Made by a program: the position numbers and the translations under genes. From positions 124,001-188,000 of the forward strand of contig JAPEUD010000050.1 in the NCBI GenBank assembly GCA_026026165.1: a stretch of DNA of 64,000 nucleotides, read 5' to 3'. Below are positions 1-64,000 of this stretch, piece by piece. The notes under the pieces are model-generated. The model worked only from the letters and a program-made list of their open reading frames with translations, did no database searches and was not told where the DNA came from. The DNA comes from Sarea resinae. Lineage: Eukaryota. Positions within the stretch are counted from its first letter, which is position 1. The number at the start of each line of letters is the position of its first letter.

Positions 1-1327
1 CATGGGGGCCCCTGAAGCGGTCGTGGCAGAAACTGCAGCAGGAGCAGCCGCGGGCGTGGCACCACCACCAATAGACCCCGTGGTACTGTCATTCCTCCCA
101 TGGCCCAGCAATCCGCTGCGCACGCTCACGGCGTCGCCCCCTCCTCCCCCTCCTGTTCCAGTCGCGCCCGCGGCCCCTGCCTTACCGGCGTAATAGCTAT
201 TCCGCTCGGAGCTGAGCGCTGGCGCGGCGACCCCCGGAGACGAATACAAGGAAGCGCGCTCGGCGGAGACGACGCCGGCGACCGAGGGCCGCGGATATGC
301 AGCCACGGCCGAGCTCGAGGTCTGGTCCCCGCCGCCGCTGAGAACGCTTAGAGGGAGACTCTCGCGGGAGCCGCCCCATAGAGAGGACGGCGCCAGGGCA
401 CGCACCGAGGCGTCGGTGTCGAGGGAGTGGCGACGGCGGCGCTTCGACGACGAGGCGAGGGTGAGAATGCTGGCGTTGTCGGTCAGGAGGTTGTTGGCGG
501 TGGCCGTCGTGTATGTCGTTGGCTGGCCTCCGGCGGCTTGTGGAGCAAGGTGGGCTGGAACGGCCGAGGCCGGTGGCGAGGTTGGGAATTGATGAGAAAA
601 GTGCGGCGAGGATGCGCTTTGGGTGCTCTGGGTGTGCGAGTGCCCGCTCGCGTGGGGTTGCGTGGAGCTGGATGTCTGGTTGGTCGTCGTGCCCGGCAGA
701 AGCGCCGAAGGGGCAGTAGATTGGATCGTTGTGAGCGTGGTGGTCAGGGAGCGCACGGATGGTGCGGGCGATGAGAACGTGCTTCCTCCGCCGCCGCCGT
801 TGGAGCTCAGCGCCCCGCCTAGGGTGGCATTGGTGCCTGCTTTGGAGTATGCGGCCTCGGAGTGAACCGTGTCTGGGTTGGTGGAGAGAGTGGGAGCGGC
901 GGATTTGTTGCTTGACTGGCCCATCTCGCCCTCGTTGGACGAGTAGAGGGCAGAGGGTGGGTTATCTCCAAAGGACGAGACGCTGCCTGTTGGTTGCGTG
1001 AGTGGCGTAGAAAAGGAGAGATGTCCGTTTGCGCTTGCGGCATTAGAGCCATTGGGTTGGCCGGACGCTGGGTACGGGTTATTTTTGCTCGAGGATTGTT
1101 TCTTCGATTTGGAGGTGCCATGGCCGTGTCGCTTGGAGGACCCATTGGCGTTGGATTCCGAGGATGAGCTCTTCAGGTTCGCGAGTCGCTTCATCCAAGC
1201 CGCGAATGGACGTTTGCGCGAGTGACGGTCTACCAAGCTAGATGTCAGCCTGATGATCGTAACATCCGATAAAGGGCGAGTTACGGAACATACCCTCAGG
1301 CCGTGAGGCAGTCTCGGCCGTCGCCAT
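1..1327 (-). CDS. Conserved fungal Ser/Thr/Gly-rich low-complexity protein, 3' end beyond the left edge of the window
   Basis: ATG at 1327, exon 1 1294-1327, intron 1230-1293 (GTATGT..CTGAC..TAG), exon 2 open from 1229 to the window edge. Reads MATAETASRPEDRHSRKRPFAAWMKRLANLKSS...STFSSPAPSVRSLTTTLTTIQS...ASILTLASSSKRRRRHSLDTDASVRALAPSSLWGGSRESLPLSVLS, motifs I recognise from a conserved Pezizomycotina protein of unknown function. Absent from the ORF track because there is no stop in the window. Confidence 0.8.
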
Positions 1328-1523
1328 TGCGAACGGATGATCAATGAAGGGCTCACGACGACTCCACAGTCGTTGGACGTCCCCGAGAAATGGCCTCGTA
1401 TGAATGATCCGAGCTGGTGATGTCGAGTACAGTAGACGGAGAGACGGTCAAGAGTTGTTGTCGCGAGGGAAGAGTTGGCGCAGGAGATTGCAGGGCCGCA
1501 ACACGACAACACGACACGTAGGG

Positions 1524-1565
1524 GGTGACGGGTGACGGGTGACGGGTGACGGGCGACGGGTGACG
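1524..1565. repeat. Heptamer tandem repeat (GGTGACG)x6, one copy GGCGACG
   Basis: Read directly; lies in the divergent promoter between gene 1 and MLH3. Confidence 0.9.
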
Positions 1566-2407
1566 GTGGACGGGGTCGTCAGCTATGACATATGTATGCA
1601 GGTAAGGTGGCTCAGGTACTTCGTACCGCGGTGCGCCAGGAAGATGCCGTCGTCAGTCAACAATCCAAGAGATCGAGGTTGTCAATATGGTAGGCATGAA
1701 GGGGAGAACGAGCGAAGGAAGAGGAAGAGGAAGAGGAAAAGGAAGATGGAATTGAGATTGAGATTGATCTTGCAAGAATGAAGCCGAAGAGGGACCAGAG
1801 GTGTCGAGGTCGGTCTGAGGCTGAGCGAGTGAATTGCCGATTGGGCGGACAGACTACGGACAGCCTGATGGTGCTGAGGTGCGTACGAGTACGAGTTACT
1901 GTAGATACCAAGGAGACCGACTGCCGTAGCCAGCCCGAGTGCATCGAGAACCGCGACCGGTGGATTGCTCTCGATCTTATGATGACAGAAGACAATCGGC
2001 ATAGTGGCATTGCGATGGACCGACGTAGTCTAGTGGGAGGGCATCAGTGGCGGCTGATCGATCGCCAGATCTCCGCCGTCGTCTCGGCGTCTACATAGTA
2101 AATCAACGGATTGCATTGGGATTGCAGTCACCCGCCGAGGTATACAGTGCACATCCCACGTTGCTCGCCCTTATCCTCTGCACTCAACCAGCTTGATGCC
2201 GCTGCTCATCGCTCCTTCGAAAGACTAAATGTCTGACGCCCTCAAATGCAGCCACATCGACTGTCAACAGCCTGCGAATCTGGGCAATGGCGTCCGCCTT
2301 GAAGCAAGGAAGAAGCTGTACACGACAGCATCAGCTTGACACATATCCCGTGCGCTCTAGCTAGCAGCTGTCGCTGGCCATTGCTGTCCCCTCTGCTATC
2401 CGTCGCC

Positions 2408-5400
2408 ATGACTGACTCGGTTGCCTCGATCCGACCCTTGCCGCCCGGCGTAGCGGCTCAAATACAATCTTCGACGGCCATCACCTCTTTGACGGGCGTG
2501 GTTCTTGATTTGATGCGGAATGCGCTGGATGGGAATGCGTCGAGGATTGAAATCAATGTCGACTTCCGACGTGGCGGCTGTACAGTCGAGGATGATGGCG
2601 TCGGCATATTGCCAGCAGAGTTCGCCGAAGGAGGCGGCCTAGGCAGATTACATTGTTGGTACTGCTCGCGATCATGAGGGGCCCAGCTAACAATCTCAGA
2701 TACATCAAAGTACGAGAATGCTTCCATGACACATGGCCGCTATGGCATCTTTCTGGCTTCCCTGGCCGCCCTGGCTCTGGTCACGATTACGTCCCACCAT
2801 CGACTTCATCGTTCTCACAACACTCTCACTCTGCATCGAGCCGAGCCAATTATCCGATTAATGCCTGCCCCAGCCCACCAGCATCTGCTATTTCCCGATC
2901 ATGGGACAAGGGTTACTGTGAGAGATCTCTTCGGAAGCATGCCGGTCCGCGTGAAACACCGCGCGGTCACTTTTGACGATCAAGCAGAGATGAATAAGAC
3001 GTGGGAATCCTTGAAGAGGCACATAACAGGTCTTCTTATCGCGTGGGGAAGACCTGTAAACCTCGTCCTGAGAGACGGGGAGAGGAACAAGAAGTTTCCG
3101 GTTCGGGGGTCGAGGATTCGGGAGTCAGCACGCTCGTCGGAAGCTTCTCTCAATGTACGAGAGGACGAGACCCTGAATCGTCCGTTGATTCGCAGCATTC
3201 TCTGTCAAGCTGGTTGTATCACGCCCGATGACTGGGAGTTTTGGATACCGATTTCTGCTTCTGCGTCATCCGTCTCAATCAAAGGTTTGATATCGCTGGA
3301 TCCAGCTCCGACGAAGGCCATACAATTTATATCGCTAGGCTCTCGACCTGTCGATGCTGATCGTGGAAATAACGTATTGTACGATCAAGTCAACCGCCTT
3401 TTTGCGGCATCCAGCTTCGGTTTGGTCGACGACGCTGTAGATATAAACGATTCAGAGCGAGAGCGGAGAAAGACTGACAGACGCTACAAGACCGACGGCC
3501 TAACCGTTCGACAAATGAAGGGGGGTAGAAAGGGGGTCGATAGGTGGCCAATGTTCTACCTTCGCTTGGAGCTTGAAGAGCCAACCAAACATCACCATTT
3601 GAAGACTGATGACAGGTTGATAGAGTCTAAGCTAAAGAATATCACCGAAGTCCTAGACGCGATGATTGTTCAGTTTCTGCGGGCTCACAATCTTCGTCCG
3701 CGAAAAGCCCGGACCAAAGGGGGCACTGTGGAAAATGAAAATCCGTTGCACTTACATTATTCGACTGACACAGAGGTGGGCGTCCTCGAGCGCTCGAATT
3801 GCAGTGTCTCATTTGAAAAACATGGTGCAACACCAAACGAAGACCATCCAGGTACAAAGCGCTCAATGTCATCCGCCCGAGCATCAAAGAGGCTCGATCT
3901 GAAAACGACCCTCTCAGATCTCAGGCCGAACATGGTTGGCAGTAACCTCAAGATTCCTGTACTGAGTCGGAGCAGAAGTGACGTGGGGATGGGCTTCAGG
4001 GAATGGAGCAGAATCAAGAGCGGTAGAGCAGAATTCTACGATGAAGTCTACAAGAACTCGAGCAAGAGGAAAGTCGTCGATACTTCGAGTGCGTCAGAGC
4101 CACAGAAAGAGTCTACGAACGGTTTTCAGAACGAAGATCAAGGTATCTCGGTGAACCTGGATAGTGTAACCCAGTCGGATAGCTCAAACGGCGATGCTTT
4201 TGCTCGGGAATCACGCGTCGGGACTTCCAACCTCCACAGTGCCGAACTCGAAGCTTCGCCCCTGGATGAAGTCGTGACTTGGACGAATCCGGCTTCCAAG
4301 ACTACTTATTTGATTAGCTCGAGAACGGGTTTGGTCATTCCAAAAAGCATAGGCAGACCTAGCTCTGGTCCTACACCATCGCCACGGGACATTTCAAGGA
4401 CGGGGACGCCCCTCAGCAGCCTCAGAAACTCATCGCACCTCGGCAAAGGTGAAGGAGGGCAAACACCTAGCCCCTGGATGAGAGGCCTCCTGCAGAATTG
4501 GCGAAACCCAGTTTTTGACCCAACGGAAAAACCAATCCCACATATTTCTCTAGATAGCCCAAAGGAAGGTACATCGAGCTTATTGCACAGAAAACGTCAT
4601 CACTGTTCCTCGGCAGAGTTTGACCGCGCTTTCATCGAGTCGTCGACCGCCCTTTCCGGAAGATTCAGCAAACAAGGGCTCAAGAACGCCGAGGTCATCA
4701 ATCAAGTCGATCAAAAGTTTGTTCTTGTGAGGATAGAAGCAGCACCGACGTTGGCGGGGAAAGAAGACGGCGAATCAATACGAGACTTGTTAGTGCTTGT
4801 AGACCAACACGCAGCAGACGAGCGATGTCGAATCGAGTCCCAGTTGAAGGAATTATGCTGTTATTCAACCGAATCTCTCCCATATCGGTCCAATCTCGGT
4901 CTTGTGCCTCGAATCGTCTATGCCACTCTTAGCAAATCGATTACCTTCCACGTCTCGGCCGCCGAGAATGACCTCTTTGAAACGTACGCACGAGATTTCG
5001 CCAATTGGGGCATCGTCTACGACCTGCTCGAGCGTCGCGCATCACCCAGTATAAGAAATGCAAAGGATAGAAAGGAGATATGTCAGGTGTCTGTCAGGAC
5101 ACTCCCGGTCGGCATCGCGGCGCGCTGCCAACTCGAGCCTAAACTCCTGATTGATTTACTCCGGGGCGAGGTCTGGAAAAGACACGAGAATAGCGGTGGC
5201 CTTGGCCCTGAGCGGGCCAATGCTTGTACGACCGGAGCAATTAAGCCTACCTCTTCCTCAAACTCGACCACAAATGTATCAGTCCAGCCAGCAGCAGGTG
5301 AAGTCAGTGATTGGGTGAGACGGATTGGCGATTGCCCGCGCGGCATCCTCGATCTGCTAAACTCGAGGGCTTGTAGAAGTAAGTCCTGTTTCTTGTCTTT

Positions 5401-5875
5401 TCCCCGGCCAGCTTTACATCCTTCCCATCTACCTACGTCCTGTTCTTTTCAGCTAACAGCAAACACAGGCGCCATCATGTTCAATGATCCCCTGACCCAT
5501 GCCGAAGCCTCGGCTCTGATCGCCAGGCTTGCGGAGTGTCAATTCCCTTTCGTGTGCGCTCATGGCCGGCCGAGCTTGGTTGCGCTTGTCGGGCTGCCTT
5601 CTCTTCTTACTAGCACTTGTCCGGCTGAGCCTCTCTCTTCCGCGGTTGACGTGGCGGGTGAGCGTGAAGGTCGTGAGAATGGCAATGAAAGTGAGAATAA
5701 AAGCAGCAGTAGCCGACTCAACAGAGACAGCGTCTTGGCCGCCAGGAACGGGCGCATCGCTGCTTCCGGAGAAGGGCGTATGGGAACGGGAATGAGAATG
5801 GGAATGGGAGCGGGAGAAGAAGGCGCGGGCTCGGATTTCGTCACCAAGTATCTCCGCTGGACCAGAGGCATCTGA
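2408..5875 (+). CDS. MLH3: DNA mismatch repair / meiotic crossover MutL-family protein Mlh3
   Basis: N-terminal GHKL fold (IRPLP..NALD..VEDDGVGI..TSK, GTRVTVRDLF) and C-terminal endonuclease motifs DQHAADER, ACR, AIMFND, CAHGRP. Introns 2655-2699 and 5379-5468. Confidence 0.92.
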
Positions 5876-6198
5876 GCATGTATGATAGGCACGTAGTATT
5901 ATATAGCATAATATCCTGTCCTATCCTATCCTGACCTATCAACGTGTCTAGCACACTTTTACTCTTACTCGCTCTCTTGCTCTCTTGCTCTCTTGCTCTC
6001 TTACATTCTTGCTCTATCACCTGCCCTACTATCGCCTGCACTACTATCCTCTCTCTCTCTCTGTCTCTCTCTCTCCCTCCCTCCCTCCCTCCCTCTCTAC
6101 ACTAACACGCGTACTGACCTACTCTAAAGAAAGAAAATAGAATAGAATAGAACAGAACGGTCTATTAAGAGTAGGCACCTAATAAGTCTAGAATCTCT

Positions 6199-6288
6199 CT
6201 CTTCTCTTCTCTTCTCTTCTCTTCTCTTCTCTTCTCTTCTCTTCTCTTCTCTTCTCTTCTCTTCTCTTCTCTTCTCTTCTCTTCTCTT
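6199..6288. repeat. (CTCTT)x18 microsatellite inside a low-complexity island (about 5880-6830) that also has CT, CCCT, AATAG, GTAG, CCAGT and CAA runs
   Basis: Read directly. Confidence 0.95.
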
Positions 6289-7373
6289 CTTCTCTCTACT
6301 TTCTACTCTCTACTACATAAATCAAATTACTAATCTCACTATCACTATCACTTTCACTATCACTAGAAAGGAGGGTAGGTAGGGAGGTAGGTTAAGAAGG
6401 TAGGTAGAGAGGTAGATAGGTGAGGTAGATAGGTTAGGTGCCTAGGTAGGTATAGGGGGATAAGTAGTAGGTTAGGAACAGCAAGGCAGGTAGGCAGGTA
6501 GGCAGGTTAGTCAAGTACACTACGCTACGCCACACAAACGCAAACAAAGATATACCACAGCCGAAACCGCTCTCACCCTTCAGTAGGTAGGTAACCGACG
6601 TGATCTGATTGATGAATTCTCTTCATTCTTCTTCATTCTCCTCTTCCCCCGTCGCACTCTCTGTCGCGGCGAATAAGCTAAGTTTCTACAATACAAGTCC
6701 AGTCCAGTCCAGTCCCGTCCAGTCCAAGGTATATGTAATGGAAAAAGTAAAAAAAAAACGGCGAACGGCGGCAGGGCAGACCCCCGAGTAGAAAACCACA
6801 ACAACAACAACAACAACAACAACAGTAGCGAAACATTTGGTATCGAAAAGGAAGAACAACAGTAATAACAAGCAGGCAAAAGTGAATTCAACATGTCACA
6901 ATCTCAGACATTCTTTTTTCTCGCTCCGGCCTATAGCACACCACGCAAGATACAGCGAATGGATAGACCAGACAAAAAGATACCTATACAGTCTTGACAA
7001 CGAAAAAAGAAAAAAAGAAAAAGAACCACGGACGCAGGCGCTAGGGGTTTTTCTTTTGGGAAAGACTCCGCGAAATTAAAAACAAACAAGACGCCGATGG
7101 GGGGAATCAAAGACAATGGTTACTCCTTCCTCGCTTTTCCCAAAGCGAACCTGAAAGAGAGGCTACAGCTCTCCAAGTCCTGTTTCCTGTAGAAAAACTG
7201 ACGCCAGTGCACCTCGCTAAAGTCGATACAGAAAAGAGAGAAACGGTTGCTTTGACGTTGATGAAGATGATTTGATGTGATGTAGTGTGATGTAGTGGAA
7301 GGAAGGATGCGATGTAGTGTGACAATATCAAAAAAAGGATGCGATGATGTAATGTAATAGATGGGTGTGGGTC

Positions 7374-10300
7374 TCAAGATGATGTTGTAACCGTCTTGTC
7401 CTTTGAATGTGTCCAAGCCAGGAAATCGAATTTCTCTTTCGCACTCCCCGACATCAAATTCGACGTCGGCACCTGTGCCTCGACTGGCGACGGCCTTTGC
7501 TGTGACGCCTGCGGGTCTCGGGGCTCAAGCTTTAGCGACCGTCGATAGTAGCTTTGGACGTTGGCCTCGTCCGACGACTGCATGCGCTGGATCTGAGCCT
7601 CCATCCACTCCTGAAGCTCGGGGACGGCGACCAGGCCGTAAGGGATCTGGAAGCGCTGGAGCTCGCCAATGATCTTGGCAGTCTTCGTGTGCTTGTCGAA
7701 ATTGATTACAGACATACCGGTATCGTTGTCGCCATTTCCGGGCAATTGACGCTTGGTCTGGTTGCCGACGTCGACAAAAGTCAGATCGGTCAGATAGGTG
7801 CCGACGAATGGTAAACATGGGGGGAAATGATTTTGCAGCCTTTGACGGAGCACGGCATAATTCTTTGAACAGTCGACGATCTTCTTCAGATTCTCGAGCG
7901 TCGCTCTCTTTTTTGGTGACACGATCTCCCAGGTTCTTTTAAGACGTAGAATAGTCGACGAGTTCAAGGAGCAAATGATGGCCATCAGAGAATCATAGTT
8001 CTGAAGCTCGAGGCACTTCTGAGCAATCTTGATCCATTGTCTGACGATCAGTGCTCGTTTCTTTGCGTCTTCCAGGTGCAAGATGGTATCCGCCACGAGG
8101 TTCGCCAGATCGGTGGACAACTTAGACATTCCACGAACATTGACTGCAACCGCAGTATTTTTCTTGGTCCATTCGGATGCTAATAGTTCCTCTGGAGAGA
8201 TGGAGCAGAAGATCTTTGATTCCTTGATGGTGAACTGTCTTGCAAGCTCGAGCGGGTCAAAGTCGAGAATCGTAAGAGCGCCCCCGCCAGATTTCCAGCT
8301 CCTCAGAGCTGCAAGTTGACCCCTGGAAATGATCGGGGTGGGCATTTGAGGGTCGGGAGTATACTGAACAACCGAAGCGGTGGTCTTGCCGAAAGACGAG
8401 GCCAGTCTCGGGCACAGGCATTCAACAGCCGAGACCTTCTCGACGAGCTCATTGAGCCTGTTGGCGGCACTTGGAAGAATCGCTCTTAGCTTCAAAGAAG
8501 CGAACTGTTCGATGATCGGAAGTGCGTCCCTGTCACAATCATTTCGCCAATGAGACTCAAGCCATCCCTTCATCACATTATACACTCGAAGACGGACTGG
8601 TCCGGCGATCTGAGGGCTGTCGGCAACATAGTCAAATCGGTCGACAAGAGCCTCGGCAAAGATGACTGGTGTTGTGAAAAGACGGAATGTCAAATAAAAC
8701 GTCGAGACGAACATGGAGTCAGGCGTGGAGTCATGCGTGGTCAGTCGCTCGACAAGTGCAGGCAAAGTACCACCGGCAATCTGGCCGTCCTTGCTGTACA
8801 CTAATTCATGAGCAAATGTCTTTTCCAAGACCTTGGCCTCTGTCTCTTCACAGTCTTCAGCAGATGTTGTCTGGCTGGCTGGAGAAGTTTGTTCGGCACT
8901 CGGTGACGGCGCGAGCAACTGTTGAGATGACATCGGTTCGGGAGTCGTCATGGTCGTCTTATATGAAGATTGAATGCTGCCTTCGAATGATGGCGCGCTG
9001 CTGAGATAAGTCGTCGCAGTGGATGCGCTTCCCTCCATCGAGTTCTCCATGGGGCCACCAAATGGACCGCTGTCGGCAGTATACGAAGATTCAGGTGTGG
9101 GATAGGCATCTTGAGATAGGGAGGCAATCAGATGAGCGTTAGGGAAGAGAGACTTGGTGGACGAACGCTGAGATGCGGCCGTTGGACTCTCCACAATAGT
9201 CCTTGGCGAATTGACAGAGGCTGGTGAGAGCAAAGGAGCTTCTGGAAGAGGTCTATCCTGGAGCAACTCTAGTGGCGGTGGAGGAGGTCGAACAACGGGT
9301 TCCGGGGGAGCAGGTAGGGGCTTTTCAGTGTCTGGCGGGGCATCGTTTGAAGATTGAAAGTGCTCTGCCGACTCTGGCGCATTCTCCAAAATAGTGTCGG
9401 AAATCCCCAAGCCCGCGGTCTCCAGTTCGAAATCTCCAATTCTTTCGATGACGTATCGAGTCTTTGCAACACAGTCACCAGCGGCTCGAACGCAAGTTGT
9501 AGCAGCCGCGACCAATCTCATTCCTTCATCCGGCATCAGAACATCGTCTGTATCTTCGTTGCCGGTCGTAAATACATCTCGTGCAGCTTGGACGAGCTCG
9601 GTGATCTTGCTATACATCACATCTCTGGCTTGCTCGAGGAATGCGGAGCGGTGCAAGTCACGCTTCCAGACCGCTTCGACAACTTCCAGGAGATTGCGAC
9701 ACGAGATGACCGACTGTTGGGTCGTCAATAGTAACTCGGACGATGATCGGGATTGTAGGTGGAGGCCAATGAAAGAGCCTAGGAAACCGAGGAAACAATC
9801 ATGAGCCGAACTGAGACGTTCCGAGGCAAGGTTGGAACGGCGCAGGCCAGGTGTTTGACTGCTATAGGATAAGCGATGAGTGACGGAAGCCTTTTTCGGC
9901 TGAGAAGTTGGCGATCGGACAGGTCGAATCGATTGAGCTGTATCAGGACGCGGCGTCGGGGCGTTACGGGTAGAAGCCCGGCTCTCCATCATTCCTCGAT
10001 CATAGCTGGCTGATGGTTGAGTGTCCGAGACAGCAATTCCAAAGGATGTCTGATCTGCGGGAGGTGTTGGTGGTACATTAAAGCTATCAATCATTGGTGT
10101 TGGCGGGACCTCGAAAGTATCGTTCATTGGTGTTGGCGGTACGCCAAAGACGTCCGCATGTGTGTTGTCAAAAGAGATCTCCTGCTCAGAGACATCGCTG
10201 GAGCCGATATCCCTATTCCATACGTCGAGGAACTTCACCGCACGCGTGACCGTTTTGAAAGCCTTGAGAATAAGTTCATCAAACACAGTCTCGGCGAGTG

Positions 10301-11094
10301 GCACAGTAGATGCACCAGACGCAACTTCTTGGACCCGTTTTGCAACCTTGACTAATGATGAAAGGTCCGATAGGAGTGCTTTGCGGTTACGTCTTAGGCC
10401 GTCATGTCTTTGTATGAGAAAAGACTCGCGATTAAGGCATTGAGATTGCTCCTATAACAGGCTTGTCAGATCAAACTTCTTCGTGAAAATAGCTCCTTTC
10501 GGACAATAAAAACATGCGAGGTCTCCTTACCAGAAGAAAACGAACCCCAGCAATAATGCCCCTCATAAAATCCTGGTTGCCAAACGTTTCCAAGGTAGTA
10601 ATGTTCTCTCCCCGTATGAGATCCCAGAAATTGGTTAAAGCCTTCAGCAGATTTCGAATCGGTTCGTGATCATAGGCCTCGCAATAATTTGTTGGTAGCC
10701 AACCCCGCGACCCTGATATCAATAGCGTACCATCCGCCCACCCATTCGTATGTATAGAATGGACCAAAATCACGTCCCCTTCGTTGAGGGGTAGGGTGAC
10801 TGTCGATGAGTCGGTTGTGAACGTCGGATGGAAAGGATAGAAGGCGCGAAGATAATTGTGAAAGACCGGTTCCGGGACTTCTGACTGGTTCACGATGGCT
10901 TCTTGGGAGGTCTTCGGAGTTAAAGGTGGTGTCATCTCAGCGTGTAATCTGGCCGATCCAGCTCGACGACCCTTCACAGGAGAATTGCTAGTTTGTTGTG
11001 TTCTGCTATTCGTACTCCCACCGCGTGATCTGCTAATCTGAGAAGACGCGACGTAAACATTTGATTGTCCAAAGTCTCTCGAATGCTCGTGCAT
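7374..11094 (-). CDS. Ras-family guanine nucleotide exchange factor (SH3 + RasGEF_N/REM + CDC25 catalytic domain; Cdc25/Bud5-like)
   Basis: Exon 1 11094-10531 carries an SH3 domain (LRAFYPF..LPLNEGDVI..GWADG..RGWLPTNY). Intron 10452-10530 (GTAAGG..TAG). Exon 2 has REM (GGTLPALVERLT..FYLTFRLFTT) and CDC25 domain (FDPLELARQFT..QNYDSLMAII..PCLPFVGTYLTDLTFVDVGN..INFDK). The start codon is less certain than the gene body. Confidence 0.9.
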
Positions 11095-14000
11095 TTTGGG
11101 GGGGGTGCTTCAGGTGCGTGTTCGTCGCCTGATCCAGGAGACCTCAAAGTCGAGCAAATCTCAGCCGGATTGACTGACGAATATAAAGCAAAGTTGCCTT
11201 TCCTCACCACCAATATCAAGATTGAGAGAGTGGAGATTTCAAGTCGCGTCTGATAGAGACGGATAGGCGCAGATGTGTATCCCTCGTTAAACGATCATTC
11301 CTGGCATGTATTCCCGTAGCTTGAAAAGGCCGTAATATGGTCCGCGCAAGGCGATAGCAGTAGTAATTGACTTTGGACGAAGCAAAGACCACGCAATGAA
11401 GGAGGTGTATTCGCGTTGCGCTCGAGCAGGTTGCCACGATATTGGTGAATGGGGTTTAGTCGTCTGCGAGGTGTTCCTGGAGAGCTAGTCAGCCACTTCG
11501 CTCTCAAAAGACACATTGTTATGTTTTGGGGGACCAAGAATGAGACATGACAGAGGGGAGAGCTCGGGAATGCGCCCAAGTCAATCGCTGGACACGGGTA
11601 GGGGCATACCAAAGGAACCCGACGCACTATCTCGTGAAGCTCGGATCGAGACCTGGACCCTTCGGATTCGGCGACTCACAGCTCTGTTTTTCTCCAAAGG
11701 TCCATGCAATCAGACGTGCTTGAGGTCCGTCCCACTGGACACGCTCCTCTTATGTGGGTCAAAAAGAATTGATCTTGCAATCTCGTTCGTAGCAACGACG
11801 GATAGATGCAGGCCAATTCGAGCGTCCGAGCCGATTCAAGCAGCGATGCAGGGTCGACGGGTAGCGGCGACTGCGCGTACCCCGCGATTTGACAGTTTCT
11901 GACGAGTCCCAAAGGATAGTGCTGTCAAAGCAAGGAATGGACAGTGTACAGAGTAAGGTCCGAATATGCGTGAGCCAAGTGCCGACAGTCGAGAAGACAA
12001 CACTCAACGGCCAAGTAAGGGCGGTACCTGCCAAGCCGAAGAAAGGAAAGCGACGGTGGGCGATATCAACGCCGTCCAAGGAGCAAAATCAGACGATGGA
12101 AGTGAGATCCGGACTCAATCTGGAGTACTGTTCCTGTCGTGATGTCGAGGGTGAAAGATATCGAGTCGTGGAATTCGTAGGATCGAGTAGATGAGGATGT
12201 CAGTGGCAGTGGCGGCGGAGGAAATGGAGGAAGGGTCAATGACGCGACGCTGAGGCAGAGGTCCAGCAATAATACAATATTATTACCTGATGCTTATGGC
12301 GGGAGGAATAGATAAGTGAAAAGAAATTCGATAAATAATAGGCCCGGGTCAGTCTAGCACAACGGCCACGGGCGCCGAGAGAATTAATGTTTAAGATACA
12401 GTACTAGGTCGCCAGCAATTATTATGCCCGCAGCTAGATCTCTGTTCCCCAGAGAATTATCGACTAGCATACATGTATCTCATGCCCATGCTGGTCCTAT
12501 CCCCGTGCGGTCTGACTGGATGGCACCACGACCATGGCCCAAGCCTGATACGGTCATCCAGAGCGTTGAACGGCGCGGAGACGGTCCCTGGCCGTGGTGA
12601 CAGCGATGCGCAGGCGTGGGTGGGATGTTGTGCTAGGAAAACCATATGTAGAGCCATAAAGCCATGCACGCACGAGAATCACCAACTGCTCCAGTAGGGC
12701 TTCTCATGCTAGAGAAGGGGAGGGGAGGGGGCCGGGGGGGAGGCAGGGTGGCGGTCCCCAAATGATGAGCTTGGCCAGGAGGACTCCGTAGAGTGCTCTA
12801 GTGTTGTACTGAGGGCTACAGTGATCAAGAACCGGTTAGCATCTCCTACCCATCGCGGAACTAAAACGACCAGCATCGTCTCTCGAGGGCGCAGGAGGCG
12901 TCTTGAGACCGTTTGTCCGGGCCGGTAGGCGGTGGATTAGCATTAAACCCCTTTCTCTCCTGGCCCTGGAAGGAGGAGCCTGATGGTTCTGACGGTGCCA
13001 TCACAGTGCATTAGGGCCTTCATGGGGTGGGGGGGAGACTACGTAGTAGGCAGTGCCGTGAAGGGGGCTTTTGATGGCCTCACGGTGTCGCGTTTGAAGT
13101 GCTCCGGAGTAGGAGTACTCGTGGGCGTGGGCATGGGCATGGGGTAGAGTAGGGCCGCCTACCTACCTAAGGTACCTAGACAGATATCAGTTAGATGCTT
13201 CTTTGTTCCTGGCCTACTCCGTATGAAGTACTCGAGTACAAAGTTACTTCGTACAGACCTAGCTCCGGTAGGGTGAGCTAATAAGCAGCAGAGATGCGGT
13301 GCGGATGCAGGGAGAATCGTACTCTGCTGTGCACTGCAATAATAAGGCAATAACGTTGACGATAATGCTATTCATACCGGAGTATCATACATGATAAAAC
13401 CGGGAGGAATAGTACTACTGGCCCTGTGGAATATAGATGATCGATCCTGTAATCCGCCGAATACTTGCACCACTATGCCATCAGATGAATGATGCATCTC
13501 CCGCTCCATACGGTAGGTACTCACAGGCACTCATGGTACACCAGCATACCATACACAGTCAGGTACGAAGTAGAAGCACAACTGAGGAGTACTGCCTTGA
13601 GTGGTTGGAGTACGACGATACGAGTATTCCCTACATCACGTACCTAGTGTCCTCGGAGTAGTACCTTGAACCCATCATTGGTACTCGGGTACGAGCAAAT
13701 GGCTCGACCCATTCACCACTTCTAGCCTCTTCTACTACCTACCTTACCTTAGGTATGTAAACAAGAGTCCGCCGTCAAAAGTCAATCTCATGCGCATCGC
13801 TGCCGCATCTATCATGGTCTCTCCGACAAGAGGGTAGACGATACGTACTCCGAGTACTCGACGATTGCCATCGATTCCCAAATAGCGGGCCAATATCCTA
13901 GTCGAGACTGAGAGCGGCACCGACGACCACATAGCTCAGGCACCGAACCAAGCATCGGGAATCGCCCTGCTGGTATGCGTCTCTGCCTTACTTACCTAAG

Positions 14001-17000
14001 AGTAAGGGGATCCAACCTGACTTTGGCTCCAAGAGGAGCTATCAAGTACCTCGGACCTTCAACCGACCTACTCATAGTACTCGTATGTAGAACACATCCT
14101 AGTCCTGGAACCCTTCCTCCTCCCTGGAGCGATACTACTGTGTACGTAGTGGGCAGAGGGCACGTTCTGGGCTTGTCGTCTCTATCGACCCGTAAATGAA
14201 GAACCCGTCCCCAGGGACCAATGCCGGCACTGTTCACTGGGGCTTGTACTATGTACTGTCAGTAGACTAGAAGTAGGGTATCTGGCCTATTCGCCTTCGG
14301 CAAGTCAGCTAAGAACAAGGTGTTTCTGGTAAGGTCCAGAAACTCACCCCCTCCTTGTTCTGGCCCCTAGACCCTGTTCGCCGGAGGGTGTCTCTGACTG
14401 GCCTCGATCTCCGGGTAAAGGTCCACATACTCCGTAGTACGTCGAGTGCGTCTGATCGACGATTAATATAAATTGAATTCGAATTATTATTACGAGTTGA
14501 GAGAATCATTCGTTATCTTTGTGCTACCCGACGCACAGAGCTCGAGAGCACAGACATTGCGTCCACCACATACTTGCCACGAGCGTTTTCGGTAGTTGCC
14601 CGCATACCGGCCGTCCGAATTCTTGAAGGTGCTGATGCAGACAGTCGTGATCGAATCGTGCGTGCATTGGCCAGCTCAAGCTCTTTCGGTCGAAATGACT
14701 GCTGCAGAGCTGGTGTCTTCTCTGCCGCTGCCACTTCTGTTGCACAACCATGGCCACGAGGCGAGCAAACATGTCTGGTCCTCATACCACGCTTCAGACG
14801 AAACGTCAAAGGCGTGCTGGTGGCCTTGACAGTGCAGGCAGCTCAATCGAAGCAGGGCCCTCGGGCGACCTGACAGACAGCCTGCCTCGCCGCCTCAAGC
14901 CTAGCGAGCGGTTGGCGCTTCCTGAAGCGTGATGAAGTGTGCATCCTGTGCCTCAAACGGGAATACTGCATCGCGTCGTGGTTAGGGTCAACACTAGGAC
15001 CAATAAGGGAGGTCGGTAGCTGTGCTGCCCTTGTCAACAGACGGCTCATCCCGGGCCGCCCGCTGATTCTTCAGAGATGCCCTTGAGGGCTCAGCTTTCA
15101 ATACTCGCGTTGATCTACTCCGTACCGCGACGAGTACTTCAGTACCTTCCTACGGAGTATGTATTCATACTACATAGTACGTAAAAGGCTCAAGTAAAAT
15201 GAGTACTCCGAAGGCCCCCAGCACTCCGGGATTTGATCATCTACAATCCCACATGCCGACGCCTCAATCGAACAAATGAACGGCACATGGACGGCTCACC
15301 CTGTCCCTTTCCTGGGACTGTTGTTCGCGGGTGGAGCTTTACCGATTCAGGTACGGTCGGGGAGCGGCACGAGTACCGCGTGCGGGAGGAAGGATTCTGA
15401 CAGTTCCGCCTCTCCAATCAAACCGTTCACATCTCTCGTCGCTTCTCCTTCTTCCCGTGGATGGCAGGGCAGATGCGGCGAGAACCAAGCTTGTGCTGTT
15501 CCTCGGTTCCTTGGTCTCTGAGTTCCCCACGTATCTCTTGTCTGCGTCGTGTTCCAACCAAACATTCGGACCTTGAGGCATTCGTTTGCGTAGAGTTGAG
15601 AAACGCTTATCAATTATTGTTTTCGAGTGTTCGCGATTCCATTTGCCTAGTCTTTGTGTGGAAGTACAGAGTTCAAAGACCAAGGGTTCATGTGGTGCCG
15701 TATCGTGTGCTCTCCCGCTTCATCGTGCAGCGTGCATGTGCATAGTGCGCTTGCATGCAGCTCACCTCAACTCTATCCTTCTGCGCTCATAAATTGCTCA
15801 TGTACTGTGCGTGAGGGTCTGCGTTGGGTCTGCATTGGGTCTGCGCTCCTTCACACACACAGGCGCATGATCTTCTGGTCAGCGGAACAAACTTGGCAAT
15901 AATCTTCTGCGAATTGATTTCCAATAGCTTCAAGTCTCAGCCATCTCGCTTTTCTAAGACCGAATATCTCTGTACCACAAAAGTTCAATAGTCAGCCAGT
16001 CTCACCTTGATAAGAAAATCGATTCTCAGATATATTAGATTACAGCTTGGCATCGTACCCCAATCAAGAAACCCACAATTCGCCAGATCCCGTGAGGCGT
16101 CCAGTATGGACGATTTTGCTCTCTTCCTTTCCCTCTTTTGCCTCATTCATGTCATACTATGTACATTGATGAGTCAGGTAAGTGGCGGAAGAATAAGTGG
16201 CGAAATTCGGATTGCGGTTGCAGATTGCTCCTGCCAATACTCTAAGTACATCGACACGGCTCTACTCTACCCAATTGATGGTGGCGTTGGCTTGCATGGC
16301 TTCGCTGGTGCCCCCCCCTACCTACTATGGGTAGGAAGCCATCATAAGACCGAGTGCGAAGGCGTATGGTATGGTTCGAGACTTCCTGTACTTACCTACT
16401 CCGGAGTACGCATCACTACTCGGAGTATTTCGTATAAAGTTGAGATACCAAGTAAGACCGCCGTCTTACATCTAAATCGGATGTCGCAGTACTTCTGTTG
16501 CGGGGACCCTTAACGTACGGAGCACTCCATACCTCCAGCTCTCCAGCTGCTACTGCCAGGCACGCTGTCGCCTAAGGTAGGTACCTTTTAACGCGCATCT
16601 GGGGCACAACCAGCGGCACAGCCAACGGCACAACCAACAAGAACCACAGTGGGATGCAAGAAATTCTCGTAGTCGAGTCCAAGTGCGCTCTTCTCTTGAC
16701 GTAAGAAGCTTTTTCCGTCCAGCTGAGGGTTCTGCGTGCCAGCCCGTGCTTATGCATTTTCTGGATGCGTTCATCGTGCGATCCTTTAGGGACGTGCGCT
16801 TCAGGAAAGTCTGCCGTCAAAACCGTGCCCCTATTCGCTGACCGCCTTACCCTGCGGAGGAAAGTGACAACCCAGGTAATGATGTGCATTTGCTCCCTCA
16901 CAGTCCAAGACTTTGATGGAGACACCTGCGATCAAACAACTGCATCACACATAAGTTCGACATGACGAAAGATCGACGGGCGAATGTTATCTCGGTTGGA

Positions 17001-20000
17001 TTTGTTCGATCCTTGGGTTGCCGGACCATTCTGCGTTCTCTGGCTTGTTATCGTGCTCAGGAACATGCTTCGATATGCATGGTCCGTGCTCACGCTCCTG
17101 ACAGCTCCTCTACTTCAGTACTCGTAACTATCAGGCTTGGCCTAACACTATGTACTGGAACGGTTATTTGCACGTTACCTAGTTGGGAGGAAGGCCGCGT
17201 TGGCCAAGAGGAGACCCCTGGAGTAGGTAACTTGATCAAGTGAGTGGGACCCTTTGTTTAGGCGGGCTTGGGTCGGCTAAGGTACTTACCTTAAGGTCCT
17301 TGGCGGCCATCTCATCGCCCCACTACCTAGGTACCTACCCTAGGCACCCACGGTCCCTGGTAGTCCAGGTACCCTCTGTTCTTGTTCTGCTCCAGGTCTG
17401 AAGAATGCCCTGAGAGTCGTTGTGCACCGTGAACCCTGATTGCATCATCTCCCGGCCTCCGTACCTGTGTCACGCCATGAAGGCCTGAACGCTGCTCGCT
17501 GTCGCTCTGCCAAACATCGATATCGAGCTTCAGATATCGCACATACTCCGGAGTACAGATCAAGCTCCAGATAAACGTCGGTTGAGCGCGATCAGGAAAC
17601 CTCGTGGGGTATTCTACCACTACTGCACCTTTTCGGGTCCCTCGTTCCAGACTCCACAGTACTCCAGAGAGCATCCGTGACCGCAGGTTACCGCATTGGA
17701 CCTCCTCCGAACCACAGCCCCGAAGATGAGACTAGAAGATGCTCTTTTCGCGGATCTGAGTCCCAATTTTCTTGCCCAGAACATGCAGCAATGATGCTCT
17801 ACGGAGTACTTCCAGTGATGCTGAAAATGATTTGCAAACACAGGGATAAGGACACATGATCCATCTTCATCCGAGCATCTGTAGTTCTGAACCCATCCGC
17901 CCAAGGCTATGGTCATGGGCGCAGGACCAGCGATCATTCGTGATGATCGTAAGGATGTGAGGATAAATGGATAGTCTTCGAGACCATTCTGTCCTCTGGG
18001 CGGTAAACCTCGTCTCGGCGCGGTCAATCCAGCAGGTGTATCTCTCGGCGTTCCCTGACATGCTCGAAACACACCCTACTTCACCTTTTCTGAGCTTACT
18101 GACTATTCATTTCAGAGCAGAATGCTGCCTCCCAGTCGGGTCCATCTTCATTTGCTGCCCTCCTACAGCGTTGTCGATCCGGTGCTGGTTCGTACGCCAT
18201 TATTGAGCAAGAGTCGTGGCTCATTACTATCGTCGGGGCCCACGAACTAAACCATCCGACGATGAGCTAAGCTAGAGCGGTCTAGAGGAGACTACAAGGA
18301 GCGTTACCTAAATCTGTTTCTTGTCCGTGACGATCTTTGGGTCCGCGCTAGGAACATCATGGTCCCAGTTACCAGCGTGTCGGCCTAGACAGCAGACCGT
18401 CGCCGGAGTGATGGTGCTGGCTTCCGCCTCAAACAATGGATGAGCCTGAGTGTCGCAGCGTGAGCCGATTTCTCCGAGTCAAAGCCCGACTCTATCCCAC
18501 AGTCCGTTCTCTACACAGCTATGTCACCTAGCACAAGTCAGCCGTGGGGGGAGGGATTCCAGACGATCGTGTTATCAATAATCAGTATCGTTATCCATCT
18601 GCCTTCGGCGCTGCTCGAAAGGCTATATCGCTATTGAAGCTGTTATCATTGTAGCACGAAGCACGACATACCTGAGCTCGTCTGAGGGTGATAGCTAGGC
18701 CAAAGCACCAAGCTTTCCATCCCTTTTCCAAGGCATCCTCCACGATGGCGTCGTCTCGCTGCTCATCTGCCGACGACCAGAACGACGCTGACTCCCATTT
18801 CGTAATCAATGCCCTATTGTTTTCCGTTTCGTGATCGGAAGCAAGGCTGCCGGGTCTCGGATCATCCTCTGAAGCTATTATCCTCAAGTCTACCTAGGGT
18901 GTATGTACCACTACCGTGCAGTCGACCCCGATTGATTAAATACACGTGAGCTTCGTACTCTGTTTGAAACAGCCAGCAGCCACCACCAACGGCAAAGTCG
19001 CAGCCATGGCATCCATCCATCCATCCATCATCGTCTTCCAGGATCCTCTCATCAAACCGTTGGAGATTCTTTAGATACCGATGAATGGTATGATGTCGGC
19101 AACGGTTTTTCCGGATAGATGGCTACTTTACCGACCTCATATAATATCTTTCAATCTAGATTCATGTGTATTCTTCTACTGTGCGGAAAGTCAGACCACT
19201 CACATATTTGTATGATTAGATCATTGATCATTGATCGAATAATAATCTGCCTCCTGTTCTGTTTCATACGTATAGTCAATCAACGTTCTTCTTCTTGGCT
19301 CGTACGCCGCGTGATATGATGATATGATGGCTAGAACGTGAATTCGCCTCCTCGTAGATGCTCGAGTTGATTATAAAAATCCCCCAAAGAAATTTGAGAG
19401 CTTGTGACCGAGGATATCTTGCCTGCAAAATCCCGGTCGAATTATGCCTCGTCGTAGGCGCACAGCTTCCAGATGACATTGTTGGAAACCCCTCTTACAG
19501 ACTTGAGCCAGCCAGCCCTTTTCCTTTTCCTTTTTTTTTCGGGCTTTATTCGTCCCTTAACTTTCTCCCTTCTTGTTTTTCCCCGGTCGAAGCCAAGAGG
19601 ATTAGAGTGCTATTATTTCGACATACTACTGCTGTTTACTGTTGGACAGGGAGTAATAACAGGTATTTGAGTTTTTTGATACGCTTGAATCAAGGCTGAA
19701 GAATGATCATCTCTCTTTGCATTTACTAGTCTTTCTTTATTCAAGTGACGAATAAAGTATAAAATAAATTGGAGGGTTTTTTCTATCACTCACGACGGAT
19801 GAGAGAAGCACGTCTTCGTAATGAAACCTTCTTGTTTGTTGATTGGAGGTGCTTGACGAGTTTATTCACCTTATCTTACTGTTCCTGATAAATGTGTAGA
19901 AAAGGCAAAATAAACACGGCTAAACCGCAGATGACGAACGCGTATGGGTTTGAGGTGCTTTCGATCTCTGCAATGGAAGGAATGGAAGCCAACGGGGTCC

Positions 20001-20532
20001 CCCCGGCTTATGGTCATGGCCACCGGGACTCTGCCGCAATTTTGAAGGTTTTGGCTGCTGTTTTGCTTTGTGGAGAAGAAGGGTGTGGCAGCGGCGGGCA
20101 CGGTGATACTGGCTGAGCGTGGAAGTAGTGGGGTAGCTTCATCGGTAGAGATGGAGTGGTAGGGCGGCTGGCTGCTTTCTGTAAACTTGCGATGCGTCGA
20201 TTCGACTGAGAATTGTTTGGCTCTTGGCTCACGGGCAGGGCCTTGAGTTAGTGCGCACTGAGTCTAGATGTCTCTGAATAAGGTATCGTTATCAAGACTT
20301 CATAGCATTCGCTCCTAGACAACAAGTTTGCGCTAGAGAGTATGTGCAGGAAATAACAGATACACAGAGAACACTGATGAGAAAGCATCATGCTTCATGT
20401 TTTCAAGAGCTCGCCCCGAACATACGCCTTCGAAACCGATATTGATACAGAAAGCAGCCGAAGAGCCCGATATACCTATGGCAACGTTGATATCAAGACC
20501 GCAGATCGGGTGACGGCCACCTCTTCTTCTGA

Positions 20533-23500
20533 TCACGACAGATCCATGCCGCCCTCGTCCAGACCCATGAAGCCCAGATTCTCGAGATCCTGGTCGGCGG
20601 CACCCAAGACATCATCGATATCTCCGCCACCAGCTCCGCTCAGATCCATTGATTGTGCGTTGCCGGTGTCAGCGAGACCGATGTTGTGTATCATGTTCTC
20701 CGAAGACGATTGAGACAGTGACACCTGTGCCTCGACGCGTCGGTGGAGACGCACGACTATTTCAGCCCGGATGGTGTCAGAGTCGAACATCTTCTCCGCC
20801 TCGTTGTATTCGAGCTTCAAGGCGTCAATGAGGCTTAATCGACTTGGAGGAGTAGCACGACCAGCCATGCTGTCCGGAAGACCTTGATTGGATGGCGCTT
20901 GCGTTGAGATCGTGACCCAAGTGGCGCTCAAAAGCGTAGACGCAATGTCCAATGCTAGATCTCCGCTTCCATTTTCGGCCTGCAGCTTCAGCTCCTCTAT
21001 GATTGCCCGTAGGACCGCTGGGGCACCGAATATATTAACACCGGCAAGAAATTGCCGATGGGTATAATTAGGTGGGGTCATGTTGATTTCAGCCGTGGAA
21101 CTCCACAGCACCAGTGACTGCAACACGTTACGTATGCTGGTCAACAAGCCCCCGCCAGGCGTTGATGTCCACTGCTCTAACTCGTTGTGATGACTATCAA
21201 TCGTACGTCGAAAGGAGGAATGATGCTTGAGCGCATCCAAAATGGGGTCAATTTCCTGTCGGGATGGCTCTAGACGCCCAAATGCACGGAGTGAGTGTTC
21301 CAATGGTCTCCCAACGATGGAGAGAATGGTGCTGTGCATAGCCTGCGCTTCTCCGGAAATGGATTTTGGACGGATCAGAGTCTGCAGGATGCTCATGAGG
21401 ATATTGGCGTCTCCAAGACCTTCCCACAAACGATGGGATAACCAAGTCAGTGCTCCAATCAAAGATGGTAGTAGAAAAGTTTCCAAGAGATCTGTCAATT
21501 ATTAGTTGATTCAAAGAGGACAGGAGCGGATGGGCGCTGACATTCTAGCCCGCCTTTCAATGTCTCCATATCTAGAACATTGGCTTTACAAGCCGTCACA
21601 CTCTGCTCGAAGAGAGTAGGAACTAAGAGGTAGAAATCCTGTGGGCGGCAAGAAGACATCAATTCATCGCCAATGCCTTCGGCTTCGAAAAGACCACGAA
21701 TCCAGCCCCCAAGATGCTTATCCTGATCACTCTGGAGATCCTCGAGTGGCTGATTTGTGGATCCCTTTTCGAGTAGACGGGAAATAAAGGAATCGCCAGC
21801 AGCGATACCAAGTTCAGCAGAAGAGAGCCCGTAGCGATGCACGAAAGCAAGGACTAATAGGAAAATGCATCCAAACTCGTCATAAACTGGTTGATATTCA
21901 CCTGGTACGAGATTAGCTATGGAAATATGACAGTGCGTCTAAAGCAATACCTTGATCCTCGTCGAATCTCCAATTATCTAATAGCTGACAAACAGGCTGT
22001 AGAAGATTTGCAGGGGTATTGAATAATAACATGATATCCAAAGATTGCGGTCTCCTGCTCAAGGAACTACAGATAGACTTTAAAGACATGGTCTCCTTGG
22101 TCAAACAGAGGTTATGAATAACCTAATATGGCCATCAGCTTTTAGAATCAGGGTATTCGAGCAGTGTGGGCTTATACCTCCGTGATAGCTGCAACGATTG
22201 CCCCAGCATTACCGTCCATGCTTTCGATTTCTCCAAGCAGCTCTTCGACCCTCTCGGGACTCGAAGTGCACTGACCGACGAGGTCCTCTTTGACATATCG
22301 CCCACCAGCTGGTAAAGTTTGCATTGGGATCTCACCTAAAAGCCGCTCGATACTTTCTTCAGGTATCAGCTGATGTAAAGCACAAGCAAACAGAAACTCC
22401 TGCCGCACGTCAGAGAGCATTCCGCCACCACTTAGCGGGTCGAACATCTGCGAGAATGAAGGAAAAGCGTTGGGATCTATTCGACCGAGGGCTTGCGTGA
22501 TGCAGAACTCGGCGGTGAGTGGGGGAAACATTGATCCAGACAGCGTGGTCAACAGAATGGGTATCTTGTTCACGAGGAAGGACCGGAGAAGAAACATGGT
22601 TTGAACTGGCTCGTTTCGATACATCGCGTTTGAAAGAACATCAAACGATGCAATAATCAGGTCTACCGTGAGATTTGATATGTCTCCCTAAGTAAACTAA
22701 TCAGAAGACAACAATTAACGAGGGTCGAGTATTTCATACTTTGTAACGTTGGTGAAGGTAATGTAAGAGAGTGACATCTTCAACGAGTGGCTTCCCTACT
22801 AGCTGCTACGATCAGATCGAGATTCCTCGTATGGAATTTCTTAAACATACTAGTGTATTGAGAAGTATGTAGAGACCGGCTCTTGAAAGTATTACAGGCC
22901 CGTCCAGAACACTGTCAACACCCTGTATGTGCAAGCCGTCGACGACGATATTGCCATCCAACGCCTTGTCTGAATTGCCATCGACAAGGCCATACTGTTT
23001 CCGCAACGTTTCAAGTCGATTGGCTATTGGTAGCGACGACTGTGATAGAATAGGGGTGAACAATGCCAACGAATGCGCAAAGGCCTGCCGAATGCCTAAA
23101 ATGTTATAAGCTATGACCCCACTCAGATTCGATCAATCGAAAGGCGTCCAGCGAGTATCATCCATGACAACAAAGCCTTTCGTGAAGAGACGAATATATG
23201 GGCGCTATCCTCGAAAGGATTACTCGTGGCAGAAATCGCATGCGGATTCTGTTGCACGTACCTTTTGGGCTTGCGCTGGGTGAACTACTAAGTATGTTCA
23301 CCATTCTCATATTCTCAGCAACAGCAAGAACTAGAGTGCCCAGGGCGCCGCTGAGAGCGACTGTCTCCGGCTCGAGGTGTTTCGCTGTCCCGTCAATGTC
23401 CTGCACTATCTCGTCTCTCGCGCTCGCTGCCACCATGGCAGACATCCATTGGGATACAGCGTTCAGGACGGCCCATGCCTCTCGATCGCCCTTGGGCTTC

Positions 23501-23898
23501 TGACCCGTGGTGAAGAGCTTCCCAACCCGGTATAGCAGAAGCTCCTCTAGCTCCGAGCAATTATACAGCTTTGGTGAGTTGTCGCTGCCATCAGCCGCTG
23601 AAGTCGTCGAGTCATTGGAACAATGTAGGCGAGATGTCTTGAGCAGCGAAAGGAGGATCTCGACGACGCCGATTCGGTCTAAAGCCAATAGCCGTTCTGC
23701 GTATGAGAATACCAATGGATCGAAGCTCAAGGCATTTGCGGTTCTGGGCCGGAGGAGGAGTGACGCCAATTGAGATCCAGTGACAGGGTGCTTGTCATAG
23801 AAAACCACAAAGAATGATTCAAACTTTTCGACGGGGATGCGGGAGAGCAGACATCTGTCAATGAAATGGGTCCAATCATGCCCCGGAAGTGAAGCCAT
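20533..23898 (-). CDS. MED5: Mediator of RNA polymerase II transcription subunit 5 (Med5/Nut1)
   Basis: Seven exons: 23898-23262, 23095-22851, 22805(or 22802)-22740, 22687-22178, 22122-21951, 21901-21542, 21491-20533, all with GT..AG introns. Motifs [78 protein letters not shown]. Confidence 0.88.
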
Positions 23899-24629
23899 TA
23901 CAGTGGAGGCCCCAGCTCGAGGTTCATAGCAATTGCACCTGTTGATGAGCAGACGAGCGCGCGACCCAGGCTGAGATCAGAGCTGGTTTGTCATCAGAAT
24001 CCGAGAATCCGGTGAGATACCTGCGGTCATATAATTCATGACTGCTGTGGTCTCGGGATACGAGGTTTAGTCTTGATCGCAGTCACGAACGCGGGCGCTC
24101 CCATATCGTGGGTCGAAGTGAGTAGGTGAGGTGCTGACTAAGCGACCGAGAAGGCGCGCATAAGGTATCAATTGATCCAGATATCGATCCCTTCGAACCA
24201 CCGTCTTTCTCCAACATTACCACATCGATGCATGCCCTGCGCTGCATTGTGAGTCATGCTCCGTGCTGGTCCTATGTGTGCTTCCTCCTTGGAGGATGGT
24301 CCTAGAGGTAGTCAAGCTTCATATCTCTAGCACTTGTTGAAAGGGCTCGACAATGGACCAAAACTTACCCTGGTGGTTATATCAAACCACGTCCTAGCAG
24401 TTGCGAATTGCCCCAGCAAGGTACAAGGTCTTTCATAGGAAGCTCTGGAAACAATAACGTATATTAGAAGGATCCAATAGTCGGCCATGTCAAAGACTTT
24501 TTCTTTTGGAAGTATTTGGAGTATCAAGTATCAAGCTCCTCGTTGACGCTCAACGGCACCTAGATGTGATATGGTTCAAGGACTAAGTTGACTTTCAACC
24601 ACCATACTATCGAAGCAGCAGGCCCAAAT

Positions 24630-25763
24630 ATGCCCCAATCCCCTGATTCTGTCCGACGGCCATACTCTGACTCCACGTTCCATCGTGACTTTGAGGAGCG
24701 TCTCGTTCAAGGACTGGACAGATCTTCATTGCGTGAGCCTGAGAGGTCTCAATTTGAGCTTTTGCCAGTCGAATTATTGGTCCACATCAGCAGCTTTCTA
24801 CCATGCAGTTCTAAAGCAGCACTCGCTCTTTCCAGTTATCTTCTTCTTCGGGCGTTCGGTCTTCAATACTTCCATACACTCGCCACACGATACTCTGAAA
24901 GAATGGTCTTCCTAAAGTTGCTTGTGAAAGATGCTCCAAGTCTTCTTTTATGCGATACATGTGACAAACTACATTCTAGATTCCCTTGCAAAGGTCCAAA
25001 GCTTCAGAAAGGTGGCGAGCGTTATTCCACGTGTGTGAAACGGGCTGGATATATCGACAACTTGATCTCGGACGCGGGGTACGTTTTGAAATATCAGCAC
25101 ATTGAAGCAGCCATGGATCACTATCGCCTAGGTTCTAATTATGGGTTGCCCTTGGATGCATTTACCTATGACGTCGGAACCGGGGATGGTCACGATAGAG
25201 ATGACACAATCCGTCTGCGGGCAAACATTGGGGGAGGTGATTTCATTTTACGGATAGAATACAGCTTCAGTATGGAGTTGAGCACCGCAGAGTGGAACGG
25301 AGGGTGGACATGGGAAGACATGATCCCCGCAAAGATTGAGCGAAGCTCATGCTGCTCGCGTTCTCATGTCAATATCTGCCCACATTTGTCCAGCTACCTG
25401 CATTGGTCGGACCGCGGCAACCAATTGGGCAGAGATATCTTGTGCAGGCTCCGGCACCCGGACAGTGAATTCTGCTCAGCGTGTGCAGGCATAAGACAGT
25501 GCTACGGGTGTGCTACCGAGTATCAATTAACATCGGAACGTCTACAGGAGAGCTTACGGTTTCAACTCAGGGCCTGGATGAACTATGGTTCTGGCAGATC
25601 ACAGTATGACTGGGCATGGTATGGTCACCTTAGATGCGGTGAGACTGGTTTCTTATTGTATTACCCATTGTCAACTGGTCATCACCCTGGCAGCATCAAA
25701 AACGCCTTTAAAGGCTCCCTCGAAGCAGTCAAAGTGCAGGCAGAAGAACTGGCCAGCATCTAA
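24630..25763 (+). CDS. F-box domain protein with Cys/His-rich fungal C-terminal region
   Basis: Single long ORF, first ATG at 24630. F-box-like FELLPVELLVHISSFLPCSSKAALALSS, then CDTCDKLH, ICPH, CSAC..QCYGCATEY and a W-x-N-x-G motif typical of this fungal F-box class. Confidence 0.75.
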   Translation: MPQSPDSVRRPYSDSTFHRDFEERLVQGLDRSSLREPERSQFELLPVELLVHISSFLPCSSKAALALSSYLLLRAFGLQYFHTLATRYSERMVFLKLLVKDAPSLLLCDTCDKLHSRFPCKGPKLQKGGERYSTCVKRAGYIDNLISDAGYVLKYQHIEAAMDHYRLGSNYGLPLDAFTYDVGTGDGHDRDDTIRLRANIGGGDFILRIEYSFSMELSTAEWNGGWTWEDMIPAKIERSSCCSRSHVNICPHLSSYLHWSDRGNQLGRDILCRLRHPDSEFCSACAGIRQCYGCATEYQLTSERLQESLRFQLRAWMNYGSGRSQYDWAWYGHLRCGETGFLLYYPLSTGHHPGSIKNAFKGSLEAVKVQAEELASI

Positions 25764-27046
25764 GCAATGTGATTAGATGTCAGGCCTTCTGAAAAGACAA
25801 AATTGGATAGGAGACTTAGTGGCCGCAACGCACAACGCACACCGTCGCTCGTAGATTACGAGGATTTGTGAAGGCCTCTGCAGCGGCTGAAGCCTTGGTA
25901 GAAGGGACGCACGGGTTGGGGCGGCAATGAACAGACGATGAAGGGTCAGACGAACAATGGCCATAAGAGAGCGGAACGGAGAGCCTTGTCGTCATGAATA
26001 TGCGAAGCCTCTTGCGACGGCCTAATCTCTTGGACCTAGTTTGCTATTCGACAAGAGGGGCACAGTGACACTGTCCTCGTAGCCCACTGCTTCCTCTCTG
26101 TCGGCATTCCGCAACCCCGTGCAAGACATCAGAGAAATCATGCCAAGCACGATCAAAGAGGAAGGAAACGTTTTCTTCTGCTGCGTGAGAGAAATGCGGT
26201 CTTTGCTGCTTTGAATAAGAACCTAAGATTTCAGTGTCATCAATGATACAGCCTCAGTATAGGCAGTGAGAATGAAGTATCTTTTTCCTATTCAATGAAT
26301 CGATGTCCATGTGCATCGAAATCGAGACGATCGACTTTGGATGTGTTTACTGCGAGTGGTGGTCGATCTCGATCTCTTGCCAGGCTTCTATTTCAGGGAG
26401 CAGAGATAGATTGCTGGCGATGGACATATATCTGCGCGGCGGCCGAGTCAACTCGTGTCGTGTCGAGTTGAGGGCCTTGTCCGGATGGTGCAGTTCTTGT
26501 TGTTGGTGTCGTCATATGCCACAGATGGCCGAAGAGACGGTGACAGGCCTTGAGACCGAAGCACGATGATGCATGACTGGTTGCAACAATGTCCCTTGGG
26601 TTTGTCTGTACCAGGAGAGCAGCGGATGATAAGACGGCTAAATCTACTTCGTACATGTTGGGAATGCTAGATTGCTAAAGCCTAAATCAATGCCTTTGCT
26701 TTGCAAACAAACACAAGAGGAAGAATGAAAAAGACCCTTCAATCGTGCCACTGATGATTATCATTGAAAAAAAGAAAAGAATCCAAACAATGACAACGCT
26801 ATCTTTATATCAACAAAACTCCCATGTCTTCAAAAAATCCATTTCCATCCTATTCGTTGAGACGGGACCTGAAAAGAAAACCCCCCGCAAAACGCTTCTC
26901 CATGCCATCCATGCATTTACGCTCAAGATGCACCAAGGAGATATAAGGAACAGATGCTCATGACCAGGCATACCCAAGCTTTCCAAATCCAGGATAGAAG
27001 GACAGCTCGCTCGATACAGATTCCCAAGATCAATAGCAACAGAAAA

Positions 27047-27832
27047 TCATCGCGGCATCCTGCTTCGAGAGGGAGGTGGTTCGCTCATGGATTCGGGCGC
27101 TCTTGGACCCAGCATCCAATCCTCCATGGCCAACCACTCGCTCCACGTCTTTTCCGCCGCTTCAATCTCGGCATCGAGAGCGCCCTGCAAGGGACGTAGA
27201 AACGGAACCGTCTCGTGGGGCGCAATGTCGTATTCTTTCTTGACGGAAGCCCAGCCGCCGTTCTTGGCTGCGAAGAGATAGTTGCGCCGCTCTTGCTCGT
27301 GCAAGGGCCCCACCCCCTTTGCCCAATCGTCACCGAAGAATCCGTGGAGGACGCCGGGGAAGTCGAGTCCTGTGGCGACCAAGCGGCGGAGATAGGGGAT
27401 GAGAGACACCCAGGTGTTGGCTGGTCCCGGCTGCGCGGGCGAGGAACCACCGCCGAAACGGAGAGGCGGTGTAAATCCGAGGCCAGAGCCCGCCGCACGA
27501 TTCGGGCTAGCCGGGCTCACCGAGGCAAAGCCGATGACGGGATTCGGTGACCATTGATAGGGAAGACATATGTTGGTGAAAGCAGCGACCGCCTGCACGG
27601 GCGCGCTGTGCTGAGCGTGGTCGAGAAAGTAGCGCTGGCAGCTCTGGTATCGTGGATGCCATTCGAAGATGTCGAATTGGGGATCGTCGGTTTCGTTTGT
27701 TGTGCCTGCGCCGGTGCCTGTGCGGGTGCCCCTGCGGGCGCCCGTGCTCGTGCTCGGACCAGCCAAACCGGTAAAGGCTGCATACTGGGATTCATGCTCG
27801 GACGCGCCATTGGTAGGAGCAAAGAATGCCAT
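27047..27832 (-). CDS. Conserved fungal hypothetical protein, 261 aa
   Basis: Single-exon ORF with conserved-looking blocks FDIFEWHPRYQSCQRYFLDHAQH, VSLIPYLRRLVATG.D.PGVLHGFFGDDW, ERRNYLFAAK, ETVPFLRPL, WSEWLAMEDWM. Confidence 0.8.
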   Translation of the reverse strand: MAFFAPTNGASEHESQYAAFTGLAGPSTSTGARRGTRTGTGAGTTNETDDPQFDIFEWHPRYQSCQRYFLDHAQHSAPVQAVAAFTNICLPYQWSPNPVIGFASVSPASPNRAAGSGLGFTPPLRFGGGSSPAQPGPANTWVSLIPYLRRLVATGLDFPGVLHGFFGDDWAKGVGPLHEQERRNYLFAAKNGGWASVKKEYDIAPHETVPFLRPLQGALDAEIEAAEKTWSEWLAMEDWMLGPRAPESMSEPPPSRSRMPR

Positions 27833-29905
27833 GCTTTCTTGCCCTCCTTTTTGGCCTTTTCTCGAGAGATATCAACGAAGGACAAGAGGGAGAGGAAAAG
27901 AGGCTCCGTGGCGGCCTGCACTTCTTACTCTGAATGTCGATCTGGCTGTGCGAGTCCAGACCAAACAGGGTGACGGAGAAAGCAGATAATTGTATTTCGT
28001 ACACTCGGGTCGGCTACTCGAAGGTGTGAAGGTGACGGTTCCGGAAGCTCGTTCCGCTGCTGAAGTGCCCGGGGAGACCTGGTCCTTAATACCTTTCGCG
28101 GCCAACAACAAACGAGACCTGAAGCTATTTCGACACAGCAGTCAACTTTATATCCACCGTCTGGACTCGCCTTCAGCCCTGAATTGGCCGAGCGGGCCCT
28201 GGTTATCGGCCACTTCTCCGTTCGACTGTTCCTGTCATTCTCCGTCTTCAATCACAGATCGCAGACTTCCTATAGGTGAGCATCGTAGGGAAAGCGGCCG
28301 GGTACGGTAGCAGGTACGAACGCCTGCTTGCGCCGACTATGCGCTACGGCCGATCATGGCGAGTCTATCGTCGAATCACCTCAACAGAGCCATCCGCCGT
28401 CAGTTCGGCTGATCGACAAGGTTCTTCTAGGGGCACAAGGCACTGCAGCTATGAAGACGGCACATAACGCCAGCCTTCGATACTCGAAAGATATTCGAGT
28501 CCAGAATCACCACCATGAGCCCGACTGGCGCCAAGCATGCTGTAAGAGAACGACCGAGGCGTTTCGGGCCGTGCGCTTCAATCCGCTCACGCCGTCTCAT
28601 CTCTTTTCGGGGGCATGTCGATGATGATGATGATGAGGGCCGTGGGAGCCTGCGGCAACAGGGCCGCGACACGATGAGGACGGGCCATCCAGTGTAGCAT
28701 CATCACGGGGGGGACCGTATGGGTTGACTCCCGTCGTCTGATGATTCGTGCGCTCAGATGTCACACCTGCGCGCTCGTGGGGAGGCCGTGTAACCATCCG
28801 GTCTAGACAATGGACCCTTAGAAGAGGGCTGTCCCGAGGCGCTCCACACGCAACCCAAAGCTGAGGTTCGAGATCCATGCCCACATGCGGGAGCAAGCCC
28901 GAAGCTCTGCACGAATCCCGAAAACCCATCAACTACGTGACTCTGCCCAATGGTGCGAGGACGATAGGCGACCTGTTCCGGACAGTCAGGGCGCCACCTT
29001 TTCACCGTGGCATGTTGGCGCGCCGTCGCCCGCATTCGCGACGACGGGTTCCCGGATCCCCTTCTGTCACCATGCAATGCACGTCTTGCCTTGGGCCCAA
29101 CTACGATCACGCATGATCAATGGAAGCGGGTGCTCCGGGTGCACGGGCCTACAAATGCTCCTTCCTCCAGGAATGAATGCGCCTGACGGGAATAACCTGT
29201 TCGCACCGATATCTTCTTTCGCCGGCGGCGTCTTGACTACCTACGGTACTAAGGTATTCCAATGTTCAACAGTGAGAAGCGATGAGAGACACAGGTGCTG
29301 TGGAGACGCGGCTACCCGTCGACTCTACCCATGGAATATCATCTTGGTTCTTTTCAAGTCCACGAATACCACTTGCCGAACAACAGTTATATCTACAAGT
29401 CCCGGGTGACCTGATTGTCAAGGAAGCAGATTGATCGATCTCAAGCTCCGAGAGGGATCCTAGTCCAAGATGCGTTCAATGAGCTTCGAATTGCTTGCCC
29501 GCGCCGCGTTCCAGACTTTTATGGCCGGCCCAGATGGCTCAACTCAAACTGACCTTCTACTCATAGTATATTGTGAGAGAATGTCTTCTGTTTACCAGGT
29601 TCGCGCAAGGCGACCATCAGCCCTGAAAGTCCGAGGGTTTGCGGGATCTGCCGGGCAGTGCATGGACGACGTACGAATACGAAGTACAAAGTACCTCGAT
29701 TGAGATTTGCGAATCGGAACTATCGGCATAGCGTGAACGTCATAGCGAAATTACGATATGTGACGTGCCGTACTCAGTCCAAGCCTACCTACATTAATGT
29801 TCTCGCAGAAGTGGCTACCTTCCTCTTGTGCACAGTCTCTCATCAGCTTGAAGCCTGCTATCTTCCAGACAATATCTGCGTAACGAATCATTGGGCTGCA
29901 GCATC

Positions 29906-31038
29906 ATGGCGCAAAAGTCTTTCTCACTTGCAGGGCGAGTGAAGGTACGGCGTATCGGCAACGTGAATCCTATCCACATACCCCAAAGCTAAACATGTTC
30001 AGCTCGCCAATGGCCTCAGTATCCCGCATATCCACTTGGGGGTCTACATGACCGAAGGGAATGAAACGATCCAGGCCGTGAAATGGGCCTTGGAGGTAAG
30101 CTCGTTCGCCTCACATTTGACTTGTCTGACGGCGTAATCGAGGTAGGCCGGGTATCGTGGGTATGCTTTTTCGCTCGAACCATGGCCTAGTAATCTTCTG
30201 ACAGCATCCCATCAGATTTGACTCTGCGCAAATGTACCACAATGAAGGCGAAACTGGAAGCGCCATCAATTCCTTCTTGGCTAGCAAAGCCAATACTACC
30301 GGCCTTACGCGAGAGGAGATCCATTTCACGAGCAAGCTCTCGTCTAATACATCCTATGAAGCCGCACGAAAATCAATAAAGCAATCGGTCAAGAAGAGCG
30401 GGCTTGGATACATAGATCTGTTCTTACTGCATAGCCCTTATGGAGGTAAGGAAAAACGGCTCGAGTCCTGGAAGGCAGTTGAGGATGCCATCGATGACGG
30501 GGAGGTGAAAATTGGCGGAGTCAGTAACTTTGGCGTGCGCCACGTATGTGAAGTGGAATTCCATTTGATGTCAACGAGAGCTGACTTCCATTAGCTGCAA
30601 GAATTGCTTGACTCTAAACCCCGAATCCGTCCGGCTGTCAACCAGATCGAGGTCCACCCTTTCAACACGAGAACAGACATCACATCGTTCTGTCAGCAGC
30701 ATGATATCGTCGTCGAAGCTTATGCTCCACTGGCTCGGGCGCTGAGGATGAAGCACCCTACCATTGTTTCGCTGTCGAAAAAGTACTCGTGCACACCCGG
30801 CCAGCTTCTTGTCCGGTGGAGCCTGCAGCATGGATATGTGCCACTCCCGAAGAGCACTAAGAAGGAACGGATCATCGAGAATGGTAATGTCACGGCCTTC
30901 AATATCGACGCCGACGACATGAAGGTGCTTGACGGTTTGGACGAGTATCTCGTCACGGGTAAATACATCCCGGACACGCGCCGACACGCTGATTTACTGA
31001 CACATGGTGCAGATTGGGATCCAACCGACTGTGCGTGA
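29906..31038 (+). CDS. Aldo-keto reductase (AKR5/Gcy1-Ypr1-like)
   Basis: Spliced product [86 protein letters not shown], with the catalytic D-Y-K-H tetrad present. Introns 29945-30002, 30096-30146, 30161-30215, 30544-30594, 30959-31012. Confidence 0.92.
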
Positions 31039-32716
31039 TCGAAGCAAGAAAATGGGGTGATGGGAAACAATGGAGAGACTTGGGAAGGCTGTATATATCT
31101 CTTCGACCTGGGAAGGCCAGAGCTCCAGGGTAGCCAATAGAAATGACATCGATGAATGACTGCAAGAATTGCTGGATGCGAAACGGGGTCGCATTATGTA
31201 TGAACTTTAGCAAGCGTAAACAAGGCTGCACGTCGACAGTCATGTTCCCCCTCGACGGCATGTGCCTGAGGTGGGATAGAGGCAGGGGTCGGTGCAGCCT
31301 TGCGATCGGCAATTGAACCAATATTCGCGGCCAACCCCACAGTTTACCTAAGGTGTGTCGCAGTAGTATGGGGGTTAGGGCGCAGCGAGGAAAACGCATT
31401 TCAGCGCCGACGAAGTATACAGCAGCAGAGAACACTGCCCATCGTCTATCGTGATATGGGACCGGAGGAAGGGGAGGAGCACGAGGGAGGGAAGAGATTT
31501 TCACACGACTTCCTATCCGATGGCGAGTGCCAGCTGGCATCAAAGAATTAAGAAAAAATGGCAAAAGTTGGGGAAGCTCATGCACCGCGATCGGATTGGC
31601 GATCTCCTCTGCTCCGCGGACTCTCCAGCGCATCAGATGGACGCGGTGAAGACATATGCGCGGAGTTTGTTTTTCCTCTTTTCCTTTTTTTTTCTTCCTT
31701 TCTTGCCCTGCGAGTTCTGCGATGAAACGGAGACTATGACGCCTTTCGGTTGGCGGGCGAATCATGCGACGACGATAAGAGGAGGCTGACATCAATCCAT
31801 CTCATCAATTGCATCGATTGCATCGATTGCATCCTCTGGCATCCTTTTCCCTGACACTTTCTACTGTTCTAGGCGTGGCGAGGCCGCGAATGAGCTCGGG
31901 AGCTGGAGTACTGGCTACGAGGGAATGGGCAACGAGGTACTTGCCAGCCCATCGCTGGCTACATACTATGTAGTAACCTCGAATGCAGCCTGGTGTCGGC
32001 TCTCGTGCTATCAGCAGTCGATAGTACTCATAGGAGTCAGTCATCGAGCATCGTGTGCGCACGACCTTGGCTGTACTCTACTGAGTAAGGGCCCCGGGTA
32101 CCTTGGAGCACGGGACTGTGTATCTTGTACGCGACCTGGCCCACCATCGACTCCGTAGTACTCGAGTACTGCGCGGACCTCACTTCAGACCTCCGATTTC
32201 GCGGCCACTTTGCAACCTCTCCTGTCGGTCTAAGCCAGCCCTCCAGCTGCGTTGCCCCCCCTCTTTCGTGTGCAAGTGACTACTCTACGGTAGGTCCGTC
32301 AAGCTCTGACCTTGATCCATCACTGGGGGTCCAGCCATGGCGGACCAGGTAGAGTCTTGCTCGACGGGAACTATCTCGGCCCCCCCCCTTCAATGCTCAT
32401 GGCAGCATGATGATGTGACTACCCTAGGCTTGGGGAGCTACAGCGCCAGCTATAGCTCCCTTCCTCTAGCCTTTTCTTTTTTGCCTGCCCTGAACGCAGC
32501 AGTCTACGACTACGTGAACTGAGGGATATTTTTTACATCCCCCACCCCCACCACTCTCAATTCACCCGTTGTTGTCCGGTCACTCTTCAGTCGTCTCAAT
32601 TGACGACCGGACCAGCTCGTGTGACTCCACCGCCTCAGCATTCAAATACCCGGTAGATTCCCCTTCGTGGTCATGAAGTTCGACTTGTCCCCCAGACTCA
32701 ATTCATCCTCTCCATC

Positions 32717-34341
<1,625 letters not shown>

Positions 34342-34901
34342 ACGTGTTTTAGTATTTATGAATCGTAGTAGAATAGACTACCTCCTATCATCTTCATACA
34401 TTTGACCACTGCATATTCTCCGGCCTGGCCGCAGCGGTGCCATTGATGCAATGGAGCGAGTAAGCGACCACCATCCATCGATGTCTTCTGCGCGGACCAG
34501 ATGCTGAGTCTATGTTCATGTAACCTGTTTGAACATTAGTAGTAGTAGATATCAGATATTAGATAGTAGAAGGAGGTAGGTAGAAGATATATTTCATCGA
34601 AGGAGGAGTTAAGAGGTGTAAATAGATTGCAGATTGCAGATAGCAGATAGCAGATAGTGCTAGTAATTACTCCTATTTCTTTCTTCTCTTTTCCTCTCTT
34701 TCTTCTTCTTCTTTCTTCTTCTTCTTTCTTCTTACTCTTCTTTTTCTCCTCTAGAAAAGATATAGCACTACTTACTACTGTATATACCTTACCTTACCTT
34801 ACCTTCTTACCTGATATAGAACTTTACGTAAAGTAAATAAGCAAGTCAGTAACTTCATCTCCCTCCTATGACCTAGGGTTCTTTTACTTACTGTAGGTAC
34901 T

Positions 34902-34941
34902 GTAGGTAGGTAGGTAGGTAGGTAGGTAGGTAGGTAGGTAG
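34902..34941. repeat. (GTAG)x10 microsatellite inside a low-complexity island (about 34530-35330)
   Basis: Read directly; flanked by CTT/CTTCCT pyrimidine tracts and degenerate AGGT repeats. Confidence 0.93.
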
Positions 34942-35445
34942 GTCGCTAATAGAATAAGATAGGTAGGTTAGAAGTGAGGTAAGTGAGGTAGGCAAGGTAG
35001 GTAGGTAGGTAAGTGATATAGGCAAGGTAGGTAAAGTAGGTAGCTAAGGTAGATAGATAAGACAGGTTCTAGACAGGTTATATTCTAGGCAAGTAAGGTA
35101 GGCAAGCAATGATACCGTAGGTCGGTATACATACAAGCTCATTTTACAACCTTACTTCCAATCTCAACCTTACTTCAAACAAACTTGTCTTCTATCTCTT
35201 CTCTCTTTCTACCTCTCTCTACCTCGGCCTTTTTCTTCCTCTTCCTCTTTCTTCTTCTTGCCTAAGAACACTCTTCCTCTTCCTCTTCCTCTCCCTCTTC
35301 CTCTTCCTCTTCCTCCTGTATAAAAAATCAAACACCAAACACATAACACACACCACAAAAGTCGATGTCGAATCGGTATCACATGTTGATCTCAGTCCGT
35401 CCGTCTGTCAGTCATACTATGTATGTTTTACCATTGTAGAACCAT

Positions 35446-35535
35446 CTACATGTCCACACATCCACGTATCCACATATCCACATATCTACCTATCCACATG
35501 TCCCGCATATCCACATATCTACCTATCCACCCATC
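35446..35535. repeat. Degenerate ATCCAC-type tandem repeats, including a duplicated CATATCCACATATCTACCTATCCAC unit
   Basis: Read directly; downstream of the bZIP gene stop. Confidence 0.75.
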
Positions 35536-36101
35536 CCACCGTTGCACCATGGCGCCATGGCGCCTTCGCACCACTGACACCACTGACACCATTGACACCC
35601 AGCCACCGACGCCGTGGGGTTTTAGGAACACCCCCAAAACAAAGCTCAGATGGAGAAAAAACCCGCCCGGTAACCGTAACATAGATAGATAGCCGCCCCG
35701 CTTCAAGCATACGATTAACGCCGCCTATCCATCCAACCATGTTCACCATATTCACCTATCCGTCCGTCCGTCCATCCATAGAATAACCAGAAGCAAAAAA
35801 CAAATCCGGAAAATGTGCGGGGCAGTCATGTATGTTTTTCTGCCGTGCGAGAAATCCAAAAGAACGAAACAGAAGCAAACGCCCGGGAAGTAGACCGAAA
35901 AAAAAAAGCGTTGACATCTCGATGTTGCCGCACCGCACGCACCGCCGGGCTATATATGTATACCATACCATACCACACCACACCACCCATCGCGCATTAC
36001 GACACTGAGGTGACTGAACCACTTGTAAATCCGAGAAAGAAGAACGCGAACCACACGGATCCAACAATTAGTCCTCGGTGTATACTAAGAGCAAAAGAAA
36101 A

Positions 36102-37940
36102 TCAATGTTGCTCCTCGCTGGCCTGGTCACTAAATTTCGGCTTGATCGGCACCAGCTCCGCCAAGGCGGGATACGCCTGCTTGAACTCCGGGCCCAGCGA
36201 CCAATTGTCCAGATTGCGCAGATGGCGCTCGAAGACCGGGTTGATCATCAGATTCTCCGAGTCGGCCGTCAGGATCAGCGTGTCCGTGGGCTCATACGGC
36301 CAGTTGACGTTGAGCGTCGAGATGTACGGGGTGGCGAACTCGTCAAAGTCGATTGGGGGTTGCGACTCGGCCACCCGGTTGCGGATCGCGGGCCTGTGCT
36401 CGCACTCGTGGGTAAGTCATGTGAGCGATAGATCAGATCGTTTTGCAAAACATACCAGAAGATGTAGTCTGTCCAGGCGGGGTGAGGGACCAGAGCTTGT
36501 GCGGGCCGAAGAGCCATCCATTTGGGGAGTCGATCGTAGTTTTCGGCCGTAGGATAGATGGCCCACTGTCCCTGTCAGTGCTGTTCGCTGCAATCCAATT
36601 GGAAAATACACACTCGCATGAAAAGAAAGGTCACATAGAGTAAGCCGATGCGTTCGGGGAGAGTGGTCAGAGTCGGAAAGGTCGAAAGAACGTCGGTGAA
36701 GACCTTGGAGACCGGATGCGAATGCACCCCTTCCTCGGGATTGAGGAGAGATCGAATGCTGGGATACTTTGGCCCGAGCACGTCTTTGGGCTTCTCCCCC
36801 CCAGCGGCCTGCCGCTGTCTGTCCGACAGGAAAGTCATGAAGATACTGTCGAGTGGACAGGTTGGGGTGCAGTGCAGTGGCAGGACCGAGCGTGCGGCCG
36901 GTGGACCACGAACTTGACCCAGCGGACTGTATTCGTCCACCCGGATAGTTGAGGTCGGCGAGTTGGCCTCGGTACCTGGCAATATGTTAGGAGGAACCTT
37001 ACGTCAAGGACAAGGACTCATACTGAAGCCTTGTGGCGCACCTTTTCCCGCCCCCGGGAGCGTCGTGGCAGGAATTGATCGGTTGGTGGTCTGGAAGAAG
37101 CTCGACTTCAACCATTCTTCTGGACACGAATTCCTGTCAAGCTGACGCAAGAGGCTCTTTCCAGGGTCCGAGGCGTAATCGGGCGACCAGAGCCAGGCCG
37201 GGGTATTGTCGGCCATGGATGCAGGCTGCCATTGCGGTCCGACGGCGGGAAAGATGGTTAGTGGGGAGAGGATGCTAGGGGCGGTCGATCCCGAAGTGAG
37301 TGGAGAGGGAATCGTGTCGGGATAGGGCGAGATGATGTGCGGCAAGACATTGGGGGCAATCTCGGGAAGTAGAGCGTCTATCGAGTCAGCTGGATTGGCA
37401 AGTAGGAAAGCCAAGACGGGGATTACTCTGCGTAGTGAGAGACTGCGACGGCCGCGGACTCAGGGCACCCTCGATGATGGAGAGGACGGAGATCAAGGTG
37501 CGGCGGATGTTTTCGTTGTCGGACTGAGCCTCCTTCTTCAGCTGCAGGGCCTTCTCCAGCTGCTGGTAAGGCTCCTGCGACATCAGCTCATGGATGCGCC
37601 CTTCGAGATTGGAGATGTGCCGTTTGGTGCGCTCGCGATTCGCGCGCTGGGCCTCGCGGTCATTGGCACGCTTCTTGGCCAGCTGTTCCGGGGTGAGGTT
37701 GTCGGTAGTCCTGGACCCGGCCACGCGAGGTTTCTTTGTTCGCGTGGGCGATGAGGGCGGAGGACTATGGTTGTCGCCACCAACACCACCACCACCACCA
37801 CCGCCGCCACCGCTGGCCCTCTTCTCGCTGCCTGCCGTGCTTCCCGCGACCGAGGCGGCGCCCCGGGTCGAGGTTGGGCTCGTCGGGGTCGCTGACCGGG
37901 ATGGCGGGTCCTCCCTTTCCCTTTGTGTGTTGATCGACAT
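36102..37940 (-). CDS. bZIP transcription factor with C-terminal DUF3425 domain
   Basis: Basic region LTPEQLAKKRANDREAQRANRERTKRHISNLE plus zipper. Spliced C-terminus ..TCPLDSIF..YPSIRSLLNP..HPVSKVFTDVL..PERIGLLY..W.IYPTAENYDRLPKWM..PHPAWTDYIFWP.IR..TLNVNWPY..INPVFERHLRNLDNWSLG. Four GT..AG introns reconcile the ORF frames. Confidence 0.88.
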
Positions 37941-38889
37941 GATTCCGGCCCCGTGTTTCTGATGGAGATGGCAGACTCAGGACAACGTGGGAAGGTGTGG
38001 GGAACGGGGATGTGTGTGACCGGTGGAGTGCAGGATGATGGGAGATCGGGCGGGGAAATGAGCGCATCAGGCTCGAGCCATGGCGAATCGGTGCGCGACG
38101 AGTCAGTGGGCGGTTCCCATGTGAGAACCACAGAGTCAATCATGACCACGATCGCAACCACTAGACCCTCCTCGACGAACGCGACGACACGACGACAAAG
38201 AGAACCATCGAGGAGCGAGTCTTGCTGGATTCCAAACGAGGCGCGCTCATGCCCACGATGGATTCAGCACATGGCACAACCATGGTTCCGTTTCTGATCC
38301 TGTCGCGCCTACACAGTTGCCTTCCAAGTTCTTTGTTGTTGTTTTCTGACCGCCCCGGATTGATGTGTTCCATCGTAGTGCTCGGCCGAGTAGGCCGGGC
38401 CATCTTGGGGACCCTACCTTAGCTGCAACGCCGAACATCCTGGCGTCGATCGCAGTCGTCTTAGCTAAGATAGGTAACCATGATTGGATGATTTCCATAC
38501 AATACTCCGGAGTAGCTAATCGGATGGCTACATGGAAGCCACGGATGGGCTACCTACCTAGCCACCTACCTAGGTAGGCAGACATGTTCAGGCTTCTTAA
38601 GAACTTGATCATCATCCCATCTAAACCATCTAATGAATGCATCGTCATGTACGAGAACAACTTTCTATACATCGATCAATGATGGATGCAAAGAGGTCCT
38701 GGGCTGACCAGTACCTTGCCGCACAAATGAGCCCCTACTGCCAACTACCAGAGCTGATTCCGAGAGCGCCCTTGCTTGCCATCGCTTCCGAGACAGAAAT
38801 ATCAGGAGAAACATCGAGCCTGGTGCGTCGATGGATCATCTTGGCCAGATCAACTCACATCACGCGGCTGTTGCTCCCAAACCCACGTC

Positions 38890-39976
38890 TTATCGAGCTC
38901 TCCGCATAGATCTCTCCTGAGCCAACTCATATCTCCGAGCGCTTTGCGGAGCCGACATCTCATGTCTTTCGCAGTCTGAGGCAATCTCATGTCTTTGAGG
39001 ATCCGAGCCAACCTCATGTCCTTGGAAATCCGAGGGAAGCTCCCCTGTGGCACCAATTGCTCGCTCTCCAGATCCTGACCACGCCTTCGTATACCTGATT
39101 CCGTTTCTAGACTGTTCCTCTTCCCCTCGTATTGAGTTTTTGCCTCTATTATGGCGCCAAATTAAATATATCAAGCTCGCTGCGACCAAGACACCGACGG
39201 GGACACCTACGCCAACACCTATGGCAACGTGATTACCTGATTTATGGGGCGCCATTGGTGCGGTAGGCGCTGCTGTCGCGGATGTGTAAGTGCTGGTGCT
39301 CGATTTGGCTACACTGGTCTTGACCGAGCTGTCTGTCTTTGCAGAGGCGCCCGTGCTCGCAGAGTTGCTTGCGGCCGTGGACCTGCTTGCCCCTGTTGAC
39401 GTCGTTGATGTCCTTGATGTCGTTGGTGCCGACGAGGAATGTGCGGACGCCGCCGTCGCACCGATGGTGGTCAGATTGTAAGGCGTGCCGGCAAAGCTCA
39501 AGATAAACTTGTTATCCGTGCCATTGTTACAGGCATCGACATTCTTGTCATCGCAGCAATATGAATCCGTGGAAGTGCCGTCGCATTTGATGACGCCCTC
39601 GCCTCCATAGATGTTATCTGAGATCTTCCCGTTAGCCGCGGCAACAGTCTTTACCGAGTCTCCACTTGCCGTATGAGTAAACACAGAATGATGGACAGTC
39701 AGAAGATCGCCAGCTTTGATCCGTACAACTCCCACGAATGTACGTGTTGCCGGTGTTGTTCGAGTCGGTCGTGGACATGCAGAGCTTATTTGATAGACAC
39801 ACGTACCCTTCGCCACAGCAGAAGCTCTCTTGATCCGAGTCGGAACACGGCACATCTTGAAGGGATGCGGCGCCGTTCGGAAAGTAGCATATCGCGGAAA
39901 CGGCCTTGAAGGCGGTACTGATAGTGATGATGAACACGTAGGCAAGGTCAGACCGTCCTTTCCATTGAACCCTCAT
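38890..39976 (-). CDS. Single-pass cell-surface protein: signal peptide, Cys-rich ectodomain, Ser/Thr stalk, TM helix, cytoplasmic tail (Mid2/Wsc-like architecture)
   Basis: Exon 1 hydrophobic leader ending AVSA, then ICYFPNG..DVPC..FCC..CLSNKLC..RGSCTDQSWRSSDCPSFC. Intron about 39618-39669. Exon 2 has C..YCC..C, an S/T-rich stalk, TM VAIGVGVGVPVGVLVAASLIYLIW and basic stop-transfer RHNR. Confidence 0.82.
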
Positions 39977-41189
39977 CGCAAGTTATATACCAGCCGACCA
40001 ACGCGGCAAAACCCTCAGGAACACGAACACAACCAAATCACTGGAGAAGCAATTGCGAAAGTGCCAAGCGCTCGATGATAAAGAAGAGGGGATCCTGATG
40101 TTCCATCGTTTCTGGGGAAGGGGCCCACGATGATCTTGGAACATGGGGCATTGAGGCGGAAGGGCCGCAGCCAGGGCGCAGGCGTTTATAGATCCATGCT
40201 CTACACTTTGCTTCGAAGGGTGGCATGATCGAGGCAAGCGTTGGATGCAGCATACAGGCATACTCCGGAGTATATCTAGAGTTGGAGCAGCGACTTCGTA
40301 CATATGCTGCAGCTCCCAGTCAAAGAGGGGGCGTAGTCGACAGGGATTCGATGCGGAGGTACTAGATAGAGGATAGTAGGTAGGCTCAACGGTCTCGCAG
40401 AAGCTTGACTGAAGTTCTTGCACGTTCGAAGCGCCGAGTCTGGGGGGGATGGAGGGAATGGAGGGGATCGAGGAAAAGGAGGGGATGAGAGAGACGTGAT
40501 AGGTAGATATATCGAGGCTCATGCATTGACGGCGGCAGGACCCGCTGGTTTCCCGCCTATATACCTAGTCGCACCAATCATTCAATCAGACACCATCATT
40601 CCTGCAGATCTTCTGCTATCTATTGATATCCCCTGGTTTCGTGCACATGCACAACCATTTCTAATATGCATTGATCCTTCCTGGGACACGCATACTCCAG
40701 ATCGGAGATATGCTCTGGGACCAGTCGCGTGGGCATAGCTTACGAGCCATAAAACAAAATCGCATCCATTGAGAGAGCTACCAAGACCCAGTGCGCAATG
40801 CCGCCATCGATGACGTTGCCAACAATAAAGAATGCTCGATCGGATGGGATGGAGACTTTCTGGACGGCCGACGCCCAAGTACTTTTACCTCACTTTAGCC
40901 ATGTCGACGTTATTATTCTGGACGAATATGTCCTGTAAAGACGCAGGACATTGGCATTGGCATGGAAAGACGTGGAACCAGGGGCAATTGATCCCTACAG
41001 GTTCGAAAAAGGTCGTTCGATCATGGCGTATAGAGCGTACAGACATCTGAACCAACTACTCAAGAAGAACCCAAAATGAAAAGGAAATCAGCCGCTAAAT
41101 CCAGACAACCCAATCCAGCCCGAAGGATCCAAACAAAGTCACAAACACGTCACGCCGCGCGCAACGTAATCAAGCTCGATAGCAAAGAA

Positions 41190-42946
41190 TCACGAGTTAT
41201 CAGCACAGCTGAAACTGCCACCGCCGGGCTGATCATGGATAGCCTTGCCCGAGGCATAGAGCCCGAGACCGCAGATGGCGGCGCCCATACCAAAGATACA
41301 CAGATTGACAATCGAGAGGAATATCTTGCGGGGCGACGAAAACCAGAGGCCCTTGTTCATGAAGAGCCAGAAGATACCGCTGAGGCCGTACGTGAACCAG
41401 CTGGCGAAGAGGGACGAGATGAGCGAGAGCAGGTCGTTGAAGACGGGGATCGCCTCGGCGATGATCCACGCGATCACCCACAGGATCAGGCAGATGATCA
41501 TCCAGCTGCCGTAGGATGCGAGTGATTTCTTGCCCATCATGCCGGTGCCGCGGAAGATGCGCACGTAGATGTATTTGGCGGCCACGTGGCCGTTGATCAC
41601 GCCCGCGATGACAATCTATCCGGGTTCAGTCAGCAAGATGTTCCAGACAATAAAAGAGATTGAGGACTTACAGTAGGAATAGCAATGCCATATGCAACCT
41701 TCCTGACAATATGGCCCGTAGATCCGAGAGCAGGGGAAGCAACGTCAGGCCCTCCGTAGCGGTAGACGACGATTGCTACGATGATATACATGGAGATGTC
41801 GACGCCTTGAAGCAGGTACAGGGCTTTGGGGTATTGCTCAGGCACCTTGAGCTCGGAGATGAAACTGAAGAAGGCGACGTGGCCGGCTAGAAAATCAATG
41901 CGTTAGTTAGGCCAAATAAAAGGAAAAGGGGAAGGGTCTCACCATAGGCGAAGATGATGTTGGTGACGGAGAGGAAACCCTTGGCAAGTGAGGTGTGCAC
42001 GGTGGCGTCAACCTTCTTTCCGGGATGCTCGATACCGATACCGATCATGGTGATCATCACGGCCGAAATGATACTGATGAATGAAGCAATCGACAGATAC
42101 GACACCTTCTTCAGCGTCCTCGGCAACGTAAAGATCAGACAGACAATCATGCCCACAACGCCGAACACAATGGTACACGTCCCATGGTCAGAGATGACGT
42201 TCAACATGATCGAGAATGTCAGGACGTGGCTTCCCATAACAAAGATCAGGAAGATGATCTGTGCGGCGCCGAAGATTTCACGGCCGATGGGTCCTAGCAG
42301 AATCTCACCTGCATCGGCCATGTTGTGGACGTGCGGGTAGCGGAGCTTGAATTGGCCAAGGACGAAGCCCGTGTACGTGGCTACCAAGCCTAGACCGGCG
42401 ATGAGAATAATTCCTCTGCACTTGATTAGGTTGACATTGTAATGAAGAAAGTATAGGATATACTGACGGTACTATGCCGATGGCCGCGAGTACAGACGGC
42501 AGAGATAATATACCCAAAGAGATGGTCTCCGCGATCATAACTAACAACACATCGTTAGCTAGGAAGGCATTAGAAAAAGAGTGCCGTACTCATCCCAGCT
42601 TGCCTATTTCCAAGAGTCAGCATGCGCAGGTAGTCAGAAGCACCGTAGATACTGACCACCACTCCATCGTTCGATATTTGGTCTCAGCGCCCTCTTCATC
42701 CCCAAAGGGATCTTGCTTTCCCTTGTAGCCGACCTTGGCGACTCCGCCATGTGCAACCCCCTCACCTGCTTTTTCGGGATCCTCGAGGCCATTCGGTCGG
42801 TCCTCGGAAAAGTGGTGCTTATGGCTCTCGTCGGTCTGCGAGCCGGCCCCAGTGGGCGCCTCGGCGCTGGAGGGGTCGTAACTGTTCCAGTTGGGGTTGT
42901 CAACCACGACGGGTTCAGGCTCTCGTCTTCGGAAGGGAAGCTTCAT
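41190..42946 (-). CDS. mtr: Neutral amino acid permease (AAAP family, Mtr-like)
   Basis: DPFGDEEGAETKYRTMEWW/QAGM/IMIAETISLGILSLP..ATYTG..HNMADAG..FTLPRTL..NIIFAY/GHVAFF..GVINGHVA.KY..IAEAIPVFNDLLSLISSLFASWFTYG. Multiple GT..AG introns and a 14-nt exon at 42590-42603. Confidence 0.92.
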
Positions 42947-45256
42947 GTTGGCTGGGTCCGTATGGATGTTCGGAAAGGTGAGGAGGTGAGGAGGTGAGGA
43001 GGTGAGGAGGGGATGGTAGATGTGATGGCGATGAGTAGTACCTGGTGCAAGAGCGAAGAAGGCGAAGGAAATAGATGAAGAGGTTTGCGATTCCAGCAGG
43101 TGGGAAGGATATAAAGAGCAGAGAGGTTCAACGGCGTGCCCTACCACAACGACCTTACAACTACGTCGTTTGTCGCCGACGGCGGCTCGTCCGATATACG
43201 CTGTACTAACAGAGAAAGGGTTCCCAGCTTGGTTTGGTACGAGGTAGTACGAGGTAGGGCAGGAAGATGCTGACAGGGACAGGGAAGCGCATCCGCGCCT
43301 CACTACGATCCACACCTTGCCGTCCTTGCCCTCTCTGCCCACCTCACTTGCCCACATCGAGTAGTCTTCGAGTCGTCTTCCCCATTAATCTTGCTCCCTC
43401 GATGCTGACTTGCATTGCTCTACGGTGGTGACGGTGGCACGCCCCATCATCGCATCTGCTCCAGATGCAACCTTGTACGTAAGAGAGGCGGGGCAGTCAG
43501 ATCCACCGCAATATTAATCTCGAGACGGTCGCCCACGTCCGTCCCGCTTGGTCAGCAGCGGGAGCCTTGACGTCGATTCGCGGGTGGTTCTGAACATGCA
43601 TCATCTCCGGTCTCGTTCCATAGCATGTTGTTTCTTTCTCTTCTTCTTGCCAAGGCGCCCGGCTCAACCTCAACCGTCGAGAGCAGGTCGGATGACTCTC
43701 GGCGTTCTGATTGGAAGAAGAGGCGCGAGCGGGCGGGTTGATGTTTCAATGACGCCAAGGTGCCCGTTCTCGATTGATTGCGTTCTCTACTGGACCTGGA
43801 AGTACTGCATGAGGACCAGCCCCAGCCGCAATACCACCACCACCTTTGAAGGATCACAGTGCAGTGCAATGAGTGAGGTACTTCATAGGCAGTCTAATAT
43901 TTGTGTGTGTGCCCGAGAGTGTGTGCGTGGAGTGACGTGATGGGAAAAAGATCTGCGATTTCGGACTCGCTTGGCGCGGGTGGCTTTTTCGCTGGCAGGG
44001 GTGATGGCCGTGGTGGACCGTCAATGCTTTGTCTTTGCTTTTCTTTGGCTTGTCACAGCCGCTGAGGACGGACGGTACTTGGGGCATACAGGCCCCGCCA
44101 CTGGGGACGACAGCATCGTCTGGGTATCTTTTCGTCCTGTCCTGTCCGTGGACGAACAGGACAATGAGATTCCTCTCGGCCACCGGCCCACGGCGTCTGT
44201 GTCCATCTCGTTCTTCTTCGTTGTGATCTCGTGACCTCGGTGACCTTGGCAGATCCGGTCCTGTTTGGTCTGGTGACTTGTGATTCGTCGCAGCTCGGAT
44301 CGAATTGCCAATGGCCACCTCAGCCCGCTAATCGGTTCCGAGTTCCTTTAGTGTCGATCCGTCTCCCCGCCATCCCACTGGTGAGGTGCCTAATCGTACT
44401 CGAGTAGTACTCGTGAGTGCCTGCCTGCCTGCCCGCCTGCCTGCCCGCCTGCCTGCCTGACCAAGTACGCTGGAGGTACTTCAGTAGAGAGATGGCAGAT
44501 AAGGAGTTGAAGGATGAGGTGCAGGATCAACATCCTGACTTGACTGGACCATACTTATTACATCACCTCCTCTCCCCTCCACTCTTCTACCTCAGGTCTT
44601 CTCTGTTCTCCTCTCATGGAACCTACTACTCCGTACCCAAGGTACCTCCCTAGGTAGGTACGGTATGCTCGCCTCAAACCAGTGTACCTTAGCCTCGCTT
44701 GACAGCTGCCCAGCACTCCAGCTCCTCCACCTGTTCTTGAGATCAGTTTGATGGTTCGAAGGAGATTCGAGTAGACGAATCGAAAGATAAATGCCATTCC
44801 ATCTCACCATCCATACATACATACCGCAGTACTATGTAGATACCACATACCACATTGATACCATACCATAATCTCGGTACCTACCTCTCCACCTACCTTA
44901 CCCAGCTCCCTCCACCATACAAGTACGAATCACTTCGTATTACATTAGAATCTCCCTCCCAAGACCCAAGACCCAAGCAACCCAATCAACCCAATCAACT
45001 CCCCCGTTCATGGCTCGCGTGCGCGCCCGCCGCCGACACAAAAGCAAATCGCTCTATTATGTAGTAAAAAGCTTCATTGAGGCCCCCCCCCCCCCTCTTC
45101 AACCCTCAGCCCTCCCGCCCCCGCCCTCGTGTTCTTTTCCCCCACACCCCCAAATGCGCCCCTAAGAACGCCTCACACCTTATTCCTACTCGCGCGGCGT
45201 CTCGCTTGCACCCGTCTTGCATTTAGAGTTCAGGAATCTCTGCGAATGTGGGGGAC

Positions 45257-45298
45257 GAAGAAGAAGAAGAAGAAGAAGAAGAAGAAGAAGAAGAAGAA
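45257..45298. repeat. (GAA)x14 trinucleotide microsatellite
   Basis: Read directly; intergenic. Confidence 0.95.
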
Positions 45299-45785
45299 GA
45301 GGAGGGGCGCGACCCGTGAGTTGAGTGGGTGAGTGGTGATTGGTTGGGATTGGATGTGATCGAGGGATCAATAATCTACACGGTATGCATGAGGGGTGGC
45401 TCGAGCGTTTACCTGGTACGGTTGGTTGATAAATTGTTTGGTTGATTGGTTGGCTTTGTAAAGGTTTTGGATACGAGTACTCGATTGTCTGCTCGGTCGC
45501 TCTGGCGATCCGTCACTGCTAACGAGAGATCGATTGCAATGGCAGCCTATGTGGGTTTTAGGGGGCCTGCGCAATCACCACGAGATAGAAGCCATGTTGT
45601 TCATGGACGAGATATGTGAGATATGTGAAGAGTATTGAGTGTGGGAAATCAAAAGTCAACGCCTGTTGCTCATCCCCCTGAACTGCGAACAGCGCCATTA
45701 TAGATGAGTATATTTTACATAGGATAATATCCTAGCAACGCCAAGACTTCTTTTCAAACATCAACATCGTAAGCCATTCTTGTTC

Positions 45786-47750
45786 TTATGCTCTGACCTC
45801 TGGGGCATTTGAGACATCCCCATGAGTGACCTCCGCACCGTCCGCTGTAGCCTTGCTCGACTGACCAGCCTCGAAATGCTCTCCAGTGGGTGCACCGGCT
45901 TCGGTATCTTTTCTGATAGCGCGTGCTCCTGGCTCCAGATTGAGTCGATCAACGGTGACGAGTTCCTCGGGAGGCGGTGCGATCCATTTGCTGCTCTTCC
46001 ACGGAGGAACGTGCAGGAGGTACATGGTGTCGATCTCCTCCAGTGTCCTGCCCTGGCTTTCGCATACAAAGAAGTAAACCACGACCGCCCCCAGGAAACA
46101 ACATGAAGCAAAGACATAACCATATCGGAAGTCGATGGCCGAGGTAATGAAAGGTGTAAAGAATGCGATGAGGAAATTCCAGATCCAGTTCGATGCTGTA
46201 GCAATCGCCATACACTTGGCCCGATATCGACTCGGATAGAGCTCACCAACGATAGTCCAAATGATAGGACCCCACGTCATTGCAAATCCAGTAATGAAGA
46301 GACATGCAAAGACGATCATGGCAGTTCCAGCTCCGGGCGTGCTCGGGGGATCGTTTTGATCGAGCGAGAAGTGACCGACGGAAGCAAAAACCATGAAGCA
46401 CATGAACATCCACAAGCCACCAACAATAAGTGATTTGCGACGGCCGAAATGCTCCACCACGTAGAGACCTCCGAATGTCGTGCCAAAGTTGACACCTCCT
46501 AGGATCATCTGAGTGACGTAGCTGTTATTGATGCCGGTTGCCTGGAAGATGGTCGCACCATAGTAAAAGAAGAAATTGGCACCGGTCAATTGCTGCAATG
46601 CTTGGAGTCCGATGCCGAGCATTGTCCGGTAAAGCATCCGAGGGCCCGTAAAGATTTCGTACCATTTGTGCTCCCCACCAATTTGCTCCGTATCAAGCTT
46701 CTCCTGAATTTCCCTCATCTCGATGTGAACTTGACGATGATTCTCTGGAACGCCATATACTCCAGCCATAGTCTTTCTAGCCTCGTCAATCCGGCCATTA
46801 CGAAAGGCATAACGAGGAGATTCCGGGAAAAACAAAATGCCGATCCCGAGGATGCCAGCCCAGATGAAACCAATGCCCATGGGGATTCGCCAACTGGTAG
46901 GACTATGCCTCTTCTCAGTGCCAAAGTTGATGCAATTGGAGACGAAAATGCCGAGAGTGATGAACAGTTGGTAGGCACTGGGCGATATTAGCACCTAAGA
47001 TCACATTCACATTCACATCAGTGGGACCAACCTGACTAGAGCACCTCGGATCTGACGAGGAGCAGTCTCACTCTGGTACATGGGCACCAAGATGGAAAGA
47101 GCACCAACGCCGAGTCCTGCTACCAGACGTCCGACAGCAACTTGATACCACTTGTCGGTGGCAGCGACTTGGACGATTAAACCGACAGAAAAGATGACAC
47201 ACCAAAAGGAGATTGACAGCCTCCTTCCATATCGGTCAGCTATAGGAGCGCCGAGTAGACATCCGAACAGAGTACCGATGGACAGCTATTCCTCAGATTA
47301 GTATTCAACGTGCTTTGTCTTAGGCCACGCGACTTACCAGGGCCACAATGAGACCAGACCGAACGTTGCTGAAATGGTGCCCTGTGTGAGCCGTGCCAGA
47401 TGATCCCGGTGTACGTTGGCCAAAGCGTTCTAAGAAATCTGGCATGACCAAGAAGCCAGAAATTTGGCCTAGATGAGAAAAAGAAAAGCATTAGATCGGC
47501 AGCAAAAACAGGAGCGAAGAGACATGAGCATACCAGTATCATATCCAAAGATGAATCCACCCATGGATACCAAGATGCCCATAAAGAAAGAGCGAATGGA
47601 TAGATAAGGATACTTTGAATCATCGAGACCGCCATCTTTTTCGACGTCATCAAGCGCTGGCTGCTGATGTGTTGGGTACTTTTCCTCGTTGGTATCAGAT
47701 GAGTCTGATGTGGGCGACACTGTGTGCCCGAACAGTTTAGGGACCTTCAT
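45786..47750 (-). CDS. MFS sugar porter family hexose transporter (Hxt-like)
   Basis: SMGGFIFGYDTGQISG, ADRYGRR, VPMYQSETAPRQIRG, PESPR, LQQLTGANFFFYYG, VEHFGRR, TWGP..GELYP, ESQGRTLEEID. Introns 47469-47533, 47286-47337, 46978-47031. Confidence 0.95.
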
Positions 47751-47825
47751 TTTTGGATTGTATGTGCTTTAACCTGCAATGCAGTTGCTGATCGACAGCG
47801 AAGAGACGCAGGGCGGGCATGGCAT

Positions 47826-47835
47826 CTTTATAAAA
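47826..47835 (-). promoter_or_regulatory. Putative TATA box of the hexose transporter
   Basis: TTTTATAAAG on the minus strand about 80 bp upstream of the ATG at 47750. Confidence 0.45.
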
Positions 47836-47849
47836 CATCTGGACGGAGC

Positions 47850-48654
47850 GCGGGGCCCCAATCCTACAGAGATGCCGGCCGAACATCACGCTATCCCCTC
47901 CAACGGCAGCATCCGATTCGCGTTAAAGGGAGGGAAGAAAATTCTCTGTGACTGAGCTATCAGACGTTAAAGCCGTGGCTCCCGTTTGGGGGGGGCGGAA
48001 TGCTGCAACGCCGCATCGTCATGGGCCCTCGGGGCTCCAGCTGCTCTGGTCTGGAGCGTGGAAGGTAGAGTACCATAGTACCTACGACTGGAGGTACGCA
48101 CTACTAAAGATTTGGATCTGCCACCTGATGTGGAGTACATCTACGGGGGACTGGGGAACTCCACGGGGCTCCAGGTCGGCCGCGAGTGTTCCGCTTCCGT
48201 TCGAAATCACCTACTCCGAGTAGTGCGCCCAGAGCAGCTAGTACCGGGGAGCAGTCGCCAATCCACGCGCCAAGAGCACAATGGCCTCGTTTCCTGCCAC
48301 CATTTAGGTAAAAGAGCGGTATTGACTTTGCGGCTAATGGAGTCTGTCATTCAAAGGTTTTCACCTGCACCTGCAATTAACGTGGTGCATCAAAATGGAC
48401 TGCCAGAACCCCACCAGCCCCGGGGTTACTCCGGTGCTAACATGGATGGGATGCGAGCTACGGCTTCTTGCTCTCTTGGTCGGCGCAGAGATTCTAGAAA
48501 AGACGACCGCGCAGGTCACCGTATGCCGATGCTTACCAACGCCCAGCCATGGGCCCTGGATGAGGTGGGAGCTGGAGCTGTTGCATTACGAGTAACCCTT
48601 CAGGTCAGGCCCATTTGCTCTCCGGCCGCGGCCACCTGACAATACCACCCGGGG
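47850..48654. promoter_or_regulatory. Cluster of CreA/Cre1 (Mig1-type) consensus sites SYGGRG
   Basis: 16 matches on both strands counted by eye: 47850, 48035, 48051, 48088, 48130, 48151, 48159, 48169, 48244, 48409, 48418, 48420, 48429, 48572, 48620, 48649. Confidence 0.5.
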
Positions 48655-51600
48655 GCATGGATGTAGTCCGGAAGCCGTGAAGGTGCTTGATGGGTCGATC
48701 CAGCGCTGTCAACAGATCCATGCTGGGCTGCCTCGGACATCGGCTGGGAGCAATGGGCCGGTACTACGGAGCAACCAGGTAAGATTGTGACTCCTCAAGC
48801 TATCACTGCTATTCGCGAACATCGTCATCTTGCAGAGCAGGGATCCTTGCTATCATCGCATAATCGCTTCAATTCGATCCAGACTCCTGGTACCTTTTCA
48901 CGATGGGGAGATTCGTAAGCAGGGCAGATACTGGGGCGGCTTAGGCCGGGTCAAGCGCTCTAGAAGGCCATTTCTGCCAGTTTCTAGAGCAGAGCACCCT
49001 TACCTACAGGTACTCTATCCTGAATCAAAGAAAGACTTATTCCGATTCGGAAGCAACGTCCGCAGTGACATGGTTTATCCGCGACATGTGGCCACGCGGC
49101 TGTCGATGGCCTTATCTGATCGACTCTCACGGCTTCTCCGATTCCCTTGGCATGATCTTTTGATGGCCTGACCGACGTTGAGCGTCTGGATATCATGGCT
49201 GACGTTGAAGCATGATGGGGCGTATTGGGCTACTGCCGGCATTCGACAAGCCACACCACGCCAGATCTCCCTTTAAGATACGAGAGACCGTGGGAAGTGT
49301 TTGAGTCTGGAAGCCGGTCGGGCCTCATCGGTCCGAGAGATCCATGCATGGATGTGTTGAAGGACTGGATGGGAAGCGTGTACGGAGAATTCCGCAGAAC
49401 GCGCGCGCTACTACCTCCAGGGCTGTGCGAAATACCACCTCGGTCGTTCTCGCCTCCCGTCTGTTTGGTCTACGAGAAGAATAGCCCCGGAGGTAATGGT
49501 GGGAAGATGACTCGTGACCTGATGCACTGACGGCCCAGATCCAAGAGCTCTCGTGCCCATGAATCAAGCCTGGATTGAAGTTGGCACATTCTAATACTAA
49601 GTATGCGGTTGAGGCTGTCGATAATGCTTTCGCACAGCCCTGGCCACTTTGCACCTCGAGTACTGCCTTGATGTACCAGAAATGGATTGCAGATGCGACA
49701 AGTACTCTGTACAGACTATGGGGCCCTCGGACCTTAACTCCTTAACTTCAGTACCCTCCACTTTTGTCTTGTTCGCCCCACCAAAGAGAATTTCGTGCTA
49801 CCCCCATCTGATAAAGGGTACAAATAAACTCGGACAATATTACAGTATTATTGGCCTGCTGTCTCCTACTAAATAACCTACTGTGCCTCCTGGTGGGAGC
49901 GCTGCTTGGTGCGTGTAACATCTCGAATTCAATGCTAGACCAATCAAGCGATAGCTTATGCTGACGGATTAGATGATGGCATTGGAATCTCTAAGGTACC
50001 TGGTAAGCGAAAGTTCCATACCCTACTTTCTCCCACCAAGCAGCACCACCATGTTGAGTCTGGGCCTTGTCTCCCTCCCTTGAGACGTTGAAATGAATAG
50101 AAGGTGGGATCAAAGTCACTCGTGCTCTGATTGTTACAAGGGTCCACAGGTTCACAAAATTTAAGCACTGTGAAAAGACGAGCGGTCGCCCGAGAACATA
50201 AGCATGCACAGCATACAGTCTGGCCACACAATGTTGACCTTTTAAAATGCTTCATAGTTGCATCGCCCTATGGTTTACGTTGGCCATACTTCGACATGAC
50301 AATTGCAAGCAATTACAGAGACTTTCTGCATTCTGTCAGGTCAAGAAGTAGGGATCAAGGTTAGATCTGCAGCCTCCTAACGCCAAATCTTTGCTTCTAA
50401 ACCCGTGTTATAATTACCTGTAACGTTCAATCCAGCAACAGTGGCTTCGTACCTTATCTATTAGCAGTCTCTAGCGTCTGAAATGCCCTGCTTATCGTGG
50501 CTATCTGCTCATTGATCAAGAGAACTGCCACAGTAGGAGTCGGACGGCCTGGCAGGCCTCTTTGGTGGTAACAGTCATTTGAGGGTGTAAAGTAGCAGTG
50601 ATATATCCGCAGAGGACCTTTTTTTAAGTATTATCACGGTTGCAGCGGTCCTTGGGCATTGTGACAGGTCGGAAGCGGTGTGGGGTGGCCATGTTTATAA
50701 GGTAGTCATCGATCGTGAAACAGCAGGAAGTGGTGATACTCAGTACTGTGTTTGTCCAAAACCTCTAGGGGTCTCTAAATTGCCTTGGCGAGCGATCGAG
50801 CGATCGTTTGAAATTCGAGAGGCCGGACTGTACTCTCTTGTCAGATACCCTACCTCACCGACCTTACCTAGGTATGGTATCTCACAGCTCACAGTTCTCC
50901 ACAAGGTAGGTAAGATAGGTATTGAATAAGGGTTGCGATCTAAGAAAGAAAAAGCCCTGGAGGTTTCCTCAGACGAGGCATCTCTACTCTAATACTCGTA
51001 TCGTCATCATCGCGTACAATCATGAAGACATATGGTAATTTCAAAACAGGTCTTTTCGCTGAGGCACCCTTGTATCGACGATCGGCGTTGATCTCGCTCC
51101 ACAACAAACATGTCATGGTGGAGCAACTACTGAATGCCATGGTCGCAGACTTACTATTACTAGTACAGGATTTTCACCGGTAGCAGAGCGAACATACCGG
51201 GTAAAGATTTTAGCGACACGTGGGGATGGAGTCGAGTGAGCAAATGCCAATAAGCTTGCTGTGCGGATTACCGCATCGAGATATCCCCACGACTTGGAAA
51301 CGGACTCGAGTTGGTCCGCGCGGAACCTGAACGCACGGAGAGGCACTGGAATTACACTGCGGACTCAGATATACCGGTGCATGGACGAGATATACGCATG
51401 TGGGATGCATCCTGCATACTCCGGTACTAGCCCTAGAGAGCTGGGCATGCCGCGCTTGACGTAACTGGTGAGATAATACCCTGTGGCCCCTGTGGGCCTG
51501 CCTCTTTCAGCCTGTCCGTTTGCTGGCATCGTCAAATGCGCATAATCATGGCCTTAGTCCTTCAAAACCAGTCTTTCGCTACATACTTCCTCCATCTTTA

Positions 51601-51768
51601 TCATTTCCCTAGAGTTTCCCCCATCATTATCATCACTTCTGCACCAGCCGAATCGTAAACTTCAGGCCTCGCCGGGAGGAGATTCACGACTCGCGAAGCT
51701 GGGAGCGTTCTCAGACCCGTTTCACGAGGCAACACAGACCTTGAATAAGACGCCCTCCCCATCTCAAG

Positions 51769-54144
51769 ATGGCCCCACGAATCCCCCGGCGGTTTTTCAA
51801 GCCGCTCCTCTACACCTCTGGTGCGGCCGCAATGGGCGGTGGGCTGCTATATATCCAATGGAGACCGCGAGAGATCAAGGGAGGCGAACCTGCCGCGGTC
51901 CCACCTCCTGGTTACGGAGCAGGAGGAACATTCGTGCCTCCACACTTCCCACTGGTAAAGTCTCGGGAGGAGCAAATAGCGGATCTCAAGCGGTCAGGAG
52001 GAGTCAAGCAGACCGTTGAGAAGGCCAAGGATGGCATTAATGGCATATCCGAAGGCATCTCAGAATGGCTGGGCGTCAAAGGAGACGAAACTTATGACGT
52101 TGCTGACGAGGATGGTGCTGAACCGTATGATCTTTTGATCATTGGCGCTGGCGCAACCGGCTCGGGCATTGCTCTCGATGCAGCGACCAGAGGCCTCAAG
52201 GTTGCTGTAGTCGAGCGAGATGATTTCAGCAGCGGCACGAGCAGTAAGAGCACAAAGTTGGTACATGGTGGTGTAAGATATCTTGAGAAAGCCGTTTTCG
52301 AGCTCGACTATAACCAGTAAGCCGATAATTTGCGTTGAACGCATTTCCATCTCATGACTGATTATGTGACATAGATATTCCCTCGTCAAAGAGGCATTAC
52401 GAGAGCGGAAGTATTTCCTGGATACTGCTCCGCATCTATCGAACTGGTTGCCCATCATGGTCCCCATCGACAAGTGGTACAAAGCACCATACTTTTGGAC
52501 TGGTACAAAGTTTTACGACTACCTTGCTGGATCGGAAAATATTGAGAGTTCTTATTTCCTGACCAGAAGCAAGGCTCTTGATGCCTTTCCGATGTTAAAG
52601 AAGGAAGGCTTATTTGGCGCTCTTATATACTATGGTACGTTTGGCCGCATCAGACAAACTTTTCGAAGCTGACTGTTGAAGATGGCGCGCACAATGATTC
52701 GCGAATGAATGTCTCCCTAGCAATGACTTCTGCGCTCTACGGTGCCACTGTGGTCAACCACATTGAAGTGACAGGGCTGGAAAAGGATGCGTCCGGAAAA
52801 CTGAGTGGTGCACGAGTGAAGGATCTCGTGACGGAAAAGAATGGAAGGACGCCCAAGGAGTTCAGTATCAAGGCAAAGGGCATAATCAACGCCACAGGTC
52901 CATTTACCGACTCGATCAGGAAGATGGACGACCAAGCGGTCCCTGAGATTGTTGCCCCTAGTTCGGGAGTACATATCATCTTGCCGGGATATTTCAGTCC
53001 ATCTAGTATGGGCTTGATTGATCCCTCAACATCCGATGGCCGTGTCATTTTCTTCCTCCCATGGCAGGGTAACACGATCGCCGGAACTACCGATGCGCCG
53101 ACCAAAATCAGTCAAAATCCTGTGGCTGGGGAAGAGGAAATCGAGTGGATTCTCAAAGAAATACGTGGCTACCTCGCTCCTGATATAACCGTTCGACGAG
53201 GAGATGTCCTAGCAGCCTGGTCCGGAATCAGACCTTTGGTCCGTGACCCTAATGCGAAGAATACGCAGTCTCTTGTTCGAAACCATTTGATTACCGTGTC
53301 GGATTCAGGCCTGATGACTTGCGCTGGTGGTAAATGGACCACTTACCGCCAGATGTCCGAAGAAACGGTTGATGAGGCAATCAAGTACTTTGGTCTCCGT
53401 ACAAGGGCTATTACGGATCCGCCAAATGTGAGCGGCATGGGATTTGCCAACGACGAAGCGATTCTGGATGGATCATGCCAGACGCATCGCGTCCGGCTTG
53501 TCGGTGCACACGGCTTCTCTAGGACTCTGTTCATCAACTTGATACAGCACTTTGGCATTGAGACGGATGTTGCAAAACACTTGACGGAGTCTTATGGTGA
53601 CCGTGCCTGGACCGTTGCTTCCCTATCATCGCCAACGGATAAACATTTCCCTGTTCGAGGTATCCGTCTTTCTCCTCTTTACCCTTTCATCGATGGGGAG
53701 ATTCGTTACGCGGTCCGTCATGAATATGCCCAGACTGCAGTTGATGTCTTGGCTCGACGGACGAGACTTGCTTTCTTGAATGCACAGGGGGCATTGGAAG
53801 CCTTACCGTCGGTCATTGATGTCATGGCGGAAGAGCTGCACTGGGACAAGAAGAGAAAAGATGTCGAGTGGAAGGAAACGATCAATTTCTTGGGCTCGAT
53901 GGGCTTGCCACAGAGCAAGCTTGGTCTCTCCCGAAAGCAGGTTGAGAGTGGCATCTTGAGCAAATTCCTGGCGAAGGAGGATAACACGTACGCTAGGCAT
54001 GGTAAGCTGTAACGCCCCACCTCGTCGAATATATCGAGCTAAATTTTCCATCTAGATTCCCCGGCTGATACTCTGGAGAGTGACTCAAAGTTCGAATCGG
54101 GGCAAAACCCCGTAGTTGGGACCGAGTCTCCTGTAAACAAATAG
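51769..54144 (+). CDS. GUT2: Mitochondrial FAD-dependent glycerol-3-phosphate dehydrogenase
   Basis: Arg-rich mitochondrial-type leader, then [99 protein letters not shown]. Introns 52317-52374, 52635-52681, 54002-54055. Confidence 0.96.
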
Positions 54145-55342
54145 TGGCATAGCGGTGGCGCGTTGGGTCGATCACGGAGTGGTTTCAGCGTTCAGCGTAT
54201 ATTCTATAGACCATCACCAGTAGATTTAAATGATGAGCTGTATATTTCAATAGGATGGACGAATGAGTTTACTCTTTTCACATCCAGAAATCGGGACGGG
54301 CGGACTTGGACTCTACTGAACCGTTCGTGGACCGAGACGTTCGACGAAAGAGAGCCCGAAACTCGCTTGCGATGGTCAAGCATACATTAGTCAGCAACGC
54401 TGAGGACATAAGCGGATTGCTGCGAATAGATTTCGTGCTGCCTTGAAGATAGCCATCTCAGGTTAACCTCAAGACTACCTAGCCACCTGGTCATCGGAGG
54501 CGTTCGTTCTTCTGATCAGGCGATGGCGCAAAGTGCAATACTGCGTTTTCGTCATGTTATCAAATGGCCATCTCATCCTAACCTGAAGCTCCTAGTCACC
54601 TCCCGACGAAGTCGGGGATCATACAGAGTACACATTTTTGCGGGGTAGAGTACCTTAAGGTATGCTCGCTTGAAGATCGACCATCAGTGATGGGCACGCT
54701 AAAGGAAGATCATGATCGTGGCTGGGCCTGTGTACGAAGTACTGCATTGGTGTGTGCTGCCTCCATGTGTGCTGCCTCCAATGTAGAGGAGAGGAGAGCA
54801 GGTACTGCGCTGTGACACGCCTAACGAGAAAGGGAAATGGGGGTGAAAAGATGATGGCAAAGAGCTTTCCCATCCAAACCTTAAGGGGGAATCTCCGAGG
54901 TGGACCTATTCCATAGCGCAGACTCTTCCATCTCACTCTGCCGGACCGTATGCTCTAAGGTAGATGCGAGCCTAGCCGGCCATGCTGCTACGGCTCCATC
55001 CCCTCGTTGCCCTGGACTCCTGGGCTCGGGCCAGGCAAGGCTTGCCGACCAGACTGTCTCAATGCTCGGCCCCGATGATCGCTTTTCTTCGCCATGGCAG
55101 ACGTCGGCGTGCTAGCAGCAGGCTTTCTAGGAGATGAGAATCGAGGGCGATGGCTGTCTCTACCGGCTTCCTTTTCTACTCCTTCTTCTCCTTCTTTCTT
55201 CATCATCGTTGTCATCTCTGTAATTTTACCCTTGGAAGTGGCAAAATCTATTTTGCTGTCATGCTGAAAAGCGTCAGCTTATCACGTCCTGGACGATCAT
55301 CATGACTTGACTCTGCTCATCTCTATTGAAGCTGGAAGAAGC

Positions 55343-58080
55343 ATGTCTGGCACGGGCGCCCATGCCGCGAACAGAGGTCCAGCTGTCATTGGTGTGACGA
55401 CTGCCACGATTGCCGCCGCTACTATATTCGTCTTCCTCCGCCTATGCTCTCGTGCGTTCATTGTTAAGAGGATCTCATGGGACGATTACGCCATCTTGGT
55501 AGCATGGGTCTGCATCTCGCTGGTCCGCATCAGGGTTTTGCTAATTGAGCCCTAGATTGTCTGCCTCGGCTTTTCCTTCGTCATCTGCTATGCCACCTCT
55601 GTTGGCTTAGGTCGTCATGAAAAAGCCGTACCAGCAGACTCGGAGCCAGCTCTGAGAAAGGCCGAGTTCGCCATCTCGATTCTCTACGTATGAGTCCCAT
55701 TCTGGATATCGTCGTCTTAGCTAATCTGATCAGAACCCGGCTTTGATGTCAACGAAGACCTCTGTACTGCTATTCTACCTTAGCCTATCTAAAAATGATC
55801 CAGTCTTTCGATGGGAGTCCCTGATCACTCTCATTGTTGTGAACGTTGCTGGATTAGCTCTGACCTTGCTCAATGCCTTCCAATGCCGTCCGGTCAGGGC
55901 AGCATTCCAGTATCCAACCTCCGCCACGGCACACTGCACTGATGTTGTTGTACTCTACCTCTCGTCAGCCCCGGTCAACATTCTTACGGATATGGCTATA
56001 TTTTTCATCCCGCTGCCGATCCTGACATCTATGCGTCTACCTCGAAAACAAAAGATCATCTTGATCATCACTTTTGGCGTTGTGGCATTCGTTGGCGTTG
56101 TTGATGTCATTCGAGTTGGATTCCTCCAGCAAGCATTCTCAGCTCGTCTGGAGGAGAGCCGGACTGGCAATCGCCTTTATAGCGACGATCCTGCCAGTTT
56201 GACGGACTTCTCCTGTATGTTAGATTCCTTGCCTTCGAGCACTTCCACTGATACGCTTAGGGTACGGGTCATACTCATTCATGTGGTCGGCTATTGAGGC
56301 AAACGTTGGACTCCTTATTGCCAACGTCCCAGGCCTCAAACCACTCGTGTTTCGTTTCATGCCACAAATTCTCCGCGATACTACCCAAGATAGCGACGGC
56401 ACGGGAACTAGGTCCTCTGAAGCTCAGAATCAAGCCTTAGCTGAGGCACCAGCACAGCGGTTACCTTCGGTTGCCGAGCCTCTACGCCGACCTCTCACTG
56501 GAAATAATGAGCAAATCAACGTCCTAGATTTTTTAACGACTCCAGATATGGCCTCAGCAAGTCCGGACGTGGCACTAGATAACCCAAGAAGCCGAACTGC
56601 TACCACCGTTACCCACAGTACCAAGGCCGAGGGTGCTACGTCCTTTGATTTCGTCAATATCAAAAATCCGAAAAGTATGGTGAAGATGAACGCTAAGGAA
56701 TCACTATTCCCGGTGGGTATCATAACGATCATCTTCTTTCTATGGGGCTTCGCCTACGGATTACTTCAAGTTCTGAACATGCAGTTTCAATCTCTCGAGG
56801 GTTTAAGCACCGGCCAAACCTATGGTCTCCACAGTATATACTTCGGAGCTTATCTTATTGGACCACTCACTCTGGGACGATATACACTCAAAAAATGGGG
56901 TTTCAAAGTGACTTTTATCGGTGGCTTGGCTATATACAGCTGTGGTACTCTTATCTTCTGGCCATCGGCAGTGCTGACCTCCTTTGCTGCATTCATGGTA
57001 TCTAATTTTGTTGTCGGATTTGGCCTCTCTATTTTAGAAACTGCCGCAAATCCATTCATAGCTCTCTGTGGGCCTCCAGAGTATGCGGAGGTTCGTCTCA
57101 ACTTCGCACAAGGCATTCAGGGGATTGGTAGTTTGGTATCCCAAATTCTTGCTCAGAGAGTGTTCTTCCGGACTGCCACCGGACCCGATTCTCTTACAGA
57201 CGCTCAGTGGACCTACCTTGGTATTGCGCTATTCGTCAACTTGCTTGCCCTTGCCATCTACTACATTCCTTTACCAGAAGTCTCTGACAGCGATCTCAGG
57301 GAGCTTGCATGGAAGCAGCAGTCTGAAAAGCCCATCAAGATTGGCGGAATATCTATCGTGAATATCACCCTGGCTCTAGGTGTCTTCTCTCAATTCTGTC
57401 TTATTGGTGCGCAAGAGACAATCTCCGTTTCTTTCAATACCTTTATAGGTGCGATGCATCCTAGGTAAGCTCAACTTCCCTCTGTTACAACCTTCTGCTC
57501 ACGAAAAAGCCCCACGCCTCTATCAGACTCAGATTACCTAGCCCTAGGGCACACGACATTTGCTGTTGGCCGTTTCGTTGCTATGGGGGCCTGCTTCGTG
57601 ATCAAACCGCGTTGGGTCCTGCTTTTCTTCTACATTGGAGGAGTTGTCACATCAGCGCTGACGATGACCTATACGGGAGACACCGGCATAGCAATGCTTA
57701 TCCTGGTTTTCTTCTTCGAGGTGTGTGTACCAAGCTGCACTCGCGAACAGTACTAACCTTTCCAGTCCGCCATCTTCCCTACCTTGTTCGCTATATGCCT
57801 GCGCGGGCTCGGCGCCCGGACAAAGACTGCTGCAGCCCTTCTGACCGCCGCCGTCTGCTCAGGCGCAATCTTTCCTCCCGTCGCAAACCCCATAGCAGAA
57901 AACCGAGGACCACTGTACTCCTTTTGTATTGTCGTTGCTCTTTTCTCTTTTGGATCCATCTTTCCAGCTTATCTGAATCTCGTTCCTGCGGCAAAGAAGC
58001 ATGTCGATCCAGTGTCGGAGGACACAAATGCCCTCTTTGAACAAAGCTGGCCCGGCCACCGCGAAGTTCCCCATCAATGA
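55343..58080 (+). CDS. Fusion protein: PTH11-like (fungal rhodopsin-domain) 7TM module + FucP/GluP-type MFS sugar transporter
   Basis: N-terminal half: LRLCSR..WDDY..GLGRH..TKTSVLLFY..FQCRP..NILTDMAIFFIPLP.L.SMRLPRKQK..VIR..WSAIEANVGLLIANVPGLKPL. C-terminal half: FFLWGFAYGL..YFGAY..WGFKVTFIGGL..GLSILETAANPFIALCGP..RLNFAQGIQGIG..QF..GAQE..FAVGRF..FESAIFPTLF..LG.RTK..GAIFPP. Introns 55508-55555, 55688-55733, 56215-56260, 57465-57509, 57721-57765. Confidence 0.88.
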
Positions 58081-59408
58081 GAATTTCGACATATACTAGC
58101 GACTGTATAATTGGTTAACAAGAATGGGAGGCGAATTAGGTGTTTTGTTATTTTCCCTTCTGGGCTGTTGCATTTTGGCGCGGAGTCTAGCATTTGGAGC
58201 TTTATATCTGATACTCAGCCCGGGTAGCACAGAACCGGCATTACAGGGTGTTGGAAAATTTCGCAATTCCATCACCCTCGTACACAATTGTCTAGGCATT
58301 TTTCATTGTCATCAACGGTCATGTTGAGTGCTGTAGTAGATTCTTCTCATACAGTAGCAATAGTTAATCATCAGACGAATCTCATGTCAAAAGGGAATCT
58401 AGTTGATGGTTTGAGTTCTGTTGCCTTTCCTGATAGCACAAAGTACCACGTTGTCTTCATCACGAATAATCCAAGAAGCTCAATCTTCTACGAAAGGTGA
58501 GAATATGGGGCTATGGGTATACTGACAGGACTGGTCGACCAATCGCCCTCCAACGAGTTTCGACACACGCGTTCATCGAACGACTCAAATAGTACCTGGA
58601 AGCTTCGATCATGACGCCTTCATGAGCTGCTCTCTAGACCAACCTCCATCGAACGTCTCAAGCATCAGAAGCGTCTCGGGGCCACGCCTTGTCGAGAGTC
58701 TTGGTATTGGAGAACGCAGCCCGAGCAGTGGCTTTGGCTTTCGAGCACCAACACCGCCGCTCCTGATCGTAACTCTACAGTACCCCGCCTCCTAGGTACG
58801 AAGTACAGTACGGAGTCTGAAGATTAAGAGCGAATTCTCCCAACCCAACCTTTCTCTGCCACCGTCACCGACATCTCAATCGTACAGTAAGGCAGGTAAA
58901 GTAAGCTCCAGACCACAGTCTCGCCCGCCTTCGTCCGAGTCCCATCCATCAATGCTTTTACTACAACTAGAGACGCACGACTGACGCAGAGGATCGCGGG
59001 GTCGTCGGCCGCGGAGGGGTACAGCTGAGCGGGGTACGCGGCCGAGTCCAGCGTGTGTTAGGTGGGGCACTGTCCAATTTACCTCGTAGTACTTCGTACT
59101 CTACTCCGATAGTCACTTAACTCTAGAGAGACTGAGGACAGCGTATCGCCATGTTTGGGCTCTGGGGCAGCAGTGGCAGGCTTGAGCGCGAGCGTGAGGA
59201 CCGGGGGAGACAGACTCCTTGCCTGCCATTGCCATTGCCATTCCTCGTACGAGAAATGCTTTCGTGGTCCGGCCCCGCGGTCTACTCATAGTACTTCATT
59301 CGACGGAGTACTTCGTACCAAGGTCACTTTACCCACCGAAACGTGTGGAAGGGTACACGATACGCCCCCGGACTTAACGGGAGATAATGACGTTCGACTC
59401 TGCACCCT

Positions 59409-59414
59409 TATAAA
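59409..59414 (+). promoter_or_regulatory. Putative TATA box (TATAAA) of the second aldo-keto reductase
   Basis: About 125 bp upstream of ATG 59536 and followed by a pyrimidine-rich tract. Confidence 0.45.
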
Positions 59415-59535
59415 TTCGCTTTCCCTCTGCTGCTTCTCAAAGGGATCCAGCAAACAACACTCGAATCAATCTTCTCTCCATTGTCAATCTTCCAACTCAG
59501 CATCGGAAACCTGTCAGCATCGGAAACCTGTCATC

Positions 59536-60744
59536 ATGCCTCCACAGCTAGCTACGCGTCAACTGGGCAAGGACGGCCCCAAGGTCACTGCCATTGGCTT
59601 CGGCGCTATGGGTGAGTTGAGAGTACATATAGTCTTTGGAACCTAAGGGCAATGCAACTGACGAACATCTGAATGCAAGGCCTGAGCGCTTTCTACGGAA
59701 AAACTGCCTCGGACGAGGAACGGCTGAAGGTCTTCGATCGAGCTTACGAGCTGGGACAGACCTTCTGGGATAGCGCAGATATCTACGGCGACAGCGAGGA
59801 TCTCATCGGAAAGTGGTTCAAGAAGACCGGCAAGCGGGACGAGATCTTCCTTGCCACCAAGTTCGCCAATGCTGTCAACCCCGACGGCTCTCGCAAAATC
59901 GACAGCAGTCCGGAGTACTGCAAAGCGGCCGCCGAGAAGAGCTTGAAGAGGCTCGGGATCAAGACCATTGACTTGTACTATTGCCATCGTCTCGACCAGA
60001 AGACGCCTATCGAGAAGACCGTGCAGGCCATGGCGGATCTCAAGAAGTGAGTTGATTTCCATTCCTATAGTCATGCGAGTCATATCACTGACATCGTCGA
60101 CAGGGAGGGCAAGATTCGATATCTGGGATTGAGTGAGTGCTCGGCTGAGTCGTTGCGTCGTGCATATGCCGTCCACCCGATTGCCGCTGTGCAGATGGAG
60201 TACAGCCCCTTCTCGCTCGACATCGAAAGCCCCCAGACCAACCTCCTCAAAACCTGCCGTGAGCTCGGCGTGGCCGTCGTCGCTTATAGCCCTCTTGGAC
60301 GTGGCTTCATGACCGGTCAGTACAAGGGCCCCGAAGACTTCGACGAGAATGACTTCCGCCGCGTGCAACCTCGCTTCTCCAAGGAGAACTTCCCCAAGAA
60401 TCTCGAATTGGTTGAGAAGTTGAAGTCTATCGCCGAGAAGAAGGGCTGCACGGCTGGCCAGCTCACGCTGGCTTGGCTGCTGGCCCAGGGTGATGACATT
60501 CTTCCCATCCCTGGAACCAAGAAGGTCAAGTACGTCGAGGAGAACCTCGGCGCTCTCAATGTGACGTTGACCCCCGAGGAGGAGAAGAGCATCCGGCAAT
60601 CGATTGAGAGCTGCGAGATTCACGGAAGCCGATATGCCCAAGTGTGAGCGTCCTCGAAGTCCGCGCATGTTCTGTCCGGCATGATACTGACTTGATCGCA
60701 GTGCGGGTCTGTCTCTTTTCGCGGACACCCCTCCACTGCAGTAG
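59536..60744 (+). CDS. Aldo-keto reductase (AKR13/YakC-like)
   Basis: [101 protein letters not shown]. Three GT..AG introns, including 60047-60103 and 60644-60701. Confidence 0.95.
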
Positions 60745-61865
60745 AGGCGAGCTGGGCTCAAAGCGTCAAGTGAGGAGCTAGCATATGTATGGCAACGTGC
60801 CTGGATGAATAGACATGCCCAAGGACACCTTCACGTAGCATGACAGAAAACCAAATTGCAAGCTCTCCAACATATCATCTCTTGTGCGCAAGTCACCTTG
60901 GAAGTCGTAGCAATCAAGGAGAGATGTCTCATGTATCATCCAGTTCATTAGGCTTATTGGATTGGATTCTTATTGGAAGGCTTATTGGATTGGATTTGGA
61001 TTGGATCCTACCTCACGATGCAGCCCCGAGGCGATGTAGTTTCGGGAAAATAATATTCCGGCCCATGTATCCCGTCAGGTCCTGGATCGTCCGTCCCAGC
61101 AGATTCGATGGATCTGAGATGGCGAGGGAGTACAGCATATACATAGTAGAGTGACTGTCTGCGTGGTGGATGAATTCGAGGACGGGGGCCCGTGGGGATG
61201 GAAGATATATTGAAGCAAATGATGGCAATCATCGATTCCGGCCTGACAACGTGATGTCGACCAGAGGCGTTGATGGATCCGGATCATTGATCACGGATCG
61301 ATCTACGGCGGAGAATAAATATGCAAGGACGGCTGGCAGCACGGGTGGTCGCGCGACGGCCATTGGCGGAGAAATATCGAAGGGGGGTGCCGCGAAGGGA
61401 AAGACAGGCGAAGAGTGGCCGATCTCCGTCCGTGTCGGCAATTTGGCGATGGGATGGGTGAGGGAGAGGGAGAGAGGGAGAGGGAGGAGCTACGCAGGTC
61501 AAGCTAGGGAATTCATCATCATAATCTCCCTCATCCGCCCCCTCCCCATTGCCTCCACGCCGACCGAGACCGTATTATTGTCGACCATCATACGGAAAAA
61601 GCTACCAGCCACTTCCGATAGATCATCCGCTCGCTGGCCTTTGCGGGGAAAGGAAAGACAGAAAGAAACACCTCAAAGCCCTTTCGCCTTCTCAGCCTCC
61701 CTTCTCCCTCTTTCTTCTTCTCTTGCTCCGCCCAATCAACCTAGCGATGAGCTATCTCGTTGCGCATTCCCGTCAGCTGAACACCTCGCGCCGTGTTCTC
61801 TCCGAGCTTCAACACCGGATCAACGGCTTCAACATCTACGGCTGAGCGCCTTGCTCCCACGACCG

Positions 61866-63926
61866 ATGACCGTACTGGACGAAAAGCATTCCATTGCTTC
61901 TATTATGCGAAATGAACCCTCGCCGACCGACTGCCAGGTAGACTCTGGGACCGGAAGGAAGCCCGACCACCGCGCCGTTGTCGTCGTCTATGAGGATGGC
62001 CAAGAGGATATCATAGCTCTGGTGGCCGACGTCTTGGGGAAGCCGTCGCAGCTTGTGTCGACGATATCGGCGACGGAGGAGACAGGAAGCCCGGCCGTGT
62101 TCGGGATTGCGGGTGAATGCGCCAAAGACGGCCTGAGGGGACGAGCGAAAGACGTAGTCGTCGTTATCAATACTCGATGTATGGATGCGCGCAATATTTC
62201 CGACAAGACTCTCTCCGACGAATGCGATTACGAGTTCCTGTATACGCATACGCCTTTCTTGCGAAGGGACCTGACGCGCTTTCTCTCCTTTGTCCTGGGG
62301 CAAAAGAATCATCACGATGACCTGTTGAAAAAGTCCAGAACGTCTTTCATCTCTACGACATTCCCTGATGTGCGCACAGCATTATCCAATCTCGACATCC
62401 TTTCCGTCGGCTCGGATGCCGTGGAGATCAGGGTCGACCTGCTCCGAGAGCCCAAATGCGATGGCACCTTTAGTGCAGTGCCGAGCTTGGAGTACGTTGG
62501 AGAACAGGTCATGCTGCTTCGACAGCGTTCCGAACTCCCAATTATATTTACTACGAGGTGCACCAAAGAGAACGGTCGATTTCCTATGGATAACCCAACC
62601 CTATACTATGACTATTTATACAAAGCTCTGCAGTGGGGATGCGAATACATTGATGTCGAATTGTGGCTGCCCGAGGATATTAGGATGCGCCTGGCGGAGC
62701 AGAAGGGCTACAGCAAGATCATCTCCGCTTTCCATGACTTTTCAGGGAATTGGAAATGGTCGTCTCCAGAAGCACAGAGGATCTTCAAAGAGCTAGCGAA
62801 ATATGGCGATATCGCGAAGATGATTGCGCTAATCACGTCGATGAGTGAGAATTACGAGCTGGAGCTGTTCCGATCTGGCATCAAGTCCAATTACGCTCAT
62901 CCTCCCCTATCTGCCGTCAATATGGGTCCCATGGGACAAATGTCTCGAGCTCTCAATTATTTCTTCACGCCGGTCACACATCCTCTCCTACCGATGATAG
63001 CCGCGCCAGGACAGCTGAGTGCAGCAGAGATCAACGATGCTCTCCGCATCATGGGCCAAATTCCCAAGCGAGATATCTTCGCCATAGGGACTTCTAGACC
63101 TACGCCTCAATCCGTGTTCTTTGAAAAGTGCTTCAACGAGCTGGGCGTACCGCACAGTTTCGCGTGCGTCGACCGCGGCCCAAAGGGTTCAGTGGAGGCT
63201 ATCATCAAGAAACCTAACTTTGGCGGCGCCTACCTCAATCCACCACTGAGCAGTTCTTCCGCTCCTTATTTGCCTTCTTTAAGTAATGCTGCACGGTCTA
63301 TCGGTCACATAGATACCATTACCATTCATGGCGATGAATGCGAGCAATGTCCCTCTCTGACTGGCCACAATGCCTCCTGGAAAGGTATCCGCGCGACGCT
63401 CACGAGAGACTTCGTCCCTTCGGCGTATCGAGGCCGGGCAGCGCTCGTCCTATCCAGCTCCGAAGTTGACGCTTCGGCGGCAATCTTTGCCCTGCAAGAT
63501 CTCGCGGTTCAGCCCATTTACACGATCGGATTCAAGGCTCAGGGACCCTTGGCATCGATGTCGGCACTGGAACCATTGACTTCTGTTGAAGATGCCTCAA
63601 AGATTGAACAGCCCTTTGCGCTCGTCTCGGCCCTACCGCCAGAGAAGTCCCATTTCGCAGTTCCTTTACTCAAATTCTTTAGTCAAACTAGTGGCAAGGC
63701 GCGCTCGCCCTCCCCTTCGGAGAAAATGACGGGAAGAGTCTTTGTAAATCTCGCGAAGGGATCGAGTAAGGGGGACCCCGGAGCTGTTGCTGCAACTACG
63801 GGCTGGACTGTGTATGGGAGCGACGAAGTGAGCGCTTGGACGACGGTCGAGATGATGAGGTTGTTGGTCGGGCAGAATGTGCCGTGGGATTTTGTGCGCA
63901 TGGCTTCGGGAAGGTGCCTTTATTGA
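61866..63926 (+). CDS. AROM C-terminus-derived protein: type I 3-dehydroquinate dehydratase + degenerate shikimate dehydrogenase domain (AROM/QutR superfamily)
   Basis: Intronless. TSFISTTFPD..GSDAVEIRVDLL..LPIIFTTR..E.GRF..EYIDVE..KIISAFHDF..GDIAKM..AVNMGPMGQMSR..FTPVTHPLLP..AAPGQLS is the AROM-type DHQase I domain, followed by an SDH-like region (FGGA..ARSIG.IDTI..GHN..W.GI). Probable start at 61866, although the frame is open from 61170. Confidence 0.85.
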   Translation: MTVLDEKHSIASIMRNEPSPTDCQVDSGTGRKPDHRAVVVVYEDGQEDIIALVADVLGKPSQLVSTISATEETGSPAVFGIAGECAKDGLRGRAKDVVVVINTRCMDARNISDKTLSDECDYEFLYTHTPFLRRDLTRFLSFVLGQKNHHDDLLKKSRTSFISTTFPDVRTALSNLDILSVGSDAVEIRVDLLREPKCDGTFSAVPSLEYVGEQVMLLRQRSELPIIFTTRCTKENGRFPMDNPTLYYDYLYKALQWGCEYIDVELWLPEDIRMRLAEQKGYSKIISAFHDFSGNWKWSSPEAQRIFKELAKYGDIAKMIALITSMSENYELELFRSGIKSNYAHPPLSAVNMGPMGQMSRALNYFFTPVTHPLLPMIAAPGQLSAAEINDALRIMGQIPKRDIFAIGTSRPTPQSVFFEKCFNELGVPHSFACVDRGPKGSVEAIIKKPNFGGAYLNPPLSSSSAPYLPSLSNAARSIGHIDTITIHGDECEQCPSLTGHNASWKGIRATLTRDFVPSAYRGRAALVLSSSEVDASAAIFALQDLAVQPIYTIGFKAQGPLASMSALEPLTSVEDASKIEQPFALVSALPPEKSHFAVPLLKFFSQTSGKARSPSPSEKMTGRVFVNLAKGSSKGDPGAVAATTGWTVYGSDEVSAWTTVEMMRLLVGQNVPWDFVRMASGRCLY

Positions 63927-64000
63927 CTTGCTGTCTGTCTGTTGACTTTTACGGCGTCTTGATCTATACTCGGACGTATTTGGAAGCATGTTTTGAAGGC

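What the first reader, a model, noticed from the sequence alone, without database searches (positions are those of the whole stretch)
55343..58080. PTH11-like 7TM receptor domain fused in frame to a FucP-type sugar transporter: candidate transceptor
Seen in sequence: the last helix of the PTH11-like domain (WSAIEANVGLLIANVPGLKPL, 56284-56346), a polar linker of about 110 aa and the first FucP helices (FFLWGFAYGL) lie in one uninterrupted exon (56261-57464). The fusion is therefore not a gene-model artefact. Established: PTH11-like proteins are Pezizomycotina GPCR-like membrane proteins, and FucP/GluP proteins are MFS sugar:H+ symporters. Inference: a roughly 19-helix protein coupling sugar recognition to signalling. 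I recall similar fusions in other ascomycete annotations but know of no functional characterisation.
Basis: partly seen in the sequence, partly recalled or inferred. Interest (0 to 1): 0.78.

Follow-up and report, generated by a model that had tools for sequence, protein, structure and literature searches.

The report
GPCR-like domain fused to sugar carrier
This fungal gene really does encode one long membrane protein that joins a receptor-like seven-helix module to a fucose-permease-type sugar carrier, a fusion that is old and widespread in filamentous ascomycetes but whose function nobody seems to have studied.

Summary
A six-exon gene (55343-58080, +) encodes an 835-aa protein identical to a database entry named from Sarea resinae. 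Residues 32-289 match Pfam PF20684 (PTH11-like "fungal rhodopsin", 5e-52). Residues 405-793 match E. coli FucP (1e-30). Helix 7, a ~115-aa linker and the first carrier helices lie in one exon.

The fusion is conserved. All 120 best longer homologues carry both domains, in seven Pezizomycotina classes. In 74 of 74 informative metagenome loci the junction is one open frame. All 72 fused rows fall in one well-supported clade of the carrier tree.

New here:
- The disordered linker carries two conserved short motifs (DFLTTP, FDFVN).
- The Asp matching FucP's proton-coupling Asp46 is Gln in this protein. It is lost in 62 of 90 rows of the fused clade and kept in 18 of 18 unfused outgroup rows. The Glu135 equivalent stays nearly invariant.

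That pattern fits a sugar-binding carrier that often gave up proton-driven uptake. The "transceptor" reading is plausible but untested. No RNA contig crosses the junction, and no paper on the fusion was found in ten searches.

Verdict: real; a new variant of known kinds; moderately high interest.

The parts
55343..58080 (+). Whole coding region (ATG to TGA) of the 835-aa fusion protein; six exons, five GT-AG introns
   Evidence: Spliced translation equals P0001 exactly. Intron 1 (55508-55555) is removed in an RNA-library contig with 0 mismatches.
55343..55507 (+). Exon 1: short N-terminus and 7TM helix 1
55556..55687 (+). Exon 2: 7TM helix 2 and first outer loop
55734..56214 (+). Exon 3: 7TM helices 3-6, including the invariant Cys150/Cys167 loop
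   Evidence: PF20684 at 2.7e-30 on this exon alone; invariant columns in A1
56261..57464 (+). Exon 4: the junction exon, holding 7TM helix 7, the linker and MFS helices 1 to about 7
   Evidence: Open frame 56224-57468; MFS_1 plus the PF20684 tail on one translation
56284..56346 (+). 7TM helix 7 (residues 268-288, WSAIEANVGLLIANVPGLKPL)
   Evidence: helix 258-281 followed by helix 283-297 in the model
56347..56694 (+). Linker, residues 289-404: S/T/P-rich and predicted disordered (pLDDT below 50 for 304-393)
56527..56544 (+). Linker motif I, DFLTTP (residues 349-354); F350 and L351 are invariant in A1
   Evidence: present in 114 of 120 homologues and 158 of 233, by regex
56644..56658 (+). Linker motif II, FDFVN (residues 388-392); D389 and F390 are invariant in A1
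   Evidence: present in 113 of 120 and 186 of 233, by regex
56695..58008 (+). FucP-type (FHS) MFS carrier, residues 405-812, 12 helices (spans introns 4 and 5)
   Evidence: Foldseek top hits 3o7p/3o7q, TM-score on target 0.80
56767..56769 (+). Codon CAA = Gln429, aligned to E. coli FucP Asp46 (proton coupling)
   Evidence: Alignment; residue counts
57037..57039 (+). Codon GAA = Glu519, aligned to E. coli FucP Glu135
   Evidence: invariant in A1; E in 163 of 166 fused rows
57510..57720 (+). Exon 5: MFS helices of the C-terminal half
57766..58080 (+). Exon 6: last MFS helices, short C-tail and stop codon
   Evidence: an RNA-library contig covers 57937-58080

Best explanation
This is one real gene for a two-module plasma-membrane protein.

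SHOWN:
- The N-terminal module is a GPCR-like seven-helix domain of the PTH11-like family (PF20684), without a CFEM domain.
- A linker of about 115 residues follows. It is predicted disordered and carries two conserved short motifs (DFLTTP and FDFVN).
- The C-terminal module is a 12-helix MFS carrier of the fucose/glucose-galactose permease (FHS) type.
- The protein belongs to an old family found across at least seven Pezizomycotina classes. All fused rows sit in one clade of the carrier tree.

INFERRED:
- Helix 7 should end in the cytoplasm and an MFS carrier begins there, so the linker is cytoplasmic and both modules sit side by side in one membrane.
- The carrier half still binds a monosaccharide, because the Glu135, Arg154 and Gln159 equivalents are kept.
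- In this copy, and in most of the family, the carrier has lost the Asp that drives proton-coupled uptake in FucP. It would then act as a facilitator or as a ligand-binding sensor, not as an active symporter.
- The tethered 7TM module and the linker motifs couple the carrier's state to signalling or to regulated trafficking.

My odds: real conserved fusion 0.95. Sugar-binding carrier with regulatory or signalling coupling to the 7TM half, about 0.5. Within that, a true receptor-type output (transceptor), about 0.2-0.25.
For: Gene model:
- The spliced window equals P0001.
- Intron 1 is spliced out in an RNA-library contig, and a second contig covers the 3' end.

Domains:
- PF20684 at 5.4e-52 and MFS_1 at 7.7e-11; fucP model at 1.8e-30; FucP 3o7q at 1.1e-30.
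- AlphaFold2 gives 7+12 helices, pLDDT 77.9, pTM 0.75. Foldseek ranks FucP first.
- A model of a 54%-identical homologue's 7TM half best matches the fungal GPCR Ste2 (Z 18.7, 257 residues aligned, rmsd 5.4; next hit 15.9).

Conservation of the fusion:
- 120 of the 120 best longer homologues carry both Pfam domains, in Sareo-, Xylono-, Dothideo-, Lecanoro-, Candelario-, Coniocybo- and Eurotiomycetes.
- 74 of 80 metagenome loci have the junction in one ORF. The other 6 are cut by contig ends. In 20 the whole protein is one ORF. The loci form 38 clusters at 90% identity.
- The nearest genuine stand-alone relatives are only 33% (7TM half) and 35-36% (carrier half) identical. Fused orthologues from other classes are 48-57% identical.
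- In the carrier tree, a clade with SH-aLRT 99 holds all 72 fused rows.

Linker: two motifs have invariant cores.

Coupling residue: FucP Asp46 aligns to Gln429. The position is D in 18 of 18 rows outside the fused clade but in only 28 of 90 inside, with at least 13 changes on the tree. Glu135 is kept in 163 of 166 and the Arg154 equivalent in 166 of 166. The roles of Asp46 and Glu135 come from passages of PMC3824880.
Against: - No RNA contig crosses the junction. The two contigs found are short, of low depth and from a single run, so one continuous mRNA is not shown for this organism.
- Nothing here tests transport, ligand binding or G-protein coupling.
- Whether the two membrane modules touch is untested. 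The pTM of 0.75 only hints at a fixed arrangement.
- Loss of Asp46 need not abolish proton coupling. A Glu at residue 731 (helix 10) is at least 90% conserved in A1, where E. coli FucP has Met361, and it could take over.
- Only 54% (90 of 166) of fused rows in the broader count keep the Asp, so the family is mixed.
- The fucP model score (106.5 bits) is far below its equivalog cutoff (280.4), so the substrate is unknown.
- The tree was a quick search with a simple model, and a few rows labelled unfused nest inside the fused clade.
- One annotated genome splits the gene in the linker (P0243 and P0158).
Confidence: 0.55

Rival explanations
1. It is an ordinary sugar transporter with a passive N-terminal 7TM extension. 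The PF20684 module would serve only as a membrane anchor, folding, sorting or quality-control domain and would signal nothing. The linker motifs would be sorting or endocytosis signals.
For: Most PTH11-like proteins have no demonstrated receptor function; ligand and mechanism are called unknown even for Pth11 itself (review passages). The linker is S/T/P-rich and disordered, as regulated transporter tails often are (my own knowledge). The carrier core residues are conserved.
Against: The 7TM half is as conserved as the carrier (mean column conservation 0.70 against 0.68), including buried polar residues and a Cys pair. That is more than an anchor needs. The repeated loss of the proton-coupling Asp only in the fused clade is not expected for a plain uptake system.
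Confidence: 0.3
2. One locus makes two products. An internal start (the conserved Met399 just before the carrier) or cleavage in the linker would yield a free FucP-type carrier and a free PTH11-like protein, so the fusion would be only a co-expression device.
For: Met399 is at least 90% conserved. Several database models begin inside the linker (P0328, P0334, P0353). One annotation splits the gene there (P0243/P0158). The linker is disordered and therefore accessible to proteases.
Against: Conserved motifs lie upstream of Met399 (FDFVN at 388-392), so coding constraint runs through the linker. The frame stays open in 74 of 74 informative loci. The models that begin in the linker can be explained as ORF-caller truncations. 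No transcript ends were seen, but coverage was too thin to judge.
Confidence: 0.1
3. It is a gene-model or assembly artefact: two neighbouring genes read together.
For: The window comes from a record that the database names as a metagenome-assembled genome. No RNA contig bridges the junction.
Against: The junction lies inside a single exon with no stop. The same colinear junction is found in 74 of 74 informative independent loci, 20 of them with the entire protein in one ORF, and in 120 of 120 top homologues from many annotators.
Confidence: 0.02

Closest known systems
PTH11-like proteins (fungal GPCR class XIV; Pfam PF20684 'fungal rhodopsin domain')
   Same: Strong HMM match over the whole domain. 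Seven helices, a GPCR-like fold in a homologue's model, and a Pezizomycotina distribution.
   Different: No CFEM domain. Only 25-33% identical to the nearest stand-alone members found. It carries a 12-helix carrier at its C-terminus. Neither the 2026 fungal GPCR review (0 mentions of MFS) nor the 2025 classification paper mentions such a form, in the passages I read.
E. coli L-fucose:H+ symporter FucP (PDB 3o7q/3o7p), FHS family of the MFS
   Same: Sequence match at 1e-30 over all 12 helices. Best structural match, TM-score on target 0.80. The Glu135, Arg154 and Gln159 equivalents are kept.
   Different: Asp46 is replaced by Gln429, Asn162 by Gln546 and Tyr365 by Phe735, and there is an extra Glu731 where FucP has Met361. 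The score is below the fucP equivalog cutoff. It has about 400 additional N-terminal residues.
Unfused fungal 'glucose/galactose transporter' or putative L-fucose permease (P0197, P0203-P0205, P0393)
   Same: Same FHS carrier type, and the closest clearly unfused fungal relatives found (35-36% identity). A putative L-fucose permease is induced by the fucose regulator FUR1 in Trichoderma reesei (passages of PMC12370193). I did not check that this protein is one of these.
   Different: They have a short N-terminal tail of about 30 residues, no linker motifs and no 7TM module. They keep the Asp46 equivalent and lie outside the fused clade.
Yeast glucose sensors Snf3/Rgt2 and nutrient transceptors (Gap1, Pho84, Mep2)
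   Same: In concept, a carrier fold used to sense a nutrient. The sensors have lost transport and signal through a cytoplasmic tail (my own knowledge; transceptor review PMC3824880, passages).
   Different: Those are single-module carriers. Snf3 and Rgt2 belong to the sugar-porter family (my own knowledge), whereas the Pfam hit here is MFS_1 with FucP as nearest structure. None has a fused 7TM receptor-like domain.
GPCR-bigrams of oomycetes and 7TM-RGS proteins
   Same: An N-terminal 7TM receptor-like domain hard-wired to a C-terminal effector domain (passages of PMC6033456).
   Different: In those proteins the accessory domain is soluble and catalytic (PIPK, cyclase, kinase and others). 'Transporter' and 'MFS' occur 0 times in that paper. 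Here the partner is itself a polytopic carrier, and the 7TM family is fungal PF20684.

Membership tests
PF20684 fungal rhodopsin / PTH11-like (fungal GPCR class XIV) | Match to the family HMM above the curated cutoff, over the full domain | tested here: met
   177.1 bits against a cutoff of 27, E 5.4e-52, profile positions 1-235 of 237
PF20684 fungal rhodopsin / PTH11-like (fungal GPCR class XIV) | Seven transmembrane helices in a GPCR-like bundle | tested here: met
   Seven helices between residues 12 and 281 in the model of P0001. A model of homologue P0241 has Ste2 as top hit: Z 18.7, 257 residues aligned, rmsd 5.4. Foldseek's top 50 are all GPCRs, but only at E >= 1.4e-3.
PTH11 proper (Magnaporthe Pth11 type) | N-terminal extracellular CFEM domain (PF05730) | tested here: not met
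   No PF05730 hit in P0001. Only about 11 residues precede helix 1.
PF20684 fungal rhodopsin / PTH11-like (fungal GPCR class XIV) | Coupling to a heterotrimeric G protein or a downstream cascade | not testable with these tools
   Needs experiments.
FHS (fucose/glucose-galactose permease) family of the MFS | Sequence homology to FucP/GluP over 12 helices and an MFS fold | tested here: met
   3o7q at 1.1e-30 over residues 405-793; fucP, gluP and NagP models hit; Foldseek 3o7p/3o7q first, TM-score on target 0.80
L-fucose:H+ symporter equivalog (TIGR00885 / NF007524) | Score above the curated equivalog cutoff | tested here: inconclusive
   106.5 bits against a cutoff of 280.4, but only exon 4 was scored, not the whole carrier.
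L-fucose:H+ symporter equivalog (TIGR00885 / NF007524) | Proton-coupling Asp46 in helix 1 | tested here: not met
   Gln429 aligns to Asp46. D is present in 90 of 166 fused rows.
L-fucose:H+ symporter equivalog (TIGR00885 / NF007524) | Substrate-site Glu135 in helix 4 | tested here: met
   Glu519; invariant in A1; E in 163 of 166
Nutrient transceptor / non-transporting sensor (functional class) | Ligand-dependent signalling by a carrier fold | not testable with these tools
   Only circumstantial: recurrent loss of the coupling Asp in the fused clade.
GPCR-bigram | [quoted passage not shown] | tested here: not met
   The 7TM part is present, but the C-terminal part is an MFS carrier and not a soluble catalytic domain. 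Definition taken from passages of PMC6033456.

The most novel reading that the evidence does not exclude
The fusion is a hard-wired transceptor. An FHS-type carrier that has mostly given up proton coupling serves as the sugar-binding front end. Its conformational state is read by the tethered PTH11-like 7TM module and the two linker motifs, which pass it on to G-protein/cAMP signalling or to adaptor pathways. As a Rosetta-stone fusion, it would also imply that many of the dozens of orphan stand-alone PTH11-like proteins in Pezizomycotina work in trans with membrane transporters and are not classical ligand-binding GPCRs.
Probability: 0.2. Interest if true: 0.85.

Novelty: new variant of a known kind. 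Interest (0 to 1): 0.62.

Why it matters
PTH11-like proteins are the largest class of putative receptors in filamentous ascomycetes and the least understood; most have no known ligand or mechanism (review passages). A conserved, ancient fusion of one such module to a sugar carrier gives a concrete, testable functional link between this class and nutrient transport or sensing.

The family occurs in tractable Aspergillus species, so knock-outs, domain deletions and uptake assays are feasible.

The proton-coupling Asp is lost repeatedly, and only in the fused clade. If that pattern holds up, it would be a natural series of carrier-to-sensor or symporter-to-facilitator transitions. This bears on a long-standing question about how transceptors arise.

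The architecture is visible in database domain tables, but none of the papers reached by ten full-text searches describes it.

Tried and rejected
- **RNA across the junction.** The one run found (X1) held 5% of the sampled words. Its two contigs cover exon 1-2 (spliced) and the 3' end only, so nothing can be said about transcript continuity or internal starts.
- **Window's own genome.** No genome is held for this window, so paralogues in the same organism could not be counted.
- **Earlier findings of this scan.** Nothing was found for this place or these words.
- **Foldseek on the whole model.** It returned only MFS hits, which says nothing about the 7TM half. Foldseek on the 7TM model gave no hit at E <= 0.001. 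The wider aligner was needed.
- **Hydropathy scan.** My crude scan over- and under-split the helices and was dropped in favour of the predicted structure.
- **Short 'unfused' hits with more than 45% identity to either half.** Rejected as evidence for split genes. P0245 and P0247 run on into the carrier. P0433, P0449 and P0401 begin with the end of helix 7. Many others begin at an exon edge.
- **R[ILVM]P[ST] linker motif.** It is present in only 57 of 233 proteins, so it is specific to a subclade and not a family feature.
- **Neighbouring genes.** A glycerol-3-phosphate-dehydrogenase-like gene lies upstream and a dehydroquinase-domain ORF downstream. They suggest no sugar-utilisation cluster.
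- **Literature.** Ten searches turned up no paper describing a PF20684-MFS fusion. Subscription journals and supplements were not covered.
Full report
**1. Observation**

The sequence at 55343-58080 (+) was read and its open frames listed. Splicing at GT-AG borders gives six exons: 55343-55507, 55556-55687, 55734-56214, 56261-57464, 57510-57720 and 57766-58080. Their translation is identical to P0001, an 835-aa database protein that its source names a hypothetical protein of a Sarea resinae metagenome-assembled genome. Sarea is in the Pezizomycotina, class Sareomycetes.

- Helix 7 (WSAIEANVGLLIANVPGLKPL) is residues 268-288, at 56284-56346.
- The linker is residues 289-404.
- FFLWGFAYGL is residues 418-427.
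- All three lie in exon 4, inside a 414-codon open frame.

**2. Domain identities**

- Exon 3 alone hits Pfam PF20684 (fungal rhodopsin domain) at 2.7e-30. Exon 4 alone hits MFS_1 and, weakly, the last 25 positions of PF20684.
- Full-length P0001 gives PF20684 at 5.4e-52 (residues 32-289, the whole profile) and MFS_1 at 7.7e-11. It has no CFEM domain.
- NCBIfam's fucP model scores 1.8e-30 on exon 4, below its equivalog cutoff. gluP and NagP also hit.
- Against solved structures, only E. coli FucP matches by sequence: 3o7q, 1.1e-30, residues 405-793.
- AlphaFold2 on an alignment of 33 named homologues (A1) gives pLDDT 77.9 and pTM 0.75. The model has seven helices at 12-281 plus a short helix at 283-297, a disordered stretch at 304-393 and twelve carrier helices. 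Foldseek puts FucP first, with TM-score on target 0.80.
- For the 7TM half I folded P0241, a database fragment of an orthologue that is 54% identical to P0001 in alignment A2. Foldseek's top 50 were all GPCRs, but none reached E 0.001. The wider aligner put the fungal class D receptor Ste2 first (Z 18.7, 257 residues aligned, rmsd 5.4), about 3 Z units above the next hit.

The N-terminal half is therefore PTH11-like with a GPCR-like fold, and it is not a PTH11 orthologue.

**3. Is the fusion real and conserved?**

*Longer homologues.* A search with exon 4 for longer proteins found 1314 hits among 8000 scored candidates. All 120 listed carry both PF20684 and PF07690 and are 722-1130 aa long. 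Named sources fall in seven classes: Sareomycetes, Xylonomycetes, Dothideomycetes, Lecanoromycetes, Candelariomycetes, Coniocybomycetes and Eurotiomycetes. An odd Sordariomycete gene model, P0252, holds the 7TM half plus a piece of the carrier.

*Metagenome DNA, independent of gene callers.* I fetched 80 related metagenome loci and translated them stop to stop.
- In 74 loci, one ORF contains both the end of the 7TM profile and the start of the carrier profile.
- The other 6 contigs start inside or after the linker, so they are uninformative.
- In 20 loci the entire protein is one ORF, some on contigs of more than 100 kb.
- The 74 loci fall into 38 clusters at 90% identity. Linker length is 94-185 residues, median 108.

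*Searches with each half alone.* Among shorter proteins these mostly found fragments of fused genes.
- The nearest genuine stand-alone 7TM proteins are 33%, 30% and 25-27% identical.
- The nearest clearly unfused carriers are 35-36% identical: Sordariomycete 'glucose/galactose transporter' proteins with about 30-residue N-tails and no linker motifs.
- Fused orthologues from other classes are 48-57% identical to P0001.

*Exhaustive search.* A search of 50%-identity representatives with the carrier's N-half listed 150 proteins. Of the 134 that were new, 72 match both of my domain profiles and 62 match only the carrier. Many of the 62 are visibly N-truncated.

*Tree.* I built a tree of 108 full-length carrier domains (quick search, LG+G4). 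I kept all 36 rows without a 7TM match, 24 named fused rows and the fused representatives, and left out the other fused rows. A clade of 90 rows with SH-aLRT 99 holds all 72 fused rows. The 18 rows outside it are unfused. A few rows labelled unfused or N-truncated nest inside the clade. At least P0449 begins with the end of helix 7, so these look like truncated models or secondary losses.

I conclude that there was one ancient fusion.

**4. RNA**

One RNA-library run (coded X1) held 5% of the sampled words. When laid on the gene it gave two contigs:
- A 161-nt contig joins exon 1 to exon 2 with intron 1 removed at GT..AG and no mismatch.
- A 346-nt contig covers 57937-58080 and runs beyond, with 4 differences.

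This shows splicing of the 5' (7TM) part and presence of the 3' (carrier) part in RNA. Nothing covers the junction.

**5. New features**

*(a) Linker motifs.* The linker is the least conserved region (0.45, against 0.70 for the 7TM half and 0.68 for the carrier). It is S/T/P-rich and predicted disordered. It nevertheless carries two motifs with invariant cores: DFLTTP (F350, L351) and FDFVN (D389, F390), the second followed by a conserved Met399.
- By regex, the motifs occur in 114 and 113 of the 120 close homologues.
- They occur in 158 and 186 of all 233 proteins with a complete junction.
- The two motifs share a hydrophobic-[DE]-F-[LV]-[TN] core.
- Some homologues have two or three copies of the first motif.

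*(b) The proton-coupling residue.* In the HMMER alignment to FucP, Asp46 aligns to Gln429, Glu135 to Glu519, Asn162 to Gln546, Tyr365 to Phe735 and Met361 to Glu731. According to passages of a transceptor review citing Dang et al. [quoted passage not shown]
- Among 166 fused proteins with a full carrier domain, the Asp46 position is D 90, N 25, Q 21, G 10, S 9, A 8, T 2 and L 1.
- In the same set, Glu135 is E in 163 and the Arg154 equivalent is R in all 166.
- On the tree, the position is D in 18 of 18 rows outside the fused clade and in 28 of 90 inside, with at least 13 changes.

Caveats: the rows are a sample weighted towards divergent clusters, the tree is a quick one, and Glu731 (at least 90% conserved in A1) could provide another protonation site.

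**6. Mechanism**

Shown: the protein has two conserved membrane modules in one polypeptide, a disordered linker bearing motifs, and a carrier core that keeps the substrate-site Glu but in this copy lacks the coupling Asp.

Inferred:
- *Topology.* The Cys150/Cys167 loop would face outside, with helix 7 and the linker inside, matching the cytoplasmic N-terminus of MFS carriers (established topology of both folds, from my own knowledge).
- *Carrier.* It binds a monosaccharide of unknown identity. In this copy it acts as a facilitator or sensor, not as a proton symporter. The analogy with uniporters that carry a neutral residue at the coupling site is from my own knowledge.
- *Coupling.* The 7TM module and the linker motifs link carrier state to signalling or to trafficking.
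- *Arrangement.* The pTM of 0.75 for a protein whose larger domain is only about half its length hints that the predictor places the two modules in a fixed arrangement. I could not inspect or test that.

Rivals: a passive accessory 7TM domain (0.3), two products from one locus (0.1) and an artefact (0.02).

**7. Comparison with what is known**

The protein is a member of PF20684 and of the FHS branch of the MFS by sequence and fold. It is not a PTH11 orthologue, because it has no CFEM domain. It is not shown to be a FucP equivalog: the partial score is below the cutoff and Asp46 is missing.

In concept it resembles two known kinds:
- Yeast sensors and transceptors.
- Oomycete GPCR-bigrams, whose accessory domains are soluble and catalytic. 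'Transporter' and 'MFS' occur 0 times in PMC6033456.

What the papers I opened say about the fusion:
- The 2026 review of fungal GPCRs lists PF05730 and PF20684 for class XIV and never mentions MFS or transceptors.
- A 2025 classification of fungal GPCR families mentions MFS only as an expanding gene family.
- A 2017 Aspergillus genomics paper mentions PTH11 only as an HMM target.
- A 2025 Trichoderma paper mentions a putative L-fucose permease induced by FUR1.

For all of these I read matched passages only. The ten searches otherwise gave listings without a relevant title. Subscription journals and supplements were not covered.

The architecture is visible in database domain tables and in names such as 'MFS monosaccharide transporter-like protein' or 'Rhodopsin domain-containing protein'. 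The sequence family is therefore not new. Recognising it as a conserved receptor-like/carrier fusion with these properties appears to be new.

**8. Verdict**

I class it as a new variant of known kinds, with interest 0.62.

Noticed in passing
window 51745-54009 (+): Two long open frames (51745-52317 and 52582-54009) carry the DAO and DAO_C domains of a FAD-dependent glycerol-3-phosphate dehydrogenase/oxidase-like gene. This is probably one gene with an intron, lying upstream of the fusion gene.
   Followed up: no
window 61155-63923 (+): A 923-codon open frame has a type I 3-dehydroquinase domain at residues 398-630 and no other Pfam hit at 0.001. It is large for a stand-alone dehydroquinase.
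   Followed up: no
window 59646-60830 (-): A 395-codon open frame on the opposite strand, just downstream of the fusion gene, has no Pfam match at 0.001.
   Followed up: no
P0243 and P0158 (database proteins, same 215,691-bp contig): In a Gyalolechia ehrenbergii assembly, the 7TM half with most of the linker and the carrier half are annotated as two genes with consecutive locus tags, split just before the second linker motif. This is either a true split or pseudogene, or an annotation or assembly break.
   Followed up: partly
P0252 (database protein): A Purpureocillium lavendulum (Sordariomycetes) protein named 'ferric-chelate reductase' is in fact the PTH11-like half (45% identical) joined to a piece of the carrier's middle helices. 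The name looks wrong and the model mis-spliced or degraded.
   Followed up: partly
P0001 residue 731 (window exon 6 region); alignment A1: A Glu in carrier helix 10 (FFFES) is at least 90% conserved in the fused family and is also present in unfused fungal relatives. E. coli FucP has Met361 there and a short FHS-type protein (P0233) also has Met. It could be an alternative protonation site.
   Followed up: partly
P0381, P0400, P0433, P0351 (database proteins): A second subgroup of the family has a variant of linker motif II (YFGF... instead of FFDF...), mostly with Asn at the Asp46 position.
   Followed up: no
P0003, P0005, P0008 (alignment A1, linker): Some homologues carry two or three tandem copies of the DFLTTP-type motif, which suggests a repeated docking site.
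   Followed up: no
L024, L027, L029, L032 and 16 other loci: In 20 of 80 related loci the whole fusion protein is a single intron-free ORF, some on contigs of 100 kb to 1.2 Mb, whereas the window's gene has five introns. Intron content therefore varies widely in the family.
   Followed up: partly
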